A stretch of 35,824 bases of DNA from an uncultured virus (IMG/VR IMGVR_UViG_3300028833_000009) (lineage: Duplodnaviria > Heunggongvirae > Uroviricota > Caudoviricetes), in the IMG/VR virus record IMGVR_UViG_3300028833_000009; one strand, written 5' to 3'. This document shows positions 1-35,824 of this stretch, one piece after another. The notes under the pieces were generated by a model. That model worked only from the letters and a program-made list of their open reading frames with translations, was not told the DNA's origin and ran no database searches. Each line of letters starts with the position of its first letter. Positions within the stretch are counted from its first letter, which is position 1. Both the position numbers and the translations under genes were made by a program.

Positions 1-92
1 ATTCCTGAAGTCCATGCAAGTCGTGCTTTAAATATCAGACCTTTATGTTTCAGAGTCCCTGACATTAATTCTTTTGCTTCATCAGCAGTCAT
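1..92 (-). CDS. hypothetical protein, 5' part only (runs off the left end)
   Basis: AGGAG SD, then ATG at 92 (MTADEAKELMSG...), open to position 1. Confidence 0.55.
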   Translation of the reverse strand, partial: MTADEAKELMSGTLKHKGLIFKARLAWTSG

Positions 93-105
93 GATGATTC
101 TTCTC

Positions 106-327
106 CTACTGTATCAGTTTATCCCAGTATACGCATCCATCCTTTTCAAGGGAATGACCATCTGGACTTTTTAAATGCTCCAGATAATCTTTCAAATATC
201 CGCAGACTTCATTGATAACTCCCTGAGTTGTCTTTGCATGCAGTAAATATGTTTCTATTGTTCCATCTTCCATGTAATTTTGTCTGAATGTAACATCATT
301 TTCGGTAATGCTGACATCGATGTGCAT
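106..327 (-). CDS. hypothetical protein (73 aa)
   Basis: ORF track; GAGGAGG SD upstream; tightly packed. Confidence 0.7.
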   Translation of the reverse strand: MHIDVSITENDVTFRQNYMEDGTIETYLLHAKTTQGVINEVCGYLKDYLEHLKSPDGHSLEKDGCVYWDKLIQ

Positions 328-331
328 TATA

Positions 332-793
332 TTAATCCTCCTCTGTTAAATATGTCAGGTCAATCCAACCGCTTTTACATTTTCCCCAATTAAAAAGAAC
401 CTGGCTGATAACTACTTCTTTGCCAGGTTTCAAATATCCAATGACTTTTCCGAATGGTTCTTTTCGAATCTTTACTTTGGATTTATTGTTGTTAATCCAC
501 ATAGAATATTCTTCAGTTTGTTCATCCACATATTCGTACCAAACCCAGACGGTTCCTGTTTCGCCACCTTCAACCTCAATCCAATGATGATTCTCACTCC
601 ATCCGTAAGCTTTCAGAATATCGCCCTGGTCAAACAACGATTCTGCTTTGGCTTTCTTTCGTGGTGCTGCACGACCGTTTAAAAGATTTGCTGTTACAAT
701 CACATTAGTAGACTCAGGTATTTTTTCTGTGTGGGATGGAAATATGGGGAGAAATGTGAACAGAACGATTAGGATGATCAGAAAACGTTTCAT
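332..793 (-). CDS. secreted/membrane-anchored protein with two SH3b-like domains
   Basis: Hydrophobic N-terminus (MKRFLIILIVLF); LNGR..P...W..V and VKIRKEP...IG.L..G..V...WG....GWI SH3b-type patterns. Confidence 0.65.
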   Translation of the reverse strand: MKRFLIILIVLFTFLPIFPSHTEKIPESTNVIVTANLLNGRAAPRKKAKAESLFDQGDILKAYGWSENHHWIEVEGGETGTVWVWYEYVDEQTEEYSMWINNNKSKVKIRKEPFGKVIGYLKPGKEVVISQVLFNWGKCKSGWIDLTYLTEED

Positions 794-1485
794 GTAATAT
801 CTCCTCCGATGTCGTTAAATATCACAGGAACTTTCTGCTGAAGTTCTCGGAGCAGCGGAATCATCACCTCCCGAATCTGCGGATGGGCGTCTTTGGCAGT
901 CCGAAGCTTTAGAATATTCCGCCATTCCCGGAAATTTGCAGTGACATATATTTCTGTTTTCAGGCTGTTTGGAAGTACAGCTCTGGCTTCCTGAGGGGTT
1001 GCGCCTATTTCAAGGAGCTGAAAATATCGACTTTCAGCAATCAGACAAGAGTTATACCAGAGAACATAGCGTTTTGTAATATCGGAGCTGTCTGAATTTG
1101 CCTGCAAAAATGGATGGTCATCGCTATGATGAATATCCTGTTCATTTCGTTCTTTGTAGAAACAGGGTTCAATCACAGTAATTTCATTGCCGAACTTGTC
1201 CTGAGAGTAGTTGCAGAATCGTGTACTTTCCTGAGAATATGACGCCAGACGATGTCTTACCATTTCATGCGATACACCACGATCCACAATAAATTTCACA
1301 GTGATTCGGCTGTGCTCAATGGCTGATTCGTGACCTCTGTCCATGAGAAGAGCGATGATTTTTTCTGCTGATCCCTCTTTGATGGCAGATTCACTTTTGT
1401 AGCATATTCTGGCTGCTTCCTCAATGATGGAAATATCATCCAGATCGAGTTTTCTGATTTCATAGGATGGTTTAATGACTTTCAT
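790..1485 (-). CDS. thyX: FAD-dependent thymidylate synthase
   Basis: Motifs GHESAIEH, RGVSHEMVRHRLASYSQESTR (RHR-x7-S), EARAVLP, NFREW, HPQIR. Confidence 0.95.
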   Translation of the reverse strand: MKVIKPSYEIRKLDLDDISIIEEAARICYKSESAIKEGSAEKIIALLMDRGHESAIEHSRITVKFIVDRGVSHEMVRHRLASYSQESTRFCNYSQDKFGNEITVIEPCFYKERNEQDIHHSDDHPFLQANSDSSDITKRYVLWYNSCLIAESRYFQLLEIGATPQEARAVLPNSLKTEIYVTANFREWRNILKLRTAKDAHPQIREVMIPLLRELQQKVPVIFNDIGGDIT

Positions 1486-1726
1486 TTATTAATGCCTCCA
1501 GTTTCTCTGAATAGTCTTTCTTGCAGGTTTCATATCCAAGTTTGTAAGCTTCTTCATAACGTTTTTGATCAGCAGTAAGTGCTTTAATAAGGTCTTCTTT
1601 GTTAATATCAATTCCCCATTCATATGCAATTTGGATACATTCATTAGCAATTTTTTCATCTATTTCTTTACCAATATTGCTGATTTCAGGTTTTTTATAA
1701 AGACGCGTTATTGGACTGATGTACAT
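1472..1726 (-). CDS. hypothetical protein; start revised to MYISP
   Basis: AGGAGG SD directly upstream of ATG at 1726. Confidence 0.7.
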   Translation of the reverse strand: MYISPITRLYKKPEISNIGKEIDEKIANECIQIAYEWGIDINKEDLIKALTADQKRYEEAYKLGYETCKKDYSEKLEALINESH

Positions 1727-1751
1727 TTTTCCTCCTATAATAATCTTGATA

Positions 1752-1952
1752 TTAACAATATCCAAACCAGCCGCAGTCGCATTCATACTTACGCTGCGAA
1801 GGATAGGAAAACATGATAATATCATATCTTACATAGACTTGTTTTCCACATTTGGGACATTCAATATTTGTGAGTTCTCTGTGAGAATTGCTCAATAGCA
1901 TTTTCATGATAGATGAATAATCGGGTTTCTTCTTATATTCTTCCCAAGTCAT
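1752..1952 (-). CDS. small zinc-ribbon protein, paralog of 1993..2196
   Basis: CPKC...CDCG; near-identical to neighbour. Confidence 0.75.
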   Translation of the reverse strand: MTWEEYKKKPDYSSIMKMLLSNSHRELTNIECPKCGKQVYVRYDIIMFSYPSQRKYECDCGWFGYC

Positions 1953-1992
1953 TATTCATTCCTTTCTGTTTTTCTCTGATTTTTCATTTTTT

Positions 1993-2196
1993 TTATGTAT
2001 AAGAATATCCAACCCAGCCGCAGTCGCATTCATATTGACGTTGTGGAGGATAGGTAGTCAGCACAATATCAGTTCTTACATATACTTGTTTTCCACATTT
2101 GGGGCATTCAATATTTGTGGGTTCTCTGTGAGAATTGCTCAACAGCATTTCCATAAGAAACGGATGATTTGTTTTTTGGTGTTCTTCCCAAGTCAT
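1993..2196 (-). CDS. small zinc-ribbon protein, paralog of 1752..1952
   Basis: CPKC...CDCG; AAGGAAG SD. Confidence 0.75.
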   Translation of the reverse strand: MTWEEHQKTNHPFLMEMLLSNSHREPTNIECPKCGKQVYVRTDIVLTTYPPQRQYECDCGWVGYSYT

Positions 2197-2200
2197 TGTT

Positions 2201-2680
2201 TTAAGACTTCCTTTCTGTCTTAATCATTTTGTTCCATAATTTATGCACTTCGATTTCAGTTTTTCCAGATGCTTCTTTTCCGCATTTATAGCATCTTAAG
2301 ACATATCTATTATCATCTCGTGTTCCTATCCAATGATGCTCTCTGCGTTTACATCCGCATGTGCATGGTAACAGCTTTTCTGCCCGTTCTCTTTCTTTTA
2401 CGGCTTCACATATTCCATGTGTAATCAAAGAATCTGTAATAAGAGAACCCGACAAATAAATCGTTGCATCTTGTCCTATCGCCCATTCAGGAACCTCCAA
2501 TTTTATAACTGCTTTCATTGTATGCTCCTTTTTATAGTCCTTCTTTAAAAACAATTCCTCTTCTATTCTTTTCCTGATAACCTCGCACACATAATCCTGA
2601 TCCACTTGCGTGTCAATTGATAACCCAGAATGCAGGACTTCTTCAACAATAGCAAGCATTATGCTTTCTCTTTTCGTCAT
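2201..2680 (-). CDS. hypothetical protein with C-terminal Lar-like (restriction alleviation) zinc ribbon
   Basis: LLPCTCG...RCYKCG...EVHKLWN resembles the Lar pattern L.PC.CG...C..CG...WN. Confidence 0.55.
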   Translation of the reverse strand: MTKRESIMLAIVEEVLHSGLSIDTQVDQDYVCEVIRKRIEEELFLKKDYKKEHTMKAVIKLEVPEWAIGQDATIYLSGSLITDSLITHGICEAVKERERAEKLLPCTCGCKRREHHWIGTRDDNRYVLRCYKCGKEASGKTEIEVHKLWNKMIKTERKS

Positions 2681-2691
2681 AGTGAAAACTC

Positions 2692-2952
2692 CTATTTAAG
2701 TCTTTCTTTAAGCAACCTATAATCATATGAATTAAACGGTAACTTAGTTGGAATTGTTATATTATTGAAAAATGCTCCACAATGTGGACATTTATCTGGC
2801 GAAATATCATACATTGCATACCTAAGCCTTGGAGAACCACATACAATATCAACACTTTGCTGTGCGTCTATTTCTTGCCAAATAATCTTCCAGCATTTTG
2901 TACAAACAGGCATAAACATAATCGATGCTATTTCTTTATCCATATCAACCAT
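2692..2952 (-). CDS. zinc-ribbon protein
   Basis: CTKC and CPHCG pairs. Confidence 0.7.
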   Translation of the reverse strand: MVDMDKEIASIMFMPVCTKCWKIIWQEIDAQQSVDIVCGSPRLRYAMYDISPDKCPHCGAFFNNITIPTKLPFNSYDYRLLKERLK

Positions 2953-2955
2953 ATA

Positions 2956-3222
2956 TTATTCCCACCTTAACCGCTTTCCACAGTTGTCACAGTAGTTGCA
3001 TCCATAGCTCTGCACCCAACCACATGCACCGCAACGAGGAACTCCATCAACATCTTCATGACTTGGCACAGGTTCTATCTTAGATTGAAACTCTATGCTT
3101 TCGACATTGTATGAATATGTTGCGCAATTTATTTCTTGTTCGATATCTGCTTTAATCTGTTCTTCCGTTGGTTCTTGATCTATGGTGTCTAATTCAAGTG
3201 TTACTACAAGTTTCTTTTTCAT
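2956..3222 (-). CDS. zinc-ribbon protein
   Basis: CGACG...YCDNCG.RL.W; GGAGG SD. Confidence 0.75.
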   Translation of the reverse strand: MKKKLVVTLELDTIDQEPTEEQIKADIEQEINCATYSYNVESIEFQSKIEPVPSHEDVDGVPRCGACGWVQSYGCNYCDNCGKRLRWE

Positions 3223-3276
3223 TTATACTAACCTCCGTCTTGTCCTTCTTTTAATTTGTAATACAGCAAAATATCA

Positions 3277-3627
3277 TCATGTCCATTTAATTGCCTGACC
3301 GCACCAATGGCAATAATGTGTTCCTTTTCCCCACAAACCAGTATTGCATACCGGGCATCGGCCTGTTAAAAGATACTCAAATCCTTCTGGAATTTCACAT
3401 TCTAAAGGTTTTACTGCTAATTGTCTGTCTCTTTTATCTTTTATTGCATCTTCAACACCTTTTAATTTATTTGTCAGTTTGGAAATGATTTCACTTTGTG
3501 CAACAATAATCGCAAGTTGTCTGTCTGTTTTGTTGCAAAGACTTATTATTTCCTCTGCTTCATTTTTTGATATTTCTACAGTATTTTGGCACAAAGTACA
3601 TTTCTCAATAAGTTCATCTTTTAACAT
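3277..3627 (-). CDS. coiled-coil plus C-terminal zinc-ribbon protein
   Basis: CPVC...YCHWCGQAIKW; AAGGA SD. Confidence 0.75.
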   Translation of the reverse strand: MLKDELIEKCTLCQNTVEISKNEAEEIISLCNKTDRQLAIIVAQSEIISKLTNKLKGVEDAIKDKRDRQLAVKPLECEIPEGFEYLLTGRCPVCNTGLWGKGTHYCHWCGQAIKWT

Positions 3628-4145
3628 GGTCGTTTCCTTTCTAAATCAGCAAGTTAAAGTCCTTCTTTAATCTATCAGAATCTTTTTTATTCTTGCCATT
3701 TCACGAGCAAATGCTTTCTTGTATCGCACCTTTTTGTAATGCTTTTTTGTTGAAAAATGGCATAACCCTTTGCGCATCACTGGATATGGGTACCACATAT
3801 CAAAATCTCCTATTTAAATATTTAAATGGCTACGGGGCAGGCTTTTCCTGCATACTGACATGGTTTTCTGTCAGCGTTCTTGTCTCCTTATTTTGGTTGG
3901 GAGCAGTTAAACGACCCGTAAAATTTACTTTTGTTCAGTTACCTTTATTTTGTCTACGTTTTTTTTTAATGAACAACATTTTTATTCGATCACGAACGCC
4001 AATTTTCTTCTGCTTTGTAATGCTATCATATCTGCATGCTAACCCGTATTCACATATTATCCCGTTCCTATATTTACACTGTAAGCATTTTTCTTGAATG
4101 CGCAGCATTTTATTCTCCTTTTAAGATTCAAATATGTGCATATTT

Positions 4146-4367
4146 TTATTTCTCCTTATTTGTAGGATATAAGTAAACTGGAACACCTTTATACTTGCAA
4201 TCTTTTGAATCTTCTGGTGCATCAGGAAACATTGTATAAAACCAGCTTTCCGTTAAAAAAATATAGGCCGGTTTCTTTCCCTGATTCTTTAATGTTTCCC
4301 AAATTGCCTTATTCATTTGTTTTTGGATTTTTAGTTTCTTAAAATATCGCTTAAACATTCCGCTCAC
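4146..4367 (-). CDS. hypothetical protein (73 aa)
   Basis: GTG start overlapping the upstream stop. Confidence 0.6.
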   Translation of the reverse strand: MSGMFKRYFKKLKIQKQMNKAIWETLKNQGKKPAYIFLTESWFYTMFPDAPEDSKDCKYKGVPVYLYPTNKEK

Positions 4368-4585
4368 CCTTCAACGATTTCTTTTGCTTCTTTTAGCCAA
4401 TCTTTGATTCTGGATATAGCTTTTCGTGTAAACCGAAGATTATCACGGATCAGGTAATATTCGGAATTTTCAAGGCCGGTGCTCAGACCTTTATTCCATT
4501 CTCTTTCCGCGATAAGTGCTTCTTCTTCCAGCCATTCCAGCTCTTTCTCAACCACGTACTTGTAAGGATTAAATTCATTGAGCAT
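4364..4585 (-). CDS. hypothetical helical protein (73 aa)
   Basis: AGGAGG SD before ATG at 4585. Confidence 0.7.
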   Translation of the reverse strand: MLNEFNPYKYVVEKELEWLEEEALIAEREWNKGLSTGLENSEYYLIRDNLRFTRKAISRIKDWLKEAKEIVEG

Positions 4586-4695
4586 TGTTTATGCCTCCTA
4601 AAAATGGAGGCTGGGTGTATGGTATACGTCTGTCCGCGTTTCTTCCATCGGATCTCGAGATCCTTCAATAACACTTTGGGACTGACCGGATCCAT
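4483..4695 (-). CDS. hypothetical protein, doubtful (overlaps next gene by about 100 nt)
   Basis: First ORF after the promoter motif at 4719-4743; GAGGAG SD. Confidence 0.35.
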   Translation of the reverse strand: MDPVSPKVLLKDLEIRWKKRGQTYTIHPASIFRRHKQCSMNLILTSTWLRKSWNGWKKKHLSRKENGIKV

Positions 4696-4718
4696 ACTAA
4701 TCCAGCTCTCCTCTTCTC

Positions 4719-4743
4719 ATTATAGGCATTGTAATTTTTGCGA
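4719..4743 (-). promoter_or_regulatory. phage promoter motif copy
   Basis: TCGCA AAAATT ACA ATGCC TATAAT, then GAG. Confidence 0.75.
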
Positions 4744-4775
4744 AAAAGAGAAGCCCTTGTACAGGACTCCTCCGT
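4744..4775 (-). terminator. intrinsic terminator after the Ro60 gene
   Basis: GGAGGAGTCCT-GTACA-AGGGCTTCTC-TTTTT. Confidence 0.8.
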
Positions 4776-4781
4776 TTTTTT

Positions 4782-6227
4782 TCAGTTAAAGGTATACTCC
4801 TCAATTCTCTTAAGAAGCGTGCCTTCGCCTTTCTCAGCCAGTATAATGAATTCAAATATCTTTTCGGACCATCCGGCAATGATATTTGTCTTCTTTCCGG
4901 TAAACTGCTGCGTGCCGTATCCTTGCAGATCAATCGCATGCACCCAGATATCGTTACCTGTCTGTTTACGATACTGATCTGCCAGTGATTGAACAGTTGT
5001 ATGGCGCCACCAGGTAATTCCGGTATTGCATTCATTATCCGAAAGTATAATGACACGATCCACACGTATACCTCTGCTCATCAGATAATGGAATGGCTGA
5101 CCAATATCTGTTCCGCCAACCGTGCCCTCCTGACTGATTACAGTAGAAATCAGCGGGACATTTGCAGGAATATGCATTGGATAAATATGCGTATCAAACT
5201 GACACACATAAGCATCCTCGCAAAGTCTGTTTGCAATCAGTCCGAGCATCGTAGCGATTTCATAGCAACTAACCTTCGATTTCTGGCTTATCCAGGAATC
5301 CATTGATCCTGAAGAATCAATTGCAATAAGTGTTCTTCCTGGAATCTTCGGCAGATTGTCAACAGAATATGCTGCAGCCTGTTCGAGAGCATTCAGTACT
5401 TTGCTTCCGCATGTATCCTGAACAGCTTTGTATGCAGACAAATATCTGAAAGGCAACTGCTTGGAATTTCTTACTGCCTCAGGATTGGAAATATGATCGA
5501 GAACCCTGTCCAGATTCTGCGGCTCAGCGGCAAGAATATTCCGCAGATTCCTGAGCAGTGCCATATAGCCCACCTTACCAGAATCAATCAATGCTTCCCA
5601 GGTCTGCTGATTATTTCCTTTGGCAGACAATTCCACTTCCCAGGTATACGGAGCTTCCAGTCGATCCTCAAGTAGTTTTTTCCAGGTCTCAGACTGCTTA
5701 TCGTTCTCAGGAGAAGGATGGCAAAGGCAGAGAATATCCCTCATCTTCACTTCCTTACCGGTTCCCTTATACTTGGCAAGAGTATAAGCGTCGAAGGTTG
5801 TGAAAATATCCCGCAGTCCTTTGCGAAGACTATTGGGAATAGGCTTGCCATACTTACCGAGATAACAGGACAGAACTTCGGTTGCGTCATCTCCACGAAG
5901 CACAATGCCCTTCAATGTCCGCTTCACAAAAGGTTTCCCTTCAATTGCATGAGCCAGCTGAGCAGTCAGTACATGGGAAATAGACCGCATGTTGAACTCA
6001 CGACGGGCAAATATCGCCAGATTGGATACGAACTTCGGATCGGTCTTGATAACACGATCCACGGTTTCGATAATCTCATCAGAATTATCGCCATAGAACT
6101 TCTTCTCATTGAAGAATGAAGTCAGAACCTGGGTAATGAGTTTAGACTTGTCATCCATGGAATATGCGACATGTCCGCAATGGTTTTCGGTCTTGATGGA
6201 TTTGGCGTCATTGTTGAATTTGGACAT
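4782..6227 (-). CDS. rsr: Ro60/Rsr-family RNA-binding protein (TROVE + VWA), 481 aa; start revised to MSKFNND
   Basis: TROVE motifs (F.E.KFY, AR...NMRS, LAKY, HP.P, TWE..LS, GYMALLRNLRNI, PFRYL.A) and VWA MIDAS DSSGSM, GGTD, ILSDNE; AGGAGG SD before ATG at 6227. Confidence 0.92.
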   Translation of the reverse strand: MSKFNNDAKSIKTENHCGHVAYSMDDKSKLITQVLTSFFNEKKFYGDNSDEIIETVDRVIKTDPKFVSNLAIFARREFNMRSISHVLTAQLAHAIEGKPFVKRTLKGIVLRGDDATEVLSCYLGKYGKPIPNSLRKGLRDIFTTFDAYTLAKYKGTGKEVKMRDILCLCHPSPENDKQSETWKKLLEDRLEAPYTWEVELSAKGNNQQTWEALIDSGKVGYMALLRNLRNILAAEPQNLDRVLDHISNPEAVRNSKQLPFRYLSAYKAVQDTCGSKVLNALEQAAAYSVDNLPKIPGRTLIAIDSSGSMDSWISQKSKVSCYEIATMLGLIANRLCEDAYVCQFDTHIYPMHIPANVPLISTVISQEGTVGGTDIGQPFHYLMSRGIRVDRVIILSDNECNTGITWWRHTTVQSLADQYRKQTGNDIWVHAIDLQGYGTQQFTGKKTNIIAGWSEKIFEFIILAEKGEGTLLKRIEEYTFN

Positions 6228-6272
6228 AACAGTACCCCTCCTAAAAATATTGTTGACAATAGTAATAAGAAG

Positions 6273-6389
6273 TTTGTTCATGCAGATAAAATCGTAAAGA
6301 GTTTAGACAAAGAACACGAAAGGGGGTGAACAATGGAAACCGTAATAATTTCGAAGTAACTCTTTACTGGCAATGCTGCATGAAACAAA
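6273..6389 (-). ncRNA. Y-RNA-like hairpin B
   Basis: Stems UCAUGCAG/CUGCAUGA and GUAAAGAG/CUCUUUAC, then UUACUUCGAA; directly upstream of Ro60. Confidence 0.7.
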
Positions 6390-6393
6390 CAAA

Positions 6394-6474
6394 GGAGAGG
6401 TAGATCAATTCATAAACGGCTTTACAATCAAATCCCTAATTCGAAGTATCCGTTTATTACAATACTACCTCTCC
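6394..6474 (-). ncRNA. Y-RNA-like hairpin A
   Basis: Stems GGAGAGGUAG/CUACCUCUCC and AUAAACGG/CCGUUUAU, then AUACUUCGAA; begins at the first base after the promoter motif. Confidence 0.7.
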
Positions 6475-6499
6475 ATTTATAGCGTTGTAAAATTTGCGA
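6475..6499 (-). promoter_or_regulatory. phage promoter motif copy (drives Y-like RNAs and Ro60)
   Basis: TCGCA AATTTT ACA ACGCT ATAAAT, then GGAG. Confidence 0.75.
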
Positions 6500-6503
6500 T
6501 TTT

Positions 6504-6764
6504 TTACGCAGTGGCATATGCTTCTTCGTTCAGATACTCATCAATCACCATAAGCAAATATCTGAGACCTTTATACTTATGTGTTGGAAGCCGCCGAAGA
6601 TCATTCAGACGAATCCCATTACGCAGAATATCATACAAAAGTCCATTATGCCGATGCCACATCAGCAGTTCTCTCCGTCCAGAAAAGTTGAGATAAATAT
6701 CGAATCCGGATTGTTTATAATTGTTTACACCGACGACCTTAATGTTCCCTTCCTTGTTACACAT
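6504..6764 (-). CDS. hypothetical protein (86 aa) in the Ro60 locus
   Basis: AAGGAGG SD; ORF track. Confidence 0.75.
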   Translation of the reverse strand: MCNKEGNIKVVGVNNYKQSGFDIYLNFSGRRELLMWHRHNGLLYDILRNGIRLNDLRRLPTHKYKGLRYLLMVIDEYLNEEAYATA

Positions 6765-6797
6765 GATAAATCCTCCTTTTTAATAATTGATAAAAAT

Positions 6798-6906
6798 AAA
6801 GAGAAGACAAAACGTTCATGCGTCGTTTCATACGCATCTTCAAACTCAGTTTCTGTTTATTCATTGCATGCCTGAGTTCGGTATATCAAGCTTGTCTTCT
6901 CTTCTC
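6798..6906 (-). ncRNA. structured RNA C (three-stem junction), or 5' leader of the 86-aa gene
   Basis: AAGAGAAGACAA/UUGUCUUCUCUU closing stem followed by a U-rich tail; inner stems GAACUCAG/CUGAGUUU and AUGCGU/ACGCAU. Confidence 0.55.
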
Positions 6907-6931
6907 ATTTATAGCGTTGTAAAATTTGCGA
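6907..6931 (-). promoter_or_regulatory. phage promoter motif copy
   Basis: TCGCA AATTTT ACA ACGCT ATAAAT, identical to 6475-6499. Confidence 0.75.
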
Positions 6932-6966
6932 ACAGAAAGAAAAACGGGGCTTTGCGCTCCTGGTCG

Positions 6967-7017
6967 TCACCAGGTCATTGCGCGTTCCCCTTCGCATAAA
7001 AACGGAGCTCCACACAT
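6967..7017 (-). CDS. possible 16-aa peptide MCGAPFLCEGERAMTW inside structured transcript D
   Basis: AAGGAGG-N9-ATG...TGA; the only ORF between the promoter at 7066-7090 and the terminator at about 6935-6990. Confidence 0.4.
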   Translation of the reverse strand: MCGAPFLCEGERAMTW

Positions 7018-7065
7018 CTGTTTTACCCTCCTTTCGGTTTTCAGTAAACGTATGCATCCGTTTCT

Positions 7066-7090
7066 ATTTATAGCATTGAATTTTTTGCGA
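7066..7090 (-). promoter_or_regulatory. phage promoter motif copy
   Basis: TCGCA AAAAAT TCA ATGCT ATAAAT, then AGA. Confidence 0.7.
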
Positions 7091-7118
7091 AAAAGAAAGG
7101 CTGCGTAGTGCAGCCCTC
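7091..7118 (-). terminator. intrinsic terminator
   Basis: AGGGCTGC-ACTAC-GCAGCCTT-TCTTTTT. Confidence 0.8.
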
Positions 7119-7122
7119 TGTC

Positions 7123-7428
7123 TTAGGGATCAAAAATCCCATCTTCAAGTTTCTTAATAAACTCGTTGTTGTAGTCATGCTTATTAATCCTACGATGGGC
7201 ATCATAGTTAATGATCATCTTAAGACGATATATCTTTTCAGACGTATCCTTGATAATTCTTGCAGCCCTCATTTCTTCATAAGAAGCAAATTCGTGCCCT
7301 TCAGAATCAAAATTCTGCAAGTCATCAAAGTTAATATGCACGTCTTTCAGCGCCTTAACACAATCAATAATCACCCGATGATACTCTTCTTTAATCCTTT
7401 TAACTACATCTTCGTGTTCCATTGTCAT
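7123..7428 (-). CDS. hypothetical protein (101 aa)
   Basis: GGAGGTG SD; own promoter motif and terminator. Confidence 0.75.
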   Translation of the reverse strand: MTMEHEDVVKRIKEEYHRVIIDCVKALKDVHINFDDLQNFDSEGHEFASYEEMRAARIIKDTSEKIYRLKMIINYDAHRRINKHDYNNEFIKKLEDGIFDP

Positions 7429-7443
7429 TTTGTCATCACCTCC

Positions 7444-7468
7444 AAATATGGAGTTGTTTCAAATGCGA
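7444..7468 (-). promoter_or_regulatory. phage promoter motif copy
   Basis: TCGCA TTTGAA ACA ACTCC ATATTT, then GGAGGTG. Confidence 0.7.
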
Positions 7469-7469
7469 T

Positions 7470-7826
7470 TTACTCGTAATCAGGATTTTTACAAGGAGGA
7501 ATTTTCAGAATAAAGCGTTTATAGTATTCCTCAAATTTATCTTTCGGAATTAACCAATATCTTAATTCAATCGGTTTAAAATTATTCTTTTCACATTTTG
7601 CCTTAAAAATAGCATCATGTTTCGATGAATAATAAGTTTCCGGAGGATATACTATATTCATATATATGTCTTTTGACATTCCATCTGCAGAAGTTCCAAG
7701 CCATGCTTCGATATATGCCGAACCAGGTTTCTTGTAGGTTTTAACGTAACTATTTTGAAATCTTGGATCTGTTTCCGTAACATAAGTATTTTTTAGTTTA
7801 TCATAATACATATAATCAGGACTCAT
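7470..7826 (-). CDS. hypothetical protein (118 aa)
   Basis: GGAGG SD; ATGA overlap with upstream gene. Confidence 0.7.
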   Translation of the reverse strand: MSPDYMYYDKLKNTYVTETDPRFQNSYVKTYKKPGSAYIEAWLGTSADGMSKDIYMNIVYPPETYYSSKHDAIFKAKCEKNNFKPIELRYWLIPKDKFEEYYKRFILKIPPCKNPDYE

Positions 7827-8314
7827 ATTCTATCCTCCACCCGATATCCAAATGGAACTTGTCCAAGAGCAATAGTTCGCCAATGATTCTTAACGACCTC
7901 TGCAGCATATGGACTAGATTCAAGATTCTTTTTAGCTTCTTCCTGAATTGTTTGCCAAGTATCTGAACTTATAATTTTGTCAAATTTGTATTCATATTGT
8001 GGGTACAGAAAATCATCATAATCAATTAGCCGCAATCCGCATTTATTACTTTGTTTAGTCCAGTTTCTAATAAAATCCCACATGACAAATCCTGCCTGAA
8101 ACCCTGTGATTCCTTGAACTTCAGCCCCAAGCCATGCCGCTGCAGATATACAGGCGCCTATCGCATGGCATACTGTTCCGTAATCATGATCATAATCATT
8201 CAATAAATGATTTATAAATTTTGTAAGATCTTCTATTGTCTTTATTTCACTCGCTTGCTTAAACCATTCTTTTTCCGGATGCATGTCTTCAGTTACAACG
8301 ATCTTTTTGTTCAT
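7823..8314 (-). CDS. hypothetical phage protein (163 aa)
   Basis: AAGGAG SD; globular-looking sequence. Confidence 0.75.
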   Translation of the reverse strand: MNKKIVVTEDMHPEKEWFKQASEIKTIEDLTKFINHLLNDYDHDYGTVCHAIGACISAAAWLGAEVQGITGFQAGFVMWDFIRNWTKQSNKCGLRLIDYDDFLYPQYEYKFDKIISSDTWQTIQEEAKKNLESSPYAAEVVKNHWRTIALGQVPFGYRVEDRI

Positions 8315-8501
8315 TATTCTTAATCTCCTTTAACTTATCAATACTTGTTCTAATATTAAAACCATAATCAAAACCTATCTTCATGCCATTTAAAAAGCTA
8401 ATTGTACCATTTTTTATATCCAAAAATGTTGCTATAGTCCAAACAAGCGCAATCACAAAAGCTCCTGAAATATTACCGATTATAAAACTCATCCAATCCA
8501 T
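8289..8501 (-). CDS. small membrane protein
   Basis: N-terminal hydrophobic helix FIIGNISGAFVIALVWTIATF. Confidence 0.65.
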   Translation of the reverse strand: MDWMSFIIGNISGAFVIALVWTIATFLDIKNGTISFLNGMKIGFDYGFNIRTSIDKLKEIKNNEQKDRCN

Positions 8502-8528
8502 ACTTTTAATATACCACCTTCTGAATTG

Positions 8529-8723
8529 TCATTTCATTTCTCTCCTTTTTCCAGCAGGACAAAACCAGTCATCGGAAACACAACAGTCGTCACATACACA
8601 ATATGCCGTCATATAGTCTCTGCAATCCTTACATCGGATTAACTCTTTTGGTTGTTCTAATAGATACGTTGCACCCATAATATCTGTTCTTGATTCATCA
8701 ATCTTGATAATATACTCTTTCAT
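8529..8723 (-). CDS. small Cys-rich protein
   Basis: ELIRCKDC...DDWFCPAG; start taken at MKEY after the junction motif. Confidence 0.7.
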   Translation of the reverse strand: MKEYIIKIDESRTDIMGATYLLEQPKELIRCKDCRDYMTAYCVCDDCCVSDDWFCPAGKRREMK

Positions 8724-8841
8724 TTCCACTCCACCAACCTTCCCATTCTGTAACGTCTGAACCGCAATATGGGCAACGCATAACTGTTGTTGGATAGATT
8801 CTGTGCCAGCGTTCGCATTGTTTACAAAACACCCAAATCAT
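8698..8841 (-). CDS. 47-aa zinc-ribbon protein (not in ORF track)
   Basis: MIWVFCKQCERWHRIYPTTVMRCPYCGSDVTEW...; ATGA overlap. Confidence 0.65.
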   Translation of the reverse strand: MIWVFCKQCERWHRIYPTTVMRCPYCGSDVTEWEGWWSGNERVYYQD

Positions 8842-9203
8842 TTCCACTTCACCACCTTACATTGTTCAAACGTTGGCTTTCCAGTAAATAACTTTAATTT
8901 TCCCATTAAAAGAGCAGGTTCATGTATGGTGTTTGGATCAAGTACCCACATCGGAGACGTATCATATTCCCATAGCTCACATACCGGATTTCGTTTTGGA
9001 TTATTTTTCCATTCTTTCCATTCGTCAATGGTAAGCTCACGAATTTCATGTTCTTTAAGTAAGGTAATTGTATCTTCAATCATTTTTCCCATGCAATATT
9101 CTGGTTCCTTAATTGCCAGGAATTCTCGACCACTACAGATTTCATATGGGTTACTTTCTCTGAAAATTTCCCATGCTTTAATGAGTCGTTCTGAATCAAT
9201 CAT
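8838..9203 (-). CDS. hypothetical protein (121 aa)
   Basis: GGAGG SD; MIDSERLIKA...TITLLKE N-terminal module shared with neighbours. Confidence 0.7.
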   Translation of the reverse strand: MIDSERLIKAWEIFRESNPYEICSGREFLAIKEPEYCMGKMIEDTITLLKEHEIRELTIDEWKEWKNNPKRNPVCELWEYDTSPMWVLDPNTIHEPALLMGKLKLFTGKPTFEQCKVVKWK

Positions 9204-9441
9204 TTTTTACTGTACCTCCGACAGCTTCCTGTTTAATTTCACGCAGGTAATTAATTGTTGCCTGAGCCCGTTCAATATAATCGCCAATCCGTTCCCATAA
9301 TTTTGCATCTACTATACAAAATTTTGAATCATAAATTTTTGTATGATGAATGGCTCCAAGTGTTGCATTTAATGAATTACAAAAATGATTTACGCTTTCA
9401 TCGGCATCTCTTGCCGGATCATATGTCATAAAGTCAATCAT
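9196..9441 (-). CDS. hypothetical protein (81 aa)
   Basis: ORF track; junction motif upstream. Confidence 0.65.
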   Translation of the reverse strand: MIDFMTYDPARDADESVNHFCNSLNATLGAIHHTKIYDSKFCIVDAKLWERIGDYIERAQATINYLREIKQEAVGGTVKND

Positions 9442-9465
9442 TCTTACTTCACCGCCTTTTACTGT

Positions 9466-9747
9466 TCAATAATTAAGTTTTGTCCTTGCATAATATTCAG
9501 TTACTTCTGATAATGGTACGACTGTTATGTCTTTTACACACGTTTGTCCTTCGCAAAAATCATTTAAGAACTTTATTGTTTCATAATCAGAATCACTTTT
9601 GCAAAAAATAACTTCTTCATGGCATTCCCATTCGTCATCATAACTATATTTCTGTAGAAAAAATGCCACTACATCTTGTGGAAAAGTATTCTTCCAATAT
9701 GTTCTAACCGCATCTGCGATATAATCATAACTATCTTTTTCAATCAT
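9466..9747 (-). CDS. hypothetical protein (93 aa)
   Basis: ORF track; packed. Confidence 0.65.
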   Translation of the reverse strand: MIEKDSYDYIADAVRTYWKNTFPQDVVAFFLQKYSYDDEWECHEEVIFCKSDSDYETIKFLNDFCEGQTCVKDITVVPLSEVTEYYARTKLNY

Positions 9748-9749
9748 TT

Positions 9750-10025
9750 CTATTTAGCATCCCCCATTTTCAAATATTTATCATTGTATTTAGGTTTCGA
9801 TAATTCATACTTATTCCAATAAAAATGTCGTTCTTCTTCTGTTAAATTGGATACTAAAATCCTCATACATTCATTGAATCGTGGCGTAAGATGACGCTCT
9901 TTATTAGTCATTTTCGCCCAATTCTTTGGCGGCCTTCCAAATATAAAAGGATCCCATTTAAAGCAATTCATCATTACATAGGATTTTCCAATACGATCTT
10001 TCGAATATTTACTAATGTCAACCAT
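9750..10025 (-). CDS. hypothetical protein (91 aa)
   Basis: AGGAGG SD. Confidence 0.7.
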   Translation of the reverse strand: MVDISKYSKDRIGKSYVMMNCFKWDPFIFGRPPKNWAKMTNKERHLTPRFNECMRILVSNLTEEERHFYWNKYELSKPKYNDKYLKMGDAK

Positions 10026-10057
10026 TTAAAGAATCCTCCTGCTTTCTGAGTATCTTT

Positions 10058-10234
10058 TTATTTTTCCTTTATAGGGCATTCAATTTGACGCTTTTTATAA
10101 TCTTTTGTACTAAAAGTTTTATGAGTTAAACAACAATATCGTTTTTCAATTTCGTCAGGCGAATATTCACCTTTATTCATGGGACATTCATGACAGTTCT
10201 TAGGAATTTCCATTTCAATCTCTATATTTTTCAT
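10058..10234 (-). CDS. 58-aa Cys-rich protein (not in ORF track)
   Basis: MKNIEIEMEIPKNCHECPM...YCC...CPIKEK; same pattern as 10812..11048. Confidence 0.65.
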   Translation of the reverse strand: MKNIEIEMEIPKNCHECPMNKGEYSPDEIEKRYCCLTHKTFSTKDYKKRQIECPIKEK

Positions 10235-10248
10235 TCCACAGGGCCTCT

Positions 10249-10566
10249 CTATTCACATGCACCTTCTGACAAAGTTCGTGCATGAGAGATTTTTATTTCT
10301 TTAGAATTTATCTCTTTCGCGAAGCTTTTCTCTATATATTCTTTTGTGAATTTCATCACACACTCAGGACAACATGCGTCATAATACTCGTGAGAATCAA
10401 TACTATCATTTCCCCAATCATTGTGCCATGTGTGAATAACAAAATAGTTATAGTCTTTTAAGTCATTAGCTTTTTCAATATTTTTTCCACATATATCGCA
10501 CTTCCTGCCGATAATGACCTCATCAACTGTAACATGTGTAACCTCTTTCCGCTCTACAATCTTCAC
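10249..10566 (-). CDS. zinc-binding hypothetical protein
   Basis: CDICG...ACCPEC; AGGAGG SD with GTG start. Confidence 0.7.
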   Translation of the reverse strand: MKIVERKEVTHVTVDEVIIGRKCDICGKNIEKANDLKDYNYFVIHTWHNDWGNDSIDSHEYYDACCPECVMKFTKEYIEKSFAKEINSKEIKISHARTLSEGACE

Positions 10567-10582
10567 GAAAATGCCTCCTTAA

Positions 10583-10792
10583 TCATGATTCATTTGCTTT
10601 ACTTTTCTTTAAATCTCTATAAAGTATATGCTGTGCGGTTTCCGATTTAAAATCTACTTCAATATCTGCTATAATGCTTCCATCTTGGTTTTGTATATAG
10701 TCTGGAGCGTTCAGCAGTATTTCATCACGGCGCTTGATTGCTTCCATATCTGGATGTATCATTATGCTCCATGGAATGGATAATTCGTCCAT
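10583..10792 (-). CDS. hypothetical protein; start revised to MDELS
   Basis: Junction/SD motif GAAGGTCGGTGAA precedes ATG at 10792. Confidence 0.55.
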   Translation of the reverse strand: MDELSIPWSIMIHPDMEAIKRRDEILLNAPDYIQNQDGSIIADIEVDFKSETAQHILYRDLKKSKANES

Positions 10793-10811
10793 AAAATTCA
10801 CCGACCTTCCT

Positions 10812-11048
10812 TTATGTTGCAGATTGCATGATTGGCATATCAGCAAACTGACAACCACCAGACTTGATACCCTTACATGTTCTTTTTGCAATATCAAGTA
10901 CAAACTCCTTTAATGGACACCAATATGGCCTATATTCAAATGTTGATCTTTTCTCTTTATCTGCCTCACATCTACTATGTTCACTATTATTGCATGGGCA
11001 TCTGTAACAGTAGTCTGGAAGTGCATCCATTGTTGTTATCACTATCAT
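10812..11048 (-). CDS. Cys-rich protein
   Basis: PDYCYRCPC...RPYWCPLKE. Confidence 0.7.
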   Translation of the reverse strand: MIVITTMDALPDYCYRCPCNNSEHSRCEADKEKRSTFEYRPYWCPLKEFVLDIAKRTCKGIKSGGCQFADMPIMQSAT

Positions 11049-11308
11049 TTCCACTTCATCTCCTTACCGCACATTCTGCAGAATTTGTCTCCATTTGTTA
11101 TAGGTACTCCACACGAACCGCAGCACCAGAAAAGCATATGCATAATTTCACGCTGTATAACTGGTACGGCTTGTTCTCCATCTGTCTTTTGTTCAGAATC
11201 TTTAGGTTTTTTATTTGTGCGTGAGTTGTATACAGCATCTTCTAAAGCCCATTCATAATTTTCTGGCGCATCTTCATTTTCAAACCAATGTCTTTCTGTC
11301 AAACCCAT
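11045..11308 (-). CDS. zinc-ribbon protein
   Basis: CGSCG...FCRMCGKEMKW. Confidence 0.7.
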   Translation of the reverse strand: MGLTERHWFENEDAPENYEWALEDAVYNSRTNKKPKDSEQKTDGEQAVPVIQREIMHMLFWCCGSCGVPITNGDKFCRMCGKEMKWK

Positions 11309-11315
11309 TCCCACT

Positions 11316-11402
11316 TCACCGCCTGTCGTCTAAAAATGCACAGATTAATGTAATCACGATGCCGACCACCATTCCTATAAAAAATAAACGAATTTCAAAC
11401 AT
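11316..11402 (-). CDS. 28-aa single-TM peptide (not in ORF track)
   Basis: MFEIRLFFIGMVVGIVITLICAFLDDRR; GGAG SD; fills the gap exactly. Confidence 0.55.
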   Translation of the reverse strand: MFEIRLFFIGMVVGIVITLICAFLDDRR

Positions 11403-11607
11403 TTTGTTCTCCGTTATACATGTCATACACTGTGTACCAAGCGTGTTCTGTTTGAATAAGTCTTGAACTTTTTATAAGTTCTAATGCATCAGCAAGCAAT
11501 TTTTTACAACTCAATGCTTGTTTTTCTTTCCCGTACTGACATTTTATGCAATTTCTATTCCCTAAACATTCTTTTAATTCTTTGATAACCTTCACCATGT
11601 CAGGCAT
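11395..11607 (-). CDS. Cys-containing small protein; start revised to MPDMVKVIKEL
   Basis: Junction motif before ATG at 11607; C..C.Y...C..L..DA..L.K family. Confidence 0.65.
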   Translation of the reverse strand: MPDMVKVIKELKECLGNRNCIKCQYGKEKQALSCKKLLADALELIKSSRLIQTEHAWYTVYDMYNGEQNV

Positions 11608-11917
11608 CCACTTCACCGCCTGATTTGCTATATTTCTCACACATTTCGTTCCATTTTTCAACTGCCTCATCAACCGTTTTGAAATACTTTCGTCCGTAAA
11701 AATTATCAGCAGCAAATGCAATCTTTACGATGTTACATTCTCTGCAACGGAATGCCCAATCATAACTGCTGCCGTCCATTCCCTGAGATTCTCTTTCGAT
11801 ACTTATTTCGATATTTGAACTTCCACAAAGTGGGCAAGCATGAACAGGAATACTCGGTTTCGTATTTCTTTGTTCGTGAGACGTTATCCCACAGCCATAC
11901 ATAGGATATGGTGTCAT
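11600..11917 (-). CDS. Lar-family-like (restriction alleviation) zinc-ribbon protein
   Basis: ACPLCGS...RCRECN...EAVEKWN. Confidence 0.65.
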   Translation of the reverse strand: MTPYPMYGCGITSHEQRNTKPSIPVHACPLCGSSNIEISIERESQGMDGSSYDWAFRCRECNIVKIAFAADNFYGRKYFKTVDEAVEKWNEMCEKYSKSGGEVDA

Positions 11918-11933
11918 TCTTACTTCACCGCCT

Positions 11934-12167
11934 TTATGTCGCTGACATCATGATGCTTTTCAATGTGTCTTGATCGCCATATTTCAATACCCTGAGTTTT
12001 TCTTCAAGTTCTTGGATTCGTGCGTCCTGCTCTTTTACCAGTGATATGGCATCAGATGTTAAATCATCTACGCATTCACAATTAAAATATGGGCAATGCG
12101 GACATGTAGAACCATCGTGTTTTGAACAATGTTCCAGCCCTTTGACAACTTTTTCTCTGTCAACAAT
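11934..12167 (-). CDS. 77-codon gene starting with ATT (non-canonical start or lost start)
   Basis: (I)VDREKVVKGLEHC...CPHCPY...DAISLVKEQ, homologous to neighbouring genes. Confidence 0.55.
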   Translation of the reverse strand: MVDREKVVKGLEHCSKHDGSTCPHCPYFNCECVDDLTSDAISLVKEQDARIQELEEKLRVLKYGDQDTLKSIMMSAT

Positions 12168-12173
12168 TCTATT

Positions 12174-12368
12174 TTACCTACCTTCCTTCCGTTCATTTGT
12201 CACAAATTTCAATGGTAAATGTGACTCATATGTTTTATGACGGATGATAAGTTCTGGAATTGACGAATAAAAACTATCAAATTGTTCCTGTTCTTTTGCT
12301 TCCTCAATCAGCATTGCACGTTCCCATGCTGTAAGCCATTCACCACTTAACGGTTCGCCATTATTCAT
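12174..12368 (-). CDS. hypothetical protein (64 aa)
   Basis: ORF track; packed. Confidence 0.6.
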   Translation of the reverse strand: MNNGEPLSGEWLTAWERAMLIEEAKEQEQFDSFYSSIPELIIRHKTYESHLPLKFVTNERKEGR

Positions 12369-12374
12369 TTCATT

Positions 12375-12683
12375 TTACCAATCCTTTCTATGCCATTTTC
12401 CATCTATTCCCTCATACATCAATTCTTGTTTGCCAAGCATAGCGTCATTAAAACCATTTTCATATTCATTTTTATACTCTTTCATCAGACATATGCCTTC
12501 CATCATGCTCTGTGCCGTCTGCTTAAGGTTGTCAATCTCTTCTCCCTGCTCTTTCAGCAAGGAAATGGCACTCGTAGTAACCTGTCCGATTCTAATGCAC
12601 ATTTCTGGAGTAAGCATTTGCGGATTATAATACAATATAAGTTTTGCTGTATTCAAATCATTAATAACTTTCTCCAAATTCAT
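12375..12683 (-). CDS. hypothetical protein (102 aa)
   Basis: MNLEKVINDL...AISLLKEQ module. Confidence 0.7.
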   Translation of the reverse strand: MNLEKVINDLNTAKLILYYNPQMLTPEMCIRIGQVTTSAISLLKEQGEEIDNLKQTAQSMMEGICLMKEYKNEYENGFNDAMLGKQELMYEGIDGKWHRKDW

Positions 12684-12689
12684 CCAACT

Positions 12690-12884
12690 TCACCGACCTT
12701 CTCTTGTTTGACCGTAATGCGGACATATATACACACGATTCTCTAATGGCTCTATGGACATTTTGCAAGAATTTTCCGACAATTCAATAGATACAATCAA
12801 TTTGTCTTTCCTCGCTCTTGAAATTAAGAATTGTGCAAAATCTTCTACCTTATCGAAACCCCACGATTTTGCAATCTTATCCAT
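12690..12884 (-). CDS. hypothetical protein (64 aa)
   Basis: Flanked by two near-identical junction motifs. Confidence 0.65.
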   Translation of the reverse strand: MDKIAKSWGFDKVEDFAQFLISRARKDKLIVSIELSENSCKMSIEPLENRVYICPHYGQTREGR

Positions 12885-12890
12885 CCAACT

Positions 12891-13190
12891 TCACCGACCT
12901 TTCTGCGTTGGTTTTACAACGTGAATCCTTGCTTCGATTTCTGTAGCGTCTAATATTGGCTCATACTTATTCTCGCTACTAAAAAATTCCACAAATCCTT
13001 CAGCAACGAGTTTGCTTGCTAGCTTATTTGCTATATCTGTCTTTACAAATTCGACTTCCTTTGGCCCAATATTATGTGCTCGGCAATAATCCCTTTTTGC
13101 TATTTGAATTGACCGTTCAATCATCATGTCATCTTTGCCATTCATCGGGACAGATACAAATACCGTTTTAATTTTGCTCATGGTTTCCAT
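12891..13190 (-). CDS. hypothetical protein; N-terminus resembles DUF4406/nucleoside deoxyribosyltransferase-like proteins
   Basis: VFVSVPMNGK N-terminal motif; the rest is not recognisable. Confidence 0.5.
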   Translation of the reverse strand: METMSKIKTVFVSVPMNGKDDMMIERSIQIAKRDYCRAHNIGPKEVEFVKTDIANKLASKLVAEGFVEFFSSENKYEPILDATEIEARIHVVKPTQKGR

Positions 13191-13239
13191 TCCTCCAAAA
13201 ATATAATTATTAGGACTTCTCGTCCTATAAATAGGCTTG

Positions 13240-13277
13240 AAAAAATAAAGCGGGAAGGACTTGTTCAGTCGCTTCCC
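13240..13277 (-). terminator. intrinsic terminator
   Basis: GGGAAG(C)GACT-GAACA-AGTCCTTCCC, then GCTTTATTTTTT. Confidence 0.7.
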
Positions 13278-13283
13278 ATCTTA

Positions 13284-13529
13284 TTATTCGATTTCGTCTT
13301 CCTCATCTTCATCTTCAAGGTTCAGATACTTTTCAAATATTTCCCTAATCGTCATATCTTTGAAAAAATCTTTTACTTCTTTAGAATTTGCCCAGTTACA
13401 AATCAAATTAATTACATCGATATATTTCATATCAATAAATTTGTTGATTTCTTCCTGTTCATCTTCATTCATATTGATAGTCATCAGCATTTTTCCAACA
13501 GTTGCATTTACCATATTCATGTTTTCCAT
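13284..13529 (-). CDS. hypothetical protein with acidic tail
   Basis: GGAGG SD; ends LEDEDEEDEIE. Confidence 0.7.
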   Translation of the reverse strand: MENMNMVNATVGKMLMTINMNEDEQEEINKFIDMKYIDVINLICNWANSKEVKDFFKDMTIREIFEKYLNLEDEDEEDEIE

Positions 13530-13572
13530 CTTCAAGTTCCTCCCTTAAATAATATTTAATTGACTCATCGTC

Positions 13573-13630
13573 ATTTAAGGAGTTGTTTCAGATGCGAAAA
13601 AAAAAAGAGGAGCCCTTGTTAGGACTCTTC
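13573..13630 (-). promoter_or_regulatory. terminator + promoter motif unit
   Basis: GAAGAGTCCT-AACA-AGGGCTCCTC-T run, then TCGCA TCTGAA ACA ACTCC TTAAAT. Confidence 0.8.
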
Positions 13631-13894
13631 TTCATCAGAATGTCTTGATATAATTTCATTTAATACTGACATGTTCATTCCTGTTACTTTGAGATTTGCT
13701 CTGCTTATTGTTAATCCAGCAGCTCCATAAGCTGTATTAAGAAGTACATACAACTTTTTGAAATATTCGTTTTCAGTCAAGTTATATAGATTCTTAGTAA
13801 TCTTTTGGGCCTGCAATAGTTTATCAGATGCCTCTGTACTTAGTTTCATCACCTCTAATAAATTGTCAAACAACATGCTTGCATCTTCTGCCAT
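13619..13894 (-). CDS. hypothetical helical protein (91 aa)
   Basis: AGGAGGTG SD. Confidence 0.75.
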   Translation of the reverse strand: MAEDASMLFDNLLEVMKLSTEASDKLLQAQKITKNLYNLTENEYFKKLYVLLNTAYGAAGLTISRANLKVTGMNMSVLNEIISRHSDEEES

Positions 13895-13909
13895 GTTATA
13901 TCACCTCCT

Positions 13910-13973
13910 ATTTATAGAAGTGTTTTGTTTGCGAAAAAAAAATAATAGGGCTAAGTCTCATGGTTCTTAGCCC
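13910..13973 (-). promoter_or_regulatory. terminator + promoter motif unit
   Basis: GGGCTAAG...CTTAGCCC, T run, then TCGCA AACAAA ACA CTTCT ATAAAT AGGAGG. Confidence 0.8.
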
Positions 13974-14144
13974 GCAACGAGGATTCCACCTAATGTTGAT
14001 ATACCTCGTCTTCAATCAACACTCCCCATATTCTCTCCGCCGATAATAATCCATATGGGTTTCATATTATCGCGGCGTACTTGTCGTGGAGCGTACCGCC
14101 TGTCCGCTCCTTGGTACACAATATATTCAAAATAACTATGTGTC
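13948..14144 (-). ncRNA. about 200-nt RNA with three tandem H-type pseudoknots
   Basis: Bounded by its own promoter motif and terminator; six stems listed in findings. Confidence 0.65.
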
Positions 14145-14195
14145 ATTATAGCGTATGTTTTAAATGCGAAAAAGTGTAGCGCTTGGCCACACTTT
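14145..14195 (-). promoter_or_regulatory. terminator + promoter motif unit
   Basis: AAAGTGTGGC-CAAGC-GCTACACTTTT, then TCGCA TTTAAA ACA TACGC TATAAT. Confidence 0.8.
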
Positions 14196-14202
14196 AATCT
14201 GA

Positions 14203-14550
14203 TCATAAAATAGATGCTGCATCGAATGGTTCGATGCCATCAATTTTTAATCTGTATAATTCTTCTTTTCCATTATAAGCGTCTTTAATCAAACACCATC
14301 CACATATATCATTTGCAGCTTCCGCAAATTTATTGTTATCTTCTTTCTTTTCTCTATCGATTCTTATAAATTCTGCTTGATCATAAGATTTATCAATGTC
14401 AAGATACTCAATTAGTCGATATGCTTTATCAAATAGCTTAATTCCACTTTTTGTATACAAGACATTTAATTCATGTTCAAGACATTTAAGTTCATCCATA
14501 AAAATCATGCCATCAAAAGATTCATAGTAAATATTTGTGTGTGTGATCAT
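14203..14550 (-). CDS. hypothetical phage protein (115 aa)
   Basis: AGGAGG SD; Y.SFDG..F.DE..CL.HE N-terminus. Confidence 0.75.
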   Translation of the reverse strand: MITHTNIYYESFDGMIFMDELKCLEHELNVLYTKSGIKLFDKAYRLIEYLDIDKSYDQAEFIRIDREKKEDNNKFAEAANDICGWCLIKDAYNGKEELYRLKIDGIEPFDAASIL

Positions 14551-14565
14551 TATTATCCACCTCCT

Positions 14566-14620
14566 ACTTATAGGAGTGTTTTGTTTGCGAATAAAAAAAT
14601 GAGTCCTTGTTCAGGACTCA
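14566..14620 (-). promoter_or_regulatory. terminator + promoter motif unit
   Basis: TGAGTCCT-GAACA-AGGACTCA-T run, then TCGCA AACAAA ACA CTCCT ATAAGT AGGAGG. Confidence 0.8.
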
Positions 14621-14790
14621 TCAGGGATGTATTCTATTGGCCAATAACCATAAAATATGTCATTTCCTGCGGCATCCTTGACATTCATACCATTTCTAAT
14701 TTCCACTTCCTGTTCTGCTATTTCTTCAGTTTCGCAGACACATATTGGTGTATCAATTTGTCTACCAGAATATACAAATGTGACATCATT
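14611..14790 (-). pseudogene. frameshifted small gene
   Basis: SD and ATG are out of frame with the long frame ...VTFVYSGRQIDTPICVCETEEIAEQEVEIRNG...YWPIEYIPDES*. Confidence 0.4.
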
Positions 14791-14835
14791 GTGTCAATTC
14801 CTTTCTATTAATATATGTAAAAAGATCAGCCTTGG

Positions 14836-14985
14836 TTAAGACTGATCTTTCATAAGGTTCCGTATCATAATAGACTTCTGCCAGGGTCTAAGTTTTTTGT
14901 TGTTATCAATTCTCCTTATCTTCCACCGTATTCTTTTACAGCGGATATTAAACTCAAATGATTTTATATACTCCCTTAGCGTCAT
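14836..14985 (-). CDS. 49-aa basic protein (not in ORF track)
   Basis: MTLREYIKSFEFNIRCKRIRWKIRRID...; GAGGAGG SD; own promoter and terminator (14819-14850). Confidence 0.65.
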   Translation of the reverse strand: MTLREYIKSFEFNIRCKRIRWKIRRIDNNKKLRPWQKSIMIRNLMKDQS

Positions 14986-15003
14986 ATTGACACCTCCTCT
15001 TCT

Positions 15004-15063
15004 AATAAAGGAGTTGCTTCAGATGCGTTTTTGGAACAAAAATAAAGGGCCTTGTTAGGGCCC
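15004..15063 (-). promoter_or_regulatory. terminator + promoter motif unit (variant)
   Basis: GGGCCCT-AACA-AGGCCC-TTTATTTTT, then ACGCA TCTGAA GCA ACTCC TTTATT. Confidence 0.65.
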
Positions 15064-15068
15064 ATAAG

Positions 15069-15326
15069 TTACCAATATCTTACAATATCAGCAAGTTTGT
15101 CAAGTAACCCGATTAAATCGAGTTTCTTTCCATAATCTGTTTCTCCTCTCAATTCTATTTCAATTTTGTCAACTTCTTTGCTGACAAGTTTGCAAATCTG
15201 TTCTTTTACTTCCCTTCCAGGTTTATCTTCTTTTTCTTCTCTTTGTATTGTCGTCTGTTCTTTAATAAAATTAATGAGTTCCTCTGTTATCCCAACATTA
15301 ATTACCTTTTCTTTCTTGTTTTCCAT
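15069..15326 (-). CDS. hypothetical helical protein; start revised to MENKKE
   Basis: AAGGAGG SD before ATG at 15326. Confidence 0.7.
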   Translation of the reverse strand: MENKKEKVINVGITEELINFIKEQTTIQREEKEDKPGREVKEQICKLVSKEVDKIEIELRGETDYGKKLDLIGLLDKLADIVRYW

Positions 15327-15370
15327 CTTCAAGTTCCTCCTTAAAATTTTTTTCAGACAACTACATGTCC

Positions 15371-15424
15371 ACTTAAGGAGTTGTTCTGAATGCGAAAAAG
15401 TGAGTCCTTGTATGGAACTCACTT
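15371..15424 (-). promoter_or_regulatory. terminator + promoter motif unit
   Basis: AAGTGAGTTCC-ATACAA-GGACTCACTTTT, then TCGCA TTCAGA ACA ACTCC TTAAGT. Confidence 0.8.
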
Positions 15425-15431
15425 AAAATAG

Positions 15432-15584
15432 TCATTCACTTAAAAGGTTTTTTAAATCTTCAAGATATACAGATATTTCCCTTGCTGCATTTTTCGGTAT
15501 GCTAACATTGTCGTGATCATTGCCATTAGCAATAATTATGCTAAGATTAAGCATCCCAATCAGCTCTTCAACTGTATATTCCAC
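15432..15584 (-). CDS. 50-aa protein (not in ORF track)
   Basis: AAGGAGG + GTG; MEYTVEELIGMLNLSIIIANGNDHDNVSIPKNAAREISVYLEDLKNLLSE. Confidence 0.65.
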   Translation of the reverse strand: MEYTVEELIGMLNLSIIIANGNDHDNVSIPKNAAREISVYLEDLKNLLSE

Positions 15585-15601
15585 TATATCGCCTCCTTTC
15601 T

Positions 15602-15660
15602 ATAAAGATCATTGTTTTATATGCGAAAAAAGAAAGGCGCCTATTTAAAGGCGATACCTT
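15602..15660 (-). promoter_or_regulatory. terminator + promoter motif unit
   Basis: CGCCT-TTAAAT-AGGCG hairpin, T run, then TCGCA TATAAA ACA ATGAT CTTTAT. Confidence 0.7.
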
Positions 15661-15920
15661 TTAATAACGGTTTCAAATAGTTTTCTATATCCTTTTTCGT
15701 CCCATCCATAATTATCTGGGTTAATAAATGTTTCCGCTGCATATACAGAATCTGAGTATTCTTCAACACTTGACAATGGTTTTTTGATCTTTTCGTAAAA
15801 TAAACGTATTGTCATATAACCATATTCTTTCATACATTCTTTTAATGCTTTCTGTATAACTTGATTAACCTCATCTTTATTAATATGTATTATTGGTCCA
15901 TTTTTAGTCCAAGTTATCAT
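15645..15920 (-). CDS. hypothetical protein; start taken at MITW
   Basis: AGGAGGTG SD before ATG at 15920. Confidence 0.7.
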   Translation of the reverse strand: MITWTKNGPIIHINKDEVNQVIQKALKECMKEYGYMTIRLFYEKIKKPLSSVEEYSDSVYAAETFINPDNYGWDEKGYRKLFETVIKRYRL

Positions 15921-15934
15921 CTTATCCACCTCCT

Positions 15935-15997
15935 ACTTATGAGTTTGTTTAAACTGCGAAAAAAGAAAGGGCTTGTGCGTAATGCACTTACCCTCCC
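15935..15997 (-). promoter_or_regulatory. terminator + promoter motif unit
   Basis: AGGGT..GTGC-ATTAC-GCAC..GCCCT, T run, then TCGCA GTTTAA ACA AACTC ATAAGT AGGAGG. Confidence 0.75.
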
Positions 15998-16000
15998 TAT

Positions 16001-16104
16001 ATCAAAAATGGAATACGGTTGCACGCCGACTACGACTCTCGGGAACGAAGAAGGAGCTTTCCTCGCTTTCTCAATTATGTAGTATAATCCGTTTCCATTT
16101 TGAT
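16001..16104. other. imperfect inverted repeat enclosing a GC-richer core (candidate structured RNA or DNA element)
   Basis: ATCAAAAATGGAATACGG (16001-16018) versus CCGTTTCCATTTTGAT (16089-16104). Confidence 0.45.
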
Positions 16105-16113
16105 TAGCGAACT

Positions 16114-16227
16114 TATGTAATAAGTGAGCCATTCTGTGAAACAGTTTATGAAAGTATGTAATAAGTGAGCCATTCTGTGAAACAGTTTATGAAAGTATGT
16201 AATAAGTAAGCCATTCTGTGAAACAGT
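16114..16227. repeat. 2.8 tandem copies of a 41-bp unit
   Basis: TATGTAATAAGTGAGCCATTCTGTGAAACAGTTTATGAAAG at 16114, 16155 and 16196 (one mismatch in copy 3). Confidence 0.95.
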
Positions 16228-16249
16228 GCACAACCTTAAAGTTCATGAA

Positions 16250-16948
16250 TCATTCCACAACCTTTGTAAACTCACTACTTACCCACAGAACTCGGTTATC
16301 ACATTTAATAGCCCGCCAACCATTATCAGCAGTGGCTACATACGGTCTCGATTCTCCAGCATTCATCAAGAACACTTTAGGATAGTCTTTTCCGTTTCCT
16401 GTTCGAACATTTACCTTTACATTGGCAACAACCTTCTGTGTATATGTTCCAGCATACAGATCATAATACTTCTTGCCAAAAATAGCCCGGTTCTGAAGCT
16501 TTTCTTCTGTCTGATCAGCAGGTTTCTCGTACCGTTTTACGATAATATCTGAAATCGTCCGAATGTCTGTTCCATTTTTCATGGCATCAACAACGGTTCT
16601 GTAACACTGAAGTTCACCCCATAAATATTCAACCTGACCTTGCAGATCGCCAATCGAATATCCATGCTTCTTCATATAAGTATACAACCGATCTTTTCTG
16701 CTCCAGTACGTCCACTGAGCAAGACCATATCCAGCTCCATCATGAACGAATGTATCCTTTGAATATGATCCATTATCAACAAGCTCGGTATACTCTTCAT
16801 CTGTAAGACCGAACTTTTTTTCATAAGATCCCTGAAGATTATTTGCTTTCAGTTTACTTTCTACATACAGATTGCCCATCAGTGCAGCAACACCATATGG
16901 ATTCTGAATCTTAGCATACAGATAATCCCAAATATAGCTATCCGTCAT
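16250..16948 (-). CDS. phage tail-type lysozyme domain + C-terminal SH3b; start revised to MTDSY
   Basis: IWDYL...GVAALMGNLYVES, GYGLAQWT...RK..L, YEKPA; VNVRTG.G..Y...W....WVS SH3b; AAGGAGG SD. Confidence 0.85.
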   Translation of the reverse strand: MTDSYIWDYLYAKIQNPYGVAALMGNLYVESKLKANNLQGSYEKKFGLTDEEYTELVDNGSYSKDTFVHDGAGYGLAQWTYWSRKDRLYTYMKKHGYSIGDLQGQVEYLWGELQCYRTVVDAMKNGTDIRTISDIIVKRYEKPADQTEEKLQNRAIFGKKYYDLYAGTYTQKVVANVKVNVRTGNGKDYPKVFLMNAGESRPYVATADNGWRAIKCDNRVLWVSSEFTKVVE

Positions 16949-16977
16949 ACTGTCCTCCTTTAGCTCCTCCAAAATAT

Positions 16978-17026
16978 AAAAGAAAACGGACCGGGTCGGA
17001 AAGGAGCAAACAACCAACCCGATCCG
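16978..17026 (-). terminator. terminator-like hairpin with a large anti-SD loop
   Basis: ACGGATCGGGTTGG-TTGTTTGCTCCTTT-CCGACCCGGTCCGT-TTTCTTTT. Confidence 0.6.
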
Positions 17027-17090
17027 TGGGCGTGTAGATTCACCGTCTAACGTCCACACACCATCAATGCCTGGCGGTAAAGGCTAAGTA

Positions 17091-17999
17091 TTATCCAACA
17101 GTAATATTTCCACCGTACTTTTTAACGATTTCATCTGCCTGTTCTTTAGTTAACTTGCTGATTGTAACGGTATAAACCTTCGGATCAGTCTTCTGTACAG
17201 TAGTCGTCTGAATGTTACAGGCTTCTGACAGTAGTTTATTCCAGGTCTGCGGTCCGCAAATCCCATCAACTTCCAGACCATACTTGCGCTGGAATGCCTG
17301 TACAGCAGATCTAGTTCCACTTCCAAATATACCATCAACTTCCAGATTGCTGCCAAGCTTGCTCAGAAGCGACTGCATCTGATAAACAAGATCCCCTTTA
17401 GTTCCCTGTCGAAGTGTAGGATATGTCACAGTAGAACTGACAGGAGTTTCTTTTGCAGGGAACTGAATGCTATCGCCATTGTAATAATTAACATGCTTAA
17501 GTTCACCCCAGTATGTCCATTTACTGTTTGTAACCTTTGACTTAATCACGCCGGCTTTGGTTCCTTCGGCTTCAATGACAATACCACCACCAATATAAAG
17601 TCCGACATGGCCATAGTTATCTTTTTTCTTATTATACGTAAATACAGCTGTACCAGGCTTCAATTCCTTTCCATCAGAACGTTTGCCATTAACAAGCGTT
17701 CCTTTCGAAGTGCAGTAGGAATTATACATGGTGTTGCTGCCATGATACATATAGCTGCCATGTTTCTTAAATGCCCATGAAAACAACCCGCTGCAATCTG
17801 CAACATAGTGACCGATCCACTTGGAACCATACTGGCGTCCCATCGCTCTGTCACTGTCGGTGGTTTTATTCATGGCTTCCTGTTTGGCTTGTGTCCACAT
17901 AACACCAGCAGTACCCCATATATAACCCCACTTATTAGCAACAGCATATTCGAATTCATCAATAAGCTGTTTAGGAGTAAGTGTAGCGTATTCAGCCAT
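17091..17999 (-). CDS. endolysin: NlpC/P60-like peptidase + peptidoglycan-binding domain
   Basis: YIWG, DCSGL, GHVGLYIG catalytic motifs; LRQG.KG..V..MQ..L...DGIFG..T..AV.AFQ...GL.VDGICG..TW. Confidence 0.9.
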   Translation of the reverse strand: MAEYATLTPKQLIDEFEYAVANKWGYIWGTAGVMWTQAKQEAMNKTTDSDRAMGRQYGSKWIGHYVADCSGLFSWAFKKHGSYMYHGSNTMYNSYCTSKGTLVNGKRSDGKELKPGTAVFTYNKKKDNYGHVGLYIGGGIVIEAEGTKAGVIKSKVTNSKWTYWGELKHVNYYNGDSIQFPAKETPVSSTVTYPTLRQGTKGDLVYQMQSLLSKLGSNLEVDGIFGSGTRSAVQAFQRKYGLEVDGICGPQTWNKLLSEACNIQTTTVQKTDPKVYTVTISKLTKEQADEIVKKYGGNITVG

Positions 18000-18014
18000 A
18001 AATATAACCTCCCA

Positions 18015-18245
18015 TTACTTCTCAGGTCTGTATTTCTTAAGAGCCTTCATTGTGATTGAATCAAGCGTACCAGTTTGGTAAATATTATTTTTCTTTTGAA
18101 ATGACTTAATCGCAGTTACCATGCCAATCGAAAAATATCCGTTGACTTTGATATTGCTACCTGTTCTCTGAAGTAACTTCTGAACGTTCTCAACCTTTTT
18201 ACCCATGTCACCTTTCTGGGGATATCTTCTTTTAAACCAACACAT
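18015..18245 (-). CDS. stand-alone peptidoglycan-binding domain protein
   Basis: KGD.G..V..VQ.LL...G.F...AIK.FQ....TG.LD..T. Confidence 0.8.
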   Translation of the reverse strand: MCWFKRRYPQKGDMGKKVENVQKLLQRTGSNIKVNGYFSIGMVTAIKSFQKKNNIYQTGTLDSITMKALKKYRPEK

Positions 18246-18273
18246 AATAAAAACTCCTTTTCAAAATATAGTC

Positions 18274-18350
18274 TGGTACTGACGGCTGGACTCGAACCAG
18301 CGACATTCGGCTTATAAGGCCGCTCCTCTAACCTACTGAGATACGTCAGC
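18274..18350 (-). tRNA. tRNA-Ile, anticodon UAU
   Basis: GCTGACG/CGTCAGT acceptor, D arm, CGGC-CTTATAA-GCCG anticodon arm, GCTGG-TTCGAGT-CCAGC T arm, encoded ACCA. Confidence 0.92.
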
Positions 18351-18354
18351 ATAT

Positions 18355-18383
18355 AAAAAGAGGGCCTCCGAAGAGACCCTCCT
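18355..18383 (-). terminator. intrinsic terminator after the 266-aa gene
   Basis: GAGGGTCTC-TTCG-GAGGCCCTC-TTTTT. Confidence 0.85.
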
Positions 18384-18396
18384 CTCGAGTAACCGA

Positions 18397-19197
18397 TTAG
18401 GACACTTCGATGGTCGCAGCAGTACCCGAGAACACAGGAGCCTCATGCAGCGCGGCAGCCACACCAGTAAGCACATTGGCATTCTTGGTGGTGGGCAGCG
18501 TAACAGCAGTGGGCACACCGGCAGTACCAGGCGTCACGTTCACAACAGTGGGCGTTCCAGCAGTACCATCGGTCACAGACACAGCCGTAGGCGTTCCAGC
18601 AGTACCGGGCGTCACGGAACCGTTAGTCCAGACGAACTCCAGCGTTTCATTAGCACCCATGGTCATAGCCAGCGTAGGCAGCGTAACAGCGGTAGGAACA
18701 TTCGCCGTGCCAGGAGTGACATCCACAGCAGTAGGCACATCAGCCGTACCAGGAGTCACATTGACAACCGTAGGAACGTTCGCGGTACCAGCGGTCACGG
18801 AACCTTCGTTGTCGATTTCCTTGACAGTGCCGGAAGTAGGAGTCACGTCGATGTCAGGAGTAGACACAGTACCAGCAGGAGTATAGCTGCCAGTCGCGCT
18901 ATTCTTCATCGCCAGAGCACCAAGGCCAGTCAGATCGCCCAACTCATGCACTTTGCCATCGGATTCCGCGAACACAAACTCCCCGCGGTTGTAAATCACG
19001 ATGTCACCATTGCTCAACTGCATATCAGTACCACCGATACTAACAACAGAGATCGTCTGCATGTCTTCAAGAGCAGTAGTGGTAACGCCCATGAAATGCA
19101 CGCCACCAGCAATCGCCTGCCGGGCAACAGTGTCTTTAACCTCAGCATAGGTACCGTCAAGCAGTTTTACCCGAGAGAAATAGATAGGATCAGCCAT
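18397..19197 (-). CDS. virion fibre/decoration protein with 13-aa T/P/V repeats
   Basis: Repeated GTA.(V/T)PT.V.VTP; KD..AR N-terminal motif; own terminator. Confidence 0.7.
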   Translation of the reverse strand: MADPIYFSRVKLLDGTYAEVKDTVARQAIAGGVHFMGVTTTALEDMQTISVVSIGGTDMQLSNGDIVIYNRGEFVFAESDGKVHELGDLTGLGALAMKNSATGSYTPAGTVSTPDIDVTPTSGTVKEIDNEGSVTAGTANVPTVVNVTPGTADVPTAVDVTPGTANVPTAVTLPTLAMTMGANETLEFVWTNGSVTPGTAGTPTAVSVTDGTAGTPTVVNVTPGTAGVPTAVTLPTTKNANVLTGVAAALHEAPVFSGTAATIEVS

Positions 19198-19227
19198 AAT
19201 AGTATGCCTCCTTTAAATATATATGTA

Positions 19228-19728
19228 TCAAACAATGGAAAGGGTTTCGTCATCTTCCATTACAAATCCGTTCATCTTTTGATCATCATCGGAAGGTTCA
19301 GGCTTCAGGTCTGGAATATCAGGAATATCGGAGCCGCTTACAACGGGGATCAGCGTTTCATCGTCTCCCATAATAAATCCTTGGAATCCAGAACCTCTTT
19401 CACCATCATCATTCGGATCTACGTCAATAGGTGCGGATCTGCGCTGGATAGGAATAACGACCGAATAAATCTCATCAACGTTTTCGGCCTTGACCCATAC
19501 ATAAATATACTCACCGGTACTAAAGAACACATCGGGAATTCGCACCTGATAGCTCTTACCTTGTACTGGATAAGATATACCATTTTCTTTGTCATCGGAG
19601 AAATACGCTGTGAAAACATCCGGAAGTGTTATTCCTACAAAGATAAGTGTTTGACCCTTATCATGTTGATGCATCGAATTAGTATAGGCTTTTGTTTCGC
19701 CTTCATGAAATGTAGCTATAATTGCCAT
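19228..19728 (-). CDS. probable baseplate/fibre-anchor protein; start revised to MAIIAT
   Basis: Q.D.GQ.L N-terminus like phage upper-baseplate proteins; two GF.M.DDETL repeats at the C-terminus. Confidence 0.55.
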   Translation of the reverse strand: MAIIATFHEGETKAYTNSMHQHDKGQTLIFVGITLPDVFTAYFSDDKENGISYPVQGKSYQVRIPDVFFSTGEYIYVWVKAENVDEIYSVVIPIQRRSAPIDVDPNDDGERGSGFQGFIMGDDETLIPVVSGSDIPDIPDLKPEPSDDDQKMNGFVMEDDETLSIV

Positions 19729-19732
19729 AAAA

Positions 19733-20065
19733 TCACCACCGCGGATAACGTGGAGGCGTAATTGGGTAATGTCCGGAATATCCATCGTCATAATAGTTCC
19801 CGGAATATCCCGGTCCCATATCACGACTTACATACTGCCCGTTCATGCCTCTTCCTCTGCGGCCGGAAAGTCCATCCTCAGCATACTCCTCAGCTTCCTT
19901 CATGGCATTATAGGTCGCCATGCTTTTGAGCGCATGGTACAGTTTATCAATCTTATCGATATCCTGAACACTCATTTCGCCTGCGTTGTTCTCATATTTT
20001 TGTTCAATCAGTTCAATTTCCTTGCACAGTTTATGTTCAAGGATTTTCTCTTTATTCATTTCCAT
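19733..20065 (-). CDS. helical hypothetical protein with G/Y/R-rich tail (cluster gene 6)
   Basis: AGGAGG SD; L.KE.E..E...IDK..H..K; S.RRGR..NG.YVSR. Confidence 0.8.
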   Translation of the reverse strand: MEMNKEKILEHKLCKEIELIEQKYENNAGEMSVQDIDKIDKLYHALKSMATYNAMKEAEEYAEDGLSGRRGRGMNGQYVSRDMGPGYSGNYYDDGYSGHYPITPPRYPRW

Positions 20066-20078
20066 TTTGATTACCTCC

Positions 20079-20537
20079 TTAAGCAAGTCTTGTTACTTCA
20101 ACATTCAGGTTCCTGAGATTTAGTGCAGGAGCCGGGGTTGTAGCGGGATCAGCAGATACTGAAGCATTTTCCACAGCACAGGCATAACAGCAGCAACTCG
20201 GCACATCCACGATAGCAAAGCCACTCACATTCCAATAAGCATCAACAACCGTAGGAGTTGCTGCAGCAATACTTGTTGGAATGATTTCACCATCAATAGC
20301 CAAGGCCAACTGAATTTCACCAGCGGTTCCACCTTCAGGAACAGCGATATTGCCATCATAGGAAATGCGATACCTTGTAAACTGATTACACGGATTTCCA
20401 TTCGCTCCGCGAAGTGTCAGAATTCCGCTGCCGGGCCGATGAAGCACCAATCCTCTGTTGCAGCGAATGCCATCATTCAACAAAGCAGCAGCGCCAGGCT
20501 GAACGAGCTGAATTTCGTTATATACATACTCAGCCAT
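20079..20537 (-). CDS. beta-rich protein, possibly BclA C-terminal/TNF-like (cluster gene 5)
   Basis: MAEY...HR.GSGI.TLRG...GNIA.P...LA..GE. Confidence 0.75.
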   Translation of the reverse strand: MAEYVYNEIQLVQPGAAALLNDGIRCNRGLVLHRPGSGILTLRGANGNPCNQFTRYRISYDGNIAVPEGGTAGEIQLALAIDGEIIPTSIAAATPTVVDAYWNVSGFAIVDVPSCCCYACAVENASVSADPATTPAPALNLRNLNVEVTRLA

Positions 20538-20638
20538 AAATATCATCCTCCATCAAAATTAGTCTCTGATTAGACTAAAGATAAAGAAACACCCGTATCA
20601 ATACGACACGGGTGCTCTCTAATATGATTATTTAGTTA

Positions 20639-21346
20639 TTATCCGGCATAACCACTGCAGGTATTAAAACCAAAGTTGGAGCAGCAGTTAGGATTCTGAA
20701 CCATATACGCAGGAACAGGAGTAGGCGCCAAATACTTTTCGAGGGCAACCGTCTGCGCTTCATTGTTCGCCATAATTGCAGCCGTCTGAGCATTCTGAGA
20801 AGCAGCAAGTTCAGCCATCTGCAGCTGCTGACGAAGCATAGCAATCGTTTCATTCTTCGCATCGATCTTATCCTGGCACATAGTGTCAAGAATCCTCTGC
20901 GTAGAAGCATTGTTTGCTTCGAGTACATCGCGCAGCGCCGTGGAAATGGCATTACGATCTGCACAGGCTTCCGTAGCTATGGTATACTTGAGATCAGCAG
21001 TTGCGGCACGATTGTCACAGCAACACTGCTGCATTGCAGACTGAAGCGCGAAATTCTGATTCATATCCGCCATCTGACGACTGTTCGCAGCAACTTCAGC
21101 ACTGGCAAAGCCATTGGAAACAGCGGACTGAATTCCGGACAGACCATTCATAACAGCGCTCTGATCAAATCCACGCTGTACAGAAGATCCATTATTTCCG
21201 AAACCTCCACCAAAACCATTACCCCAACCGCCAAAAATCAGCAGAATAATAATCCACCAGGCAGAGTTTCCTCCAAACATGTCATTGCCGTAACCAGCCA
21301 TAGGAGATACGGGCATAACCATACCGTTAGCATTCTCATTGTACAT
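20639..21346 (-). CDS. Gly-rich single-TM protein with CCC and coiled coil (cluster gene 4)
   Basis: WWIIILLIFGGWG, QRGFDQ, QQCCCD, ILD.MCQDKI, P.P.PAY.V.NP. Confidence 0.85.
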   Translation of the reverse strand: MYNENANGMVMPVSPMAGYGNDMFGGNSAWWIIILLIFGGWGNGFGGGFGNNGSSVQRGFDQSAVMNGLSGIQSAVSNGFASAEVAANSRQMADMNQNFALQSAMQQCCCDNRAATADLKYTIATEACADRNAISTALRDVLEANNASTQRILDTMCQDKIDAKNETIAMLRQQLQMAELAASQNAQTAAIMANNEAQTVALEKYLAPTPVPAYMVQNPNCCSNFGFNTCSGYAG

Positions 21347-21731
21347 ATTGAAAATGCCTCCTTCATTTATGGATATTTAGAAACGTCCGCATAACAAAAA
21401 ATCTGCACCGTCATCGTGCAGACTTTGATAATACGAATATCATTTTGTAAAAGAACAAACAGATTCATATCTGGCTTCTCTTTAAGGACTTCCTATAAGA
21501 TCCACCAAATATGAATCTGTATTGTAATCAGAATCCTCTCTTATTAAACAGCCATTGTACACATGACTGTTTAGATTCATTACGGAATCGCGACAGGATC
21601 TGATAAACAATCTAAATATAATTATGTGCTGCTCCCCACCAATACAGCACATCCCGCCAAATCACTGCCGAAGAAACGTTTAAATAAAGCAGTAATAAGG
21701 ACTACTCCGAAATTTGATATCCAAATGGTTA

Positions 21732-22007
21732 TCAGGTCGTTTCAGGTTCAGGAATAGGCTCCGACTCTCTGTAGTCAAATACCTTCGACTCCAGCATAAT
21801 GTTCCGGTCATGCCGGTGCTCAGTCATATAGACGCTCATGCACTGCGATGTTGCGCCCTCCGGCAGGTCTGCGGCATAAGCCCAGAGAGAATACAGCTTT
21901 GCCGCCGCTTTATTCTTGTCCATAAAGGTGTAATTCTGCGTAGCAATCGTGTCGTTCTCGAGGATGTTGGATTCCGTTATGGTGTAATAGATCTGGTTGT
22001 TATACAT
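21732..22007 (-). CDS. hypothetical protein (91 aa), fibre-associated
   Basis: AAGGAAGGA SD; follows the fibre genes. Confidence 0.7.
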   Translation of the reverse strand: MYNNQIYYTITESNILENDTIATQNYTFMDKNKAAAKLYSLWAYAADLPEGATSQCMSVYMTEHRHDRNIMLESKVFDYRESEPIPEPETT

Positions 22008-22032
22008 GATGATTTCCTTCCTTTCTTGAAAA

Positions 22033-22494
22033 TTACACGTTTTGTAGGTTAAACAGTAAGCCGTAAGTTTCAGATCCCCATCTGTTTGTTGTGGAACTAT
22101 AGTTCACTATACGTTGAGACCCTACGTATATTACGAAATAGTATTTAGAACCTATCTTATAATACTGTAAGGTGTAGATTTGTCCCTTTTTAAAAGTATA
22201 TTTTTGTGAGACTCCAGAGCTGTTGTTGAATACTGCCTGAAAATCAGTCATAGGCTCGAATCGAAAGCCCTCAAAAATACTCGGTGCTGATGTTGGTGTT
22301 GGAACTGTTCCGGCTATTAGAATCATGCTGTTTGAGTTATGAAGTCGTCGATAGCATACTTGCAAAACATTTTCTGGGCTCGAAGTGGAATAGTTTGTGT
22401 CGTCGGAGTAAATTATTGCTGGGAAACAGTGTGGAACACTATATACTGTTTCTTTATTTCCCCCTCCATATGGAAAATGGTTTACAATCGCCAT
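22033..22494 (-). CDS. hypothetical beta-rich protein, possible receptor-binding tip
   Basis: MAIVNHFPYGGG start directly after the fibre; GGGGTG SD. Confidence 0.65.
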   Translation of the reverse strand: MAIVNHFPYGGGNKETVYSVPHCFPAIIYSDDTNYSTSSPENVLQVCYRRLHNSNSMILIAGTVPTPTSAPSIFEGFRFEPMTDFQAVFNNSSGVSQKYTFKKGQIYTLQYYKIGSKYYFVIYVGSQRIVNYSSTTNRWGSETYGLLFNLQNV

Positions 22495-22498
22495 ATTA

Positions 22499-25400
22499 TC
22501 ACCCCACAATCATCACAGTCACAGGAATGTTCTCACTTGGCTCATCCCCGTAACAGGTGAACGTCAGGCTGTCTGTCCCCTGCGCCGTGCAGAGAATCTT
22601 CCCAGCCGCCGCTGCGTCGATCTGGTCTGCGGTAGCCCCGCTCCCGATTCCGACAATGACGTTGCTGCTCGCCGTCACTCCCGTCGCCACAAGGGTCTGC
22701 GTCTGCGGCGTCGCGCTCGACCATGAACCGGCAGCAAGCGTCAAAGACAACGTAGTTACGCTGCTTTTCGGCTCTTCAGGTGTCACATTGCCATTAGAAT
22801 CAACAGTCAAAACTTTGCCCGCATTGGCAGCTCCTTGATTAATATTAATCTTACCTGAGATATCCTGATGAGAAGTCAATACTTTTGTCCCGCCGGAATA
22901 TAAGCAGCCATCTGTTCCAACATATGCCGTATCATGAGAATACGTCTGTGGATTAGCAGCCTGAGAAGTTGCACCGATCAGGAATATCTTGGAAGAAGTA
23001 TCCGTGGAACCTGCTGTATTTTTTGTGTCGGTATTTGGGTTTGCAGGGATTTTACCGGACGTTACAGAAAGACCCGTAACATGACCTTTTCCGTCTGTGT
23101 TCAGGGTTACGCCTTTTACTACGTCAATGCTCCATGCTGCTGTCGCTCCGTTCGCGGAAGCAGTAACATCAGAACCGGAAACTGTGGAAGGAGCATAGTG
23201 ATTAGCCGCACTTGTTACTTTTGTATCCGTGTTAGTATCCGTCCAAGGCACATTAACGGAAAGATATCCGCTCTTGTCAACGCCAACTGCATACTGTCTG
23301 CTTGCCGTGCTTCCCATTGCCGCCGAATCAAGCGTAGATGCAGTCTCACTCTTGAGCTTGGCCTTGATAGTACCGCTTCCGGTAATCGTGCCACCTGTAA
23401 GACCTACGCCTGTTGCAACGGAAGTGACTGTACCCGTGTTGGATGTCTTGCTATTCCAAGTGTATTTTTCACCTGTGGTAACAAGAGATACGTCAGTCCC
23501 GCCAGAAGCGGCGGCTTTGCTTGAATAGGTAGTGTTTGCATCGTCACGCCACGCGGGAGTGCCGCTGGCATCGGTTTTCCAAACCTTATTTACTTGACCA
23601 GAACCAGAAGCAACATAACCTTCGGAAGAAGAGCTATTAGCTTTCCAAGTATTATTATCGGTATACTTGTCTTGTGTCCATGAACCCCACGTGCCGTTTG
23701 AGCAAACTCTGCGATAGGTTGCTGAACCGGCCTGAAGAATCTGCGTATAATAAGAACCGCTTGCGCTGTGAATAACTTCAAGTCCGAAATTGTCAACGTT
23801 GCTCGGCTTGTTCGTGCAAGTGTTTCCATCGCCAGCATTGTAGAATCCGGGCTGAGTAAGAGTGTTCAGATCTTGATTTGTAAGCGTTGTAACGGTTGCA
23901 TAAACACTGGAGTTGGTATATGCGGCACTTCCAAGTCCTTTTACACTCACGTTTGTTCCGGCAATCTTCACTTGACCATTGGAGTCACCCGTTGACAAAG
24001 CAATGCCGTGTGTATGGTCTTGACGAGCATAGTTTGCAGAACTACCAGCTGCACCGGAAGAAGCAATGTTCCCTGGAGCGGCAGTCGCCGCTGTATACTT
24101 CGTATCTGTAGCCGCAATCGTAACCGTGCCACTCGAATTGGTGACGGACACATTGCTTCCGGCTTTCAGGTTGAGAGCAGTAGTATTATTACCGAGAATT
24201 TCAGTTCCATTCACCTGAATCGGACGATGGGTATTCGTGTCACTACCGGGAATGCCAAGAGCCGTAATATCTGCTTTTGCAACTGCGGTAGCCGCTGTAA
24301 CGTGACCTTGTGCATTAGTGGTGATCTTGTACAGCCCTTCACTAAACGCACTGCCCTTCGCTGAAGCGTGATCGTAAGCAGTCTTGCCCCTGTCACCACG
24401 ATACGCCGTAGAAGAAGTCTCGCCAAGTGCAAGCGAAGCGGAAATCTCAACATACGCTGTTCCAGACCAGCGATAGGTCTTGTTGGTGTCTTGGGCAATA
24501 TAAATCTTCCCCGTTTCGCCCGTTGTCGGAAAGGAAGAAGATTTATCATACTCAAGGACATCATCAACAAAGGACGGAAGCTGACTGGAAGGAACCTTGC
24601 CGTTGGCATCAAGCTCCGCAACGCCGTTTGCGGCTCCCTTCAGGTTAGCGTTCATCTTTCCACTGATGTCCTGATGACTCGTCAAAACCTTTGTACCACC
24701 AGAATACAGGCAACCGTCTGTTCCGACATAGGCTGTGTCATGCGAATACGTTTGTGGATTTGCCGCTTGACTGGTTGCACCGATCAAGAATATCTTAGAA
24801 GATGTGTCCGTAGAACCGGCTGTGTTTTTTGTGTCGGTATTCGGATTTGCGGGAATCTTGCCCGAAGTAACGGACATGCCAGTTACGTGACCTTTGCCGT
24901 CTGTGTTTAAAGTCACGCCCTTAACTACATCGATGCTCCAAGCGGCGCTTGCGCCTGACGCGGAGGCGGTTACATCAGAACCAGAAACGGTTGCTGGGGT
25001 ATAATGATTCGCTGAACTGGTAACCTTTGTATCCGTGTTGTTATCCGGAATTGTTATAGTTGTGGCAGAGCCGGAGGATGGTGTCAGCGTGATCTTATGT
25101 CCGTCCGAAGAGTCCTGTGTCAGCGTATATGTCGTATTCGTATTTGTTGCCGTAATTGTCACCTTATCGTTTGTTGCATCAGGAGTAAGGGTGACATTGC
25201 TACCTGCTACAAGCGTCAGGGTATCGGTTTTTCCATCTGCGGCAATGGTCGTACTTCCAACAACTACGTTAGAGAAGGCATTTTGGTTAACTTCTGCGCC
25301 AGATGCAATTCCGTCAAGCTTACTCTTATCCGTTGTAGACATAAGACCATGCGTTGAAGTGGTTGCATCGGAATAAGTGGTATTATTATCCGGAATGGTA

Positions 25401-27151
25401 ATGGTTGTCGCTGAACCTGAAGATGGCGTAAGGGTAATCTTATGTCCATCAGAAGAATCCTGTGTCAGCGTATAGGTTGTGTTTGTATCTGAACCAGGAA
25501 TACCAAGTGCAGTAATATCAGCTTTTGCAACAGCTGTTGCAGCTGTAACATGCCCATGAGCATTCGTGGTGATCTTGTACAAACCAGAGCTAAACGCACT
25601 ACCCTTCGCTGAAGCGTGATCATAAGCCATCTTTCCGCGATCGCCACGATATGCTGTAGAAGAAGTCTCGCCAAGCGCAAGCGAAGCGGAAATCTCAACA
25701 TACGCAGTTCCAGACCAACGATATGTTTTATTTGTATCCTGAGCAATGTAAATTTTGCCCGTTTCGCCCGTTGTTGGGAAGGAAGAAGATGTATCATACT
25801 CAAGAACATCATCAACATAAGAAGGAAGCTGACTGGAAGGAACCTTACCGTTCTCATCCAGTTCCGCAACGCCACTGTTCGCGCCCTTTATGTTGGCGTT
25901 CATTGGCGTAAAACCAAGCGCCGTCGTGACATTACTACTTGTAATTTCGCCACGAATCGTAGCAGATGATTTATTCTCAACGTTGCCAAGTCCAACATCG
26001 CCCTTTGCAAGGGACATAGCAGTCTTGAGTGTTGCAGCTGTAACGATGTCGGAAGTCGTACCATTTATGGTCTTTGTAAGCTTCTTATTTGTGGAATCAT
26101 AGGCAACCGTAGAAACAGTAGCAGACTTATCGGCTTTTCCGGAAATATTCTGGTGCGCAGTCAATACTTTCGTTCCACCGGAATATAAGCATCCATCTGT
26201 TCCGACATAAGCTGTATCATGGCTGTAAGTCTGAGGATTAGCGGCCTGAGAAGTTGCACCAATCAAGAATATCTTAGAAGATGTGTCCGTAGAACCGGCC
26301 GTGTTTTTAGTGTCGGTATCACTCCCTGGAATGCCAAGTGCTGTAATATCAGCTTTTGCAACAGCTGTTGCAGCTGTCACATGCCCCTGAGCATTCGTTG
26401 TAATTTTATACAAGCCGGAATCAAATGCACTACCTTTTGCTGCAGCATGTTCATAGGCGGTCTTACCACGATCACCACGATATGCCGTAGAAGATGTTTC
26501 ACCAAGCGCAAGATCGCTACCAATAGCAATATAAGAAGAACCATCCCATCTATAAGTGATGTTATTATCTTTAGCCACGTAAATCTTTCCGTCTTCTCCA
26601 GTAGAAGGGAATCCGGATAACGAGCTATAACTTTCCACATCATCAACATAACTAGGTAATTGAGAAGATGGAATTTTACCATTCGCATCAAGTTCAGCAA
26701 CGCCATTTGCTGCACCCTTAAGATTGGCATTTAATTTACTATTCCAAACAGCTTTTTCTCCAGTAGTAACAAGAGAAACTTCTGTCCCTCCACTTGCTGC
26801 AGCTTTATTTTCATATGTCGTATCTGTGAATTCAGCATCTGCAGGAACAGAAGCACCGATCGTAAAACCGCTGTCCTTAATAACCTTACCATCCGTTCCA
26901 TTAAATACGGCAATATGATTGTTTACTGCGCTATCTGGGCCTGTTACATCACCAGTGCCTTCAATCTCAACAGGCTTTACTTTTCCATCTGTACCAATAC
27001 CAAGAACTTTTCCGGCATTGGAAATCCCCTGAGATATGTTTACCTTATTAAGTAATGCACTGACAGCCTGAGATGCTGTTTGCCTTGCAGTAGCATCTTT
27101 TACATTAACTAAGTTACCATTTATTAGTTTTAATACTGAAGCGTCAGCCAT
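22499..27151 (-). CDS. modular tail fibre/adhesin (1550 aa) with repeated modules and a pyocin-knob-like domain
   Basis: 3x GVAELD.NGK.PSSQLPS.VDDV module; 3x [18 protein letters not shown] module; DLN.L..PGFY...N.P...W..W knob. Confidence 0.85.
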
Positions 27152-27155
27152 GTTC

Positions 27156-27428
27156 TCACCTCATTCCATTTGGTATTTGATTTGCGGCTTCCTGGATCTG
27201 CTGTTTGGTGAGACCTCTTGTCTGCATCAGATACTGCAAAATCTGGTTCGGATTATTGCTTATCTGATCTGGAATATCCGGAAAATGCTGTTTGACAAAC
27301 GCCGCAGGATTTGTCATAGCCTGCATAATATACTGCATTTTATTGATAGGATTCTGAAATTGCATTCCGGATATATTTTGCTGAAAAGCTCCTTGAGGAT
27401 TCATCATCTGATAAAGCGGATTAGCCAT
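27156..27428 (-). CDS. small Q/N/P/M-rich protein (cluster gene 3)
   Basis: MANPLYQ...NP.QI.QYLM..G..T..Q. Confidence 0.8.
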
Positions 27429-27934
27429 TACCGATTCACGCCTCTCTGATTTCCGGATACATTACTTCCATTTTGATTTCCATAAGACTTACTCATGGAT
27501 GAAATGCTGTTCTGAAGCTCTTCTTTAAGCTGTTCCAGATCAGTCTTAGTCACATACTGACTCATATCATTTCCGGACATGCTGCCAGACTGCTGATTCG
27601 TATTTCCCGGAAGTACCGGAATGTGTTCATCCTCAATTGTATAATGAAGCTTCTGAATTGGATTCGCCATACCCATCTGATTCCAGCTCTTCAGATAAAT
27701 ATTTGTATCCTTGCTGTCCCAAAGTGGAATAGCGGTGTTTGGAGCCAGTCCATTAGGCATCTGAAATGCTATTGCCCCAATTTCTCCTTCGACCCATTCC
27801 ATGACTTTGGGTGTATTCTGAACAGGGGCGGGCATCTGCGGCTGATTATTATATGGCGCAAAAGATGCCTGACCGACAACCGGCTGATAAGAAGCAGGAT
27901 AAATCATGTTATATGGATTATAATACTGAGGCAT
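27428..27934 (-). CDS. hypothetical protein (cluster gene 2)
   Basis: Y/P/Q-rich N-terminus; WVEG..GA.A...LWDS....YLKS....G; YVTK.D.E.L. Confidence 0.85.
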   Translation of the reverse strand: MPQYYNPYNMIYPASYQPVVGQASFAPYNNQPQMPAPVQNTPKVMEWVEGEIGAIAFQMPNGLAPNTAIPLWDSKDTNIYLKSWNQMGMANPIQKLHYTIEDEHIPVLPGNTNQQSGSMSGNDMSQYVTKTDLEQLKEELQNSISSMSKSYGNQNGSNVSGNQRGVNR

Positions 27935-27952
27935 AAAGCATCTTCTCCTTCA

Positions 27953-28327
27953 TTATTTTATTTGCCAAAAGAAACTTGGAATCTCATTCCCAGAATCCCA
28001 GCTGTCATAATAATTACCATCAATCACGGCTACAGCATGACTTCCGGTTCCGATGATATAAATACCCTTCGGAAACCAGTTGCAAAATGCTCTTACAGAC
28101 AAACATCTGGGGCAAATATCCGGAAGCAGAAATGGCTCAAAACCCTTCTGATACAGATACTTGCCCCAGACTGAATCTGCACTTGGCATGTTACATTCCT
28201 GTCTGCCAAGCCAGCATAGTTCATCATAAACCTGATACCAATCACGGTTCAACGCAATCGATATGGCTCTTATTACACAATCCGGAACCTGCTTTTGGCT
28301 TGGATTTGGATTCGCAAAAATCCACAT
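27953..28327 (-). CDS. conserved-looking protein with Cys/His/Asp motifs, possibly papain-like fold (cluster gene 1)
   Basis: NPNP...DCVIRAI, G.YI...SHAVAVIDG.YYDSWDSG. Confidence 0.8.
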   Translation of the reverse strand: MWIFANPNPSQKQVPDCVIRAISIALNRDWYQVYDELCWLGRQECNMPSADSVWGKYLYQKGFEPFLLPDICPRCLSVRAFCNWFPKGIYIIGTGSHAVAVIDGNYYDSWDSGNEIPSFFWQIK

Positions 28328-28365
28328 TTTTCTCACCACCAGGCAGGACCAGGATCAGGTTCTAT

Positions 28366-28710
28366 TCATACAACACCATTCTTACTATTTTTTGCCTGTT
28401 GCATATATGTAATTTTGTGAATAGGCAGTTTGTTAACTTCTTCCATCAATCGTTTTGCGGTTCCATTTCCGCCCATCGCTTTATAAGGCTCATAAATATA
28501 CTTGTTAAGATCCTCATGCTCATCCTGAGAAATCCATCCTCGTTCGATATATTTCATGCAAAGATACACAATCTTATCATGACCGAGGCCTAGGATCATT
28601 CGTGTCTTAGCATCTTTCTTTTCTCTTCTTGTTCTCAGATATTCCCAGAATCCTGACGTTGCCAGAACAGCGACTAATATCGTCAGAATCCTTTCTACCC
28701 ATGGTGCCAT
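28366..28710 (-). CDS. single-TM phage membrane protein of the lysis module (holin-like); start revised to MAPW
   Basis: ILVAVLATSGFW TM; LGHD.I......Y..RG.I...E...Y.PY..MGGNG; GGAGGAG SD. Confidence 0.75.
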   Translation of the reverse strand: MAPWVERILTILVAVLATSGFWEYLRTRREKKDAKTRMILGLGHDKIVYLCMKYIERGWISQDEHEDLNKYIYEPYKAMGGNGTAKRLMEEVNKLPIHKITYMQQAKNSKNGVV

Positions 28711-28788
28711 TGTTATCTCCTCCCCTGACAGGAATGTCTGTAAAAATATCAAATCTGCAGTTTCTGCATTTATTTGGACACATCATTA

Positions 28789-29067
28789 TTATTCGTTTGG
28801 GTCTCCTGTCACTTTATCTTCCCAGGGAGCTTCATAGGACATGGCTCGGGCACTGTCATTAAGTCCCGCAGTTGTAGGATCAACCACTACACCGATCAGG
28901 CCGAGGAAAGTAAGAACCTGGCCAACAATGTCCATGACCAGGTTCTGCGTGATACTTGGAACGATATCAAATATCTTAAGAATATTAAAAATAAATCCGA
29001 CAATCAGGGAAATAAATGACGTAAGCCACGCCGCATTCTTGAAACGAACTTTCCAGTTAATTTTCAT
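28789..29067 (-). CDS. holin, phiLC3-type
   Basis: MKINWKVRFKN, two TM segments, G..VDPTT.G..DS.RA..Y..P. Confidence 0.9.
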   Translation of the reverse strand: MKINWKVRFKNAAWLTSFISLIVGFIFNILKIFDIVPSITQNLVMDIVGQVLTFLGLIGVVVDPTTAGLNDSARAMSYEAPWEDKVTGDPNE

Positions 29068-29302
29068 TTAGATCATTTCCTTTCGTTTCATCAGTTTCCT
29101 GCTTTTCTTCATTTTCTTTAGAATCCTCTTTGATTTTTTTCTCAATGCTATTTTTAATAAGTGTAAGGTTCTGAATAGCACTTGCAATAGGAATTCCGAC
29201 GGATTTTATAAGATATGCGGGAACCTGAATATTACTAAGTTCATTAATTGTATAAAGCATACCGCTAATTTCAGTATCAAAATATTTATTGTTCTCTTCC
29301 AT
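29057..29302 (-). CDS. small helical protein, paralog of 29333..29557
   Basis: L..I.VP......GIPI.....L. Confidence 0.75.
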   Translation of the reverse strand: MEENNKYFDTEISGMLYTINELSNIQVPAYLIKSVGIPIASAIQNLTLIKNSIEKKIKEDSKENEEKQETDETKGNDLNEN

Positions 29303-29332
29303 TTTGATTTGCTCCTTTTATGAAATATTAAT

Positions 29333-29557
29333 TTAATTCTCTTCGGAAGAATCATCAATTTGTACAAGCTCAACTACAGGTTCTTCATCTGTTTTTGCTT
29401 TTTCCTTATTATCAGCATCATTCCATGCATTTATACATGCTTTTAATCCATTAACACTTCTCGAAATGGGTATGCCAATAGACTCAATTTTACTTACAGG
29501 TACGTCGATTGCCTCCAAATCTTTAATCACATTTTCAATGATTTCCATAACTGTCAT
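29333..29557 (-). CDS. small helical protein, paralog of 29057..29302
   Basis: L..I.VP......GIPI.....L; AAGGAG SD. Confidence 0.75.
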   Translation of the reverse strand: MTVMEIIENVIKDLEAIDVPVSKIESIGIPISRSVNGLKACINAWNDADNKEKAKTDEEPVVELVQIDDSSEEN

Positions 29558-29572
29558 TTTAATTACTCTCCT

Positions 29573-32500
29573 TTATTGCTTAAAAGTAATGTACCATTTC
29601 TTAGATATAGAACCAACCTTAAAGTCAAGCTTTATGTAGCCATCTGTTGTTATGCTACTTGCTGTAACAGTTTTACCGGTATTGCTATAACCACTAATAG
29701 CAGAAGAAGTACCAACAAGCGACACAGACCAGCCACTAACATCTGTACTCGGAATTACATTACTCAAACGAGCTACTGTGCCATTATCATTATTTCTCAA
29801 ATCCACATGAGCGCCATTTGCAACCATTTTTAATTTGAGATCTGGGCTAGCACCAAATCTGGTAACAGTACAATTTTCATTTGATGTGTTACCACCAGGC
29901 CAGCCATAGTTACTTCCATTGGGAGTGATCTTTAATTTATAAGTGTATGAACTATCACCGCAAGCTGCAATCACTTTATACCAGTTAGTTTCATTTGATG
30001 GACGAGATGTACCAAGATCTCCATCAATGCCATCCGTTGGTTCTGCCGTGCCAAGGGATTGAATAGTTGCTCTTGGGCTATGACTTGCTGACACATTCAC
30101 CGTCACGCTACTGAAACCGACATTCCCACTTGACGGTGTATAAGTACCATTGGAAGTAATACTCTTGGTTTCCGTCGCAGGTGTAACTTTCAGTTTATAA
30201 TTCTTGGCCGATGTGCCGCATTTCGCTTGCATTGTATACCATGTTGTGCTGCTTCCAGGACTTATCGTTCCGATCAGATCATACCCGGAGCTATCAGGTT
30301 CGCTACTTTTTGCCGTGATGTCAACCGTAGCTGTAGGACTATGTGTAACAGAGGGAGCTGTAATTGTTGCGGTCTGGAACTCTGTATTACCAATTTTAAA
30401 ATGCACTTTATTGGTATTCCCGCTCCAGCCATCGATGGTATAACTTGTTGACCTTGTAAGAATATCATCATAGTCTCCAGAATCACTATCATGCTTTGCC
30501 ATAAATGCAATGGAACTAGAATCTGAAAGTGCTCTACCGAATGCCAGATTCAATTTCTGACTCGATCCAGTTCCGGCACTTGGACTGTATGTGATACTAG
30601 CTCTACCGGAAGTATTTAATGATTTTGTCCACGTACCTTTATTTACATTAACACTGTTTTGACCAGCAGTATATTTATTATGTGTATATTCAGCAACTGT
30701 AACAGCATTTGGAACACTCGTATTCTTAAGAACGACTTTATTGTTTCCCTCATCATACATCTGATACTTTGTTGTTCCCTGTTTAGTAGATGATGTCACA
30801 CTATTTATCGGATAGGAAACGTTGATGTAAGCATTTGATGCTTGTGAAGCAGGAATAGAAAGTTTAGATTTAGCAAGTTCATAGCCATTGCTATATGCAG
30901 GATTTGGAACTTGTGCTATGGTACTTGAATCAATTTTCATGTATGCATAGCTGTTATCAACGGTAACTGAAAATTTACGACTTAATACTGGTGTTGCATT
31001 TCCTGCATTATCATAAGCACGAATTACAATTATCGCCTCATTGTCTGCAACAATCTCACTGCCGATTGCCATTCCTATCTCTATTTTCTTACTGTCTCCA
31101 CCAGCTGAGGTATAAGTCATCTCTGCTCTTGCGGGCCTATTTGTGTTATTCCATAATGAAGTCGTCCACGAGCCTTCTGTTATTATACCTCCATTAGCAT
31201 ATGCAGAATGCTTTACTTGCGCTACTGTCGCAGAACCATATTTAATGTAAGCATAACTATTATCTGCACTTACAGTATAAGTATATTCTGTCGCTGTTCC
31301 ATTTACTGTGGAGTTCGGACGTTTTACAACAATGTTATTCGGAATATTCCCACTCGGTGTTGTTCCTTGCGTTGTTCCAGGGAAATCTCCGGTACTTGTT
31401 CTTGCATCACTCCAACCAGATGAATATAAACTGCTGACATCTAACGTTGATGTACCACTAATCTGTGTGCCACTGCTATTTTGTACTTGAACAGTTTTTC
31501 CACTTAATCCAAGTTTATATTGAGAACTTGAAACAGAAATCGCTCCGCTTTGCGTACTGTAATAAGCATCAATATAATAATTATTATCTGTTCCATGTAA
31601 AAACCTAGTGCTTATAGCCGGAGAAGAAACTTTAAGCGAGTCTCCTCTCTGATAAGCATTATCGGTTTTCTTAAATACTGGATACACGGTTAACGATGAT
31701 CCACTGCTCGTAGGATTCAAATCCAATGTTGTGATTTTAGCATTGGTACTTGTATTATTGGTAATATAAGTGTTGTGGTTGGCATCGTAGCCATTTCCAT
31801 AAGCAGGATTTGCAACTTGCGCTACTGTCGCAGAACCATATTTAATGTAAGCATAACTATTATCTGCACTTACAGTATAAGTATATTCTGTCGCTGTTCC
31901 ATTTACTGTGGAGTTCGGACGTTTTACAACAATGTTATTCGGAATATTCCCACTCGGTGTTGTTCCTTGCGTTGTTCCAGGGAAATCTCCGGTACTTGTT
32001 CTTGCATCACTCCAACCATCAATATATGGTTGATCACCAGTAGATGATGTGTATACAGTAGATGAGCCATTTCCATCTGGATTTGTACCAGTAACTATTA
32101 CTGTATAATTATGATCAGAAGAATTATGGGTCAACGTAACGCCAATTGTAGAAGTGAGTATACTTGTACCATCACGTTTAATATTTAACTTATTTGTGAA
32201 TGGTACCTGAGATGATGCTTTTTCCCATGCTGCGGTAACTGTCGAAGCTGGTACATTTACAACAACACTGGAAAAACCAATTTTACCATTACTTGGAACA
32301 TAAGGTGATCCACTAGGAGAATTGGCTGTTACAGTAAGAGGTTCAAGCGAAGTTGAAACATCATATGTTGCACTGTTTGAAAGTCTTACTCCATTAGCAT
32401 CCTGAATTTGAATACTCGTTCCGATAAGACCAAGTTTATAATATACTTTAGCAGCTTCGGATAATGTGCTTCCATTTCGAGTTGCCTCAATCCAATATTG

Positions 32501-35500
32501 CCCCTGCGTTGTATTAAATCTTGTTCGTATTGAATCTGTAATATTAGAAATATCTACTGTTAAACTGCTCAAACCAATCTTACCTTCTCCAGGAGTGTAA
32601 GTTGTAGTTGAATCAGGCTTAACAGTACGATTTTCAAGTACATCACTTAATCCAATAAGAACATTTTTTGTTGCAATATCCGTTGGTTGTACATTTGCAC
32701 TCGTTTGATACTTTAAAGTAATCGGTGCACTAATCGTTGTTGCATTCGTACGTGTGGATATGCCAGAACTTGACATTGAAAGAATATGTCTTCTTATAGA
32801 AGGCGTTCCGCTCAATGACACAATAAAATTCTGCACTGCACTTGGATTAGAGGATACGGTTAATGTGTCACCACTCCAATTTCCACTTAATTCAGGTGTA
32901 ATGGTTTCTGACGGTACATTTACAACAACACTGGAAAAACCAATTTTACCATTACTTGGAACATAAGGTGATCCACTAGGAGAATTGGCTGTTACAGTAA
33001 GAGGTTCAAGCGAAGTTGAAACATCATAAGAATCAGTATTAGAATATCTTATTCCATTTCCATTTTGAATCTGAACATTGGTTCCATTTAATCCAAGCTT
33101 GTATTGAGAGCTTTTTATAGATATTGAACCGCTTTGCGTACTGTAATGAGCATCGATATAATATTTACCATCACTTCCTGCAATAAATCCAGGAGCAACA
33201 GCTGGTGTTGATACAACTAATGATGATCCTCTCTGATAAGTATTATCAGTCTTTTTAAAAACTGGGTATATTGTTAATGATTTTCCACTATTCGATGGGG
33301 TTAAGTCATATGTCGTTATTTTTGCATTTGTGTTTGCATTATCAGTAATATAAGCACCATGCTCTGCATCATAACCTGAATTTTTGCCATCAGTATAAAA
33401 GCTTTCAGCATCGATTCTTGCTACAACATTACTGTTATATTTCAATTCAACAGTATGAATCGTTGAGCTTGTTCCTTGAGGCTTGAAAGCATCATTTTTA
33501 CTCAGTGAATAAGTATAAACAGTGGGATTCGTTGTTACACCATTTGCTTGATATTTGCTAACACTTATGCTTCCAGTCAATACCGCTCCAATATCACTTG
33601 TCGGCTGATTTACACCAGCACGCATATCGTTCCAACCAGCTTTATACCAGTCACTAATATCAATACGGGCTTTCAGATTTCCATTAAGTACGACAGACGC
33701 ATATCCAGACGTTCCAGGCGTGCCCTTCGTCATAGTGTACGTATATATGCCTTGACCACTGCGATCAGCCTTAGGGTATCCGATTGTAAAACTGTTACTT
33801 ACGTTTTGAGCGGTCTTCGTTTCAGGAGGATCAAAATACCCTTCTGCTGTGTCGTAACCAACATTCCAACCAGTATCATCTGTAAGATTCTCAACACGTG
33901 CAACGGTAACTCCACCTGGAGCCTTAATATACGCATAGTCATCATCTACAGTTACCGTATATGGAATACTTCCGTCGGTACCGTCTGGAGTCGTCTTGTT
34001 CGGATATGTGATGGTGAGCGTGTTTGTAATATTTGAAGGCTGTGTTGTAGGAGTATTAACTTTTCCTGCCGCATTCTTCCAACCATTATCATATTTGGAT
34101 TTCAGAATATCTGTCGCGTTTACATTAATTGTAAACGGATGTCGTTCTGTTCCATGCACCCAAATATCGGATGCGTCATCATAATAATCTGTAGTTACTG
34201 CACCACCGACTGTCAAATATCCAGTAACTGTAGACTCTTCAACACTCTTGTACTTAATTCCAAGCAACTCATTCGGATCGCCCGTGAACCCAATTGTATA
34301 TTTGGGTGTTGTTTCTCCAGTTGGTGCTACTGTCAATGTGCTGCCGCTCCATGTACCGGAGAGGGATGAAGCGGCCTTCTTAAAATTTATGCTGGGCGAC
34401 GACGCCGCATCCCCCTTCTTCCACATTTTCAGTGTGTTTGTCTTTGTATCTACCTCGGCTTTTACGATCATCCCGGCCACATCAGACATCTGCAGGTTGT
34501 AGTATTCGCCTGTCTGTGAACCAATAAATTTAATACCACCACCGCTTTTGATGCTTACATCGTTAGCGCTCAATGTGCCGTTGTTGATCGACACCTGCCG
34601 CCCGTCGGTGTTCTGAAATACCGCCGTACGATCCACTACCAGATTTCCGTCGTCAATCTTAAGCGTTCCTTTCAGCGTTGTTTTACCGTCGATCAGAACC
34701 TTGTCTGCGCTGATCAACACTTGGCCTTCGCCCGTTTGGTTATTAATAGATGTAGCAATCTCTGAAGCCTTAATATTTCCACTTGTATCAACAACTTTTT
34801 CAATTCTTGTTCTAAATCCTTCGGTTGTATTCTCAAGCGTACTAATTTGTCCTTCTGTGGTACTTACCTTATTAGTCAACCCATTAACAGTATTGCTGAG
34901 TGTGCTAATTTTACCGTCAGAATCATAAACTTCATGATGTAAACCATCGGCTGTGTTTTTAAGTGTACTAACTTTGCCTTCCGCAGTACTAACTCTATTA
35001 GTTAACCCGTCAACAGTATTAGTAAGTATGCTGATTTTACCATCTGAATCATAAACTTCATGACTTAAGCCATTAGCTGTGTTTTTAAGTGTACTAACTT
35101 CGCCTTCTGCAGTACTAACTCTGTTAGTCAACCCGTCAACAGTATTACTGAGTGTACTAATTTTACCGTCAGAATCATAAACTTCATGATGTAAACCATC
35201 GGCTGTGTTTTTAAGTGTACTAACTTCGCCTTCCGCAGTACTAACTCTATTAGTTAACCCGTCAACAGTATTGCTAAGTGTGCTAATTTTACCGTCAGAA
35301 TCATAAACTTCATGACTTAAACCATCGGCTGTATTTTTAAGTGTACTAACTTTGCCTTCCGCAGTACTAACTCTATTAGTTAACCCGTCAACAGTATTAG
35401 TAAGTATGCTGATTTTACCGTCAGAATCATAAACTTCATGACTTAAACCATCGGCTGTATTTTTAAGTGTACTAACTTTGCCTTCCGCAGTACTAACTCT

Positions 35501-35824
35501 ATTAGTTAACCCGTCAACAGTATTGCTAAGTGTGCTAATTTTACCGTCAGAATCATAAACTTCATGACTTAAACCATCGGCTGTATTTTTAAGTGTACTA
35601 ACTTTGCCTTCCGCAGTACTAACTCTATTAGTTAACCCGTCAACAGTATTAGTAAGTATGCTGATTTTACCGTCAGAATCATAAACTTCATGACTTAAAC
35701 CATCGGCTGTATTTTTAAGTGTACTAACTTTGCCTTCCGCAGTACTAACTCTATTAGTTAACCCGTCAACAGTATTGCTAAGTGTGCTAATTTTACCGTC
35801 AGAATCATAAACTTCATGACTTAA
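29573..35824 (-). CDS. giant tail spike/central fibre protein, 5' end beyond the window (>2080 aa)
   Basis: The track start at 35131 is an internal TTG; in-frame 126-nt repeats continue to 35824; I.ADK..I.G motif, then S/T/G-rich beta modules. Confidence 0.85.
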   Translation of the reverse strand, partial: LSHEVYDSDGKISTLSNTVDGLTNRVSTAEGKVSTLKNTADGLSHEVYDSDGKISILTNTVDGLTNRVSTAEGKVSTLKNTADGLSHEVYDSDGKISTLSNTVDGLTNRVSTAEGKVSTLKNTADGLSHEVYDSDGKISILTNTVDGLTNRVSTAEGKVSTLKNTADGLSHEVYDSDGKISTLSNTVDGLTNRVSTAEGEVSTLKNTADGLHHEVYDSDGKISTLSNTVDGLTNRVSTAEGEVSTLKNTANGLSHEVYDSDGKISILTNTVDGLTNRVSTAEGKVSTLKNTADGLHHEVYDSDGKISTLSNTVNGLTNKVSTTEGQISTLENTTEGFRTRIEKVVDTSGNIKASEIATSINNQTGEGQVLISADKVLIDGKTTLKGTLKIDDGNLVVDRTAVFQNTDGRQVSINNGTLSANDVSIKSGGGIKFIGSQTGEYYNLQMSDVAGMIVKAEVDTKTNTLKMWKKGDAASSPSINFKKAASSLSGTWSGSTLTVAPTGETTPKYTIGFTGDPNELLGIKYKSVEESTVTGYLTVGGAVTTDYYDDASDIWVHGTERHPFTINVNATDILKSKYDNGWKNAAGKVNTPTTQPSNITNTLTITYPNKTTPDGTDGSIPYTVTVDDDYAYIKAPGGVTVARVENLTDDTGWNVGYDTAEGYFDPPETKTAQNVSNSFTIGYPKADRSGQGIYTYTMTKGTPGTSGYASVVLNGNLKARIDISDWYKAGWNDMRAGVNQPTSDIGAVLTGSISVSKYQANGVTTNPTVYTYSLSKNDAFKPQGTSSTIHTVELKYNSNVVARIDAESFYTDGKNSGYDAEHGAYITDNANTNAKITTYDLTPSNSGKSLTIYPVFKKTDNTYQRGSSLVVSTPAVAPGFIAGSDGKYYIDAHYSTQSGSISIKSSQYKLGLNGTNVQIQNGNGIRYSNTDSYDVSTSLEPLTVTANSPSGSPYVPSNGKIGFSSVVVNVPSETITPELSGNWSGDTLTVSSNPSAVQNFIVSLSGTPSIRRHILSMSSSGISTRTNATTISAPITLKYQTSANVQPTDIATKNVLIGLSDVLENRTVKPDSTTTYTPGEGKIGLSSLTVDISNITDSIRTRFNTTQGQYWIEATRNGSTLSEAAKVYYKLGLIGTSIQIQDANGVRLSNSATYDVSTSLEPLTVTANSPSGSPYVPSNGKIGFSSVVVNVPASTVTAAWEKASSQVPFTNKLNIKRDGTSILTSTIGVTLTHNSSDHNYTVIVTGTNPDGNGSSTVYTSSTGDQPYIDGWSDARTSTGDFPGTTQGTTPSGNIPNNIVVKRPNSTVNGTATEYTYTVSADNSYAYIKYGSATVAQVANPAYGNGYDANHNTYITNNTSTNAKITTLDLNPTSSGSSLTVYPVFKKTDNAYQRGDSLKVSSPAISTRFLHGTDNNYYIDAYYSTQSGAISVSSSQYKLGLSGKTVQVQNSSGTQISGTSTLDVSSLYSSGWSDARTSTGDFPGTTQGTTPSGNIPNNIVVKRPNSTVNGTATEYTYTVSADNSYAYIKYGSATVAQVKHSAYANGGIITEGSWTTSLWNNTNRPARAEMTYTSAGGDSKKIEIGMAIGSEIVADNEAIIVIRAYDNAGNATPVLSRKFSVTVDNSYAYMKIDSSTIAQVPNPAYSNGYELAKSKLSIPASQASNAYINVSYPINSVTSSTKQGTTKYQMYDEGNNKVVLKNTSVPNAVTVAEYTHNKYTAGQNSVNVNKGTWTKSLNTSGRASITYSPSAGTGSSQKLNLAFGRALSDSSSIAFMAKHDSDSGDYDDILTRSTSYTIDGWSGNTNKVHFKIGNTEFQTATITAPSVTHSPTATVDITAKSSEPDSSGYDLIGTISPGSSTTWYTMQAKCGTSAKNYKLKVTPATETKSITSNGTYTPSSGNVGFSSVTVNVSASHSPRATIQSLGTAEPTDGIDGDLGTSRPSNETNWYKVIAACGDSSYTYKLKITPNGSNYGWPGGNTSNENCTVTRFGASPDLKLKMVANGAHVDLRNNDNGTVARLSNVIPSTDVSGWSVSLVGTSSAISGYSNTGKTVTASSITTDGYIKLDFKVGSISKKWYITFKQ
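31215..32018. repeat. exact about 200-bp direct repeat, 600 bp apart
   Basis: 31215-31418 equals 31815-32018 (GWSDARTSTGDFPG...ATVAQV). Confidence 0.9.
32250..33027. repeat. exact about 115-bp direct repeat, 663 bp apart
   Basis: Starts at 32250 and 32913 (YDVSTSLEPLTVTANSPSGSPYVPSNGKIGFSSVVVNVP). Confidence 0.9.
34830..35824. repeat. 126-bp tandem repeat (42 aa = 2 x 21 aa), about 8 copies in the window
   Basis: TNRVSTAEGKVSTLKNTADGL SHEVYDSDGKISTLSNTVDGL. Confidence 0.95.

Follow-up and report, generated by a model that had tools for sequence, protein, structure and literature searches.

The window analyzed here, a stretch of 35,824 nucleotides from an uncultured virus of the Caudoviricetes (IMG/VR record IMGVR_UViG_3300028833_000009), is part of a phage genome with its genes on the minus strand, and the public sequencing runs that contain its sequence derive from the sheep and goat gut. 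The gene products include ThyX, a tail lysozyme, an NlpC/P60 peptidoglycan hydrolase with a peptidoglycan-binding domain, a holin, a gp58-like tail protein, and a Lar-like protein; no RtcB was seen among the genes of the window. A gene for Ro60 occupies 4782..6227 on the minus strand, with both a TROVE domain and a Ro60-type vWA domain (Pfam TROVE, 1e-34; vWA_Ro60, 1.6e-13). Its open reading frame spans 4782-6281, and the start is the ATG at 6227, preceded by the Shine-Dalgarno (SD) sequence AGGAGGGG. Relatives of this Ro60 at roughly 60% identity were found in four viral loci and in 25 loci from genome records named Clostridia or Bacilli. A second Ro60 alignment brought in 22 additional viral loci.

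Two structured RNAs lie directly upstream of the Ro60 gene and on the same strand. The nearer of these, Y RNA B, is a non-tRNA, YrlB-like RNA at 6270..6392 (minus strand), while Y RNA A, which has a short loop and a fold z-score of -6.2, directly adjoins its 5′ side at 6393..6475 (minus strand). Just upstream of RNA A is a promoter-like box, TCGCAAATTTTACAACGCTATAA, at 6477..6499 on the minus strand. It follows the pattern TCGCAAA-N9-13-TATAA, of which the window holds six examples against 0.08 expected, all six on the minus strand. No such box was found between RNA A, RNA B, and Ro60, nor any terminator between RNA B and Ro60, and a single contig from a metatranscriptome (RNA library) covers 6190-6463, that is, RNA A, RNA B, and the start of Ro60. 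This contig is compatible with a single transcript, of which a contig by itself is no proof. The RNA-library data consist of contigs with patchy cover in two libraries, and are uninformative on expression level, strand, and RNA ends. RNA A, RNA B, and Ro60 probably share one transcript initiated at the box at 6499.

Upstream of Ro60 relatives (about 45-63% identical) from viral contigs and from rumen and gut MAGs with records mostly named Clostridia, there are arrays of RNAs built on a common frame. From its 5′ end, this frame runs through a lower stem, an internal loop of the form (C/U)A(U/G)UG(C/U)A on the 5′ side, an upper stem, and the sequence (U)UACUUCG, which opens a variable module; the 3′ half then supplies the second strand of the upper stem, an internal loop GAUUUU(A/C)U, and the second strand of the lower stem. 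A covariance model of the frame, R1, was built from 24 short-loop relatives, none of them from the window, with the frame imposed as structure. When applied to the window, R1 returned exactly two matches, both on the minus strand: RNA A at 6397-6471 (51.7 bits, E 1e-10) and RNA B at 6279-6382 (47.6 bits, E 1.1e-9), with the third-best reaching only E 0.57. Across 59 sources the model gave 96 matches at E <= 0.001, every one of them on the Ro60 strand. With filters off, L002:2381-2484, L003:353-453, L015:105-216, and L015:427-536 were also recognized as members, and L015:239-404 gave a partial match (E 0.011).

The stems of the frame covary. Among 90 distinct sequences, 88.9% of paired cells could pair versus 57.0% in shuffles, and compensatory, both-sided changes were present in 14 of the 15 stem pairs; the covariation score was 0.766, versus 0.19 in shuffles and 0.05-0.145 in slid controls, all of these numbers being somewhat flattering in that the alignment was itself fitted to R1. 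Many of the variable modules are tRNA-like. For example, the Rfam YrlA family is matched by two modules of locus L001 (E 7e-9 and 1.6e-7, both under the gathering score), and tRNAs alone reach the gathering score when the related loci are searched against Rfam. The two RNAs of the window match no Rfam family, either at gathering score or at E <= 10, over 6150-7200. The minus strand of 6270-6392 is a structured, covarying member of this Ro60-linked Y RNA family, and is inferred to bind Ro60 as known Y RNAs do. The first-pass annotation had described the element as a Ro60-linked, Y-like RNA, and the R1 match, the strand, and the fold support that description.

RNA B folds into a long hairpin of -34 kcal/mol (z = -6.8), a stability equalled by none of 200 shuffles. 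Its lower stem pairs 6376-6390 with 6272-6285, its 5′ internal loop CAUUGCCA (6368-6375) faces the 3′ internal loop GAUUUUAU (6286-6293), and its upper stem pairs 6358-6367 with 6294-6303. Above the upper stem is a loop of 54 nt at 6304..6357 (minus strand), with pyrimidines at 38 of its 54 positions (70%). The loop begins with ACUUCGAAAUUAUU (6357-6344), a motif that adjoins the putative Ro60-binding stem and is conserved across members of the family. The part of the loop reading ACUUCGAA is found in nearly all members, and thus belongs to the frame rather than to any programmable segment. Near the 5′ side of bacterial and phage Y RNAs, a CGAA motif, also given as GNCGAAN0-1G, has been described in two earlier reports (PMC4201824; PMC12135203). 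The corresponding ACUUCGAAAU of the present RNA includes CGAA, with U in place of the first G of that consensus and the closing G absent. The loop holds no T-loop motif and no tRNA-like part, and RNA B therefore counts as a Y RNA of the non-tRNA type, with YrlB and Yrn2 as its nearest counterparts.

Within the loop, the tract UCACCCCCUUUC at 6318..6329 (minus strand) is identical at 11 of 12 positions to UCACCUCCUUUC, the anti-SD portion of the 16S rRNA 3′ tail. The tail used for comparison was taken from two genomes of Clostridia in which Ro60 relatives are encoded; in each of them the 16S rRNA ends in ...GGAUCACCUCCUUUCUA. The C/U core of the tract is predicted to be unpaired at 0.99-1.0. 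No likeness to 16S rRNA was found upstream of the tail, into helix 45. The window loop has a tail-likeness score of 19, which dinucleotide shuffles of the loop reach at a frequency of 0.0015. When a custom scanner was used to rank the 139 unique loops of 152 frame RNAs from 51 loci, the top four were the B-type loop of L005 (score 22, shuffle frequency 0.0005), L015:239-404 (22; 0.0005), L015:425-539 (19; 0.011), and RNA B of the window. Each of these loops is of the non-tRNA type and measures 35 nt or more, and the best stretch of L015:239-404, GAUCAUUUCCUUUCUA, is identical to the 16S tail at 14 of 16 positions. The 86 tRNA-like and 28 short loops, by comparison, score 14 at most. Control tails gave maxima of 18 when reversed and 14 when reverse-complemented, and none of 600 permuted tails of the same composition yielded four or more loops scoring at least 19 (mean, 0.05).

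On the Ro60 strand, five tail-like matches were found in 16,748 nt of Y RNA versus five in 371,044 nt elsewhere, a density about 22 times higher within the Y RNAs (0.23 expected; Poisson P 4e-6, or 1.6e-3 if only three matches are taken as independent). The sequence CCTCC was present in 4 of 24 non-window loops versus 0.96 in shuffles (P 0.009), and GGAGG in none of the 24. In a catalogue defined by the model, with 90 unique loops, L005 ranked first and the window second for tail likeness. Other results weigh against the signal. A cruder test, comparing the longest exact match to a 12-mer with those of permuted 12-mers, gave only P 0.08. The motif TCACYYYC was set post hoc from the data, and one of its four matches (L032) lies in a tRNA-like module. 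Three further candidates were set aside: hairpin stems are predicted to take up the CCUCC-like stretches of L008 and L013 (unpaired at 0.53 and 0.26, respectively), which therefore do not qualify as free anti-SD tracts, and the tail-like match of L046 falls in the frame itself, within a 3′ internal loop that already has a U/C-rich consensus, and does not count as independent support. The 22 further viral loci contained no new tail-like loop.

The only true homologue of RNA B is found at L005:2338-2437 (44.9 bits), next to a Ro60 that is 63% identical to that of the window. A scan of the viral collection for B-type homologues with a 20-nt pattern returned the L005 contig only, and a scan of metagenomes gave 21 matching stretches, comprising one L005 contig and 20 chance matches lacking a Y frame. 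Both B-type RNAs lie directly 5′ of Ro60, ending 43 nt (window) and about 65 nt (L005) before its start. In L005, a gene for a MYG1-family exonuclease is located directly upstream of the B-type RNA. Pairwise global alignment of the two B loops revealed shared blocks at ACUUCGAAAUUAUU, CGGUU, UCCA, and UCACC(C/U)CC-UUC, the remainder having diverged. At the site aligned with the tract, L005 carries UCACCUCCUU, which is identical to the 16S tail at 13 of 14 positions with one gap.

The anti-SD half of the original observation exceeds chance, and the tract is probably a selected feature of a small group of Y RNAs from three phage lineages. The signal comes from few independent lineages, namely the window and L005, which are homologues, together with two RNAs of L015. 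An anti-SD bias among other Ro60-linked loops, which the first-pass annotation had suggested looking for, is present in a subset of them. The core of the tract varies pyrimidine for pyrimidine (CCCCC, CCUCC, UUUCC, CCUUC), and the matches to the tail extend into the non-pyrimidine flank (GA)UCA. The C-to-U changes in the core retain G·U pairing with GGAGG. In the window itself, the central base of the tract is C rather than U and would stand opposite the A of GGAGG. This SD is the most frequent one in the phage, with 27 of 70 upstream regions carrying it, versus 1 of 70 for GGGGG. Together, the variation of the core and the central C neither settle nor exclude SD pairing or tail mimicry.

On the opposite strand, the tract reads as an SD-like sequence, GAAAGGGGGTGA, at 6318-6329 (plus strand, 12 nt), followed after a 3-nt gap by an ATG at 6333-6335, 6 nt past the G run. 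The ATG opens a short frame at 6333..6359 (plus strand; ATG GAA ACC GTA ATA ATT TCG AAG TAA) encoding METVIISK and a stop. It was this complementarity of the loop to an SD, a start codon, and a short ORF that had first drawn attention to the element, and its sequence, spacing, and frame are exactly as then described (6318-6359). The ATG half of the observation is not more than chance: the probability of a start codon at workable spacing beside any SD-like tract was estimated, with no computation, at ~0.1-0.3. In L005, the CAU opposite the ATG has become CAA, and the plus-strand frame begins with TTG, stays open for at least 30 codons, and has no conserved stop. A contig from a ~95% identical strain, recovered in another study, shows the apparent loss of one base at 6326, in the C run, and another at 6335, and the latter would leave ATG AAA CCG TAA, a frame of three codons, errors being possible at its depth of 3.8. 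The earlier judgement that a plus-strand frame stopping after eight codons makes no convincing gene is borne out by the lack of conservation of METVIISK in L005; translation of an 8-residue peptide, named at the same time as the alternative, finds no support. Plus-strand promoter-like sites number four, versus 3.2 expected from shuffles, and are not in excess.

The first-pass annotation had also put forward that the loop could bring Ro60 to a specific mRNA at the site where its translation begins. The complement of the ATG is lost in L005 and no target was found, which speaks against a guide for one specific start, and 14 of the 35 antisense nucleotides belong to the fixed family motif ACUUCGAAAUUAUU (opposite codons 4-8), which speaks against a programmable one. 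When both strands of the window were searched for duplexes, the strongest non-self partners proved to be only start regions of a generic kind, paired with bulges. A 10-nt match at the start of 12891-13190, noted previously, is real but does not rank with the best partners. When the 29-nt core of the loop was paired with the 57 start regions of the phage, the mean energy was -13.5 kcal/mol, compared with -7.5 for control segments, -12.3 for the 16S tail, and -11.7 +/- 0.76 for shuffled cores, 4 of 150 of which equalled the true core. Nine start regions reached -19 or better, several of them in a cluster of small genes with a common leader. This leader family (AAGG-Y-GGTGAAGT-RRR-ATG, 8.5-12.9 kb) was considered as a set of preferred partners and rejected, the excess being gone when the flanks were shuffled and the tract kept. 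With such shuffling, the fit to all 57 start regions was not significantly worse (P 0.11-0.23), and the tract alone thus accounts for the pairing with start regions. Pairing with the SD of Ro60 itself was likewise rejected: its start region ranks 37th of 57 at -11.1 kcal/mol, and the fold of 6220-6480 leaves the tract unpaired with that SD.

The 24-mer GAAAGGGGGTGAACAATGGAAACC, allowing up to three mismatches, was found in none of the five Ro60-bearing genomes and in five genomes out of 401 sampled from the same order, each time with three mismatches and in an ordinary SD+ATG context; a backwards control gave 0. BLAST of 6300-6360 against phages and plasmids returned a best E of 0.4. The matching gene starts that the first-pass annotation had suggested seeking in Clostridia and mobile elements did not materialize beyond generic SD+ATG contexts in these 406 genomes, phages, and plasmids.

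It is reasonable to suggest, with a probability of roughly 0.55, that RNA B is a YrlB-like Y RNA whose effector loop serves as a generic anti-SD tract or as a mimic of the 16S tail. The paired 5′ and 3′ ends would form the conserved frame that holds Ro60, made up of the lower stem, the CAUUGYA and GAUUUUAU internal loops, the upper stem, and ACUUCGAA. The 54-nt, mostly unpaired loop would then be left free as an effector module while Ro60 binds the frame, and the selected feature of the module would be a stretch, UCACC(C/U)CCUU(U)C, that reproduces the 16S 3′ tail in single-stranded form. Such a copy may act in either of two ways. The tract might pair with SD-like purine tracts across many mRNAs and so recruit Ro60, with any partner exonuclease, to the regions where translation starts; alternatively, factors that bind or cut the 16S tail might mistake the tract for it, much as YrlA modules are mistaken for tRNA. 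Sequence does not distinguish SD pairing from tail mimicry, and the action is most likely generic rather than gene-specific.

The same features can be read in more ordinary terms. The loop may simply be a pyrimidine-rich pad for a protein that binds single-stranded RNA, such as host PNPase (KH/S1), as in RYPER, or an exonuclease, its anti-SD likeness being a by-product of C/U content. Known non-tRNA Y RNAs such as YrlB and Yrn2 are, according to PMC4201824, long hairpins with pyrimidine-rich loops, and the present loop is 70% pyrimidine, changes its core pyrimidine for pyrimidine, gives only P 0.08 in the 12-mer test, and has, in L005, a MYG1-type exonuclease gene directly upstream. Composition by itself does not reproduce the matches, however, either in the permuted tails (0 of 600) or in the dinucleotide shuffles of the loop, and the matches cover the non-pyrimidine flank (GA)UCA. 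We consider a pad of this kind unlikely, if well worth keeping in mind. Much less probable is a cis-acting leader in which the tract pairs with the downstream SD of Ro60 and sets its translation, with possible feedback through binding of Ro60 to the Y frame. The position of both B-type RNAs directly 5′ of Ro60 (43 and about 65 nt), the lack of an intervening box or terminator, and the RNA-library contig joining RNA A, RNA B, and the Ro60 start would all suit such a leader. It has against it the poor rank of the Ro60 start region, a minimum-energy fold of 6220-6480 with no pairing of tract and SD, the lack of matching changes in tract and Ro60 SD between the window and L005 (as judged by eye), and the fact that the tail-like RNAs of L015 are not those adjoining Ro60.

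More improbable still is that the loop acts as an antisense guide, directing Ro60 to the start of a single mRNA from the host, a defence system, or a competitor. The attraction of this model lies in 35 nt of continuous antisense to an SD, an ATG, and the start of an ORF, and a target could have been missed by a search that covered 406 genomes. Against this stand the loss of the ATG complement in L005 and the apparent shift of both spacing and frame in the variant contig (depth 3.8), the assignment of 14 of the 35 nt to the family-wide ACUUCGAAAUUAUU, the bulged and generic partners within the window, the flank shuffles (P 0.11-0.23), the 24-mer counts of 0/5 and 5/401, and the phage and plasmid BLAST results (E >= 0.4). 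Finally, it is barely conceivable that the plus strand is the functional one, whether as a genuine SD with an 8-codon micro-ORF or as an antisense transcript. The strong SD, good spacing, ATG, and weak promoter-like site at 6221-6248 are what might be expected of such an element, but all family matches lie on the Ro60 strand, the orientation is set by the neighbouring tRNA-like modules, the frame of L005 begins with TTG and continues through 30 or more codons without a conserved stop, the variant contig apparently has three codons, and promoter-like sites are no commoner than in shuffles.

If RNA B is indeed a Y RNA with a generic anti-SD or tail-like loop, it is tempting to go further and propose a class of phage Y RNAs in which a mimic of the 16S tail replaces the tRNA-like module of YrlA, acting through SD docking or as a decoy or sensor for enzymes of the 16S tail. 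We offer this extension tentatively and would regard it as rather doubtful. Were SD docking correct, Ro60-coupled control or decay would operate at translation starts during infection; were the decoy or sensor option correct, the particle would be presented to enzymes responsible for cutting, trimming, or re-joining the 16S tail. The latter option has a parallel in Salmonella, where, according to PMC7790460, a single operon contains RtcB along with Ro60 and its Y RNAs; for RtcB, a cleaved 16S 3′ fragment is the sole bacterial substrate reported.

The analysis bears on the role of non-tRNA Y RNAs in the Ro60 particles of bacteria and phages. That phages encode Ro60 with upstream Y-like RNAs is already known from PMC4201824 and PMC12135203, and Y RNAs that mimic tRNA have been described in the former. 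No paper describing an anti-SD or 16S-tail-like module in a Y RNA came up in a full-text search, whose scope stopped short of the supplementary Y RNA tables and Figure S4 of PMC4201824. If the loop is a copy of the anti-SD tail, it provides a testable idea, namely that Ro60 particles are aimed at translation starts or imitate the mRNA-docking end of the ribosome, and the mimicry of abundant cellular RNAs by Y RNAs would extend from tRNA to rRNA. Should the tract be no more than a pyrimidine-rich protein pad, RNA B would be an ordinary new YrlB-like member in rumen phages.

Among known systems, the Thermus phage phiLo offers a close parallel in gene arrangement. According to PMC12135203, phiLo encodes Ro60 with upstream Yrl1 and Yrl2, which share the CGAA motif; the complex includes host PNPase, and hijacking of a host exonuclease is proposed. 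The present phage likewise encodes a Ro60 with two Y-like RNAs directly upstream, in a different phage and host group, and the phiLo text never mentions "16S", "pyrimidine", or "Shine" (PMC12135203). RNA B may also be compared with YrlB of Salmonella Typhimurium and Mycobacterium smegmatis and Yrn2 of Deinococcus radiodurans, which are long hairpins with pyrimidine-rich loops in the description of Chen et al. (PMC4201824). Like these RNAs as there described, RNA B is located just upstream of Ro60 on the same strand, forms an end-paired hairpin with a pyrimidine-rich loop, and has no tRNA-like domain, and its locus contains more than one Y RNA, possibly cut from one precursor. Unlike them, it has a loop of 54 nt, which is not "small", and a 12-nt copy of the 16S 3′ tail, the kinship being judged by description rather than by sequence. 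The sequence of its frame is, moreover, specific to a clade of phages and MAGs with records mostly named Clostridia.

The likeness to the 16S 3′ tail itself amounts to 11 of 12 positions in the window, 13 of 14 with one gap in L005, and 14 of 16 in L015, in stretches that are predicted to be single-stranded. In contrast to the true tail, the tract is internal to a loop and has no free 3′ end, and the likeness stops before helix 45. The RsaE/RoxS RNAs of Firmicutes are C-rich small RNAs in which an unpaired tract pairs with G-rich SD regions. Under the SD-pairing reading, RNA B would resemble them in having an unpaired C/U tract complementary to SDs. Unlike RNA B, RsaE and RoxS are free-standing, have defined regulons, and are associated with no Ro60; the tract of RNA B, which has no definable regulon, lies inside a frame that presumably binds Ro60. 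Finally, RNA B shares with YrlA (RF02553) the same Ro60-linked frame, and YrlA-like RNAs occur in the same arrays in related phages. The RNA of the window differs in having neither T-arm, D-arm, nor Rfam match, and whatever imitation it practises would be of the rRNA tail rather than of tRNA. The underlying logic, in which part of a Y RNA passes for some abundant RNA of the cell, would be the same in both.

The promoter-like box TCGCAAA-N9-13-TATAA was found, by sequence pattern, in six copies in the window (4720-4743, 6477-6499, 6909-6931, 7068-7090, 13912-13934 and 14568-14590), and all six lie on the minus strand, against 0.08 expected by chance. The box is also the only feature that an RNA-library contig of a relative (depth 20.5) has in common with the window.

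Such boxes are placed as the drivers of two short minus-strand units. One of them (6935-7062) carries a Shine-Dalgarno (SD) sequence, GAAAGGAGGG, followed by a 16-codon ORF, MCGAPFLCEGERAMTW, and a G+C-rich hairpin, after which comes a U run (fold z = -2.3). By eye, the 16S rRNA tail-like tract of RNA B, the non-tRNA Y RNA directly upstream of the phage Ro60 gene, can pair with the SD region of this unit over 11 bp with one bulge. The second (6790-6905) is predicted to form a long hairpin (-34.6 kcal/mol, z = -4.6) with a U run at its end, and it gave no match to the covariance model of the Y frame. An 86-codon ORF (6504-6764) comes just after it.

Elsewhere in the window, about ten small genes of 64-105 codons are clustered at about 8500-12900 on the minus strand, and these are probably paralogues. 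They have a common leader, AAGG-Y-(C)GGTGAAGT-RRR-ATG, which looks like a split SD that base-pairs to the two halves of the 16S tail. A tRNA gene (18277-18350, minus strand, 65.2 bits) also lies inside the phage.

Among the related Ro60 loci, an array of five Y-frame RNAs in a third phage with tail-like tracts (L015:103-851, plus strand) includes none that is fully tRNA-like, and its long loops are rich in C/U tracts, namely CCUUUCUA (twice), UUCCUCCAU and AUCACCUUCUUUG. Two Y RNAs from different phages (L008:1934-2030 and L013:322-432, both plus strand) have in common a small hairpin inside their modules, its loop reading CCAACCC, and they may represent a separate module class. A conserved short-loop class is formed by a recurrent 29-nt module, AUACUUCG-N-ACU(G/U)UUAAU...AAAUYGAC, found directly 5' of Ro60 in several lineages, where it belongs to the last Y RNA before the gene (L040, L043, L071, L078, L079 and L080).

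In L005, the only homologous phage, a MYG1-family exonuclease gene (L005:1391-2329, plus strand; PF03690, E = 5.8e-42) lies directly 5' of the B-type Y RNA that precedes Ro60, and its product could be a phage-encoded nuclease partner; no MYG1-family gene was seen in the window. Phage integrase genes adjoin the Ro60/Y RNA arrays of L001, L010 and L013, and the L001 array also adjoins a tRNA-like fragment. These neighbors suggest that the Ro60/Y RNA module lies at the end of the prophage, as expected of an accessory cassette.

Follow-up and report, generated by a model that had tools for sequence, protein, structure and literature searches.

On balance, we favour reading a locus of about 200 nt on the minus strand of an uncultured virus (IMG/VR IMGVR_UViG_3300028833_000009) as the gene for a stand-alone, non-coding phage RNA (roughly 14144-13935) that carries two pseudoknots. 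All positions are those of the window, by which we mean the whole stretch of 35,824 nucleotides that was analysed. A preliminary description of this DNA had proposed a stand-alone RNA of three tandem pseudoknots; of that pseudoknotted non-coding unit, the start signal, the terminator and two knots beyond chance (PK2 and PK3) were upheld by the analysis, and the third knot (PK1) was not. If the RNA is real, selection would have kept one pseudoknot geometry twice whilst erasing the likeness in sequence between the copies, and a twin geometry of this kind provides internal evidence for structure even where relatives are lacking. At present the RNA is a single orphan sequence.

Geometry of the predicted pseudoknots

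The features of the locus are collected in Table 1. The first stem (S1) of PK2 comprises 8 bp, CGAUAAUA/UAUUAUCG (14072-14065 with 14048-14041), and its second stem (S2) 7 bp, formed by the loop segment CCCAUAU (14059-14053) with AUAUGGG (14031-14025); the loops read UGAAA (L1), GGAU (L2) and GCGGAGAGA (L3). PK3 has an S1 of 9 bp, AGUGUUGAU/AUCAACAUU (14023-14015 with 14000-13992), an S2 of 7 bp in which the loop segment GACGAGG (14010-14004) pairs with CCUCGUU (13982-13976), and loops UGAA (L1), UAU (L2) and AGGUGGAAU (L3). Reading of the sequence and our own pseudoknot finder both returned these pairings and coordinates exactly as they had first been given. The two modules thereby follow a common plan: an S1 of 8-9 bp, a bridging loop opening with UGAA, an S2 of 7 bp, a junction loop of 3-4 nt and a purine-rich strand of 9 nt. 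Two details of the preliminary description, namely that both loops open alike with UGAA and that the linkers are rich in purines (8 of 9 nt in PK2, 7 of 9 in PK3), were likewise borne out.

Table 1. Features at and around the RNA locus, in window coordinates
Feature	Position	Strand	Basis or remark
115-aa orphan gene, upstream of the RNA	14203-14550	-	stop at 14203
64-aa ORF overlapping the unit, judged non-gene	14012-14206	-	no SD; codon score
Terminator-like hairpin and T-run, closing the 115-aa cassette	14171-14195	-	sequence; -13.1 kcal/mol within 14200-14165
Cassette motif TCGCA-N14-TATAAT, probable promoter	14145-14169	-	one of 11 minus-strand copies
5' hairpin (H0)	14116-14141	-	MFE fold
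Module 1 (PK1)	14074-14110	-	GC-rich 6-bp hairpin 14110-14088; 4-bp GGCG/CGCC pairing unproven
Module 2 (PK2), predicted 48-nt H-type pseudoknot	14025-14072	-	pseudoknot finder, masked folding, shuffles, register scan
Module 3 (PK3), predicted 48-nt H-type pseudoknot	13976-14023	-	pseudoknot finder, masked folding, shuffles, register scan
Intrinsic terminator of the RNA	13935-13973	-	hairpin 13973-13948, U-run to 13935
Next cassette motif (TCGCAAACAAAACACTTCTATAAAT)	13910-13934	-	directly before SD of the 91-aa gene
91-aa orphan gene, downstream of the RNA, helical	13619-13894	-	own terminator at 13627-13610
Copies of the cassette motif	15959, 15395, 15028, 14590, 14169, 13934, 13597, 7468, 7090, 6931, 6499	-	repeat scan

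Laid over one another without gaps, PK2 and PK3 place 15 base pairs at the same positions, with identical letters at 11 of the 48 positions and 12 of the 15 pairs changed on both sides. A MAFFT alignment of the two was gapped and out of structural register, so the pairs were counted by script on the ungapped pair. Such changes count as compensation only if the modules share an origin or a constraint.

The geometry of PK2 and PK3 is well beyond chance. With a strict module defined as an S1 of at least 8 bp together with an S2 of at least 7 bp, 5000 dinucleotide shuffles of the 164-nt body contained one strict module in eight instances and two in none. The 15-pair register is found in 2 of 71,552 48-nt stretches of the window, these being PK2 and PK3 themselves, in 0 of 199,028 stretches from nine control loci, and nowhere in two related phage genomes (160 kb, scanned on both strands, ~320 kb); those two genomes contain 12 strict modules when any register is allowed, no two of them adjacent. 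Loosely defined modules, by contrast, do come to lie side by side by chance, as in one pair inside a 205-aa ORF of locus L011, which is why the strict thresholds matter. These figures bear directly on a reading in which the locus has no function or acts at the level of DNA, being a cassette in decay with inverted repeats that are either fortuitous or bound by a protein on the DNA. The RNA is an orphan that is absent from the closest complete relative, and the loose adjacent knots of L011 show what chance can produce, yet a reading of this kind is extremely improbable: under the strict threshold the chance for the stretch is about 1e-6, the register is without a match in the control loci and two related genomes (~520 kb of strand), and in duplex DNA two interleaved inverted repeats exclude each other. 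The window contains no paralogue or pseudogene trace of the RNA region.

When the S1 stems are masked, ordinary folding gives all three S2 helices as the best fold of the remainder. In a nested model the two PK3 helices take probabilities of 0.32 and 0.68, and the whole RNA folded in this way is unremarkable (z = -1.23; 20 of 200 shuffles as stable), because a nested model takes one helix per module. Pseudoknot energies were estimated crudely, as summed stacking energies with a Dirks-Pierce-like penalty, and came to about -8.5 kcal/mol for PK2 against -7.0 for its best nested fold, and to -12.2 against -10.6 kcal/mol for PK3. An advantage of about 1.5 kcal/mol only, for either module, makes both knots energetically plausible under this model, energy alone being no proof.

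The claim of a third knot fared differently. The GGAGCG/CGCUCC hairpin of PK1 is solid (pair probability 0.87-0.89), whereas the 4-bp pairing that would make a pseudoknot of it lies within chance, a loop-to-downstream helix of this type and of at least 4 bp having arisen in 1666 of 5000 shuffles. Moreover, the CGCC strand of PK1 has a competitor in a lengthening of the PK2 stem by CCG/CGG, the alternative chosen in the MFE fold, and on the crude energies the PK1 knot loses to the best nested fold (-9.7 against -12.0 kcal/mol). PK1 has what we take to be a likeness to guanidine-III and preQ1-I aptamers, and the idea of an aptamer of either kind was dropped as Rfam gave no match. Each of the three modules is followed by a single G, and the RNA body has a G+C content of 0.48 against 0.33 in both flanks.

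Start signal, terminator and coding potential

The RNA lies in the interval between the stop codon of the 115-aa gene (14203) and the start of the 91-aa gene (13894), and is preceded by one copy of a 25-nt motif, TCGCA-N13/14-TATAAT, that occurs 11 times in the window, always on the minus strand. Directly before nine of the 11 copies, with flanks read by eye, there is a hairpin with a T-run, the loop of which often reads CUAACAAGG; the example before the RNA, which closes the 115-aa cassette, is not among the sites of a consensus terminator scan. Behind the motif stand an SD and an ORF in seven copies and SD-less structured sequence in the other four, which are the RNA locus and three cassettes upstream of a Ro60 gene. 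The copy in front of the 91-aa gene is identical over 16 nt to that in front of the 115-aa gene. In the related phage L010 the motif is again largely confined to one strand, with 21 copies on the gene strand against one on the other within 18.4 kb.

Conserved within this phage group and specific to one strand, the motif is most simply read as an early promoter of the group, and it is the probable promoter of the RNA. It is a candidate for a phage-specific early promoter with unusual -35 spacing, or alternatively for a junction at which cassettes are shuffled. The RNA had been described as possessing both promoter and terminator of its own; the terminator is present (-12.4 kcal/mol), and of the promoter a TATAAT (14150-14145) is present and a good -35 element absent. 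The terminator consists of an 8-bp stem, GGGCUAAG/CUUAGCCC, with a 10-nt loop and a U-rich tail, its pairs having probabilities of 0.91-0.95. No upstream stretch of at least 6 nt is complementary to either of its arms, the longest being 5 nt, which argues against a switch of the riboswitch type; the corresponding test for a riboswitch or attenuator found neither an antiterminator nor a match to an Rfam aptamer. For the hairpin H0 to be part of the RNA, transcription would have to begin no more than a few bases from the motif.

Assembled RNA-library data cover the locus, and parts of the stretch are without cover in the RNA runs. A contig of 159 nt spans all three modules (14129-13971) with zero differences, at a depth of 2.9; such contigs cannot show strand, start or end, and DNA in the library is a possible source of them. 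Of the seven pieces listed between 13000 and 16000, six, the 159-nt contig included, start 13, 14, 16, 16, 18 and 21 nt downstream from where a motif ends, and the seventh crosses a motif. These starts near motifs are a weak hint in favour of the promoter role, from two RNA runs that both represent one sample.

Another contig of an RNA run (13808-13959) has one end inside the terminator, whose 3' half it crosses, and the other in the 91-aa gene. As it crosses the terminator, read-through is possible, and with it a role for the RNA as a cis-acting leader of a transcript of the 91-aa gene and those beyond it, acting on that transcript or on the polymerase, for instance by processive antitermination in the manner of put or EAR through the array's many terminators, or as a stabiliser of the 5' end. 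The order of elements (promoter, structured RNA, terminator, gene, terminator) fits a leader, as does the separation of most cassettes by terminators. Such a role is the main rival to a stand-alone RNA and is nevertheless unlikely, since the 91-aa gene has a cassette motif of its own, neither terminator arm finds a pairing partner of at least 6 nt, and no leader or antitermination family in Rfam matches; put and EAR, moreover, presumably differ from the RNA in fold.

It is also worth considering whether the region codes for protein. The preliminary description had stated that the unit contains no SD-led ORF, and this holds: the AAGGAG at 14112-14107 is not followed at a suitable distance by any start codon, and no SD precedes the 64-aa ORF that overlaps the unit. 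The latter begins within an ATGA overlap with the stop codon of the 115-aa gene, which could suggest translational coupling, and were it a real gene, coupled in this fashion, the pairings described above would be incidental. It is present as a predicted protein in a public protein library, which shows that gene calling had accepted it, and its in-frame codon score exceeds those of its two off-frames. At 0.032 bits per codon that score is nonetheless lower than in each of the 17 genes nearby (0.075-0.361), and it falls centrally among the values for antisense ORFs (-0.09 to 0.165). The frame passes through a terminator hairpin and the cassette motif, and a search of 1.84 billion protein representatives returned no homologue beyond the self-match, although the real neighbours are orphans too. 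A coding interpretation would, in addition, leave two superimposable knots unexplained, and we regard it as highly improbable.

Searches for relatives and known RNA classes

Every search for relatives of the RNA came back empty, which marks it as an accessory orphan. No match was obtained by blastn of 13600-14560 against 50,697 phage records, by scans of IMG/VR with the 91-aa, 115-aa and 269-aa neighbours, with a 23-nt word from PK1 or with the cassette motif, or by a search of metagenome contigs with a 22-nt word from PK3; that word and a 24-nt word from PK2 are absent from 185,579 species genomes. Metagenome contigs with the 302-aa endolysin comprised eight distant loci (31-58% identity), in which 32 loose knot matches were found by our own count, none of them in tandem. 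Thirteen IMG/VR loci with Ro60 proteins of 59-62% identity, and the whole of the related genomes G001 and G002, matched at cassette junctions only and never in the RNA body, and neither the Ro60-related loci nor the two related genomes hold a structural counterpart of the RNA. The closest complete relative is G001 (the same phage as L010; 100,880 bases, Ro60 61% identical), which has the cassette motif but, neither by sequence nor by shape, any counterpart of the RNA; the lineage can therefore do without it. With no homologue found, the pairings have no covariation between species behind them. The two genes flanking the RNA gave self-matches only among 5.8 billion proteins and are present on two contigs, the longer of 97,824 bases.

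The preliminary description had likened the RNA to the antitoxins of type III toxin-antitoxin systems and had suggested a comparison with Rfam. At gathering scores, Rfam recognised only a tRNA-Ile in the whole window, and a search of 13850-14250 gave nothing at E <= 10 beyond three chance matches. In the published loci, repeats of 31-62 nt are present in 1.9-5.6 copies, the toxin gene lying behind a terminator (PMC3401426, Table 2), and nucleotide repeats detectable by Tandem Repeats Finder are a criterion for such an antitoxin (PMC3401426). CptI of Eubacterium rectale is described as a 45-nt H-type pseudoknot with coaxial stems, an L1 of 1 nt and a 9-nt A-rich loop, the toxin processing single-stranded tails (PMC4627078); among the Lachnospiraceae, cptIN loci are frequent (PMC3401426). 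Escape from ToxIN has been described for a phage with pseudo-ToxI, which is called 'very similar' in sequence to ToxI and consists of near-exact copies (PMC3594212).

The RNA might be an antitoxin or antitoxin mimic directed at one or several host endoribonucleases of the ToxN, CptN or TenpN type, or form a new pair with the 91-aa protein. The likeness begins with the general layout as published, tandem H-type pseudoknots of 31-62 nt with a promoter before them and a terminator and small gene after them: PK2 and PK3, predicted as 48 nt each, are H-type units of that size, and with modules of 37, 48 and 48 nt (n=3) the array is inside the published ranges for length and number (PMC3401426). The purine-rich 9-nt strand of each module recalls the 9-nt purine-rich loop that runs along the S1 minor groove of CptI (PMC4627078). 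These similarities, the frequency of cptIN in Lachnospiraceae and the fact that the structural genes are closest to those of a Butyrivibrio phage (54.5% and 41.5% identity) keep the idea of a mimic open at low odds, and a phage with a pseudo-ToxI provides the precedent. The differences are several. As described, the known antitoxins are near-identical repeats that are cut in their tails by the cognate toxin, and pseudo-ToxI shares this repetition (PMC3594212), whereas Tandem Repeats Finder reported 0 rows for the RNA at a minimum score of 30. The modules of the RNA are 1 nt apart and so leave no single-stranded tails. Its L1 of 4-5 nt and its junction loop of 3-4 nt are unlike the 1-nt L1 and coaxial stems reported for CptI (PMC4627078). 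The 91-aa neighbour is helical and has no ToxN-like match and none in PADLOC, Rfam is silent, and no exact word of 22-24 nt occurs in the 185,579 species genomes. With neither repeats nor a toxin, the predicted fold and the terminator are the only defining features of a type III locus that were found. The analogy as first drawn was thus not supported, there being no repeat, no toxin-like neighbour and no Rfam match; the narrower proposal of an antitoxin mimic is neither supported nor excluded by the analysis, and we consider a type III function of any kind very unlikely.

The nearest architectural parallel is STAXI (RF01728), a pseudoknot repeated two and usually three times on mobile elements, near accessory and anti-restriction-type genes (PMC2864571). 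The tandem arrangement has its counterpart in the two strict modules 1 nt apart and the weaker third; STAXI, however, is described as a family of the Enterobacterales that is conserved in sequence and has UUCG tetraloops (PMC2864571), the RNA has no UUCG loop and no likeness in sequence between its modules, and RF01728 gave no match either at E <= 10 (13850-14250) or at the gathering score (whole window). Tandem-pseudoknot RNAs on mobile elements, such as STAXI and the type III antitoxins, are few and mostly not understood.

Consecutive H-type pseudoknots of poorly conserved sequence are also a feature of tmRNA, in which PK2-PK4 form an array of three. The likeness ends there, as the RNA has no recognised tRNA-like end or tag frame, and neither ARAGORN, which reported the tRNA-Ile only, nor Rfam found a tmRNA. 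The further idea of an attP copy of a host tmRNA gene was discarded for lack of a tRNA-like end and of an exact match in species genomes. A sponge for CsrA or for ribosomes, operating through GGA- or SD-like linkers, was also dropped, such sequences not being enriched by our estimate.

Y RNAs offer a last comparison. Those of bacteria and phages (YrlA/YrlB) are described as encoded within 4 kb of Ro60 and as having a long stem formed from their 5' and 3' ends (PMC4201824). The RNA resembles them in being a small structured RNA of a Ro60-encoding phage that has its motif in common with three Y-like RNAs; it is unlike them in lying 7.7 kb from Ro60, albeit on the same strand, in lacking a terminal stem and in having no Rfam match.

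Possible role and phage setting

The window is part of the genome of a tailed phage, all of its genes lying on the minus strand. Tail and lysis genes (35-16 kb) are followed by an array of small orphan genes (16-7 kb), and beyond the array lie a Ro60/TROVE homologue (4782-6281, minus strand) and ThyX. Two structural proteins of the phage have 54.5% and 41.5% identity to proteins of Butyrivibrio virus Ceridwen, and the only public runs that contain the stretch are labelled as sheep gut metagenome; the host is probably a Gram-positive rumen bacterium, a Butyrivibrio-like member of the Lachnospiraceae. The RNA locus takes up a single position in a series of small cassettes, early or accessory in kind, which open with the 25-nt motif behind a terminator hairpin.

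From this arrangement the following course of events may be envisaged. Transcription would start at the motif, given its presumed promoter role, and the knots would form during synthesis: in each, the S1 hairpin would arise first, and 9 nt later the 3' strand of S2 would meet its sole loop partner. The finished RNA would act in trans by presenting two copies of one shape to a protein, the shape being a stacked helix with its UGAA bridging loop and a purine-rich strand in the minor groove, and would serve as a decoy or scaffold in early infection. We infer this trans-acting, shape-based binding of a protein from three considerations: the position in an accessory cassette array, the duplication of structure without sequence, and the lack of a cis switch. 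One specific form of it is a decoy, free in sequence and defined by shape, with two and perhaps three copies of the geometry, that soaks up an RNA-binding defence protein of the host, CptN-type endoribonucleases being an example. This would be a generalised version of the pseudo-ToxI trick that copies the sequence of no single host antitoxin. As a variant, the motif common to the RNA and the three Y-like RNAs suggests a fourth client or partner RNA of Ro60. A decoy so specified, its variant included, is distinctly unlikely. Situated in the early accessory array of a rumen phage with Ro60 and Y-like RNAs, the RNA offers a compact test case for RNA-based takeover of the host or counter-defence.

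Of the products encoded next to the RNA, that of the 91-aa gene is helical in its model, and PADLOC, Pfam and PHROGs returned nothing for it. For the 115-aa orphan, PADLOC gives a weak similarity (E = 1.6e-4) to Csa3, in the C-terminal part of that protein, and the orphan may on this account be a winged-helix DNA-binding protein.

The Ro60/TROVE homologue matches Pfam TROVE at 1e-34 and vWA_Ro60 at 1.6e-13. Upstream of it, three SD-less cassettes with the same motif (6476-6375, 6908-6785 and 7066-6940, minus strand) specify RNAs whose 5' and 3' ends pair to close the predicted fold, with a U-run after each. Their predicted folds are more stable than those of shuffled sequences (z = -5.2, -4.6 and -4.5; 0 of 200 shuffles as stable), and a box around ACUUCGAA is common to the window, L010 and L011. 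On these models the three are candidate phage Y RNAs; no Rfam family matched them at E <= 5, and the YrlA box GNCGAAN0-1G was not found by eye. In L010, an SD-less cassette (13628-13700, plus strand) has at its start a hairpin and then CUGAUGAG, a sequence reminiscent of a hammerhead core; at gathering scores Rfam reported no ribozyme there.

The tRNA-Ile gene of the window (anticodon UAU, 18274-18350, minus strand) lies between the lysis and tail genes, and in related phages tRNA genes are located just upstream of the Ro60 genes. In contigs of a DNA run (depth 76.6) and of an RNA run, position 13317 is joined to 15222 with 35 other letters in between, a form that skips the block containing the RNA and the 91-, 115- and 49-aa cassettes. 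Both sides of the join lie in paralogous genes, and it may represent a relative without the block, another phage, or an artefact of paralogous cassettes or repeats. Just downstream of the tail-lysozyme gene, three tandem 41-nt repeats (16109-16231) are 85-95% identical to one another, and two of the three contain promoter-like hexamers.
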